Positions 1 to 64,000 of a DNA stretch of 64,000 nucleotides are shown one piece after another. How positions within the stretch are numbered: position 1 is the stretch's first letter; each line of letters starts with the position of its first letter. The notes beneath the pieces were generated by a model. The model was not told the DNA's origin, ran no database searches, and worked only from the letters and a program-made list of their open reading frames with translations. Source of the stretch: Eledone cirrhosa (lineage: Eukaryota); assembly GCA_964016885.1 (NCBI GenBank), contig OZ024747.1, forward strand, positions 73,718,001 through 73,782,000, given 5' to 3'. The translations under genes were made by a program, and so were the position numbers.

Positions 1-315
1 TGATATATAATATGCTTTCAGAATCTTCCTTCAATGTCCACTAACACGGGTAGCTAGTAGATTGGTAGGGTAATATTTATGATACTATAGTTTACTGAAA
101 GTATTGTATATGTGATAAGCTAAATGAAAACTCTGCTGGCAGCTAAAGTCGAATATCTTTTTCTTCATTCACACGAGTTGTCTTATGTTCAGATTTCTAA
201 TTGACATCACATCTATTGCAGTACAATTACTGTCTGCATGGATTCCGAATGATAAAATATAATGTCTGTACAATGTGTGTGTGTTTGTGTGTGCGTAATT
301 CATAATTAATTTCGC

Positions 316-366
<51 letters not shown>

Positions 367-552
367 AATATATCTACATGGAATACTAAATTACATTAAC
401 GAATATGTAAATGAGAAAATATATTTAAGTTTAGAAACACTTCCATAATACTGATTAGAATTACTCAAGTATATGAACATATGAATATGCACACACACAC
501 ACATATATATACATATATATATATACATATAAATACAACACTACGGAAAATA

Positions 553-741
<189 letters not shown>

Positions 742-1046
742 GTCGTATATGCATATATACATATCTGCTGATATACAGAATTTTATTAATTTGATATTAA
801 GCCATTAAGCCTGTCATATACTTTAATGTTTGTCACGTTTATTGAAATATACTCATTTTCCTAAGCATAATAGTAAAAACACTATGCAATACTTTCTCAA
901 TCGGGAGCTAACATCTTGAGAGTTAATTATCATTAAATTTTATTATAGGATAAAGATTTTTCAAAGAAATTGAATTCTCTATTCACTGGAAAAAGGTAGT
1001 GTTAGCGTGACCTATTACCAATTTTGGAAGAGAGAAAATGCGATTA

Positions 1047-1208
1047 AATATACCGCAGTGTATTACTGGTATTTTATTTTTTCATCTCAGCAAGGATGAA
1101 AGGCGAAGCTAACCACGTCGGGATTTGAACTTAGAATGTAAAGAGCGTAACTCTATGCCATAAAGCATGTTGTCTGACGCTCTACCAATACTGCCATTCC
1201 ACTGTCCT
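1047..1208 (-). mobile_element. tRNA-derived SINE (Nin-domain type), diverged
   Basis: Reverse complement of family motifs: ggatgaaaggc, gggatttgaac (B box), ctctaccaatactgcca (A box region). Confidence 0.8.
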
Positions 1209-1277
1209 ATTAGATGATACTACAGCATGAGCGTCACTAATGCTGAAAAATAAGAGGTCATTATATAGGTCTGTATA

Positions 1278-1495
1278 GGCCGGTGGTTTGACAAAGTCGT
1301 TAGAGCGTCGGACGACATGTTTCCGGCATTTAGTTACTTCCCTTTACGTTCTGAGTTCAAATCTCTTCGAGATTAGGTCTGCCTTTCATCCTTACGGGCT
1401 TGATAAAATAAAGTACCAGTAATGCACTGGTGTAGATTTAATAGACACTCCCCTTCCCCAAATATTGTTAGCTTTGTGCCAAAATCCGAAACGAT
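1278..1495 (+). mobile_element. tRNA-derived SINE (Nin-domain type)
   Basis: Head ggccggtgg...gttagagcgtcgga, B box gagttcaaatc, gcctttcatccttacggg..gataaaataaagtaccag, 3' tgtgccaaaat. Confidence 0.85.
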
Positions 1496-2061
1496 TATAT
1501 AAGTCTCTTTCTGATATATAACAGATGTCATTTTATGTTGGTATAATTACACTAGGATTCTGTTGAATAAGGTCTTGTGTATATACTGAGCTAGATGTGA
1601 ATTTGAAAGTGTGCATGTGAAAACTAATAACACAACTAAACATTATTTATATCTGCTTCAATCAGAAAAAAGATAAACCTGAATCGAACATCAACACAGA
1701 ATCACTAAGGCTACAAACCAATATTACTACGAACAAAATATTTCCCGCATCAATATCACAATATTTTGACTCTCATCAACTCAAAGTCGATAAAATGTAC
1801 CAGTCTAGTACTGGGTTCGATTCTTCCTCTAATATATCTTTCTAACATCCATTCTCTCACTTTCTATTTCCTTCTCTGGAAGAAATTTGCCGAATTCAGA
1901 CCTGGTGAGGATTGGGCTCCACCAGGTTTTTAAATACCCGTGAAACACCGTATATACGGAACCTCTACAACTCCCGTAAGTGTTTCGGGACCATGCATAC
2001 ATCCTACCAGATACATCGCCACTAGCCTAGTTCACACTGTCTTTCTCTCTTTGTCATTATT

Positions 2062-2245
2062 GTGAATTGGCAGTATCGGTAGAGGGTTGGATGCCATGCT
2101 TTCTAGCATAGTTACGTCCCTTTACAGTCTGTGTTCAAATCCCGCCGAGGTTAACTTTACCTTTCATCCTTACGGGGTCGATAAAATAAAGAACCAGTAA
2201 TGTACTGTGTATTTGCTGGCCTTGTGCCTAAAGTAGAAACAATTA
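2062..2245 (+). mobile_element. tRNA-derived SINE (Nin-domain type)
   Basis: ttggcagtatcggtagag, gttcaaatcccgccgagg, ctttcatccttacggggtcgataaaat, gctggccttgtgcctaaagtagaaacaatt. Confidence 0.9.
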
Positions 2246-2898
2246 TTACTATCTACACTCTCTACTGATTCTGTGTGCTCTACATCCAATATACTCTAGC
2301 ATCTTCAAAATATTTTCTTCAGGAATATTTTCTTGCATACACTGTACAGTTAACCAATCCAATCAATGTGATGTATTTCATTATATTGATATATTTGTAT
2401 GGGGGTTACTATAATCCCGTATCGGATATCTATTAAATTACTGACACTCTGCAGAAATGGACATGCCACAGACACCTCTAAACTTATTTTCACTAAGCAA
2501 AAACACATGACACACCCAGATAATTCTCTAGTTTCACAATCATTTTAACAGCTTCCCAACAACACAAACAATACCACATATCTATAAATTTTAAACATCT
2601 TCTTTCATCTTTATATTATGTTATATACGTACACATACATAAATGCATATTATTGTACACATAAACACACACATGCACACATATATGCCATACGTATATA
2701 TTATATTATATCTATATAGACACATACATAAATGCACAGTATCGCACATCCACACATACATGCACACAAATGTTTATATTATACTATATACATAGGCACA
2801 CATACAATGCATAGAATCCATACATAGTCACAAAAACATGCTTATATGAACACATGCATATTCACATAGAGACACACATATACATATACACATATACG

Positions 2899-2952
<54 letters not shown>

Positions 2953-3096
2953 CTTAATCAAATAAATTCTCTTCTACGTGAGTTTTACTGTAGGACTGAA
3001 CGTGATGTTTCCCCGGGGTAAGTTTCTTTGCTCTCAAACCACTTAGTTCTGTCTTGCGAATTAATCACCTCCCACGAATCCTCTCCCTACCCTTAC

Positions 3097-3187
<91 letters not shown>

Positions 3188-3192
<5 letters not shown>

Positions 3193-3718
3193 GGAAAAAA
3201 TGAAACGATATTTCATTTCCCACTCTTAGTACGGCTGTTACTTAAATATATGTACACGTACATACATATATGTATACATACGTACAGTAGTATGTATATA
3301 TATATACATACATGCACACATATATATATGCACGTATGGATTCACCGAACTTTTATTATAATGCTCGGTGTGTTTGTAAACAAACATCCCGTATTAAGCC
3401 GTAGTGTCTAGCAACCACCGTTGCTCATTTGTTCAACACTGACAAAGGAACGCTGTACTAGTTTCAAGCTTGTTAGCTATCGTCAGCAACGTATACCTTC
3501 CTGCCAGATTGTGAACGTATATACTTACCTTATGCATATTAACGGCTGAGTAGCCCAATTTGCATATCGAGCGGGTTAATCGGCCGGGTGCACCGAAAAC
3601 GATAAACGGAAAAAATGAAACGATATTTCATTTCCCACTCTTAGTACGGCTGTTACTTAAATATAAGTATGTACACGTACATACATATATGTATACAGAC
3701 GTACAGTAGTATGTATAT
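3188..3718 (-). mobile_element. Retrozyme-like non-autonomous element: ~415-bp unit with ~112-bp terminal direct repeat and a hammerhead
   Basis: 3188-3299 repeated at 3603-3718; hammerhead between the repeats; abuts (TA)n. Confidence 0.7.
3450..3492 (-). ncRNA. Minimal type-I hammerhead ribozyme
   Basis: Minus strand: ACGTTG-CTGACGA-tAGCTaacaAGCTt-GAAA-CTAG-TA-CAGCGT. Stem I pairs, stem III is palindromic, GUA cleavage triplet. Confidence 0.85.
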
Positions 3719-3843
3719 CTATTCATAAGTCAATAGGATCAACTAAAAAATCAATAAAATTAACTGATCAATAGCTAAAGACTGGAGATAAATACATATA
3801 TATATATATATATATAATGATATATATATATAATGATATATAA

Positions 3844-3910
<67 letters not shown>

Positions 3911-4174
3911 TAATGATATATATATAGAGAGAGAGAGAGAGAATTTAGTATATCTACTAACATATGCGTACAGATGTACGCTAATGCTAGCAAATACACA
4001 GGTTATGTCATAGTACCTAGGTGGTTCAATGCAGGAGGATGCATAACAATAATATAAAAGACGGAAAATAAGAAAATTTTAAGATAAATTTAAAAAAATT
4101 AACTTATTTACTAAAGATTTTAGTAAGTAAGTTAATTTTTTAAAATTTTTTTAAATTTTCTTATTTTACCTCTT

Positions 4175-4242
<68 letters not shown>

Positions 4243-4331
4243 GATATATATATATATATATGATATATATATATATATATATATATGATATATATATATA
4301 TATATATATGATGTATATATATATATATATA

Positions 4332-4415
<84 letters not shown>

Positions 4416-4448
4416 ATAAATGGAAAACTATATTTATAAAACCATATT

Positions 4449-4514
4449 TATTTCATTATATATATTTCGGGGATATCATATTAACAATATGCTATGCCTT
4501 CATCAGACAAAATA
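4449..4514 (-). ncRNA. Type-I hammerhead ribozyme (family A)
   Basis: Exact reverse complement of 4669-4734. Confidence 0.75.
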
Positions 4515-4668
4515 CAATATAAACAGTTTTATAGATAAATATATTCGACATACCGTAATAAACATCAACTTCATTTGAAGAGGTTTACGCTAGCGTAAAC
4601 CTCTTCAAATGAAGTTGATGTTTATTACGGTATGTCGAATATATTTATCTATAAAACTGTTTATATTG

Positions 4669-4734
4669 TATTTTGTCTGATGAAGGCATAGCATATTGTT
4701 AATATGATATCCCCGAAATATATATAATGAAATA
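4669..4734 (+). ncRNA. Type-I hammerhead ribozyme (family A)
   Basis: tattttgt-CTGATGA-aggcatagCATATTgttAATATGatatcccc-GAAA-TATATA-TA-atgaaata. Confidence 0.75.
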
Positions 4735-4767
4735 AATATGGTTTTATAAATATAGTTTTCCATTTAT

Positions 4768-4846
<79 letters not shown>

Positions 4847-4938
4847 TCATATATATATATATATATACATCATATATATATATATATATATATCATATAT
4901 ATATATATATATATATATCATATATATATATATATATC

Positions 4939-5024
<86 letters not shown>

Positions 5025-5032
<8 letters not shown>

Positions 5033-5479
5033 ATAAATGGAAAACTATATTTATAAAACCATATTTATTTCATTATATATATTTCGGGGATATCATATTA
5101 ACAATATGCTATGCCTTCATCAGACAAAATACAATATAAACAGTTTTATAGATAAATATATTCGACATACCGTAATAAACATCAACTTCATTTGAAGAGG
5201 TTTACGCTAGCGTAAACCTCTTCAAATGAAGTTGATGTTTATTACGGTATGTCGAATATATTTATCTATAAAACTGTTTATATTGTATTTTGTCTGATGA
5301 AGGCATAGCATATTGTTAATATGATATCCCCGAAATATATATAATGAAATAAATATGGTTTTATAAATATAGTTTTCCATTTATTTAATATTGTAAATAT
5401 ACTCCAAATATTTGTCGAGTGCTTTTATATCAGTTATAAATATTTACTAGTTGTAACCCAACAATTTTAAATATAACTT

Positions 5480-5482
<3 letters not shown>
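5025..5482 (+). mobile_element. Family-A PLE-type 3' terminal fragment with 5' fold-back (centre 5208/5209)
   Basis: Palindrome 5025-5392 identical to 4408-4775; right arm continues to the family 3' end shared with 25960-26053; hammerheads at 5066-5131(-) and 5286-5351(+). Confidence 0.8.
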
Positions 5483-5561
<79 letters not shown>

Positions 5562-5585
5562 ATATATATATCTGATATATATATA

Positions 5586-5624
<39 letters not shown>

Positions 5625-5638
5625 GATATATATATCTG

Positions 5639-5734
<96 letters not shown>

Positions 5735-5869
5735 ATATATAATGTAGGAGGTGAGTTTTATTGTAGTACAATAAAGCAATGCAGATATCGGATAATAAGC
5801 ACTCTACAGTTTGTAGGACTGGAGTATACATACTATATAAGAACAAAAGATGGTTAAAAGAGTTCCATG

Positions 5870-5940
5870 TATTTTATTATGCGCATTTCAAAAACAAACA
5901 TCATCATGCAATAATATTTGTGTTTTCATCAGATAAAACA
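5870..5940 (-). ncRNA. Type-I hammerhead ribozyme (family B)
   Basis: Reverse complement of 7711-7781. Confidence 0.85.
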
Positions 5941-6792
5941 TGAAGACATGATATGAAGGTTAAAAACACTTGTGGGTAGTTCAGTTTTAAATCAACATAT
6001 GAGAAGTAGTTTTAGATTGATGTGTGATATTGGGAAAAATATTTTATTTAGAGGGGGGGTTGGAAAGGATGAAAAAGAGGAGGAGATGAGAGTAAAAAGT
6101 GGAGAGGGAGGAGTATAATGAGGAAGGATGAGATAGGAGGAGAGATGGGTGATAGAGAGAGATAGCTTTTATAACTGAGAAAGATATATTGTTTTACATA
6201 GAGAGGTTGAAAACCGTTGGAAGATAATGAATAAATTAAAAGAATTTGAAAATTAACGAAGAGAAAAATAATGTAAAGTTAAGGTTTGTATATTGAGGGG
6301 TTTGATAATATGTGCGATGAAAAAAGAAAATGTTAATATGTATTGAGAATAATGTTTAAGGGTTTAATAATATGTGCGATGTTAAGAAGATGTTGATATG
6401 TATTATTAAAAGGAACAACAGGTTATTTAAGTAAGGAAATATTGTGAGATGAATGAGTTAGATGAAAGGGAGAAAAGAATAATGAATTGCGGATGAATAA
6501 TCTAACGTCAAAAAAATATATATGTTTACGAAGGATTTTTACAAGGTGATATAGAGTAAGAATGTATTGTATTATGTAATAATTGATTCTATGTTAGGCA
6601 AGAGTGAGAAAAGGTACAGATTAGTGGTTAGACATTAAAAGAAGAAGAGAAGAATGAGTAACAAGTATTATAGAATGTATAATAACCTTTGAAATAAGGT
6701 AGAAAGATGGGTATATTTTTAAAAGAAGTGTATATATATATATATATATGTGCCTTTGAGAAAAATATTCTAAATTGATAAAGAATTGAATA

Positions 6793-7240
6793 TTAGCTGT
6801 ATACTTTGTGAAATGTTTTATGGAATTTATGCAAGCAGATAGAAAACAAGTCAGTGCGTCTATTTATTATAGAATCTAAATTAGAAATAATGGTAAATTT
6901 TTCATTTAGGCACAGTTTGCAAATTTTGGATAGAGAACTGTTCAAGTATAAAGACGCAGAAGAAACCTTCTTCCAAAAGATGCTATATTTAATATTTTTG
7001 TCTTTCAAGGACCATATGAGTTCTGAGAGAGCCGTGTTGGTTCTTTTAAGTTTGTATTTAAAAGATGAATGATGTTTATAAAGACGAGCTTTAAAAGAGG
7101 TGGAAGTGGAGCCAAAATAGGTGAAGGATTGGTCTCAGTTATAACCTTACATTCGTAAATTAAGTTTTTATGAAGACAATGGTTGTTGAGAGGACATTTA
7201 TTTTTAATAGGGCAATTGCAATTGCGATTAGAGAGATTAT
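6793..7240 (-). pseudogene. Frameshifted PLE GIY-YIG endonuclease
   Basis: Reads CNCPIKNKCPLNNHCLHKNLIYECKV/(frameshift near 7130)/TYFGSTSTSFKARLYKHHSSF..TALSELIWSLK..CKLCLNEK..INRRTDLFSICLH; homologous to the 9610 ORF. Confidence 0.9.
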
Positions 7241-7710
7241 TTTGGCTCCACTTCCATCTCTTTTAAAGCTCGTCTTTTCTCCCCTTCATCTAACTCATTA
7301 TTCTCAATACATATTAACTCTTTCTTTTTCTTCGCACATATTATCAAACCCCTCAATATACAAACCTTAACTTTACATTATTGTTCTCTTCGTTAATTTT
7401 CAAATTCTTTTAATTTATACATTATCTTCCAACGGTTTTCAACCTCTCTATGTAAAACAATATATCTTTCTCAGTTATAAAAGCTATCTCTCTCTCTCTA
7501 TCACCCATCTCTTTTCCTATCTCATCCTTCCTCATTATAATCCTCCCTCTCCACCTTCACTCTCATCTCCTCCTTTCTTTCAACTTTGCCACCCCCCTCT
7601 AAATAAAATATCTTATCCAATATTACACATCAATCTAAAACCACTTCTCATATGTTGATTTAAAACTGAACTATCCACAAGTGTTTTTTAACCTTCATAT
7701 CATGTCCTCC

Positions 7711-7781
7711 TGTTTTATCTGATGAAAACACAAATATTATTGCATGATGATGTTTGTTTTTGAAATGCGCATAATAAAATA
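7711..7781 (+). ncRNA. Type-I hammerhead ribozyme (family B)
   Basis: TGTTTTAT-CTGATGA-(16-position stem II aaacacaaatattatt/gatgatgtttgttttt, loop gcat)-GAAA-TGCGCA-TA-ATAAAATA. Confidence 0.88.
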
Positions 7782-7811
7782 CATGGAACTCTTTTAACCA
7801 TCTTTTGTTCT

Positions 7812-7887
<76 letters not shown>

Positions 7888-7911
7888 TATATGTATATAT
7901 ATATCTATCTA

Positions 7912-7962
<51 letters not shown>

Positions 7963-8113
7963 TATATGTATATATATATCTATATATATATATATCAGAT
8001 ATATGTATATATATATCTATATATATATATATATATATGATATATATATATATATATAATATATAAATATGATATATATATATATATATATATGATATAT
8101 ATATATATATATA

Positions 8114-8153
<40 letters not shown>

Positions 8154-8372
8154 TATATATATATATCATATATATATATATCAGATATATATATATATAT
8201 ATATCATATATATATATATATCATATATATATATATCAGATATATATATATATATATATATATATCATATATATATATATATATCATATATATATATATA
8301 TATTTATCATATATATATATATATATATATATCATATATATATATATATTTATCATATATATATATATATTT

Positions 8373-8423
<51 letters not shown>

Positions 8424-8489
8424 GATATTTCATATTGTACACGATTCAGTCTTCTGTTATACTTAGAAGTGAAAGGATTGCTAAGTTTT

Positions 8490-8569
8490 AACATCTACTG
8501 ATGAGCAGAAAGCTGGTGATTCCTTCGCTTAATAATTTGCGAAACAGTTCATATAACTGTCTATGTGTT
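8490..8569 (+). ncRNA. Type-I hammerhead ribozyme in a TA-flanked element (~8421-8745)
   Basis: aacatcta-CTGATGA-GCAGA..TTTGC-GAAA-CAGTTcatatAACTG-TC-tatgtgtt; full stem III, GUC triplet. Confidence 0.8.
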
Positions 8570-8741
8570 TCAGGCAGTTGTCCAATATAGGTTTGTTCTT
8601 CTTTTTCTTGATTTATTAATTTAAATTAAGTCTGGCAAACCATATTGTTATAGTTAGTATTTTTTTCACCCAAGTGAACCTGGTCGTTTACAATTCGAAC
8701 ACATGTATGTTTATATTTGTGTTTATCTCTCTTGTATATTC

Positions 8742-8797
<56 letters not shown>

Positions 8798-8800
<3 letters not shown>

Positions 8801-8981
8801 AACGAGTAGGACCCAGACGGCTGAGCTCAAGCCGTTTCGACGGCTAATTCTGAATTAGCCGTCGAAACGGCTTAAGCTCAGCTGTCGGGTCCTACTCGTT
8901 CCTATTACCCACTCTACTACCCTAAGTATTGAGTACTTTGGTGTATTATGGTCCATCTGGTTCCTTACCACATTCCCTTCG

Positions 8982-8983
<2 letters not shown>
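8798..8983 (+). mobile_element. Family-F TA-inserted fold-back element
   Basis: Palindrome 8798-8905 (apex 8851) plus a unique 3' tail; homologues at 35881, 37735, 55981 and 57504. Confidence 0.85.
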
Positions 8984-9033
<50 letters not shown>

Positions 9034-9609
9034 TGAATAAATTGGGTATAATACCAGTTTTTTTACCAAATGAAATGAACCTCCATATATTAACCCCTTA
9101 CGAAAGTGCACAGAGCATAATGTATTTAAATATCTCGTATATACTGTGGCGGGGGAAATGTAGGGGAATATGCCCTACCCCCTTCCAATAATTATATTTT
9201 TCTCCCCAGACTACCAAAACAAACATCTACTGGTCTATGCGCTACAATATATGTACAATTTATGTACATGTTTATCGCATATCTAAGTTTTCTGGTCATT
9301 TTAGAGTTCAAAGAGTTAAACCTATCAATGTAACTGTCCAAACTTGCCCCTCCTCCATTAAGAAATGCATCTGCTGTTTCTGTATTGTACTTCTGCTTAG
9401 GATAGCAAATAATACTCAAGTTAGAATATATACACACATATACACACATTTGATTATAATAAATGAATATATATATATTTATTTATTCATGTGTGAGGTG
9501 GGTAGATACAGAATAGATAATAATACTCAGGCTATAACTCACACTCATTATATATATATATATATATATACATAAGGATATATCATATATACATAAGGAC
9601 TCTCAAACC

Positions 9610-10701
9610 ATGAGTGTGAAACCTACCAACATAATCACACATAGTATGGCCACAAAGCCTAACCAACTTAGAGGCAAGAATAATAGTAAGAACCCTAATG
9701 GCGGTAACCCAGCTAAATGTAAACCACGTAAAGACAATACTAGAGTCCCTCACCACAACTCTAAAACAGTAAATGATCATGCCATGAATATAAACCATCC
9801 GGGCTTAAGCAAAACAGACAACGCCACTAACGTTAATAACGGAACCCTACAAAATAGTACGCACAGTAGCGAGACTCACCCCACAGATAAGAAAAATAGA
9901 AGAAGGAAAAACATGTATTTTAACCCACCTTTTAACTCTGAGGTCCTCACTAACCTCCCCAGAGTATTCTTCTCATTATTGGAAAAAAACTTCCCACCAG
10001 GCAATAGATATCGCAACATAATTAACAAAAACGTAATTAAATTATCCTATTCGATCACACCTAACCTCGCATCACACCTAGTACGCACGAACATTAGGAA
10101 AACTAGGGAAGGCTTCGAAGCAATTAAAATAGCAGTTAACCAGCAGCAACCGACTACACTGGAAAATGGGCAACATAATAGCATCAATGAGCCATCTAAT
10201 GATATAGAGGCACCTAGTGATAATGCTAGTAACCAAACTTCGGGAGGTACGCTAACTAATCGAACCCGCAGTTGCAATTGTAGGCGGAGTAGTAACTGTC
10301 CCCTAAGGTGGGACTGCCTCATGAAAAACATAGTATATGCATGTGACGTAACCACACACAACTCTACCAAAACATATATAGGAGCAACGTCCAATACATT
10401 TAAAACTAGATTTAACGCGCATATGTACACATTTAGACCAGATAGACATAAGAATGCCACCTCACTGGCGGTATACATCTCCTTTTTAAAAAATAATAGT
10501 ACCCCATACAAACTTTTTTGGAGGAAGCTTACTAGATCCACGCCATACCGACCGCAGAGCGGAAGTTGTGACCTGTGTTTACTGGAATGCCATGCTATAA
10601 TACACTCTAAACTGAGCCTGCTTAACAGGAAATCGGAAATTTTCTCCTCTTGTCAACACAAAATCCTGAGTTCCTTCTTCTATTTTAAACCTAGCACATA
10701 G
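9610..10701 (+). CDS. PLE-type GIY-YIG endonuclease with post-thumb region and Cys/His motifs (Naiad-like), no RT
   Basis: Uninterrupted 363 aa: RKNMYFNPPFN..KLSYS, CNCRRSSNCPL..C, IVYACDV..TYIGAT..FKTRFNAH, CDLCLLE, LLNRKSE..CQH. Confidence 0.9.
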   Translation: MSVKPTNIITHSMATKPNQLRGKNNSKNPNGGNPAKCKPRKDNTRVPHHNSKTVNDHAMNINHPGLSKTDNATNVNNGTLQNSTHSSETHPTDKKNRRRKNMYFNPPFNSEVLTNLPRVFFSLLEKNFPPGNRYRNIINKNVIKLSYSITPNLASHLVRTNIRKTREGFEAIKIAVNQQQPTTLENGQHNSINEPSNDIEAPSDNASNQTSGGTLTNRTRSCNCRRSSNCPLRWDCLMKNIVYACDVTTHNSTKTYIGATSNTFKTRFNAHMYTFRPDRHKNATSLAVYISFLKNNSTPYKLFWRKLTRSTPYRPQSGSCDLCLLECHAIIHSKLSLLNRKSEIFSSCQHKILSSFFYFKPST

Positions 10702-11443
10702 ACGTAACATATATCACGCAACCCCCACCTAGACTATAGCTTCCACCCATTTCCCCCCCCAACCCGTAAGCCAGATAGATAGGTACCCTAAGGGTGGTAC
10801 AGTCCCCTACAAGGTTGGTGTTTTTGCGTGTGTGTGTGTGTGTGTGTGTATTCTCCTTTACTCTCTCACACGCACACCCACACAGACATATGTGTGGGTG
10901 TGCGTGCGTGTGTGCATGCATGCATGCATGCATGTGTGCGTGCATTGTATGCATGTATATTGTATATATATGTATATATATGTATATTGTATGCATGCGT
11001 ATTATATTGTGCGTATGTGTATATTTGACATGTATGTGAATATGTGTATGTATGCGTATGAGTGTGTATGTGTATGTGTAAGTGTATGATGTGTGTATGT
11101 ATGTGTATATGTATGTATACTTTTCTGTAGAAATTCTCTCTATATGTGGTGTGTGGCACGAATTCCTCCTATAATACTCTTCTCTGAGAGGAGCACGATA
11201 TGCAGAGTAACACATATGTATTGTGGAAGTTGAAACTGAGAACCACCACCCCTCCTGCTGACCCAAATGTTTACTGAGGACCAGAACACCATTCTCCGCA
11301 ATATAAGAGCGAAATGCGCTTGCCGGACTATTGATGACCATAACATCACATTCCAAGGTAATGGCAAAACACAGTGAATGCTATGCACGACCAGAACACC
11401 ACAGCATGCACATCCGAGCAGCACAGATATAATATCAATAGAG

Positions 11444-11758
11444 GAATCAACTGAATTTTTTGAGTTGAAATACATATGGATATGTGTCTGTGTGTATCGG
11501 ACACACGTACACATAAAGATGCTGCTGACCTAAATATACCTGTCATGCCTGTCTGAATTCCTAAGGGAATTGTCGGCCAGTTGCTGTCTTGACCGATTGG
11601 AGTACCAGTGGGTGAATCAATTGAGTTTTTTTTAGTTGAAATACATATAAATATGTGTCTGTGTGTGTCGGACACACGTACACATAAAGAAGCTGCCGAC
11701 CTAAATGTGCCTGTGATGCCTGTCTGAATTTTCGGTCAGTTGCTGACTTGACCGATTA
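11444..11758 (+). repeat. Tandem duplication, 170-bp period
   Basis: gaatcaa..gttgaaatacatat..ggacacacgtacacataaaga..ttgaccgatt at 11444 and 11614. Confidence 0.9.
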
Positions 11759-12960
11759 ACCCCACAATTACTACGTAGCGGTTCTTGCACGTGACTGCTG
11801 GACCAGGATGAAACGAAGACGAAGAATTTCCTTGCGTACCGTTTTGTACCACAGATGCGATCTCACCCTGCCTCGTTAATGTTCTATCGACACCAAAGTT
11901 CAACGTTCGGGCGAATATAATTGAATCCAACCACCAACAACATAGCTGGATGACCGATAATCACACCAAACCGGAGTACTGTGATCCTTGTGATTTCCAG
12001 ATACACAACCACTAACACTGTTACGAAGACCAGAAAACCATACTCCATAATATTGAACAAAGTGATTGATTTGTGCGACCAAAATAACACCACACACATA
12101 TTGAACTAGGAATATTGGATCCTCCGTCAATGTCCGGGTGAGCAAAAAATTAGATTTCTATCTGCATTGGAATCTACGAACTTGTGCATCTGCTGTGGTG
12201 TCAAAAACAAACGCGCATGACCGCACAGATAAACAATGGACCATGCCACGTGGCTTGAACCTGTAAGTGAATTGAAGGTTCTGCAACTCTGATACACAGA
12301 TTATTTATTATTAAGATGTATAAACTTGACATAACTATTATCATATTATATTCTCTCAACTAATCACACTTGATCATATTTCTCTATTTCTCTATCCCGT
12401 TTTCTCCCCCCATAATTATTATATTTTTTATTATTATTTGAAAAAATCGGTTTTTTTACATTGTGTTTTCCCCTCCAAATATTCGCTTATATTTCTTTAT
12501 ATATTCTCTATATATTTTTTTATCTTTATTATTTCCACTTTTATCCTCCTTTATATTTTACCTTATTCTTACTTTTATACCTTATTATAATGTAATCTTC
12601 CCCATGCCTTATTATACACTATTAATTATAGATTATTATTATTACTCTTTTTCCATTTCTAATTACCTCATGTACTTTCTCCTCCGCTATATATATATAT
12701 ATATTGTATGCCATTTGTGTTTGTGTAGCCTCTGCGCACCCTCTGCACCATACTATCGACGCCACCCCATCTATGGTTCAGCTAACCACCCGACTCCCGG
12801 GAATGAATATGACCGCAGCTAGTAAACAAGGACCCACACCCCACCCTCCCGCACCAAAATTAGACTTATCGTCCCCTACTTTTGCTCTTTACTCTCTTTA
12901 CTCTTTGTTCTTGAATGTTTGGTTGGTAGAGTCCATAACACCAATCAAACCCCTTTTATA

Positions 12961-13005
12961 GCTCTGACGAATCCTACGGTTACGTTAGGAAGAAACATTG
13001 TAAGC
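12961..13005 (+). ncRNA. Minimal type-I hammerhead at PLE 3' end
   Basis: GCT-CTGACGA-aTCCTAcggttacgtTAGGAa-GAAA-CAtTG-TA-AGC. Confidence 0.7.
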
Positions 13006-13050
13006 CAATAACAATCTTTTGAGGTTGTAGACGCTCTTGTGTTCTTTTTC

Positions 13051-13155
<105 letters not shown>

Positions 13156-13374
13156 AACAATATTTAGTTAAAGGTGATCCGATAAGAGTTTGTGAAAACT
13201 ACTTATCATGGATAGTTTAAGCGTACGGTGGTGTGTGACTCAATAAGAGGTTTACGTGGATGGCGAGTTTATGACTTCACTTGTATTCCTAAGTGCATCT
13301 TGGAGTAATACACAAGTACAAACAAGGACTGTAAATAAATCTCCTTGTTTGTACTGTTGACCTTGTTATTCTTC

Positions 13375-13447
<73 letters not shown>

Positions 13448-13535
13448 ACATACGTTTATACGTAGGTACATTCATACATAGGCAGGCTGAGAGAAATAAA
13501 TAGATGCATATATATATCTATGCAAGTTATGTATG

Positions 13536-13536
<1 letters not shown>

Positions 13537-13608
<72 letters not shown>

Positions 13609-13650
13609 AACAACTACTACTACTACTACTACCACTACTACTACTACTAC
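13537..13650. repeat. (TAC)n microsatellite
   Basis: Direct reading. Confidence 0.95.
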
Positions 13651-15214
13651 TCTTATTGTTCTTCTTCTTATTGTTGTTACCTAATTATAAGGGCAGCATG
13701 TCCAGTGACTCTGACAAGAGAAATAACTGATCGGTAAGACAACAAAGCCAGAACCTATTCATATAAAGGGAGACAATAACCTACAAACTAGAAGCTAATT
13801 ACACCAGAGAAAAACATTATAAAGAATCAACATAAGACAAAATCAAAACAGAATTTCAAAAGATACTAAAGTCAACTGCATGGCCAATACAATGTAAGAC
13901 TCAGCAGAGATAAAGTCAGCATGAATGCTAAATATGATACAATAGCTTCTACACTAAATATAGAAACTAGGTCTGCGCAGGATTAATGTCTTAGCATAAA
14001 AAAACACTACAAGAATATAATAAGACAGAGGTTTAATTTGAGATGAAACTTATGCAATTCGAATTGAATACTCAACACAAAAACTCACTAGGTAATCAAT
14101 AAAACACAACAAAGCAGACGAGTGTTGAATAGCAAATAAATATACCTCTAATGACAACGTATCTGAATAGATAACAGAAATATCTTAGTCTTAGATACAT
14201 TTAAACAGGACTGGAAAGCTTTTGATAATAGATGAGCTCAAAATGAGTTTGCATGGAGATAATCAACTACAACATACACAACACATTCTATAAAATGGAC
14301 ACATGATATGTTAGCCCAACTCACACAACACATTATCAACAACCATTAAATAAACTAACATGTTTCTCCTATCACATTCTGAGTCCTGCTACTTTTGAAA
14401 GTTTAGGGATCTTTACACAATCGAATGCCTCTCAAATGGTGATTACTCTATTCCATGTATACCACATACCCAACTTATTTCAATTTCAAGAAGATTATAC
14501 GGTAATAGATTTGCAGCATGGTTTGTGCAATTTGTGACCAGTACGGATCATAATGACAGAAACTATACATTCTCTCACATCTAACTTTGTTTATTATGTG
14601 GACGATTCATTTTAACATACTTCTCGTGACTAGTTCATCGTCATGTACCATATTTAGTAGAGGATTACAATACTTTTCAATTTCTATCTTGAAGTAACAA
14701 GATTCTATTCCCCACCCAATGTACATTGATTATAATTAGTTCTGACTTCCGTGTTTGTATTCAATTTAGACGCTTAAGTTTTTATTTGTTTTGCATCATT
14801 TTATATTACCGTTGACATATTTGTCTAGTCACATATTAACTTTATATCCCAGCTGAATACATCAACAGATTTAGTAGGCTATACAGTTATGTATTGTCAT
14901 TTGCGAATACTTTCAAATTATTCGCATAATTGAGATGGTCCACATGTTAACCACAACATTCATAACAATTGGTGTTTAGTCTTACATATTTGTTAATGAA
15001 ACCAACACTAGAAAGAAAAGTAGAAGGGATAAGGAAACATTCAGAAATATTCCTTTCCTTGTAGGTTTATGTCTCGTGTTTCCCTCTTTCTTGACATTTG
15101 GTAGAATTGTATTTCTTTTTTTTTTCTCTGTTGCAGATGTCAATATTCTCTATTTTACAGTTTGCTGTATTTAGAGACTATACATAAATTCTGTAGGCAG
15201 TTTTTATTACTTCA

Positions 15215-15735
15215 ACCATAACTTGCCATGAGTTTGAAAATTGGCATTATCGTTGCCGATTGCCAAGGCTTAGGTGCCTTTCCAGAGATCCAGGCCACCC
15301 GGCTCACACGAATCAGCCAGAGAATACCTTCTCTATTTGAGGCTTTCAACATCTTCCACAGCGGCTTTGCTATATTTGTGCTCTTTAACTTTATTGTGAT
15401 TTCAACCTCTGAAAGATTAGTCACTGCTCCTTGACGCACCTCGTGCACATCCGAAGATGGTGTTGTTACCGGATTTAGGAGATCAGCAATGTATTCTCTC
15501 CACCTTGCGAGACTCTCGCCGAAGATAGGAGAACCCTAGGTGCGTTCTTGATAGCAAGTGTGGAGGAGATTTTCTTATAAACGAAGTCGATTGAGGGTCT
15601 TCCAGAACACATTATTTGATGATCTGAAGTCGGATTCCAGCTTAACCACAATGTCCTCACATGTCTTAACTTTGGACACCTTTACTCTCTCTGCTGCGTT
15701 TCCTCGTGCCTGATTGTACTGAAAATGGAAGGAGG
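15215..15735 (-). pseudogene. Degenerate RTE-clade LINE RT N-terminal fragment
   Basis: ..SNNVFWKTLNRLR.., ..MLKASNREGILWLIRVSRVAWISGKAPKPWQSATIMPIFK, in several frames. Confidence 0.8.
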
Positions 15736-16946
15736 ACTTATATATATAATATATATACACACGTACCCCCCCCCCCCCATATATATATATATATAAAGGC
15801 AAATATGTTTAATCAGCAACACATTCCGTAGCTTTGCACGATATGCATAAACATAAGCAAATGTTCGTTCATAGGAATATTATGGCATTATGGCATTACA
15901 TATAGTAAAACGAAAGAATAAGTCCCCGAAGACTTAATTTTTATTCTAGTGTAACTAAATTTATAATGAATGCTATAATGAAATCTGATGCAACAAAGCG
16001 AATGTTTGAAAGAAACAGAAATTCATGTGAAATAGTAATAGCTGAAATCAAACAAAAATTAATGCAAATAAACCAGGCGAAATCTCATAAGATTACAGCA
16101 ACGCACAGGTAACGTGTATATGTTTGTTTTGAATAAATTAATTATGGCTAGAAGGATTTAAATTCTAGTGATAACTGAGTATAAGCATTTTCAAAACACG
16201 AAATGGACATTTAATTGGAGGCTGCATGAGAAAATATAAAAAAATAAAACATCTATTCAATATCGACCCCTGAACTTTAAAAATAACTATGCAGAAACTG
16301 AAACAACATTCCTAACGACATATTATTTCATCTCAGAACTAAAATTTTACACTGAATATTAAACATAAAAACAATCGTATATACCTTGTTTTTTTTCCTA
16401 CTCAATTTAATCTATGTTTATATATTTCAACATTGTACTAAAACAATATGTAATTTTCTTTACAATCTTATAGTGAATTTCTGTCTGTCTGGGACTTCCA
16501 TCATCCTGGTGCCCCTGTGTTTATCTATTTTGTGTATGTGAGTATATATGTGACATCCGAACGAGTATCTTCCATGTCCAACTAACTTACTGTTCGTCTC
16601 TTTATCTCGGCCGACAGGATGCAGAATACACTGCGCTTGAACAACCACCCCACCTCCTGGGAAGCCAACTCCGCTCCAAGTAGGGATGTGGTCCGGGGCC
16701 AAGCACACCGGAAGTCTCAGGACTGATTATCAGAAACTAAAAAGATGCATATATATATTTGAATTTTCAGTAATCCCAATTAGTGTTGGATTGCAGAAGG
16801 TGTAGGTTAAATGAAAAGGGTGTATTAAGGGACATATAGCGAGAGATCTCGATGATTTCTTTTTATACGTTGCACAAATCTACGTATTATTATGTTTCAT
16901 ATACAGAGTCTGATAGAACAATAAAATATATTGAATAGATAAGTAC

Positions 16947-17009
<63 letters not shown>

Positions 17010-17150
17010 TTTGAGTGTTTACCGACACCTCAGTATGCAGATTGGAGTACTCGACGAAGTACGCAGGTTGGTTTGTTTACTCCGGAGTAATGTAAAATAA
17101 TTAAGTCAAATATGTAAAATTTGGCTTCGTTTATTATAAATTATAGATAT

Positions 17151-17205
17151 ACTGCTATATATGTTTCGGTGACAGCCATCATTGGCTGTGACCTCTTCAG
17201 ACAGT
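17151..17205 (-). ncRNA. Type-I hammerhead ribozyme (family C)
   Basis: ACTGT-CTGAAGA-GGTcACAGCCAatgaTGGCTGTcACC-GAAA-CATATA-TA-GCAGT. Confidence 0.88.
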
Positions 17206-17864
17206 CCGAATTGGTGTGGGAAAGACAAGTACACATGTTGTTGAAGTGTGTTTTACTCCGTCAATACATCGATATGTCCAGCTCCTGGTTGTGTTGTTAT
17301 TTCTCTGAGGAACTGGAATCATATGAGTTGGAACAAAAGAATTTCGGCGTCATAGGACACGCTCGCATCCCATTGGTCAGTTTTGAGAACATTCTTCAGT
17401 CAAAAGTCTATATAAATTTTTCTGAGGCAAGACAATCTGTTGTAGTTGTTTTTGTTTAAGTATAGCTGATCTGCTCCATTGTGTTGGTAGTGGTGGTGGT
17501 GTTAAGAGGTCAGCTAGCAGGTCAGCTTTAGTGTGCTGCTGCTATGTTCAGAAGAATTTGTGTGTGAAGGTTGGCATCTATCCTGCCACCATTTCACGTG
17601 ATCGGGTGCCAAACAAATAAAAAAATAAAAGATGCGTGTGTGTTACAACCAATATCAAAATTTGAAAGATTTGAAAAATATTAACTGAAGTAGAAAACCT
17701 GGAAAAGACAGGTACACATGTTGTTGAAGTGTGTTTTACCCCGTCAATGTAACATATGATTACAGTTCCTCAGAGGAATCACAACACAACCAGGAGCTGG
17801 ACATATCGACGGAGTAAAACACACTTCAACAACAGGTGTACCTGTCTTTTCCACATCAATTCGG

Positions 17865-17919
17865 ACTGCCTGAAGAGGTCATAGACAATGATGGCTGTCA
17901 CCGAAATATATATAGCAGT
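17865..17919 (+). ncRNA. Type-I hammerhead ribozyme (family C)
   Basis: ACTGC-CTGAAGA-GGT..ACC-GAAA-TATATA-TA-GCAGT; perfect 5-bp stem I. Confidence 0.88.
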
Positions 17920-19342
17920 ATATCTATAATTTATAATAAACGAAGCTAAATTTTACATATTTGACTTAATTATTTTATATATATATACACACACACATAT
18001 ATATATATATAACAATAGCATACATGAGTCATGGTATATGTACCTGCAGTGAAAATATGTTCTGTAAGGTGACATAAACTTAGTGATTATTGACGCTGTA
18101 AACATTTGCTGTAATTTAAATATAAATAGAGATATGAATCTATAAACAGCTATATATACGATAGAATGCTACATATCTACATGTTCAGCATTATAGAACG
18201 TAAACACTAAAGGGCTACATGTCACAATAATTTAATACGAAGTGTAACCCACAAGGAATCCGAAAGTTATTCAGCGGACAGTTGGGAAAAGAAATATATC
18301 ACCACCAGCATTTTCATAAAACTGTCACATGTGTATGTGTATTTCTCATCGTGGTATACTTGAAATGAACTTAACAACGATTTATCAGTAGCAATGCATT
18401 ATAGATTTGATGTAAACCTGTCAGAATCTTCAGAATATAAAATATAATAATATTTCTAAACAATTTAGTCCTGGAACATTATGTGTAAGTATTTTAAATC
18501 GACAGGGGATTAAGCAGAGTCAAGTTCAGGAATGAATTCGATTAAGAAGTCATAACGAACACAAGAAAATAAAGAATGTGGAGATGAAGGAAAGTATCAT
18601 AAAGCTAAACAAACGAGTCCATGAATATTAATGTAAATTTTGGTAGCAGGAATAATCCAGATTTATTTTCTGGAAGACCTCTACGGGGTACGTTAAACAA
18701 GTGATCGTTTGCTATATACAAAACAACAGCTACAGTGTGTCTTAAGAGCCATACTCCTATTCAAATACTGAATAGTTTTTGATTGATGTTGAAACTATTA
18801 GTGAACGTTGTTATATTTGCAGATACAACACCTAACTTTTGTTGCCAGTCCCTTAGACTGATTAACTCAACTTTTCAGGAGAAATCTAAAACTAGAAAAA
18901 CAATGCAATATTTTCTGGGTAAATTTTAAAACAATTTTGTTTGTTTTATTTAATGTGAGAAGAAGCTATACCCATAGTAGAACTGATTTACATCTAGAGT
19001 TTCATCCTGATACCAAATCTCTCTAGAATTGGCTCGGTTCAAGCCAAAGCCATATTCAAATAGCAAATTACAAGCTCGTTGGATGCTATTATCTCATTAA
19101 TAGTTTATTTCAAGCAATTTTTTCGAAATATTTAGCAAGCCATAGTCGACCTTGACATGATTTGAAATGACAAATTTAATAGTAGGAAATGATGTTGATC
19201 ATAGCTCAAACAATTCACTAGTTCCTTTAACTATGTAATAACTTGCATCGATCAGGAATCGAAACTGAACCACCCGTGTGGTAATCGAGTATGATACCAC
19301 TGATTTCCCGTTGTTCATAAATAAAATACTATTACTTCATAG

Positions 19343-19537
19343 TGTGGTCGGTAGAGCCACGGAAAATATGCTTTGCGGCATAGAGTTACGGTCCTTTACG
19401 TTCCAATCCCGTCGAGGATAGATTCGCCTTCATCCTTTCGGGATCGATAATATAAAATATCAGTAATGTACTGGGGTAGAATTAAACGACATTCCCCTCC
19501 CCCCAAATTATTGGCCTTGTGCCTAAATCAGAAACCA
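19343..19537 (+). mobile_element. Nin-domain SINE, diverged
   Basis: gcctttcatcctttcgggatcgataa, ggccttgtgcctaaa. Confidence 0.8.
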
Positions 19538-20401
19538 CAATCTCTTAATGTGATGTTCTTCCTATTAACACAATGTAGATAGCAATGATATAAAGCTACT
19601 ACATTGCAGTGGGTTGCGAATATAACATAGTTTTACGTTATATATTTTGATATAGACAGTATTTTGGTTTAAATGTTATGCTAATCTAACATTACAACAC
19701 TAAATATGTAATTACACATTTGTAAAATACAATAACATAGAGTGAATAAATATAGACATGGTAGATATGTTAAGTAAAAAATATCTCACTGTATATTATA
19801 CAGTATTTAACATTTATCATAGTTACCTCGTGTAATGGAATTAGTACAAGTGAAATTTAAGCATATGCTACAACACTAACCAGGCATTCAGTACACATAC
19901 AGCAGATGACTATTTGATATATAGCATGAACGTGCTCAACATAGAATAGTCACTCGATTCATGACTAATGATAAATTTATCATCTGCCTATCGTCACAGA
20001 GAATTGCCGTTGTTTAACCCATATTAGATGTTAACCTCTTAGATTCATGCCCTGTAATAGTTCAAACCATACCCATACCAACTTCTTTTTTGTCTTTGGA
20101 AGATTATTTTTATCCGGAGTACATTATATAACGTTTCTCTTTTCTAATCTGGTATTATGTGGTTTTAGAGACAGATTTGCCTTTACTGATATATATTGCA
20201 GATCGAGCAACTCCACAAAAGATTTCTAATGCAGTATTTAACAGTATCAAACCTTAGAGGTTTATATGAAGTGTTGGTCCAACAGGGTTTGTTATATAAT
20301 TCACTCTTGAAATGAAACACATCCCTCTATGTTATAAATTATTGCTAAATAAAAATAAAAATGAAGCTGTTCAATTAAAGATTCAGAACATCTGAAATAA
20401 T

Positions 20402-20587
20402 TGTTTCTACTTTTGGCACAAGGCCAGCAATTATCCCAGTGTATTACTGGTACTTTATTTTATCGACCCCTTAAGGATGAAAGGCAAAGTTAACCTCGGC
20501 GGGTTTTGAACTCAGTCCGTAAAGGGACGTAACTGTGCTGCAATTCATGGCGTCCGATCCTCTACTGATACTGCCAATCCACCGCCC
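20402..20587 (-). mobile_element. Full-length Nin-domain SINE with 20-bp TSD
   Basis: TSD ttcagaacatctgaaataat at 20382-20401 and 20588-20607. Confidence 0.93.
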
Positions 20588-20634
20588 TTCAGAACATCTG
20601 AAATAATGTCGTGTACTAACCACAATGGAAGGCA

Positions 20635-20856
20635 ATATATGGGCAGAGTGGTTAGAATGTCGAATAGGGTGTTTTGTAGTATTCTTTCCGGCTCACTGAC
20701 CATTGAGTTCAAATCTGGTCGAGGTCAACTTTGCCTTTCGTCTTTCGAAGTCGATAAATTAGTACCAGTCTAGTACTGGGGTCTAGTACTGGGGACTAGT
20801 ACTGGTGTCTAGTACTGGGGTCTAGTACTGGAGTCTAGTACTGGAATGTAGTACTT
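20635..20856 (+). mobile_element. Nin-domain SINE ending in a 13-bp tandem array
   Basis: gagttcaaatc, gcctttcgtctttcgaagtcgataaa, then ~6 copies of tctagtactgg(g/a)g. Confidence 0.8.
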
Positions 20857-23800
20857 GTGACTTCACCAGTTTTGAGATCTCATCTCGCTATACTCCGCTG
20901 ATGCCGGATAATGTGTGTTTCGGTCGACTACTGCTATGTCAAGCAATCTTCTCTCAGGAACAACCTCATAATCTCCCCGAAATATTTCTGTCGTTTCACT
21001 GTCCTTTCAATCTACCCAGTTTGTAACGATATTTACTAAGACCGAATCTTCTCATAATCTTTACCTAAACCGATATAATCGCTTTATTATTCGAGAAATT
21101 AAACTTTTCTATACAAAAATAGAACTAGAAAATTGGGAATAAACCAAACTGATATATTTTCCGCGGCCAAACTAGCCCACTATCAGCAACATTATTAATA
21201 CAAAATAAATCAATTGTGCTGCTATTTAGCTGGAGGTGATATATAGTATATAAAATCTTAAGAATGAATTACTGTTATCTGAGGAATGGGAATCTCATAA
21301 TCATAAACACCCGTGGGGACACACTATCTGGGCCTTATCATAAAAATATATCTATACACGCAACTAAAAAATATTAAAAGATGATATATGAAGATAAATA
21401 TATAACAGTCTGATCACCTATTGAAATATGGTTCAATGTCAGTTGTAACGAAACATTCCCAAAATCCCAAACCCCAACTGCAAAATAACCCTCTGCAGAT
21501 CACATTCATCAGCTAAAATTGATCGTAACATTTCTAAATATCAATAGGATAAGAATAAGAATGTCGTTGACGGAAAGCAATACAAATGTCAGTATTTATA
21601 TTCTTACGGGTATTCGGTTACCTGTTAGTAGTTTAAAGCGAAACGGAATACATGTTTATTTGACAGAAAGCGATAGAACGTGAAACAAGGTCTCTTGAAG
21701 ACACTCGAGAATGTGTTTTAAGGAAGTCCTTGTAAATCATTCAATGTTAAACTAATATGTCACCAGTTATGTAAATTACAAAAACTGCGCATTTCTTTGC
21801 CACTCTCTCTCCCATCTCAATCTCTATATGCAAACATACATCTGTACATCATGGATTATAGTAATAAACGTATATACAAAAATAGTATGACTTTCAAAAG
21901 CTTTGATTATTTTCTGATGACAAACCAAAGCAAGGTAACGCGCAGTTTTCAGGTAAAGCACAGTTTTCACTTTAGAGTTTCTTTCTCTTAGAAGAATGAT
22001 GTAACAACAGCTCGGGTTCCGTCACTCCCAGTTGACATACTACGCTAACTGATATCAAACAAGGGGTTTCTGCGATCCCGCGCAGAGATGGGATGTCGCA
22101 ATTATGACTAAATAGACTAATTTGCATCGATTTCGAAATCAGTGAAACTGATCCTAGACAGACTGCTATCGTAGCCTAAGGAGCTCCAGCTACAAATAGC
22201 AACAGGACCTAAGGCCGCAGTAACCTGCTTTTGTAACGTTCTCCTTCTTAGTTCTAAACACCTTCGCCACTGGAATGCCAGCATTCTCGTAGTGACTAAA
22301 TTCTTAGACCTACATTTACCCCGACAATGATAACATACCAATATACATCCATAAATAAATGCATATACATACCCCCCCCCCCATATATATATATATATAT
22401 GATTATACGTTTGTGTATGTGTGATAAACTATGTTTTTGTGGTGAGATTGCTTAATCACCGGTGCTATTTTTCATGTCGAATAATTTAGCTGTTCAACAA
22501 ATACGAATCGATATAATAAGTGTAAGACTTATGGAAAAGTACCAACTGTTTTCCATATACTTGCTATTGAAAACACTTCAATGTCGTGTCAGAGCAACCA
22601 TTTTGTCCAATGACGGATTCTTGAAAAAGTGACATCTAAAAATATGTCATTCCTTAATTATTTATTTTCTTTTGAAATTGTTTTTACTTTTACCATCCCT
22701 CTTTATATTTATTTATTTTAACATTCTTTCAGTCTTTAATTATTTTCTTTATTTCTTTCACCTGTTCCATTTTCCATATCCTTCATTCTATTTCTTCTGA
22801 CGTTGATTGATCGCTGCTTTATTTCTTCCTTCATTTACTGTCTTTCTCTTTCTGTCGAGTATATTTTATCAATCTTCATCTCCATTCCTTTTACCGCAAA
22901 TATTGCCACTTCCTAAACTTTATCCGATCATTCAACACACCTAAAGTAAAACAGGATTACGGCCCATTTCTCGTCAGCAGTAGATGATTCCATTTGCTGA
23001 CGAATAACTTCGTATTCCTTCTGTTGACCTGTCCATGTTTCAGCGCAGAACAGCAAATCACAGAAAGCAGTGATTGAATTATCCAATAGTATTATGATCT
23101 CTGACACAGAATTGTTCGCAACCAACACTTTCCTAAATGTCTTTCTTGAAACAAAAAAAAACAAAAAAAAACAAAAAAATGTAGGGAAGGTGAAGTGTTT
23201 CGTTTAAGAACTTGGTGTAGCACGTGACTTGCAATGTTAATTTGCCGAACTAGCGATCACTTAAAGTAAGAAACGACACGCCAGAAAACTACATTTAAAA
23301 TTAATTCATGTTTGGATGGGAGAAAAGGGTAAATAAAAAAGGAATGTCGTAGTATTTTAATTGTATATCTGCTGTGAAAATTTTGTTGGTGAAATATTTT
23401 CTACGATAACTATACTCGTCAATGATTCATACAAAATATTGTTGTTTATTTTCATATGAGTCCCAGCATGAACCTTAATACGACATATCACTTTCTAGAT
23501 AACGTAGGCGTTGATATGTAGTGGCAGTTTACCCCTGGTCCGATGGATCTATAGTTAAAGGGATTCCAGTCTTAATCAGTCTGACTGTTTAAGCGGAGTG
23601 TATCTAGGACTACATTATCCAGTTTAGCCTCCTGATTGAAATAGAGGTCTTCATGTTTGCCACCGTGTCACAACTTCATTCATTACCTAACTGTTTACTT
23701 ACTCACACAGTCTCAACATTCCTCTCTTACTATTTGTTCAAGCTCTCTGTATCATATCCTGTCCTGTTTCAGTTGGAAGACTTTATTACTTGGTTATTTG

Positions 23801-24002
23801 TCGAAAGACATTCCCTTCTTTTCGCCTGTCTCTATACCGTTAAAATGTCTCTTATGTATTATTCCTGGGGCTTGTTCAAGCTGCTGTGAAACCTGGTTTG
23901 AGTATTATGTAACACCACCCTTATACATGAAATTGCATTGCCAGGTGCATTGGTGATAAGGAATTGAAATGATTTGTTCGTCTCTCGCATATATATATAT
24001 GC

Positions 24003-24108
<106 letters not shown>

Positions 24109-24654
24109 TTATTTATTTATATATATATATATATGCATACATCTCTTAGAGCTACACCTACATACATACATACATACATGTATTCATGCGTACATACATA
24201 CATACATGCATGCATGCATACATATATGTACACGTACTTATATATATATGATATCAAGAAACTAGATAAGATATCCTTTGGCATACAGTAAATTCAATTT
24301 ATTTCATGTTCAATAAATACGTTGCCAATCTACGTTTTCCAAGAACTAAAATATTACTGAAATGTATTTTTAAAGTAAATAATTACCTACAAATTGTTGT
24401 AGCTCCAAGTTAGAAATCTTTCTTACGCTGCTTTTATTTCCATGTAATTTTAATTTAAAAACAAGTGTTTTTGTTTGTATTTGTTTTGTTTTATTTACGA
24501 AATAAGCTGACGTATATTTTCTCAGTTCTTTGCTGCGCCATGACTACCAATATTTTCTTGTTATTTTTAGTCCTTCTACATTTCTATGGTAATTTGTATC
24601 AATGTACATCTACACACTTACTCGCAAGTATCAATGAGCACACACGGCCTAACA

Positions 24655-24726
<72 letters not shown>

Positions 24727-24784
24727 GATATATATATCTGATATATATATATATATATGATATATATATATATATATATATATG

Positions 24785-26180
<1,396 letters not shown>

Positions 26181-26404
26181 CACACACACACACACAGAGA
26201 CATATATATATATATATGTACAAACAGAGAGGCAATGAGACAAATACGCACGCATACATACATATACATACATACATATGTGCGAGTGCACGCGCGCGCG
26301 TGTGTGTGTGTTTGCGTATGTGTTTTCGAAAATAATGTGAATGTGCTTGCAATATCTAAACAGACAGAGATCTGGCTATTGAAATATAGAATCATGAGTG
26401 TATA

Positions 26405-26466
<62 letters not shown>

Positions 26467-26494
26467 TGTATGTATATATGTATGTATATATGTA

Positions 26495-26582
<88 letters not shown>

Positions 26583-26610
26583 TATATACATGTATTTATA
26601 TATGTATATA

Positions 26611-26657
<47 letters not shown>

Positions 26658-26994
26658 GAAAGAATCATATTTATCCTTTGTATACACGTGTACGCGTGTG
26701 TTTCAATGTCTGTACGATGCACCATCTGTAAATATTCCAATGTTACACAGTATTTTATCTCAATATTAATTTATTTTCCTCTTCTCCTTATCAATCAAAA
26801 TCTCTCTTGTTATTTTTTAAATAATTTCCACATTGTCTTCCTTTTGCTCTCATTTAATTCCTTTCTATTTAGCTGCCTCTTTTTTTACCACCTGTCACTA
26901 TGGATGTGTTGCCAATTGTGAATAACTCTCTATTGTCTTCCTCTTGTTCCCTGTATTTCTTTTGACTTTCTCAATTTCTTGCTACCACGAAAGA

Positions 26995-27130
26995 CAGACA
27001 CACAAACACACACACACACATATACAAACATACACACACAAATAAGCACACACACACACACACACACACGCACACAAACACACGCACACATACACAAACA
27101 TACACACACAAATACGCACACACACACACT

Positions 27131-27162
<32 letters not shown>

Positions 27163-27397
27163 TATACAAACATACACACACAAATAAGCACACACACACA
27201 CTCACACACACACACACACAAACACACGCACACATACACAAACATACACACACAAATACGCACACACACACACTCACACACACACAAATACACGCATGCA
27301 TACACAAACATACACACACAAATACGCACACACACAAACACTCACACACACACACATACACACACACTCACACAAATGAACTCACAAACACACACAT
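26995..27397. repeat. CA-rich compound repeat with ~70-bp higher-order period
   Basis: aaacatacacacacaaata recurs about every 70 bp. Confidence 0.85.
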
Positions 27398-27426
27398 TAA
27401 CCTCTGTTCCAAGTGATGCTACTGCA

Positions 27427-27464
27427 TCTTTCCAAAGAAGAGCTTAATTTCGAAACGTCAAAGA
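27427..27464 (+). ncRNA. Degenerate minimal hammerhead-like motif (PLE terminal type)
   Basis: TCTTT-ccaaaga-aGAG..TTC-GAAA-CG-TC-AAAGA; 5' core deviates from CUGANGA. Confidence 0.4.
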
Positions 27465-27521
27465 ACTTTCAATTTTCATTTCCAGAACTCCAACTTAGAA
27501 ATAATACTTATTTATTCTGTG

Positions 27522-27808
27522 AGCGGCGGTGTGTAGCCTAGTTGTTAGTGTGTTTAACTTATGATCATAATGTCGTGGGTTCAATTCCTGGACTGCGTTG
27601 GGTTTTGTGATTTGGAGAAAAACACTTCATTTCACGTTTCTCCCGTACACTCAACTGAAAATGTCTACCAGTTTAGCTGGGGTTTTAACTCTGCGACAGA
27701 CTGCCGTCTTTCCAGGGAGGAGTATTGTACTCTCAGTTGTTTCACGTCACGGAAACTAGAATAAAAACTTGCCTGATGCCCCTCAGGGCTCGAGATATAA
27801 TTTAGGTT
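27522..27808 (+). mobile_element. Second tRNA-derived SINE family (CORE/Meta-like body)
   Basis: tgtagcctagttgttag (A box), gggttcaattcc (B box), ctctgcgacagactgccgtctttccaggg, ttcacgtcacggaaac. Confidence 0.7.
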
Positions 27809-28534
27809 CTCTATTTACTGTTGTTCCTTCCTTTAAATTTCGTACCTCGATATTTCATATTTTTATTACGTGGTATGGCTAGTTTAATTCTTTATCTTAT
27901 ACTTCACATTCCATGACATTCTACATCTCAACTTAGCTTTACATGATCTTTCCTAAACGATTCTGACTTACTTTTGTTTGATTTCATTCTTGTCAATCTC
28001 CCTAAGAGTCTATCTATATTTCTCTCTCCTTTCTCCTGTATTCCCTTATTCCACCAACATGCTTGCACTACAATCTTCTGCCACGATCTTTGCATTCACA
28101 ACAAACAAGTCCCACCGGCCACTTTCCACCCACGGTGACCTGTTTCTTAACTTCTTAAAATCTATTTTTCCCCTAATCACACATTTTTTAGGCGATGGCC
28201 TTATTATCACGCCGCCTCCAAAATGTTTCTGTCTATGCATAAACCTCCTGTATACTAAACTCATCCGTAGAACATATTCTATATTACCCTTACTCATGCG
28301 TGCTATTGTTCGTTCCACCTTTTCGCAAAACCGTAAACTCACCAACTACTTCTACCAAGCCAACAATATTTTTACAATCACCTTTCCAGCACTCCTCCTT
28401 CATCACCACCGCTTATACTAAGAACCAGACATTTTACTCTCATATCATTATTCCTTTACAGGCTATCGAACTCATTCCACTCGAGTTCTCTCAATCATTC
28501 ACTCTGCATTCTCTTTCTTTCCATACCCACCAAG

Positions 28535-30744
28535 AGTACAGCCATCTGTACCACCATCAGTACAGCCATCTGTACTACCATCAGTACAGCAGTCTGTACC
28601 ACCCATCAGTACAGCCATCTGTACTACCATCAGTACAGCAGTCTGTACCACCCATCAGTACAGCCATCTGTACCACCCATCAGTACAGCAGTCTGTACCA
28701 CCATCAGTACAGCAGTCTGTACCACCATCAGTACAGCCATCTGTACCACCATCAGTACAGCAATCTGTACCACCCATCAGTACAGCCATCTGTACCACCA
28801 TCAGTACAGCCATCTGTACCACCATCAGTACAGCAGTCTGTACCACCCATCAGTACAGTAGTCTGTACCACCCATCAGTACAGCAGTCTGTACCACCCAT
28901 CAGTACAGCAGTCTGTACCACCCATCAGTACAGCAGTCTGTACCACCATCACTACAGCCATCTGTACCACCATCAGTACAGCAGTCTGTACCACCAAGCA
29001 GTACAGCAGTCTGTACCACCCATCAGTACATCAGTCTGTACCACCATCAGTACAGCAGTCTGTACCACCAAGCAGTACAGCAGTCTGTACCACCATCAGT
29101 ACAGCAGTCTGTACCACCCATCAGTACAGCAGTCTGTACCACCATCAGTACAGGAATCTGTACCACCATCAGTACAGTAGTCTGTACCACCCATCAGTAC
29201 AGCAGCCTGTACCACCTATCAGTACATCAGTCTGTACCACCATCAGTACAGCAGTCTGTACCACCATCAGTACAGCAGTCTGTACCACCATCAGTACAGC
29301 AGTCTGTACCACCATCAGTACATCAGTCTGTACCACCATCAGTACAGCAGTCTGTACCACCATCAGTACAGCAGTCTGTACCACCATCAGTACAGCAGTC
29401 TGTACCACCATCAGTACAGCAGTCTGTACCACCCATCAGTACAGCAGTCTGTACCACCCATCAGTACAGCAATCCGTACCACCATCAGTACAGCAGTCTG
29501 TACCACCCATCAGTACAGCAATCTGTACCACCATCAGTACAGCAGTCTGTACCACCCATCAGTACAGCAGTCTGTACCACCAAGCAGTACAGCAATCCGT
29601 ACCACCATCAGTACAGCAGTCTGTACCACCCATCAGTACATCAATCTGTACCACCATCAGTACAGCAGTCTGTACCACCCATCAGTACAGCAGTCTGTAC
29701 CACCCATCGGTACAGCAATCCGTACCACCATCAGTACAGCAGTCTGTACCACCCATCAGTACAGCAGTCTGTACCACCCATCAGTACAGCAGTCTGTACC
29801 ACCCATCGGTACAGCAATCCGTACCACCATCAGTACAGCAGTCTGTACCACCATCAGTACAGCAGTCTGTACCACCCATCAGTACAGCAATCTGTACCAC
29901 CATCAGTACAGCCATCTGTACCACCATCAGTACAGCAGTCTGTACCACCATCAGTACAGCAGTCTGTACCACCATCAGTACAGCAGTCTGTACCACCCAT
30001 CAGTACAGCAGTCTGTACCACCAAGCAGTACATTCATCTGTACCACCCATCAGTACAGCCATCTGTACCAGAATCAGTACAACAGTCTGTACCACCCATC
30101 AGTACAGCAGTCTGTACCACCATCAGTACAGAAATCTGTACCACCATCAGTACAGCAGTCTGTACCACCCATCAGTACATCAGTCTGTACCACCATCAGT
30201 ACAGCAGTCTGTACCACCATCAGTACAGCAGTCTGTACCACCATCAGTACAGCAGTCTGTACCACCATCAGTACAGCAGTCTGTACCACCCATCAGTACA
30301 GCAATCTGTACCACCATTAGTACAGCAGTCTGTACCACCCATCAGTACAGCCATCTGTACCACCATCAGTACAGCAGTCTGTACCACCCATCAGTACAGC
30401 AGTCTGTACCACCCATCAGTACAGCAGTCTGTACCACCCATCAGTACAGCAGTCTGTACCACCCATCAGTACAGCAGTCTGTACCACCCATCGGTACAGC
30501 AATCCGTACCACCATCAGTACAGCAGTCTGTACCACCCATCAGTACAGCAGTCTGTACCACCCATCAGTACAGCAGTCTGTACCACCCATCAGTACAGCA
30601 GTCTGTACCACCCATCGGTACAGCAATCCGTACCACCATCAGTACAGCAGTCTGTACCACCAAGCAGTACAGCAATCTGTACCACCATCTGTACCACCAT
30701 CAGTACAGCAATCTGTACCACCATCAGTACAGCAATCTGTACCA
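28535..30744. repeat. Minisatellite, 24/25-bp unit cagtacagcagtctgtaccac(c)cat, ~90 copies
   Basis: Direct reading; each unit contains the inverted repeat GTACAG-N4-CTGTAC. Confidence 0.97.
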
Positions 30745-32120
30745 GACCTAAGCAGATAATTCTCACGGCACGTAGGAAATGTTAGTTGTCCAGAACAATG
30801 CCTCATATTTGGAGGTAAAACGGTAAAAATTATCGACAACAAGTCAAAGACTTCTCTATATTCTCTATACGTAATGGTAAATATTACAACTATTCTGAAA
30901 TTGATGACAATATTGCATATATTTGTACTGAGTTTATTGGCAGTGTGCCCAGGTAGTAGCTTAGCAGACAGATCTAGAGGTCAGTTGCTAAGCTGATATG
31001 AATATATCGTTCAGGTTTAACAATGAAAAAGCATATTTGGTGAATTAATAGTTACTCATTAGTACCTATTATCATAGGTACACTAAGCTATACAACTAGA
31101 TTTGAATTAAGCTCGGAAATGCTGGGCATTTCTTAGAAAGAAAAAATCTTCTTCCAAATTGAATCGATTAGCCATGCACTGAAAATATGTATTGATATAA
31201 AGATATGTGCATATCTACATGCAAGCATATGACCCCCGCCCCCTATATATATAATGTGTTATAGGTCGTATGCATGCACAGACTCACACATCACTGTCAA
31301 ATACGCATGTAGGAAAGACACATATACACTTATAACATGGTAACATGAGTGCCAGTCTATACACCTTTATACATGCAATCACTATCTAACTAACACATTT
31401 ACACATACCTGGCAATGATTTGACTGGACCAAAAGGAATTGAAATTCTGTTAGTGACAGTTTAAAACTCTGAAAATTACTTAAATAAATCTCAAAGAAAA
31501 TCTTACATAGATATATGATGGCTAAATTCCACTTTTTAGAATTGCCGCCACTTGAACTTTTCTTATACATGGGTGGAACACACGTGACTTTTTATACCTG
31601 CCTAGGATCTGCAGTTCTTTCTACATATGGCGCTGCGAATAAAAAAAAGAACTAATTTCGGCTACACAAAAAGCAATATTCATGCAAAACACGTGAAAGA
31701 TTTTGATCAAGTGATGCCTGTGCTTGAAGCTTTTTTTATATGAAGAGAGAGCTTGCACACACAAATATATACACATAAATATATACATACGTACGTGCAT
31801 TCATACCTACATACACATACATACATGCATGCTTAGAATAACCTAGTTTATGTTGTCTAAATTCAAATGAAAGAACATCGATTTTGTTTAAAGAAACGAA
31901 TCCTCTAAGGAGGAGAAATTTGAAGAAAATAGCTGGAGGATCATACATATATAATGACATTTAATGTCATCTAACATCTAGCGACAGGTCATTGTCTCTT
32001 GTATAGAAACACTGTCAACCTATCAGCATGATTCAGATAATCAAAAATAGATGATGTCTTCCACACATACACACAACGTCCCCACCTAAGATGTATATAT
32101 TTACACACACATATACACAC

Positions 32121-32222
<102 letters not shown>

Positions 32223-32592
32223 CACACACAGACACAGACACACACACACACACACACTCGTCAGTATTTGGAGCGAAAAGAACAATTTCTTACAATGAGA
32301 AAAAACATACTGCATGCGTACATACATACGTACATACATACATACATTCATACATACATATAAACATGTATATGTATGCATATTATTAGAGAAGCGATAG
32401 CATCTGAAATTACTTGTGGAAATGAAGTAGTAAATTCGAGAATGGTCCTTGACATACCATCGATTCATTATGACCACTCTACATGCATTGAGTACTAATA
32501 TGATCTGTTGTCTCCCCGGTTTTCACATACACACATGCATATATATATTCACACAGAGAACTGATCACGTGCATATATATCACACATATATA

Positions 32593-32680
32593 TACGAAGG
32601 TAGGCTGGAACGTTGAGAGGTTGATCAAGATACTCTCATGGAATGACCAAATGAGGTTTATTTTTCAACATATTTCCTGG
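32593..32680 (+). mobile_element. Possible mariner-type terminal fragment
   Basis: TA-tacgaagg... start and tttatttttcaacata motif resemble mariner TIR regions. Confidence 0.4.
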
Positions 32681-32706
32681 AAAGAAACAATGCAATTATT
32701 AATAAT

Positions 32707-32873
32707 TGTTTCTACTTTTGGCACAAGGCAATTACCAGCAATTACCCAGTGCATTACTGGTACTTTATTTTATCGATCCCGTAAGGATGAAAGGCAAAGA
32801 TAACCTTGGCGGGATTTGAACTCAGATCATGCTTCAAAGCATGGCATCCGATCCTCTACCGATACTGCCAATC
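32707..32873 (-). mobile_element. Nin-domain SINE with internal deletion and 19-bp TSD
   Basis: TSD caatgcaattattaataat at 32688-32706 and 32874-32892. Confidence 0.9.
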
Positions 32874-33468
32874 CAATGCAATTATTAATAATAAGAGTTG
32901 AAATTAATGCATGTAATGCATTTCAGAGCTCTATTATGAATCCGTCATATTCAGCCTATGAAGATTTCAGCCCACCCACCTATATTCTAACATATAGATC
33001 GACATAATTCAAGATATACATTCATATACATATATCATACGTAATTATGCATATTTGTATAAGACAAACATAACTGTGTAACATAGGTAGTAATATATAT
33101 ATATATGCTCCAATCACACAGAATATGATAACCTATACATTCAGCATCTTTTGTTTCTATGTCTGATCCGATCCATCATGATTACCCCCGTTACTCTCAC
33201 CCACATACGTATGCTTTAATATTCTTATGACAATCTCACACATCGCTACGCTGTCTACCGTTTATCACCGACACATATTTCTCGAGCTCTTTTAATGATT
33301 TATACATACTTTTTATCATATCGATACATTTTCGGTCCACACTTTGTCACTCTGAATTTGTCAGAATATAATACATTACCATCTCACAAATCCATAGCAC
33401 CTCAAATTAATACACTAATGTATCAGATAACTGTACACCCACAGCGACACAGCGACACTCCCACACAC

Positions 33469-33527
<59 letters not shown>

Positions 33528-33713
33528 TGGCCTGAGAGATAAGTAACTATAGCAGATACACCCTCGCTAAGACCTATTCTACAGCCGACTATGAAACCTT
33601 AGGTAGCATACGACAGTACTGAGAATTGATTTGCACTAATGCACTTTAGGTATTTACCTGTAAATAGTGCACCCTTTATTCCTTATCTAATATACGGAAT
33701 CTCTTGACGCGAG

Positions 33714-33785
<72 letters not shown>

Positions 33786-34394
33786 GCACGCACGCACGCA
33801 CACGCACACATATATATATATATATGCATATACCCTAGTTGTTGGGTAAATATCATCAAATACGTCAAAATATTTACTTTTCCCTATAGAAATGACATGG
33901 AATATGTTTTACTTATGAATCTAAAATTGGTAAATTATCGTGCAGCTATCATAGTTTCACGATTTCAACCTTCAAGCCTTGTTTAACAACTGGAAATCAT
34001 GCAAAATATGTTGAGGTAAACTTCTGTGACCTTTAACTTGTCCTTACAAATCATGAAGTATTTCATTTTAAATCTTTGTAGTGTATTGTTAAAGTAGCCA
34101 GAAAAGAATAACAACATATTGTTCTCAATGGCGAAAATAATTATGTATTGCTAAGTTAGGTTAACCTTGATGTGTTATGCAAATATGGAAGGGAAATATA
34201 AAATATGGGAAAGAGAAGTTAATAGAGGAAGGAACAAAGGAACAGGGAGTGGTATTAGATATCTCTTTATATCTATAGTTCTAGTTGAGTGACGCTATTG
34301 ATTCCCATGCATATCAAGGTGACTATGATTAGTCTGGGGTTATAGATGAAAGAAAGTGCGAGAATGGAAGTGAGAATGAGAGATATAGAGGAAA

Positions 34395-34555
34395 AATCGA
34401 TCCCAGTACCGGACTGGTATATATTTTATTGACTTTGAATAAATGAATGGCAAAGTTGACTTTGGAGGGATTTGAACTCAGAGAACGGGGAGTCGGATCG
34501 AATACCATAAATCAATCTATCCGACGTTCTAACAACTCTGCCAATACTCTGCATT
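34395..34555 (-). mobile_element. Nin-domain SINE, diverged
   Basis: cccagtac..ctggta, ggcaaagttgac, gggatttgaactcag, ctctgccaa. Confidence 0.7.
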
Positions 34556-34779
34556 AATATAGTGATTCTTATGCACACTTATACTTCTTCCAAGATATCC
34601 TTTACGTTGTCGTGAATTGAGGATGAAGTGGAATAGATTCGTTGAAACGGATATTCCAAAAACGATGTTGCAATTGAGCTTTATCATTTGAAATAGCTAT
34701 ATAACATGCAGAAGTAATGTAGTTTGTTTATCCATATATGGAACAGAATCCGACCAATTATATTATATTATATCTTATA

Positions 34780-34964
34780 GGGCGGTGGATTAGCAGTATC
34801 GGTAGAGAATCGGACGCCATGCTTTCCAGCATAGTTACGTCCCTTTACCGACTGAGTTCAAATCCCGCCGAGGTTCAATTTGTCTTTCATCCTTTCGAGG
34901 TCGATAAAATAAAGGACCAGCAATGTACTGGGTAATTGCTGGCCTTGTGCCAAAAGTAGAAACA
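34780..34964 (+). mobile_element. Full-length Nin-domain SINE with 13-bp TSD
   Basis: TSD attatatcttata at 34767-34779 and 34965-34977. Confidence 0.93.
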
Positions 34965-35537
34965 ATTATATCTTATATATATTAGAAAGTGAGGTTTTTT
35001 TTACAAAATGAAAAATAACCGAGGTGTCCTACACGAGTGAAAGAATAAAGAAAAAAAGATGAAATCGAAAATGCAACTGGAGTCTTATCTTAAAAAATAT
35101 ATATATATTTATTTGGTTCCTTTACCGGTTTCACAGTTCTTCTGATTTTCAAAAGTAGAGTTGAGATGGAGGGTCTAAGATTTTGACGATTTTATTAGAT
35201 CATTGTAAATAATCCGTTAAGATGGTCCAATTAAAACACAGTAGCCATAGCAACGTATTATCATACATACATAATATAAATGCAAAGAGAATATTAGAGA
35301 AAGTGTATGAGAGAAAGCGAGAGACAGACAGAGAGGGGGAGTGAGAGAGATATGATGGAGTTAGTGAGAGTAATGTCGAAGAAGGAAGAGAGAGAAATTA
35401 CTATATTTGTAGATTGATAGTATCTGGATATAAGTAGAGAGATATACATATGCATCTTTACACATTTAGTCATGTATCTATATGTTAAACCTTCATGTGT
35501 GTATACAGTCATGAAAGCCTGATAGACAAACACCAAC

Positions 35538-35595
<58 letters not shown>

Positions 35596-35848
35596 TGTGT
35601 TTGTGTCTGTATTATTCAAATGAAGAAAGTTGGTTGATAAAAAATGTGCCGACATATTCTTAAATAGATGTGAAGCACTCCACATTTTTTGTTCCTCAGT
35701 ATTTTGTCCGTATGGTAACGTCCGGAGTTTTAGTATAATAAATAAGAGAGACAGTTTGATAGGTACATCTTTATTTTATTTCTATATAATAAAACCGTCT
35801 CCTATTTATTATATATATTTGTATATATACAGATATATATATTTATCG

Positions 35849-35880
<32 letters not shown>

Positions 35881-35882
<2 letters not shown>

Positions 35883-36030
35883 CGAAGGAAGTGTGGTAAG
35901 GAACCAGGTGACCATAACGCACCAGAGTAATCAATACTTAGGGTAGTAGAGTGGTAATAGGAAAAGAGTCAGACTCCGATGGCTGATCCCCGGCTGTTTC
36001 GACAGCTAGGTCTGAACGAGGTCTGAATTA
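35881..36030 (-). mobile_element. Family-F element
   Basis: Reverse complement of the 8850-8983 family sequence; (TA)n flanks. Confidence 0.85.
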
Positions 36031-36102
36031 TATATATATATATAATTTTGAGTATGTGTTGGTTGTTTAACCCCCCCTCCACACACACACACACACACAT
36101 AC

Positions 36103-36141
<39 letters not shown>

Positions 36142-37734
36142 TGTGTGTGTGTGTGTGTGTGTCTACATGTTTGTATGCTAATATGTCAGTTCGTTCGGAA
36201 GAATTATAATCAATTATCTTGAAAATGCTAATCTATAACTGATTGTAATGGCGGAAGGAAATGAAATGAAATTTATTCAGACTGATTGGCTATGAAGATC
36301 TTCAGCTTCTTTAATCAATTGATGCTCTTCCAGCTAATGATAGATCAATGACCGTTTACACTGATAGTCATCAATCACAAGACCTATCTTTTTCAAAATT
36401 GATATTCAACAAATAGTTGTTGACCTTGCTTATGTAAGTGCACATGTTTCTACGACCGGTGGTGATGCTGGTGCTACTGCTGCTGCTGTGTGTGTGGCTG
36501 CTGCCGGTGCTGCTGTTACAGCTGCTATTGCCATCGCCATTGATAAGTATAGTTTTATGGTCTGTAGTGTATATTAAAGATTATTGTCTAATATAATTTC
36601 TTACTCTCGTGTCTCGAACAATGCCCCAACTCCCCCGCTTACTTATTTTCCAGCATCCCCCCCTCCCACTCTTATTCCACTCACCACCGATCCTATTCCA
36701 CCCCATCCCCTCTCTTATTCCACCCCATCCTCGCTTATTAAATTTCGCTAATCTATCTCTGGCGAAATTGTATTTTAAATGGTAGCATTCTTGCGGTAAT
36801 TAATTATCTTGAGACATTACAAAAACATTATACGTGGCAAAAAAGTACATTTCTAACCCTAACCCATAGATCATAATATAAATAGGATGGGTTGGGGCTT
36901 CAATATGTAAATTAAACGGCTAATTAGTTTTTTTTTTTATCTACTGAGACAACCTAGAAAAAATAGGGATTTTCCACCTCACTCCTATTACTTGGTGACA
37001 GAGAGTATATATTATATTGCTGTTGAGTGTCATTTTAGTTCTGATTAAACCGCCATTAGGTGGTAAGTGTTGACATGATGGTTCTTAATGTTCTGTATCG
37101 CCCTCACTTCTCATGGCGAGTGTTCTCGTTGTTCGGACATTAGAAGAATCTGCTTCAGAAATAAGCGTGAAATGTTTCAACATCCGAAAACAAGATGACA
37201 CCTATCGCTGTTTATTTTTCTTTAATTCAACCTAACGGAAGTTATAACTGATGAAATGATGCTCATAAATGGTTGAGTATTGCGCAGTTAAGATGACACG
37301 TGATGCTGATTATTTTGTTTAACTCAACATGAAGTTATAACTGATATGGTGAGGTGAGACTCATTCGAGTTCAAAATAATTGAGATTTTAACTAAATATA
37401 ACTAAGCATCTGTCCCCAGTAGACACAGTTGACCCGCCTTCATCACAAGGATGAAGCTGTTGGCCTTTAAAAGGTTGCCACCAAGGTGACAAACGAATCC
37501 CATATAAGCCTGTTTATAATATGAGTGATTTTTCACCTCAACAGTGAAACTAGAGTAATAGGCTGTCTCCCTTTGTGTTTCACATTATTGGGAGGAAATT
37601 GGCTCTCTTGTGATCGTGCTTTCTTTAGCGGGTGTTATAATTCATCCTGTAGTTTCAAAACCATTACACTGCTCACATAGTAAGCATGTTGGGCGTAGCC
37701 ACTTTAATATAAATAAATATATATATATATATAT

Positions 37735-37918
37735 AGGAACGAGTATGACCCGACGGCTGAGCTCAAGCCGTTTCGACGGCTAGTCCAGAATTAGCCGTCG
37801 AAACGGCTTGAGCTCAGCCGTCGGGGTCCTACTCGTTCCTATTACCCACTCTACTACCCTAAGTATTGAGTACTTTGGTGCGTTATGGTCCCCCTGGTTC
37901 CTTACCACATTTCCTTCG

Positions 37919-37920
<2 letters not shown>
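37735..37920 (+). mobile_element. Family-F fold-back element
   Basis: Near-identical to 8798-8983; apex loop gtccagaat. Confidence 0.9.
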
Positions 37921-37964
<44 letters not shown>

Positions 37965-38759
37965 ACGGCAGTTTTTCAATGTTCACAGCTAAAGAGCTTT
38001 CAAAATATTTATTCATAAACATACACTATATCATTAGATATACAAAATTTACATACTTATATGCATACAGCTATGCCGGACCGAAAACTTTAATATATAT
38101 ATTACTATAACGATATTTATACAGGCATTATACGCACGAGTCACGTATGGGCCATCTACAGAGCTATTTATACTACTAGAAATAGAACCCTAATCTGTCA
38201 TGAAATATGCCACTGCTACTTTAAGAAGGGCGCATTTTATTTTCTAATTCTGGATATATGATGTCTGAAAAGTATAAATGGAGACAATGATCATACTTCC
38301 TCATATGTATTAAGGGTCAGGTCTGAAATATAGATAAACGACATTAAACGTCTTGTTATGAACATCGTAGTTTCGTTCTGTGAGATTTGGACTCAGGTTT
38401 GGAAGCGACAAACCTTATTCAAGACTCTAATATTTAAGCGATTTCGTCAACATGGCAACATCTATACTGCGTCAATGGACATTGATCTTTAATAGCCTGA
38501 AACAAGTCTACTCGTAGTATTTACTTTCTACTAAATTAGTAGACTTTTATGTTCAATCCTGCGTTTTGTTACACCCAGATCTTAAGTCTACACTGGTTGG
38601 TCAGGACATTAAACCGGATACAAAGCATTCAACAATGATGTCGACTGGCCTCCTACGCAGGAAGTTTTCAACTTCTCTGCTTCTTCTTATACCTCGTCCT
38701 CCCCTCTTTCTCTCTAATCATACTCTACGCACTATATCTTCGTATGAATGATTTAGCAG

Positions 38760-38822
<63 letters not shown>

Positions 38823-39696
38823 TTGTTTCTAAATGCCGCGAAAATAATTTTCTCTCTTCTTTTATATTTATATCTGTCGTTAAGGAGGTATATTTTAATC
38901 CCCAATCAACTAATTCCCTGTTGTTTGTGTTATTTCTATGTTATTGTCTGTTCATTTAAACGATTGCTAAAACTGAAATCAATATATCTGCACTGGGTGA
39001 CCCCGCCCCCATCAACATCTTCGACCACACCAACGCCCAATCAAAACATAACGCTATCGATTGAGATATAGTTGTTTTCATAATGTATTTCTTTTCTCTT
39101 TCTAATCACAATATATGCCATTAACTGAAGTGCTGCATGTAATCACACATGTTCACCATCATTGATATAATGAAAGGGTTTAGCTTTCAACAAGCAGAAC
39201 CGGTCCGTGAAGTGACCAGCATGGCTGGAAGAAATATCTTCTTTTTTAATCAGGCTTAAAAACCTTTGGGTAAAATAAACCTAACAGACTGAAGGTCACA
39301 ATGCAAAATATATGAGACCCAGGTTCAAATATCATGGGTTCCGATAACTATGGTTAGTCTCCTAACAATCGGTTCCGTTAGTACAACAGAAATCTTCGGG
39401 AAATATAAAAATCATCTTATGTTTACCCAAGAGAAACTTAGACTGGAATCTATGGCTTCTGTTCCCGGCCTATTGATGAAATATTGTTGGTGGAAAATAA
39501 ACGAATCTGTTGCAAATTGATAAAACATTTATTAAACTCGCAGTGGTTCTCCGGCTCTCTGTTATGCGACAATGTTTTGCATTCCTTGTAGTAATTTAAT
39601 ATAAATGTACATAATAACACGTCTAGTGAACTGAGGGTTTTGACACTTAGACAATTTTCTACCATGTTTTTACTACAATATATAGACACGCATGTA

Positions 39697-39744
<48 letters not shown>

Positions 39745-40043
39745 CATTTGTTCTACGTTTTATAAATAGAGCCCTCTTTTTCCTCTTGTTGAATCTCTCG
39801 TTACACACACACACGCACCCATATTTGTGTGCGTTTGTGTGTGTTTTATATATTTATACATATACGTTGCTCTGAGGAACACCAACAGTGTGAAACAGAA
39901 TCTGTCAGCTTCTCTCCCTTCCTTTGCCGAAAAAAGAAGTAGTGACATAGTCACTACTTTAAAATGATAGCGGAAGGTCTTCAATTAAACATACGGTATA
40001 TTGCCAAATATTCTATACATACATTCATATATATATATATTGG

Positions 40044-40329
40044 TAAACGGAATAGAGAATGCTGACAAATTTTCCACAGTTGAAAAAGGGTTTAATTAGG
40101 AATAAAAGAGTATTAGTGATTGTATGGGTTAGTATTCAGTTGTGGTTTTAAGTTTTTAAGTTTTTACCGGTTGCGCATTTCTAAATGCTTTTCAAAAATA
40201 ATTTTGAGATAGAGTGTCCGTGTTGTTTGCTCTTCTATTCCTAATTAAACCATTTTTCAACTGTGAACAATTTGTCAGCATTCTCTATTCCGTTTATATA
40301 ATAACTTGTGTGTTACACCTCTATTCTTT

Positions 40330-40333
<4 letters not shown>
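40044..40333. mobile_element. TA-inserted element with ~65-bp inverted repeats
   Basis: 40044-40110 is an inverted copy of ~40229-40297. Confidence 0.7.
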
Positions 40334-40410
<77 letters not shown>

Positions 40411-40413
<3 letters not shown>

Positions 40414-40727
40414 AAAAGGGATGTTTAATTTGTTGGTAATTCAACAAATATATTTATAACAGATTCGAATCACTCGACAAGTTTTCTGGAGTATAATATG
40501 AATGATATTAATAAATGGAAACTATATTTATAAAACCATATTTATTCTATTATATATATCCAGGTGAAACTTTAACCGTTAAGGTCTCATTCCTGGATAT
40601 GTTAATATTTATAAAACAAATTTTGTATTTTATCTGATGAGTGCGTACCAAAGTGTTGGTATCCTTGAAATATATATAATAGAATAAATATGGTTTTATA
40701 AATATAGTTTCATTTAATAATATCATT
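40411..40727. mobile_element. Family-A fold-back fragment with hammerhead at 40626-40686 (+)
   Basis: tattttat-CTGATGA-gtgcGTACCAA..TTGGTATcctt-GAAA-TATATA-TA-atagaata; stem I covaries relative to other A copies. Confidence 0.8.
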
Positions 40728-40741
40728 GATATATATATATA

Positions 40742-40849
40742 TAGTAATAATAAATTTGAAGACTAAAATCCAAAGAGGGCTCGATAAGGGTGAAAGCGGC
40801 GATTCTTTGCTTAAACTTTAATTTGTTATTTTAATAAATATATATATAT

Positions 40850-40924
<75 letters not shown>

Positions 40925-41129
40925 ATAATAATAAAATTGAAGACTAAAATCCAAAGAGGGCTCGATAAGGAAAATATATATCAAATATATAAGAACCGTA
41001 GAGCAAATATTTATTAAAATAAAAGATTAAAGTTTAAGCAAATAATCGCTGCTTTCACCCTTAACGGGATCTTATCCCGTTAAGGGTGAAATCAGCGATT
41101 CTTTGCTTAAACTTTAGTCTGTTATTTTA

Positions 41130-41136
<7 letters not shown>
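40742..41136. mobile_element. Two family-G TA-inserted fragments, second with fold-back apex ~41072
   Basis: ttcacccttaacgggat/atcccgttaagggtgaa palindrome; homologue at 56198-56348. Confidence 0.8.
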
Positions 41137-41171
<35 letters not shown>

Positions 41172-41390
41172 TTTCTATGTTGTATCTTGAAGAATCTATA
41201 ACTTAACTTGATCGTTTGAGATATATCGATTCATTTGGATTTCTCTACCCTCTTTCTGCTTTTGACTTATATAATATGTAATCCGCTTTGTGTAATTGTT
41301 CTATAATAGAACATATTTTTCCGCATGAATTAGCGGGAAAATATCCATTTCAATTCGTAGAAATGTTTCAATCTTAATATAATATGAAAT

Positions 41391-41475
41391 TTCATCCTTA
41401 CAGGGTCGATAAAATAAAGTACCAGTAATGCACTATGTAATTGCTGGCCTTGTGCCTAAAGTAGAAACAATTATT
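41391..41475 (+). mobile_element. 5'-truncated Nin-domain SINE
   Basis: ttcatccttacagggtcgataaaataaagtaccag..gtagaaacaatt. Confidence 0.85.
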
Positions 41476-43014
41476 TTACAATTATTTTATCTAAAGACCA
41501 AATATTAATATTTTTGAGAACTGCTTTAATATACTTTAATTCAAATTTACATTCACCCGCTGATACAGAATTTCTACATTATGTTTTTTGCGAGACTAGG
41601 CGCGACAAGGTATATGTCTCCCCGCGATTCGTATTTCTTACGAAATGAGTGTCGAGGTAATTGCCAATGTGTATTGGGAGGATAAGTATATGTAATACAA
41701 TAGATACTTTTATTCATTAGACTATTTTACCATGTAAATTTCTTTATGAGAATGTTAGTTTGTATATGATTACATATTATATTCTCGTAAATCTTCGAGA
41801 AGTGACAACTCGGTACTATGCTGATATTTACAAACTTTATATCAATACATCTTTGTTTAGACTATTTTTATTTCAACTGCTATTTTATTTGCATTATTCT
41901 CTATTGATTCTATTAAATATTCACAATTCATATCTCCTACATCTTTTACTTTCTAAACCGAATTTCACATTTTTTTAAACGGACACAAGAGATAAGACTG
42001 AAGAAATAGTAACAATGATCTTCATAAATAAATAAATATATGTTACGATTATTTAAGAGTCAACTTAGTATAACTCTGCATATTACTGGGAGCTTATCTG
42101 CTCCAGAAAGAGTAAATAATATTTAAAGTTAAGAGAATATCGGATTATAAGCTGGTTTTACTGACAATTTCAAGATATCAGTTATTTTTCTCTCATCGTT
42201 TCAATTCTCACTTTCAGCTCCTCAAGACAATGGTTTACTAAATGGAAACATTTTTGAAACTGGATTAACGAAAGAAAGTAAATATTTTCATTTCAAAATA
42301 GAATGTGGAGCTCAAAAGAAAACGTACATATCGTAAACTTCTCATAGAAGTGATACAGAATTTAAAATATTTTCATCATAGACTATAAGATCATTTTGGA
42401 TATCTCTATAGATAATCCTACAGAGTGTTACTCTGCTTCGTAGAATTGAGACATATCTGAGGATCTTGCAATTTCAGAGCCAGGATTGATCATTGCATCG
42501 ATCGTGCCTCGATCTAGTCGCCAGAGAAACGATTGTAATATGTCGCACCACTGATTCTCCGTTTCTTATGTTATATTATACTCTGCTCTGTAAGAGCATC
42601 GAGTGCTCAAACGGCACACCGCTTACGGACGCTTTAAACATCCCACACCAATTATATATATATATATAGATATATACTGTAGTAAATGTTTGGCAGAAAC
42701 GTCCAAGGGTAACAGCACTTATTCCATAGGACGAGTTTAGTATATATAGTTACAACAGTGACATAAACTCTTACTTAAGTTTCGTTAGATTCTGGGGATA
42801 TTTCAAGACAAGACATCAGGAAATCATATTGTCCCCCGGGAGAAGTTTTCTTCTGCGGGCTGGACTATTTGCTCTCAGTAGTGGTGGCCCAACATTGGCG
42901 AACTAATCGAAGAACTTGAAACAATCCAACGAAGCTACACGGTTAGGATTATTATATATATATATATAAACATATATATATATATGAATATATGCATATA
43001 TCTGTTTATATGTA

Positions 43015-43122
<108 letters not shown>

Positions 43123-46100
43123 CATGTCAAACATTTATATATATCGCCATTTTGAATGCCCGGCACGTACAACGGATTTTGTATTCTGTTGCATTCGTTG
43201 AATGGCATCCTTCAGCAATGTATGTAGTACATATGAATCATTATAACAATTGTGTAAACAGAAGAGAGCGGAGAGGGACACGGTAAGCGGGAAGACAGTA
43301 TAGATAGCAACATAGACACACATATGTCCATATACACATATATATCCATATCTGTATATATACATATATAGATAGATATCTGTGTGTGTATATATGATAT
43401 TTATTGATGTAACTGCCTCATACCCTTCGGCTGCTCGCGCATATCTTACTATATATCTTAATTAATTACCAGCAGGTGCACCAATTATATGCATATTAGT
43501 GCATCCATTTCAGAATAATACTAAGAACCAATGTATATATGATTCAATTCAATGCAGTTTCCTTGCGGTTGAGGGTTCAAAACGATCCGAGGCTCGATTA
43601 AAGAACTAAAAAGCTCTGTAGCCTACATAGAGCATTCTCTATTCCTTTACATTTCCTACGGAAATAATTCATTTATATATATATATATACACTTACATTC
43701 GCTTGTATGTATTTATCGGTTGCTGTGTATGTATTCGCCTGTGAGTAGTTTGTGTCTGCTTGTATATTTGTTTGCACATAACCCTACTTTTTTCCGTCTA
43801 AGAATGTGAAATGTTTTAACGCCTCTCTGTGTGTGCGTAGGCTTATTGTATAAATGTGCATCAAGATTTGGTCAGAGTAATAAACGTGAGTGTGTGATTA
43901 TGTTCGTATTTGGTATATCTTATTTCAGTATTTGGTTAATGCGTTTTCCACTCAATGATGAATTATTCACATATGTTAGTTCAATAATCGCTAAAATAAG
44001 ATTTCAGTTGAAGAAAATATTGGTAATGGATAATGATGTAAAATATAAAACGAAATATTTGATGGAAATGTATTGGTTTATTACTAGACTTTCTTTGCTT
44101 CATGGAAAATACAACTGTAAATTAAGGACTAGGATGTTTTTAATATTTGACGATTGGGAGCATGGCATATATTATGGATTCTGTCCACACCATAACATGA
44201 TACTTTTGAAAACTGTTCTTTTAAAAAATTTAAAAACAAAATGCACATGATATTTTCCACTAAATTCTAGTTTATTTCCATAGAGGTGCCACTACAATGG
44301 AAAAATTGAATATAAAGTAATAACGGAGGAAAAAAGATTATTCTGACCACTTTAGTTATTTTCGAAGAATTTATATTCCAAACATTTCCTCCTTGTAGAA
44401 CAAGTTTTACTGCACCAACGAAACTATTTTATTCGATGGTACGTCTCATTTATTGCAGTCTAAATTGAGTTGTTAAATTATTAACGTGGTCGAGTGTTTG
44501 GTCGACATTATTAGGATTTTATATCACTTGTCATAGTAAATTGTTGTTAGTAACCTAGTAATTGTCTCAATAATTTTATTTGTGAGAGAATAAGGGTTCA
44601 ACGAAGCCAATGTTTTATTATTAATTTGTTTATCGATACGAATATCTAGTTAATAATATGCTGTATAAGTTTTCAAACTTAATAAAGATATAGGTCCCTA
44701 CATTATTTCACTTCTTAGAAGGGAATATGTTAAGAATGTAGGAATATAAAACAGACGTATAAATACAGAATAAGCTTTCTTATAAACTTCCTTATACTGA
44801 GAAAAATAACATAAGATAAAGATGACGTTAAGAAAATAAACAATTGAAAATAAGATACGATAAAGAAAATGGGGTAGAAATTTAAGAAATTATCTTATGT
44901 GTGCATTACTTTATTTTTATTTTGTCAACTATTGGAACGCAGCCTACATATTTTGTCTAAAAGACTTTAACAATAGGAACTAAATCGATTTAAACTAGAC
45001 ATTGGCAGCTGAAATTAGTATAAAATAGGAATATTACTAACGCAAACGGCGATTGAGAAATATAATTTAATGTGTACAAATCATTCTTCTTTAGAGTATT
45101 TGCATAATATATTATTTATAATTTGAACACAATTCAACAGTGGTAGTTTGTCATTCCTGCAGATTATTGTAGACAGAGCAATTGGAAAGACAGCTAAGTT
45201 TCTATTGTAAATAATCTAAATTATGCATTTAACTGCGCTATTTTGCAAAGCTTTACTGTTGTCGCAGTGAATACGAAGGGAAACATTTTAACGCTTTCAT
45301 ATAGTTTGTCTGTCAACATTTATATGTATTATTAAATTGTTTCTGTTATTGAGGCGGCCTGATAAAACAAATGCTAACTATTCATTGAATGAAAATTTGC
45401 TATTTTCTCATGTTCTTACATAATCTCACTTTTCCTGAAACATTTCAGTACACAATAGAACATTCCTTAAATTTGTTAGCAGTTGTTTCTAATATTATAG
45501 TAAAGAAACCGCTTTAAAAACAATGGATGACCATACAGGCGGCAAAATATAAACAAGTACTCCTTTTCTAAACTGATTTGTGTATAAGGTGTTTTAATAA
45601 TAAGATTGCGAATTTCTATATTCCGACTTCAAATGACATATTTGCTGCAGATAAATTGGTTTGTGATTCACAGATTAATTCGCATACGAACAGGTCAAGT
45701 GTTTCTTACAGTAGATTATATACTTATATAGGTCTAACCAATTACTCTTCTGTCGACCAACTAGAGGTAATCGTCCATCATCTCTAGCTTTATTATCGTA
45801 GATGGACATTTAGCACCAATGACTAAAATCCATGAAAGGTAGGAAATCCATGAAAGGCAGAGTTTATTAATTAACGTCTCATGGTATGATCAAATAGGTA
45901 ATAATTAAATTTCGGATTAGAAACACATTTCCAGCCCAACTTTTATTAACAACGATATACAACGAAACAATACAGTAAAAGGCAGATACTAAATATCAGT
46001 AAAATCACTGTTACTTTCGATCACATGCTTCCAACTACAGGCTAGGTCAGGGATACAACTAGTTTCTTTTCATAAGGAAGTATGAGATATTTCACAGCAC

Positions 46101-46557
46101 CATATCTTTATTATATGTTAGAAATCCCTGCAGGGACTATTATGATATTTACTCCCTTTACATCAGAGCAGGCAAAATAGTTTCAGGATATTCGAAAGTG
46201 AATAAATAATTCTCGATAAAAAAAAGAATTGGAGAAAAGAATAAGATATAATATTTGAAATATATGAAAGTAGAGTTGGTAGGAACTGGAGGGAGACAAT
46301 TTCTAAAGTCCAAATACAAACTATGTCTGCAGTAGGAATGCGACTCTGATCAAGATTGTAAACAATGATTAAGATGCCAGATGAACTGAAAGAGAAAAGA
46401 AATACAATGAAAGTTGCGAGATTTATCTTCTAGTTTATTATTCAGTGATGACAGATAGAATTGCTTCTTTTATTATACGCCATCTTGAGTAATTTAATTT
46501 GTTTATTCATAGATTCAGATTAAAATATATATGGGTGCATATATATGTGTGTGTATG

Positions 46558-46604
<47 letters not shown>

Positions 46605-46911
46605 ATGTATGTATATATACATATGTGTGTGTATGTACATATATATATATATAGAGAGAGCGTGAGAAATATTTAAACATATATACAACACACCCACACA
46701 CACACATATATATATGTATGTATAAATGTGTGAGAGTGTTTGTGTCCGTGTGTGTTTGTGTGCGAGTGTATATGTAAATGTTGTATTTAATAATACAACA
46801 ATCAAAATAGATAGATACGTAGACATATGAAATGATGATATTTTAAACAGCCGTTCAAATTGAGTTATATATAGAAATGCAATATATTGTAAGGATATAA
46901 GTACACAACAA

Positions 46912-47333
<422 letters not shown>

Positions 47334-47470
47334 ATTGTTTCTACTTTAGGCACAAGGCCAGCAATTAACCAGTGCATTACTGGTACTTTATTTTATCGAC
47401 CCCGTAAGGATGAAAGGCAAAGTTAACCTCGGCGGGATTTGAACTCAGTCCGTAAGAGGACGTAATTGTG
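47334..47470 (-). mobile_element. 5'-truncated Nin-domain SINE
   Basis: attgtttctactttaggcacaaggccagc..ggatgaaaggcaaagttaacctcggcgggatttgaactcag. Confidence 0.9.
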
Positions 47471-47713
47471 GGTTAAAAAGGAGATGGAACTGCCATGAAA
47501 TCAAGGCGCACTAGGTACTATCTCGAAGAAGATTACTCCAGCCCTGTTATTTGGAACACTTCAAAAGGCATGCTTGCTGGGAACAGCAAGAACCCTCCGA
47601 TACGTCCTGAATATCTGAGGCTGCAGGTAGTGGCTTGATATTCATTTCAACAAACCTTCCAGTTAAATAACATCAATGACTGAGACTCAAAGAACAATAA
47701 TAATAATAATAAT

Positions 47714-47800
47714 AATTGTTTCTACTTTTGGCACAAGACCAGCAATTATCCCAGTACATTACTAGTACTTTATTTTATCGACCCCGTAAGGATGAACGGC
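47714..47800 (-). mobile_element. Nin-domain SINE 3' fragment with (ATT)n tail
   Basis: Same family 3' end. Confidence 0.85.
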
Positions 47801-48033
47801 AGAGTACTCTGTTACCCGTTTATGTCAAACATAAACAAATAATAGATTATCTCTGTGACAACTATTTTTTTATGTTTGTCGTAAACGGGTACCAGAGTAC
47901 TTACACTTTTATGTTAATGACACCTGAGGACGTCGTCATACGTCCTGCGTTACGTCTTATCATGTAAGCTTGTTGACCATAGAAATAAGTGTATACATAT
48001 AAATATATAAATATATATATGTAATCATACATT

Positions 48034-48144
48034 CAGGGCGTATTGGCCCCTAAAATACTACAGTGGTTCCTGCAATGCTACTGTGGGCTCCTGCAATGCT
48101 ACCACGGGCTCCCTGGGCAAACTAACAACCTTGCCACTCCGCCA

Positions 48145-48147
<3 letters not shown>
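48034..48147. mobile_element. Possible MITE with CAG(T)GGCG-type termini
   Basis: cagggcgta.../...tccgccactg; internal duplication of tcctgcaatgctac. Confidence 0.45.
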
Positions 48148-48230
<83 letters not shown>

Positions 48231-48233
<3 letters not shown>

Positions 48234-48398
48234 GAACACTGGAAGGTAATATCCACAGTAGTAGAGTACTCAGTCCATGGGACGAGTTAGGAAGAGGTGG
48301 TAACACAACAGTTAGTTCACCATACCGAGAACAATTGTATCACCGCTCAAGCGAAACAATTGTTCTCGGTATGGTGAACTAATTGTTGTGTTACCACT

Positions 48399-48400
<2 letters not shown>
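48231..48400 (-). mobile_element. Family-H fold-back element
   Basis: 48297-48343 and 48353-48398 are inverted repeats; lies between GA/TA tracts. Confidence 0.75.
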
Positions 48401-48449
<49 letters not shown>

Positions 48450-48911
48450 TGGCGGAGTGGCAAAGTTAGTTCTTCAACTATCTCCAAATAAGGACATGAT
48501 TCTAACTTACTACTAATTCTGAATAATTCTGAATAAAATTATTATTGCTTTTGAAAACAGCTAGTGATATGCATGTAAGTAAATATTCTCTTTATCTGAT
48601 ATTTTGTAACTAACCTTACATAGATCAATAACGGAGTATAGCTGCAATGTATTATCATCACCTAGAAACGATTGTAAAGCAGTGAAGTATATCTCTAATG
48701 ACTTGATTTTTTATTTCATTGTTTTAACTTATATCATGACTCTGTTTTCCTTTTAATGTTTATTGTTTTCCGGGATTTATCTTAACCTACAACATTTTCA
48801 ACATATGGATTACATCGAGTTCTTCATGCAGAATAGATCCCACAACTTACTGTGGATACCTCTTTATATATATATATATATTGTGTGCCTGTATACTTGT
48901 GTGTGCATACA

Positions 48912-48947
<36 letters not shown>

Positions 48948-49296
48948 GATTTTTTGAGATCATAATAGTATCTTTAGTTCCCGAGGATTGTACGTTGGTT
49001 TGTGCATACTTGAGACATATATATTGAAAGCGTGTTTTATTAACGATATTTTTGAACGTATATGTATGATCAATTGTACAATTGGTCGCAAATATATGAA
49101 TCGTATATAATAAATGTATCAAATTATACGTGAGTTATTAATGTATGCATTATACATATATATTTATACATACTCTGACACACAAACGGGTGCACTTACA
49201 TACACACACATATACAAACATATATAATATGTACTGAGTCGTATATATATATATATACTTACACACACATATATTCTCCAACAAATATTTGTGTGC

Positions 49297-49408
<112 letters not shown>

Positions 49409-49430
49409 AGATGTGTGCGTGTATGTATCT

Positions 49431-49479
<49 letters not shown>

Positions 49480-49543
49480 TGAATATATATATATATATAT
49501 ATATGAATGTATATATATGCATGTATATATATATATATGCATG

Positions 49544-49582
<39 letters not shown>

Positions 49583-49955
49583 GAATGTACATATATGAAT
49601 GTACAATATATATATATATATGAATGAACATTCAACCCACATGTTTATATAAAATTCTGTTTCCCAATATCAAGATCAAAGCGAAAGATCAATTATATTC
49701 TCGCAAACAAACAATATTTACTGATAATATACATTTCAACACATAATTAATTTTCTAATATCTTTCTTAAATAACACTTTACTCATTTCTCAGTGCTCTT
49801 ATCTGAACAAAAACATATCCGCACACCTGACTGGTTCTGACTCCCTGTCAATGTTACTTCGATATTCTCTCTGTGTGTCTCTGTCTATGCTTGCTTCCCG
49901 CTCCATTCATGTCTTCTTTCTCAATGTGTTACACAAAAACCCATGAGCCACACAT

Positions 49956-50007
<52 letters not shown>

Positions 50008-50476
50008 TCACACAACACACACACATTCACACAACACACACATACATACACATACATACATACACACACACACTGAGTTAATTTACGTGAAATGTTCGTA
50101 AATAATATTTATATGACTGTTATTCGGTTAACATATTTCATGAGATTTTTTTTAATACATCAAAGAATCGGATATGATTATAGTCATATGACATCAGTTT
50201 CGGAGAATAAAATAATACGAGCTGTACACTGTTAAGAAGTCCTAAAAAAGTATAAACAAACATTTTAATTTGTAGATTCTTACAACTCGATATTTGGGGA
50301 ATGTATATTAAGGTTAGTTACGGTTATTTATGAAAACCACACTTTGTTATCACAATTTAAATACACTGTTTTCGTACAGATTTGAGAAAATCTGATAAAG
50401 ATTTAAATTATTCAAAGATTCAGCCTCTCTGTCTGTCTCTCTATCTCTCTCTCTTTCACTATATCTCTCTCTCTTT

Positions 50477-50516
<40 letters not shown>

Positions 50517-53310
50517 CCACACACATATATGCACATATTAGTGACGTAGAGGATAGAGAACCGATTGCGTTCTTAGGTGGGTTTGGCTGACAACATGTGA
50601 GCTCGAGGTCTATCCCCTTCTTCAATAATACTATGCAAAAAGTATTACTGTGATTTGTGGTCTCTAGGTTTAGCTGCCAGGGCGCAGTTGTGGCATTGAA
50701 ACATGTAGGAGCTCGTCTTTCACCAAGTCCTCAAGGCATTCAGTTTCTTCCAGGAAATGTTTCTAAATGTATTTGTTTTTACATTGAAGTCGGATTAGTC
50801 AAAAATTACACAGACATTTCGTTTGTTATCGGTAATACAAATAGCTTATTTATTCAATTGTCATGTACCTTATAAGTTTTATTAACATGTATCCAAATGT
50901 CAAAACACGTGACACTTTCATGTTTTCAGGTCTGCAAGCGTAAACGATTTGTAATTAAGCGAATCGCCTATTAGTAATGAAGCTTTGCGGTTAATGTATA
51001 AATGCAGTGCTATACGATATACCTCTTCTAACAATAGTGTTGTATCTCTCAATAAGCTTTAGGGTTCCTTAGAGTTCTCATTCCAATTAGCTCTCGGGAT
51101 ATTAATATTATTATGCACATTATAAAACCTTTGTTTGATGTAACCATGGGAATAGAAGGTGGAGTTGATGGTTCTAAACATTTACAAAGGTACATATTAT
51201 ATGTATGTCGAAGCGTTGCCGCTTGACAGTACACACTCTTTACTGTGATGAGGCAAAGTATTAATTTCTACCCAATTAATGATCTTAGGAAGGTGATCAA
51301 CATTTTCAAATGGTTGAATTGTAGATCAATGCAGATGCTAATAGAAGCGTAGTTATTATTGTAATATATGGTTTTTAAAATAATTCTAGATTTAGGTATT
51401 CATAAATACTCTCGTTAAGTAAACCAAGGAATAAAATACAGTAATACTAATCATCCAAACATGAACCTTAAAATATTAGTTAATAACATTAGTTAGCGCA
51501 TATCCAGATTAATGTCGTACGAAGAAACCTGCCTGTGTGATGCAGACTTTGCAATCTTCAATGATGAGAATATCTCACATTAGTAGCGACCTAGAGGATC
51601 AAAGTTTGTGCTTGCTTTCTTTATTGGTTAGAAATGCATCACCATCAAGTTTGTCCCCAACCGTGTTAAAAACAAAAAAGAGATCTTCGCCCATGATGCA
51701 CTGGTTGAAGATAGGAATGGATGGTTACAACTGGTACATCTTTGATCGTAAAATGTTATATCTTGTTGGCTGCAAAACAGTAACAACAACACTAATAATG
51801 TGTCAGTTTTCTTACAACCAATATCTACAAACTAGATGACAATATCTAGGAACCAGACGACAATATCTAGGAACCAGACGAAGAGATTTATATGTTTGAG
51901 ATATCAGACAGACAAATATATCTCACATCACACAATGTTATCTGAAAATAAAAAAAGAGTTCATCGGACAATTCCATATAGAATACTTTTGGCAATATGT
52001 CTGCTACATCAGGGTTCGCAACTGTTAAACATGAAATGAGTAACTAAAATAATTAGCATTTAAGGTGATTTCGAGATAGAAACATTTATATTCACAACGG
52101 AGCATAAATCAAACAATTTGAGAATGTCAAATAGACAAAGATCTATTTGAAAAGTAAAATTCCTGCCCTTCAAGCGATGTTTGTAATCGTAATAAGGCAT
52201 TCCATCATGTCTATGACGTAAATACAACCATTGATATTGCAAGGATTCCTTTTAGACTGCGATCTGAAGAATAATAATTTTATTGCATTCTATTCTCAGA
52301 CATGATATATATTAAAGCATATATGATATTCTTTTTCATTTCCATGTCAGCTCTAATCAAGCTCACCCACAATCAAATGCATTCCTGCTATGGGTATCTT
52401 GAATTATACGATACGGTATACACGTCAAAGCCGTCGGAACATTTGTAATGGAAAATTGTAATGGAAAATAAATTGCTGTAAAAACCAATTATACACACAT
52501 ATTATTCACTATACAGACATATATGTTTGTGTGTATGCATACATATATATATATACATATATATACATATGCCTATTGTAAATGCTATCTATAAGCATAT
52601 ATAAGTTAAAAGATGTGGTTGATTGTCATTACTCCATTATAGAAATTACTCTATATTATAGATTTAAAATGAACATTTTTATTGATTACGTTACATTGTA
52701 TTCTTAATTAATATATTATACATTACATTTTTTCAATTTTCTGAATAATGCTTTGGTTACCACGATGGGTGTTCATGTTGTTTGATTAATTGGGCATTTA
52801 TCATGCACATGAACTCTTAATGTAATTCTCAGCAGGTTTCAGCATGACAAAGTGTTTGATAAGGTTGGTTAGACCGTTGAATTACAGCCACAGTCAAACT
52901 GACAACCTTCAAAATAATTTCCATCTAAAATGCTATTCTCGATTCATATTTCTCGTAAATGACATGTGTTCAAGATTCCAAGGTCTTTGAATCTAGCCCA
53001 TGTCTTTAGGTTTGCGAAGCGAGCTTTTAACCGGTTAGCCATGCTACGTTATCTAATATATAACGTAACACATCTGATATATCATAAAACAATCGATATG
53101 TCTTAATAACTCAGATTATTGTTAGTGCGATTCACTGATTATAGAGGCCTTTTAAAGCATAATGCATTTATTCGATCATCATACGTTTGTTAATATTAGT
53201 TCAAACTATATTAGATAAATCTTAATGTATATTACAAAGATCATAAGACAAAAATCGATGTTTTCCGACAATAATTCAATCACAATCTTTCACCATAAGA
53301 GGAGCTATAC

Positions 53311-53388
<78 letters not shown>

Positions 53389-54205
53389 TTTCCGAAATAT
53401 ATGCATTAGGTGTGTACATATAATTTACAGTTCTTGTGATCGATTGTCTATTGATCTGATCTATTTGCAAGGAGTCGCTTAAAGGGATCTATATCGATAA
53501 ACAAAATATAATGTTTTGGGGATGATATGGCAACATTTTCCGAGTGATGATATACCACTTAAACTGATAGTATTTAGTCATTCATATATATATATACTCA
53601 TGAAAGCTATTAAAATAAACTTAAGGAGGCAAATAAATAAAACCAATTATGTATATGTAATTGTTTCCGTTTTAAACGGCTTTTAATGAAGAGAAATACT
53701 GGGTACTGAGTGTCTCTCTCTGTATTGATATGTGGAGTTTGTATCTGCCAACAGTTAAGACCTTCTTAAATCATGTTTCCCATGGTGTTGTCCTAACTGC
53801 CGGATCCCGGGAGATATAAAAGTATTTTTTACTCTATACTTATCCAGAGACGAACACCTCTGATAATTAATTCGCGTTTAGTGTAGCTTTACCAAATAGT
53901 TGGTGATCGATGATCGATTTTTGTTATGGTTTACGAATCATGAAATGGAACAACAAGAAATGAAGATCTTTCCCATCTTGAATTATGTATTCCTTCCTAA
54001 ATATTATGTGCTTTATAATAATATTATAATATATAATAGTATATATATTATAATTCTATGCGTTTCTCAAACGATATGCGGTTTTTCTCTCTACATATAT
54101 CTACATATATATTTCTATCTATTTACATAATATATATATACTTATATTTAAACACGTAACCCCCCCATATATATATATATATATATATGTGGGTGTATGT
54201 ATATA

Positions 54206-54283
<78 letters not shown>

Positions 54284-54506
54284 TTTTTATCATTTATTTT
54301 GTTTTGACCTGTTTAGCTTGATTTGGTTTTTGGCTTGGGTGGTTAATGCTTTCTTGACCACCTTTTCAGTTTTGTATGGCTTCTTAATACATTGTTTAGC
54401 TCTGGCTTTTAACTATTGAGCACTTTGCCAGTATCATTTCTGATTTGTGCGTTTCGCTTCGCTTTTCCTGCCCGCCGAAATGCGATTCTCGCTGAATCTA
54501 TATTTG

Positions 54507-54548
<42 letters not shown>

Positions 54549-54549
54549 A

Positions 54550-54596
<47 letters not shown>

Positions 54597-55697
54597 GTAT
54601 ATATAACCATACATATGTACATACATACGTATAACAGTAGGAAGTGTTTAGTTTCCAACGATACTGTATTCATCCTGTTCAATATATTCTGCTACAGCTA
54701 AATGGTGATATAATTGAGAGTAGTTTAATAAACCTACCGGATTATTATGATTATAAATCTTTCTCTAATGGATACTGCCGTTTGCGCATTACAGTGTAGT
54801 TCAACTGATTGGTAATCAGCCATTATCCCTTCTAACCAGAATCGATGGTGCATAATATATTTCAGGTTTACGACTTACATTGTAGCATAAATACTATCAT
54901 GATCGATATAGAACTAAAAGGAATAGCTTATGAGAAAACAAAGCAGCTATATGACTGTTTCATAAACATAATAAACAGAGTTAATGCTGGTGAATTGACC
55001 TTGGCTATCAATATTGGGTTTCACTGAACTGATATCAGAGCAAACGCCTAGATGATGAATTAGCAAAGTTATTAGTGTGTTCCGGAGCTTAGAATTCAAA
55101 TCATATCCAAAACAAATTTCTTATTAATTATTTCGGGCTTGATAAAATAAACAACAGGCCGGTGAAATTGGAGAATTGTTTGGCCGAGGGCGGACGAGAT
55201 GCCTTGCAATATTTCTTACAGCATTTTATACTTCTCCCCAAATTCCACTGTTATTCATATGGTTGGTAGACTTAGTCACACCGTTTAAAACTACCGACTA
55301 GCGACTGACAGCCTACACTCACAGCTAGGGCCTAACACATTGCTGCTACAATGATTGAAATCATTATTTATTTACCTATCTATTTATTTACTTATTCGCT
55401 TTTATTTGGACTACATTATCTAATATAGTTTTACAATACGCTAGGGACATTTATACGACGATTTGACTGCTCTTTTCATCAGATCACGCCGACGATGAGA
55501 ATTCTCCGCCTGCTATGATATTACTAATATACGATAGATATAAATAATAATTAAACACTGTATCAATCAACATTTTGTACATCTCTACTCGCGTACATCT
55601 TGATTTAAAATAGTGTCTCACCGATTGCGTGATAAACTATTTGTACTATATATATATATGTGTGTGTGTGTATATATATATATATTATATATTATAT

Positions 55698-55885
55698 AGC
55701 GGTGGATTGGCAGTATCGGTAGAGGGTCGGATGCCATTTTTCCCAGCATAGTTACGTCCCTTTACGATCTGAGTTCAAATCCCGCCGAGGTTGACTTTGC
55801 CTTTCATCCTTACGGGGTCGATAAAATAAAGTTCCAGTAATGCACTGGGTAATTGCTGGCCTTGTGCCTAATGTAGAAACAATTA
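55698..55885 (+). mobile_element. Full-length Nin-domain SINE in a TA tract
   Basis: gcggtggattggcagtatcggtagag..gagttcaaatccc..gactttgcctttcatccttacggggtcgataaaat. Confidence 0.93.
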
Positions 55886-55910
55886 TATATATATATATAT
55901 ACACACACAG

Positions 55911-55943
<33 letters not shown>

Positions 55944-55980
55944 ATTATATATATATATTATATATATATATATATATATT

Positions 55981-56180
55981 ACGAAGGAAGTGTGGTAAGG
56001 AGCCAGATGGACCAAGACGCACCAGAGTACTCAATACTTAGGTTAGTAGAGTGGGTAATAGGAAAATATTAACCCCGACGGCAGAGCTCAAGCCGTTTCG
56101 ACGGCTATTTCTGGACTGTAATAGTCCAGAAATATCCGTCGAAACGGCTCGTGCTCTGCCGTCGGGGTTAAATACTTTCA
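55981..56180 (-). mobile_element. Family-F fold-back element
   Basis: Palindrome around ttctggactgtaatagtccagaa. Confidence 0.88.
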
Positions 56181-56197
56181 TATATATATATATGTAT

Positions 56198-56348
56198 ATT
56201 TATTAAAATAAAAGATTAAAGTATAAGCAAAGAATCGCTGCGTTCATCCTTAATAAATATTTGCTCTAGGGTTCTTATATATTGGATATATATTTATCCT
56301 TATCGAGCCCTCTTTGGATTTTATTCTTCGTATTTATTATTATTACTA
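56198..56348. mobile_element. Family-G rearranged fragment
   Basis: Matches 40921-41065 in mixed orientations. Confidence 0.8.
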
Positions 56349-56358
56349 TATATATATG

Positions 56359-56397
<39 letters not shown>

Positions 56398-56482
56398 ATA
56401 CTTTCGGAGGGTCAAAGTATAACAATATCGGTTTCAACACACGATTTCAGATAAAGAATCTTGCTAAACAAATTCAGAAACG

Positions 56483-56537
<55 letters not shown>

Positions 56538-56585
56538 TATATATGTATAATATATATATACACACATATATATACATATATATAT

Positions 56586-57412
<827 letters not shown>

Positions 57413-57503
57413 TATATATATATATATACATATACATATATGACACACACACACGCACATACCTATATATATATATTTATTCACCAGGTTAAAAATTCTA
57501 ATT

Positions 57504-57622
57504 TAGTCCAGAAACAGCCGTCGAAACGGCTTGAGCTCTGCCGTCGGGGTCATACTTTTTCCTATTTCCCACTCTACTACTCCAAGTATTGAGTACTCTG
57601 GTTCCTTACCACAATTCCTTTG

Positions 57623-57624
<2 letters not shown>
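57504..57624 (+). mobile_element. Family-F element (no fold-back)
   Basis: tagtccagaaacagccgtcgaaacggcttgagctctgccgtcgggg.. to the family 3' end. Confidence 0.85.
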
Positions 57625-57677
<53 letters not shown>

Positions 57678-59279
57678 TCAATAATATATTCTTGATGGTA
57701 GACTTAATCTCTTATCTTGTCTTATCAATACCAATGACGTAAGTGGGTCATAAGCTTCATATTTTCATCTATCACTATGCAATAAAATACAATTCTGGCA
57801 ACTGTTGCAGACTGACTAATCATTCTCCGCACGCTTCACACACTCCCACAAATCACGACTTTGCTTCTTTGTTAAACCAGTATTAGTTCAATGAATTAAA
57901 TAATAAAAGTGAAAGAAGCGGATCGACTTTTCAACTTCATATTCTTACTGTCAAATAAAAAAATAAAAAAAATTAGCAGCAATACATTAAAAGAATTTTT
58001 ATAATCCTTAAATTATGCAGTTGAAGCCAGAAATTAACTTGGACATAAAAACAGTTCTCAGTACTTTAACTTCATTTGCCGGAAATCTGTAATTGATGTT
58101 GAATTAGAAATCGATACAGTTTCAAAATCCATTTTAACCAATGACATTGTTGTAATTAGCATATGAGAGATACTACTCATCGCCATTAATTTCTGTGTTG
58201 TATCATAGAACTTCATTATCATAACGCCATTTGGAACGAGAATTTAACATGACCTATAATATATTGAGTGGTTGGGGATGGGAATGTTGTTAGTTTTTAG
58301 TGTTTCTACTGCTACATCAATAAACAAACAAACCGATAAACAAACGCTTCCTCCATGGAGACCAATCATTTTTGTGTGAGAGTTCTAAGACTAAATTATT
58401 CAGAGTGCTCATTCTTTCTCAAATATTTAGAAGGATTTGAGAAAGTTGTTTCTTTTATTTTTCTATTTCTAGATGGCTTCAGAAAGTTCATAGAGAGCTG
58501 ACCCTTCTAGCGAACTTCCCTAGATAGCCCACTGCTCAAACAAGTTTGCCCATACCTTCTCTAGAGAAAGTTCCAATTGGCCATTCCGTCTGCTGGAAAT
58601 AGAAACCAAATCCATCTTAAATCACACCCTACTGTTTGTAAAAAGGAAGGACGAGTTCGATAATATGGTTATAGATATACGCAAAAATACTACAGGTAAG
58701 CACTCTTTTTGCCATTGATTGTGCTTATAACATAGTATCCCATTATTCTTGCCTCACACCACATATATATGTAACCACAATACGATGTTTAATTCTCACA
58801 TCGCCTATATCAAATTTCATTAAATTCAAGACATATAACTTCGTCATCGTAGTCGAGCTTCCTCCAATCTCTGAGAAGTTGAAGCCGTCGGGAAAAATGG
58901 CTTTATCATTGCTTGTTTTTAATGGGTTTTTTTACTTGAATGAGCTGTCACCTCTCTTGCAGACACAGACACAACACCCGGCAGAACCCCTTCTTTAAAT
59001 TTAAAGTTGGAACAGAAATAGTCAGGGCATGTGCCGCAGAGGATCCCTTTCAACACACTAAATATTCCACGTCCCTGGGATGTTACTTATGTATCATCTG
59101 CGGACGGATGAAACATAACTTTATCCTCAGCAAGATTGGAACTCAGTACTCAGTGAGCCGAAAGAGATATAAGGCATTTATCAGACGCTCTAACGACTTC
59201 GGCAATTCACCGAATATTCTATATAATTTTCGAAACCTATAGTTTATGTTACAGCAGTAGTATTTCATATACATCTATG

Positions 59280-59348
<69 letters not shown>

Positions 59349-60088
59349 GGTATAAATATATATTTAAATATATACACATACATACACGCACCCACAAACA
59401 CAAATATATATATATATATACGTACATCCATGCATACTTGAATAGATGCGTATATCAACTCTTAAAACCTACCACCGCAACCAATATATGAACACATCAA
59501 ACATATCAATAAAATGAACAAGAAATAAAATAAAACAAGTAAACACACAACAACACTAGCAAACGAAACTTCAAGCAAAAGTCTTCAACCCAATCAGCAA
59601 CTATTAGATTAATCCAGTCAGCTAACATACAGCTTGATAGATAACTTCCGCGATACGTATCTTATAGCAAATTGCCTCGTGAAACATGGCACTAGCTTAC
59701 AGATTTACAAATATACAATTTTCTCGTATAGCTTCACATTAACACATACAAATATCTCACACACACTTACACTCACACACATCCACATCCACACACAAAC
59801 ATACACACACCTTCATACAGACACATTGACGTGCACGCGACTGTATGTTTGAGAACACGCTATTAAGAATGGTAGAGAACAATGTAATAAAATGTTGATG
59901 GAATTACTGAGGATCAACGACTCTGGTAACAAATTCACAACTACGAGAACAAAAATATATATAATTGAGAAAAGCCACAGAATCATACAATTATATTGAT
60001 TCTATCACGTGATGATCTATTTTCACATTGGTTCATAGGCACACAATTTTGGAGTGAAAAATGTAGTCAATTTTAATACATTCCAGAC

Positions 60089-60215
60089 ACGTGGCTTAGT
60101 GGTTAGAGAATTGTGAGGTTGTGAGTTCGATTTCGGCACCAAGCGTTCCCTTATGTCCTTGAGTAAGGCACCTTCTTGCTCGTTGCTCCATTCTACCAGC
60201 TGTCGGCACCAGTAA
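60089..60215 (+). mobile_element. tRNA-derived SINE with CORE-like segment, diverged
   Basis: gtggcttagtggttagag, gagttcgatt, tgtccttgagtaaggcac. Confidence 0.6.
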
Positions 60216-62733
60216 ATAGTATCAGTATCAACAATGGAACCCAGAAAGTAGAGACATGAAAGAAATACTGTGAAGAATTCTATCCGACTTTCTAACAACT
60301 CTGCCAACCTCGGAATTGGTATAAAGTTGGTTACTTTGCAGGATTTGTTGTGCTTCAAATACCACCGCAGTCAATATTACCTTCCATCCCTCTCGATAAA
60401 GTACCAGTCAATAAAATAAAACACCAATCAATTACTGTTTTTTTTTAATGAACTCAGAACCTTACCAAATATTCCTGGCCTTGTGCTTAAACTATTAAAT
60501 CAATGTTTCCTTTCATTTCTACAATTTAATTTAATCTGGACATTTACCATTGGTTATGAATATTGAACATTATCCTGTTAAAATATACTTATATATTTCA
60601 TTTCGAATTATTTTCCCTGGTGTTCCAACATCGCTGCACTTCAAGTACTGGAATAGATAAAATATTAAATGAGAATATATTTAGCAGGAACAAATGGGTT
60701 AACTATATATATAATAGTTTAATAAGTAACATATAACATTGCCTTTCATCTGAAATGCGTAAGGTCACAATCTGTGAAGGCCAGAAGTACTTTCCATACA
60801 GTCCAAAATATAACAACTGTAACTAGATGTGTTATAGCCATGGTTATCCCCCTTTGCTATGTATTCTGTATTACATTGTTGAATTTAGCATATTTTGTTT
60901 AAAACAATGAGGTGAAAACTGAAAGAAATTTGGCTGCTATTTCATGTGGGTCGAGTTTCCTCATATAATTTATTTTCTTTAGTGATGAATGACAATTTAA
61001 TGGGTTCAAAGATGTTTGATGAATATCTCTTGGTGTAAATAATTTACTGCAGCTGATATTAATGTAAGCTATAAACAACTAATGGGAGGTGGGTTCCTGT
61101 ATTTCAATCTGCCATAGATGTTTTATAACAAACCATCTACATTCTGACACTACTCTGTATCTCACATAAATTGATGTTATATGATATGTGTTGAAACTAG
61201 TAATATCATGTTTTATATATATCTAGCTTATGTGCTTTTTGCTAGTAAATGAATGATTCTTTCTGTTATAAGTTACATACTATTTTCTACTATTGAATTT
61301 TAAGAAACAAGATATATACGTTCGGCTATGGAAGATCACTTGAGAGATTCTAACATGAACATCAAAACAACAGCGATAAAAGTTATTATAATTGCTGGGG
61401 TAACTTTGAAATGGTGTGTACTATCCTTAGTTTCAATAAACACATTCCAAATAATATATATATCGTTCCATCCAACAACAGATGTCCAAAGGGTATATAC
61501 AAATATGTATTCAGTTGATAAATATTTGGCACAAGTGGTATTGAATTATGAAACTATTGTAATAGATGTATGTTTGGAGAATTCATGGAAGTTCTGGCGA
61601 ATATTATACAAACACGAAAGCGCAGCAGGTCAAATTTCGTTAACAAGGAATGGGAGAGAGCTGTAGGCAGAAACACAATTATATTACACAGAGGTCATAC
61701 CAATAAGGAAAGCGGAGGAGAAAAAGGAATGTCTGATGTAAAGAAATATACTGTGAATAGGAAAATCTGTGTATATGAAATGCCCTAAGAGAACTGACAG
61801 AACTGACTTCGACATTAAAAGTTCGCTCAATTTGGCAGTGTTAGACACAGTTGATGAGGAATATTTCCATAATATATTTTGGACAATGGCAAGGCAAGAA
61901 GTACAGATGTTTCGTTTACACTCATGAAACTGCATGTTCGAGCCCCGTGCATGGCTTCTACAAAACTTGTCTTTTACCAGACTCTCCGTTTTACCTCACC
62001 ACGTGACTGAAATTGTATTGACTGAGATTGAAATTGTGTCAAAGTTCATATAAAAACTCCATGTAATTTCTAGAATCAATTTTGTCACATTTAGTCACGC
62101 CATTCCGTCTGAGATTTACATTAAGACACATACACTTTAATCTTCTTTACTTTGAAATAATTTATTAATAATCCCTTCATTATATTGTATAGGTATCTCA
62201 TTTGGTCGACTAACTGTAAATGATGGAGATCATGTCTACAGTAGTTCTTATTACAAATACCATCCCCACAAGGGCAGCAAACACCACCACCACTAGAGCC
62301 ATTCCTACAACACCAACTTGTGCCGCTACCACCACCACCGCCGCCAACGCCAACACATCCACAAGTACAATCAACATCATCACCACCACCAACAACAACA
62401 ACCACCATACAACATGGGAGTAACAAGATGTTTACGCTAATGGCTAGGCAAGAATTTCCCTGAAATCAGAAACTGTCAGTTGAAAATGAAAATAAAAATA
62501 GATAACGTAGTTATACTTCTAGATACACTACATAAAGCAAAGACGGGATAGTCATGTCTGGAATAGCTTTTATAATTAGATATTCCGATCAAGGTTGGCC
62601 TGGAGCTAATCAACGACAATCTTAAGATCACCTCCAAGATTATACATGGTTGCTATGGAGCTGCGTTCTATAAACATGATCGTTGTGGAATATCTATATA
62701 ACTGTGTAAATGTAGAGTAGATCAATAGATCAA

Positions 62734-62827
62734 TGTATGTATGTATGTATGTATGTATGTATGTATGTATGTATGTATGTATGTATGTATGTATGTATGT
62801 ATGTATGTATGTATGTATGTATGTATG
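62734..62827. repeat. (ATGT)n microsatellite
   Basis: Direct reading. Confidence 0.95.
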
Positions 62828-63060
62828 TTCTTCTGGTTTTATAATTTCACAAAGTTTTACCAATAGAGAGAGAGTCGGTTTCTAACATAGACACAAGACT
62901 CTCTCATTGGAATTTACACATCAACTAGGTAGATATGTATGTATGTCTGCATGCATGCATGTGTAGATATGGATGTTATTGTATGTGTGGATGTGTATGT
63001 TTTGAGTTGTATGTGTGCATGTGTATATGCTTTGTATCTGTACATGTGTATATGCAGTTA

Positions 63061-64000
63061 TTAGATGCAAAATTTTTGAAATGTTTTACATATTTTTACT
63101 GTTCCATTAATGGATTGTACTTGTAATTTCCTAACTAGTTGTGTTCTTTCTGTTCCTGTGAAGCCTAGCTTCTCAAGATTTGTATTGAGGCAGTTACTAA
63201 CATATCCCAGTGCCCCAATAATCACAGGCATAAATCTGAAGGTGTAATCAGGGTGGAGTATCTGCAGATTTCTCATCAGTTCTGCATAAATGTTCTCCTT
63301 TTCACTAATCTTTGATACTATATTGGCATCTGCTGGGCAGCTAATTTCCACTACTGTGCATGTTTTCTTCTCCCTGTCCCATATCATAATATCTGGTCTG
63401 TTATGCCTGCATTTTATTGGGGTTTTTACTGGAACATTCCACCAGTACTCTTTCATATTATGTACATGGATGTCTTCCACATTGTTGTAGCTTTTAATGT
63501 GTTTGTCATCGGGGCTATCTTTTTTACGAACTGCATTGTACAGTGTTTTGGCCACTACATCATGCCTCATAGCTAGATAGTACCGCGATGACATCTTTGG
63601 GCAGCTGCTGATGACATGCGTGATATCCTCGATGTTAGTTCTGCAGAGTCTGCACTTGTTATCACATCTAGGTGTTTTGCCTGCATCCCTATCTCTTTTG
63701 TGAATCAGGTATTTCGTGCTAATCTCCTGTTCTTCGATTGCAAAAGCGTATCCTTCAAAGTGGGAGCCAATATAGCGGTTGTTGGTCCAAGATAGACTAC
63801 TTTCCTTATCTATATTACTCTCACTCTGGAGCTTCCTGGCAATATATCCATGCATGATTTTTTGCTGATAGGCATGCAGTTTTTCATCCATGGATTCACT
63901 GCGATACTGCTGAGCGACATCCCTGGGTGTGAGTTTTTGATTATCACACAGGGAATATCTCTCAAGGAGTTCCTTCCCAACTCTCATGATCTTATCTGTT
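63061..64000 (-). CDS. C-terminus of non-LTR retrotransposon ORF, R4/Dong-like, with CCHC knuckle and restriction-like endonuclease (continues beyond window)
   Basis: MHG..., EQEI, CRLC-x8-H-x4-C, RHD, NRPDIMIWD..VVEISCP..EKENIY; no stops. Confidence 0.92.
   Translation of the reverse strand, partial: TDKIMRVGKELLERYSLCDNQKLTPRDVAQQYRSESMDEKLHAYQQKIMHGYIARKLQSESNIDKESSLSWTNNRYIGSHFEGYAFAIEEQEISTKYLIHKRDRDAGKTPRCDNKCRLCRTNIEDITHVISSCPKMSSRYYLAMRHDVVAKTLYNAVRKKDSPDDKHIKSYNNVEDIHVHNMKEYWWNVPVKTPIKCRHNRPDIMIWDREKKTCTVVEISCPADANIVSKISEKENIYAELMRNLQILHPDYTFRFMPVIIGALGYVSNCLNTNLEKLGFTGTERTQLVRKLQVQSINGTVKICKTFQKFCI

What the first reader, a model, noticed from the sequence alone, without database searches (positions are those of the whole stretch)
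9570..13050. Intact GIY-YIG endonuclease element without reverse transcriptase, ending in a hammerhead
Seen: a 363-aa uninterrupted ORF with all GIY-YIG catalytic positions apparently retained (VY..YIG, R in KTRF, H, E in CLLE, N in LLNR). It has an ATG in a good context (accATGa) and a ~100-aa Asn/Lys/Thr-rich N-terminus where RT should be, and in-frame stops lie just upstream. A 2.3-kb non-coding tail ends in a hammerhead and (TA)n. Inference: this is either a young 5'-truncated Naiad-like PLE or a stable endonuclease-only element that borrows RT in trans. The second case would be a bipartite PLE system.
Basis: partly seen in the sequence, partly recalled or inferred. Interest (0 to 1): 0.75.

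Follow-up and report, generated by a model that had tools for sequence, protein, structure and literature searches.

The report
Truncated Hydra-clade Penelope retrotransposon copy
The apparent nuclease-only element is the back two-thirds of an ordinary jumping gene whose full-length copies elsewhere in the same genome carry the missing reverse transcriptase in the same reading frame, so it is likely a copy cut short during insertion and not a two-part system.

Summary
The 363-aa ORF is the C-terminal part of an 845-aa RT + GIY-YIG ORF found intact in this genome (L028, L031). Its ATG is internal Met483, and the N/K/T-rich stretch is a linker insert absent from 93-100% of 105 homologues. Of 88 copies spanning the ATG, 84 run more than 60 nt upstream into RT coding sequence, 68 reach YRDD and 38 reach the ORF start, with scattered 5' ends. 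The five copies ending near this point are not a clade (AU p = 2e-8). The window copy's private changes look neutral (2 synonymous, 7 nonsynonymous; site ratio 3.74). It is not a Naiad (N-terminal nuclease, no canonical hammerhead). It fits the Hydra clade: DKT, CxCX5C, no CCHH, CxxC/CxH, hammerhead, (TA)n target. Minor oddities: a long unit (about 5.1 kb) and a 93-nt tail. The scan has noted truncated Hydra-clade copies before, on other DNA.

The parts
9549..9570 (.). (TA)11, upstream part of the microsatellite target
   Evidence: sequence; tandem repeat
9558..9599 (+). 21-bp tandem duplication at the 5' junction, centred on the element's internal ATATATAC box
   Evidence: of the copies ending near this point whose junctions are printed, only this one shows it
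9581..13057 (+). 5'-truncated PLE copy = positions 1589-5087 of the 5180-nt unit of natural full-length copy L028
   Evidence: blastn, 93.5% over 3529 columns; 96.6% to L002 over 2900
9583..9609 (+). nine leftover codons (SYIHKDSQT) of the segment after the RT thumb, in frame with the ATG
   Evidence: tblastn of the 845-aa protein covers 9580-10698
9610..10701 (+). 363-aa ORF = residues 483-845 of the full RT-EN protein; the ATG is internal Met483
9610..9897 (+). N/K/T-rich linker insert specific to this family, predicted disordered
   Evidence: gap in 93-100% of 105 homologues at residues 481-560; pLDDT < 50 at 484-571
9898..9930 (+). RRRKNMYFNPP, start of the conserved domain between RT and nuclease
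   Evidence: F88/N97/P100/P99% in homologues; coordinates
10273..10299 (+). CxCX5C linker motif (CNCRRSSNC); the following G, 88% conserved, is W in this copy
10330..10659 (+). GIY-YIG endonuclease core (IVY..YIG, R267, H271, CxxC, E326, N339, CxH), no CCHH pair between IVY and YIG
10702..13050 (+). 2.35-kb 3' UTR with microsatellites and a ~170-bp tandem duplication (11430-11757); its 3' part also serves as the pseudo-LTR in front of full-length copies
12961..13005 (+). type I minimal hammerhead motif: stem I GCU/AGC, CUGACGA, stem II hairpin, GAA, quasi-palindromic stem III ACA-U-UGU, predicted cleavage after 13002
   Evidence: core CUGANGA intact in 139 of 149 motifs in held loci; same layout as the Hydra HHR table; activity untested
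13051..13115 (.). 3' end at internal TA box A (no tail), merging into downstream (TA)n

Best explanation
This stretch is the 3' 3.5 kb of a 5.2-kb Penelope-like retrotransposon whose full-length copies in the same genome encode reverse transcriptase and nuclease in one 845-aa frame; it was likely cut short during reverse transcription into a (TA)n repeat and has likely been inert since. Shown: the full ORF, scattered 5' ends, (TA)n flanks, pseudo-LTR and inverted arrangements, two fixed 3' ends, independent origin of the short copies. Inferred from known PLE biology: the GIY-YIG domain nicks (TA)n, RT primes on the nick at an internal site of a tandem-unit RNA (here TA box A), and cDNA synthesis stops early. 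Inferred from this family's junctions: the cDNA end was joined to the target at the element's internal ATATATAC box, 18-34 nt before Met483, with a short slip that left the 21-bp duplication. The frame is still open because the copy is young (end branch 0.011), not because it is selected.
For: Intact natural ORFs of 845 and 846 aa end in the window's 363 aa. The predicted structure of the 845-aa protein (pLDDT 85.5) has telomerase RTs as its three best fold matches (E 9e-9 to 2e-8). 88 exact matches to the RT-continuing junction (one is the window itself) against 1 direct (TA)n junction. In those 88: 84 extend > 60 nt upstream, 68 reach YRDD, 38 reach the ORF start. 109 of the 115 endonuclease-tag sites were examined; their 5' ends spread over every bin from -1700 to +800 around the ATG. 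Tag counts rise towards the 3' end: 67, 88, 115, 1155. All 20 sampled 3' hits stop 154-1766 nt from the 3' end. The five copies ending near the ATG need 5 changes on the tree, and one clade is rejected (p 2e-8). Private changes: window 2 synonymous/7 nonsynonymous; pooled omega 0.88; shared variants 30/37, i.e. omega about 0.33 by my arithmetic.
Against: Five of 109 5' ends fall within about 16 nt of this point, more than an even spread would give, so the breakpoint is a mild hotspot that repeatedly leaves an ATG-initiated nuclease frame. Two of the five (window, L116) still have the 363 codons open. Nine private changes give little power to exclude weak selection on this one copy. Pfam and PDB sequence searches did not recognise the RT; its identity rests on motifs, homologues and the predicted fold (TM-scores 0.28-0.31 by query length). 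5' microhomology with (TA)n is only weakly enriched (mean 1.35 vs 0.88 nt, p 0.024, 31 junctions, one 8-nt case weighs heavily, window copy not among them).
Confidence: 0.96

Rival explanations
1. A stable endonuclease-only element that borrows RT in trans (bipartite PLE).
For: Open frame with all catalytic residues and an ATG in a good context; 5 of 109 copies end within about 16 nt of this point.
Against: The five have different junctions and flanks and are not a clade (window + L116 alone rejected at p 5e-10). Only 1 other exact direct junction exists genome-wide. The copy lacks the pseudo-LTR that precedes full-length ORFs. Private changes look neutral and include G to W at an 88%-conserved position. 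RT and nuclease are one ORF in the masters, so no nuclease donor is needed.
Confidence: 0.015
2. A truncated copy that the host has co-opted, or that is expressed from a flanking promoter as a free (TA)n nuclease.
For: Frame open and catalytic residues kept.
Against: 19 of 96 copies keep the segment open whatever their 5' end; 2:7 private changes match the neutral 1:3.74; no sign of a host gene around it (no long non-repetitive ORF in the window).
Confidence: 0.02
3. An assembly join that dropped the RT half.
For: The junction lies in (TA)n with a small duplication; contigs from the public runs did not bridge it (repeats are skipped there).
Against: It sits in a 94-Mb contig; dozens of other copies show the same kind of (TA)n-to-element junction at other positions; contigs matching the upstream flank at 9050-9421 exist.
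Confidence: 0.005

Closest known systems
Hydra clade of C-terminal EN+ Penelope-like elements (Craig et al. 2021, PMC8557442; read section 11, passages, supplement part 2), incl. Hydra-1_Obim, Penelope-n_HM
   Same: Single RT-EN ORF, R-W-x motif, DKT, CxCX5C linker, no CCHH, CxxC and CxH around E and N, hammerhead with palindromic stem III near the 3' end, (TA)n target.
   Different: Unit about 5.1 kb against 1.1-3.0 kb for the 27 listed families; two low-complexity inserts lengthen the ORF to 845 aa (most top homologues about 700); RWR instead of RWK; HHR sequence differs from that listed for Hydra-1_Obim, so likely a different family. No tree with named Hydra proteins was built.
Naiad PLEs (PMC8557442, passages)
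   Same: GIY-YIG nuclease, (TA)n preference, heavy 5' truncation, pseudo-LTR and inverted copies.
   Different: Naiads have the nuclease N-terminal to RT, CCHH present, DKA, no canonical hammerhead. All four differ here.
PAc, Poseidon PLE of Anolis (Frangieh et al. 2024, PMC11167929; read abstract and main text)
   Same: RT-EN polyprotein, tandem/pLTR arrangement, two alternative 3' ends separated by a 'tail', hammerhead.
   Different: In PAc reverse transcription starts at RNA sites not homologous to the cut DNA and the tail is 30-40 nt. Here both 3' ends fall on TA dinucleotides matching the target and lie 93 nt apart.
Minimal hammerheads of metazoan PLEs (Cervera and de la Pena 2014, PMC4209133; read part 1 of 4)
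   Same: Long helix II, short helix I, unpaired base at the foot of stem II, short palindromic helix III predicted to work as a dimer.
   Different: Here an A.A apposition closes stem II; cleavage untested.

Membership tests
Hydra-clade PLE | Single ORF with RT and C-terminal GIY-YIG | tested here: met
   L028 845 aa, L031 846 aa; fold matches telomerase RT
Hydra-clade PLE | DKG modified to DKT | tested here: met
   SDKT at 120-123; D100/K100/T94% in homologues
Hydra-clade PLE | RWK motif | tested here: inconclusive
   RWR here; homologues R99/W100/K58%
Hydra-clade PLE | CxCX5C linker | tested here: met
   CNCRRSSNC
Hydra-clade PLE | No CCHH pair inside GIY-YIG | tested here: met
   one Cys between IVY and YIG here; 0 in 91, 1 in 14, 2 in 1 of 106 rows
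Hydra-clade PLE | CxxC and CxH flanking catalytic E and N | tested here: met
   CDLC..E326, N339..CQH
Hydra-clade PLE | Canonical hammerhead near the 3' end | tested here: met
   descriptor match at 12964; core intact in 139 of 149; layout as in the paper's table; Rfam negative
Hydra-clade PLE | Insertion into (TA)n | tested here: met
   94 of 152 3' anchors run straight into (TA)n, 28 continue into an ORF, 30 not cleanly classified
Hydra-clade PLE | Generally short (< 3 kb) | tested here: not met
   unit 5180 nt with tail; the paper gives this as a general trait, not a defining one
Hydra-clade PLE | RT phylogeny groups with named Hydra elements | not tested
   named reference proteins were not available as stored sequences
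Naiad PLE | Endonuclease N-terminal to RT | tested here: not met
   EN is C-terminal
Naiad PLE | CCHH present, DKA, no canonical HHR | tested here: not met
Self-propagating RT-less (non-autonomous) element | Copies share one 5' boundary and form a clade | tested here: not met
Self-propagating RT-less (non-autonomous) element | Purifying selection on the retained ORF after loss of RT | tested here: not met
   private syn/nonsyn: window 2/7, L116 1/2, L065 3/12, L104 0/2, L114 1/7; low power per copy

The most novel reading that the evidence does not exclude
An internal TA box just before an in-frame ATG acts as a truncation hotspot that repeatedly spawns open, nuclease-only copies (5 independent events, 2 still open); if any is transcribed, it would supply free (TA)n-nicking nuclease in trans, a by-product route to a two-part PLE system. 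A milder version: this family primes reverse transcription by pairing internal TA boxes with the nicked (TA)n target, unlike the non-homologous priming shown for Anolis PAc.
Probability: 0.04. Interest if true: 0.5.

Novelty: new member of a known kind. Interest (0 to 1): 0.1.

Why it matters
As it stands it matters little: one of about a hundred nuclease-bearing and over a thousand 3'-end copies of a young PLE family of a described clade. It is a useful caution: in Hydra-type PLEs the 5'-truncation gradient plus an internal Met yields convincing 'RT-less nuclease genes', and Pfam misses the RT. The family itself is a long Hydra-type member with intact ORFs and two 3' ends on TA boxes, which would suit an in vitro test of whether (TA)n-targeting PLEs prime by homology. 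I did not find an RT-less, nuclease-only PLE family in the listings of three paper searches; the 2021 paper mentions stand-alone nucleases only with Terminons.

Tried and rejected
Rfam: no hammerhead family hit; only microsatellite-driven chance matches. Free folding of the hammerhead gave stem II only, z -0.74, so the motif rests on the descriptor and on conservation. Pfam on the full protein and 8 homologues and PDB sequence searches found no RT; a D5_N match (E 1e-4 to 3e-4, 36 residues) lies inside the RT and was set aside as spurious. The first DNA search showed most hits beginning at query position 12, which looks like a shared 5' boundary; this is only where the window copy begins, since 18 of 19 other loci continue upstream. 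Expression: no RNA holder listed, which says nothing either way. Contigs of three runs of one sample did not bridge the junction; repeats are skipped there and depth is not a copy number. Naiad membership rejected; my own first recollection that Naiads are RT-then-EN was wrong and was corrected from the paper. I guessed from composition that the host is a cephalopod and searched papers on that guess; the host was not established. Of the supplement of PMC8557442 I saw two search hits and part 2 of 59; its alignments (figs S2, S7) were not seen and bear on the clade assignment.

Full report
Observation. The window holds an open frame of 363 aa at 9610-10701. It has IVY..YIG, R267, H271, E326 and N339; each matching column is 99-100% conserved among 105 homologues. 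A 2.35-kb tail follows, ending in a hammerhead motif at 12961-13005 and (TA)n at 13051-13115. (TA)11 lies upstream at 9549-9570, and a 21-bp duplication spans the junction. Rfam does not detect the hammerhead and the isolated strand folds no better than shuffles. The motif rests on the catalytic core, kept in 139 of 149 motifs in held loci, and on its layout, which matches the Hydra hammerheads tabulated in PMC8557442 (supplement part 2) and the minimal PLE hammerheads of PMC4209133 (part 1 of 4).

The ORF is half of a longer one. A DNA search of the own genome gave 900 candidates, of which 40 were scored; the top 20 are 95-100% identical. In 18 of the 19 other loci fetched, the element continues upstream of the window's junction into RT-coding sequence; the exception is L019. 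Natural uninterrupted ORFs of 845 aa (L028) and 846 aa (L031) start at MLTKD and end with the window's 363 aa. The ATG is internal Met483, and the nine codons before it are the element's own. A protein search found 957 relatives among 7997 scored candidates, the listed ones mostly about 700 aa. In an alignment with 105 of the 120 listed, the N/K/T-rich stretch is an insert absent from 93-100% of rows and is predicted disordered. Sequence searches of Pfam and PDB miss the RT. The predicted structure (pLDDT 85.5) has telomerase RTs as its three best matches, and YRDD and DKT are near-invariant.

5' ends are scattered. Exact tags give 67 hits in RT, 88 at the junction, 115 in the nuclease and 1155 near the 3' end; exact patterns miss diverged copies, so these are lower bounds. 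All 88 junction hits were examined: 38 reach the ORF start, 68 reach YRDD, 84 extend more than 60 nt upstream, 4 do not. The direct (TA)n-to-junction form occurs once elsewhere. Of 115 nuclease-tag sites, 109 were examined: 36 reach the ORF start, 61 reach YRDD, 18 end between YRDD and -60, 5 end within 60 nt before the ATG, and 25 end downstream of it. Twenty 3' hits, spread through the 100 listed on contig 1, all stop 154-1766 nt from the 3' end. Full-length copies show the usual PLE layout of pseudo-LTR and inverted truncated copy.

No RT-less lineage. The five copies that end near the ATG (window, L116, L065, L104, L114) have different junctions and flanks. On a tree of 96 copies they need 5 changes; holding them together is rejected (AU p 2e-8), as is window + L116 (p 5e-10). 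Against the column majority the window copy has 2 synonymous and 7 nonsynonymous private changes, where neutrality predicts 1:3.74; one turns an 88%-conserved Gly next to the linker cysteines into Trp. Pooled private omega is 0.88, whereas variants shared by six or more copies are 30 synonymous to 37 nonsynonymous (omega about 0.33, my arithmetic), i.e. selection acted on the master copies, not after insertion. 19 of 96 copies keep these 363 codons open. Against my reading: five ends within about 16 nt is a mild hotspot, and nine changes cannot exclude weak selection on one copy.

Mechanism. Shown: one RT-EN ORF, (TA)n flanks, two fixed 3' ends 93 nt apart (77 at box A and 17 at box B of 152 anchors; 28 continue into an ORF; 30 unclassified), variable 5' ends. 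Taken from PMC11167929 (abstract and main text): the PLE protein nicks AT-rich DNA and starts reverse transcription inside its RNA at two sites that define the tail. Inferred: a full-length copy made this insertion at box A; cDNA stopped about 3.5 kb in and was joined to the target at the internal ATATATAC box, with a slip that left the duplication. Family-wide support for 5' microhomology is weak (1.35 vs 0.88 nt, p 0.024, 31 junctions). The copy lacks the pseudo-LTR, the likely promoter in that paper, so it is probably inert. Expression could not be tested.

Comparison. Not a Naiad: those have an N-terminal nuclease, CCHH, DKA and no canonical hammerhead. It fits the Hydra clade as described in section 11 of PMC8557442: C-terminal nuclease, DKT, CxCX5C, no CCHH, CxxC and CxH, hammerhead, (TA)n. 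It departs in RWR for RWK and in length (5180 nt against under about 3 kb). No tree with named Hydra proteins was built, so the clade rests on motifs. Earlier notes of this scan, looked up after my reading was fixed, report truncated Hydra-clade copies on another piece of this genome and in other genomes; I did not test them.

Verdict. An ordinary 5'-truncated copy of a young, long member of a known PLE clade. Interest 0.1. The most novel reading left open, a truncation hotspot feeding expressed nuclease-only copies, has about 4% probability.

Noticed in passing
window 5745-7812, minus strand: A second, unrelated Hydra-type PLE remnant in (TA)n: truncated at the CxCX5C linker, nuclease split over two frames (profile E 1e-27 and 1e-10), preceded by an inverted copy of its own 3' UTR, with a CTGATGA...GAAA motif at about 5932 (seen).
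   Followed up: partly
window 4506, 4677, 5123, 5294, 17200, 17870, 25867, 40634 (also 3486, 39872): Further hammerhead-core matches on both strands, several as inverted pairs; likely 3' fragments of other PLE families.
   Followed up: no
window 8799-8903: Near-perfect inverted repeat directly after (TA)n; a similar arm appears near 37784 and beside the 5' junction of L076.
   Followed up: no
L074 (G000:C3:55729390-55736190): The flank at the 5' junction looks by eye like the family's own 3' UTR in direct orientation, joined 69 nt before Met483: a possible pLTR-plus-nuclease, RT-deleted arrangement. Single copy; frame breaks after 150 aa.
   Followed up: no
held loci L021-L150: Two hammerhead variants: GUA triplet with short stem II (57 exact) and GUU triplet with a 2-nt longer stem II loop region (20 exact) among 149 motifs.
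   Followed up: partly
family 3' ends, e.g. L023, L024, L028: Two fixed 3' ends 93 nt apart, both on TA dinucleotides: 77 at box A and 17 at box B run into (TA)n among 152 anchors; the tail is longer than the 30-40 nt described for PLEs.
   Followed up: partly
L031 and L149 (C2, about 238 kb apart): Identical over the 363-codon segment on the tree: very recent copy or segmental duplication.
   Followed up: no
window 28527-30744: 2.2-kb minisatellite with 24/49-bp period that produces long spurious ORFs.
   Followed up: no
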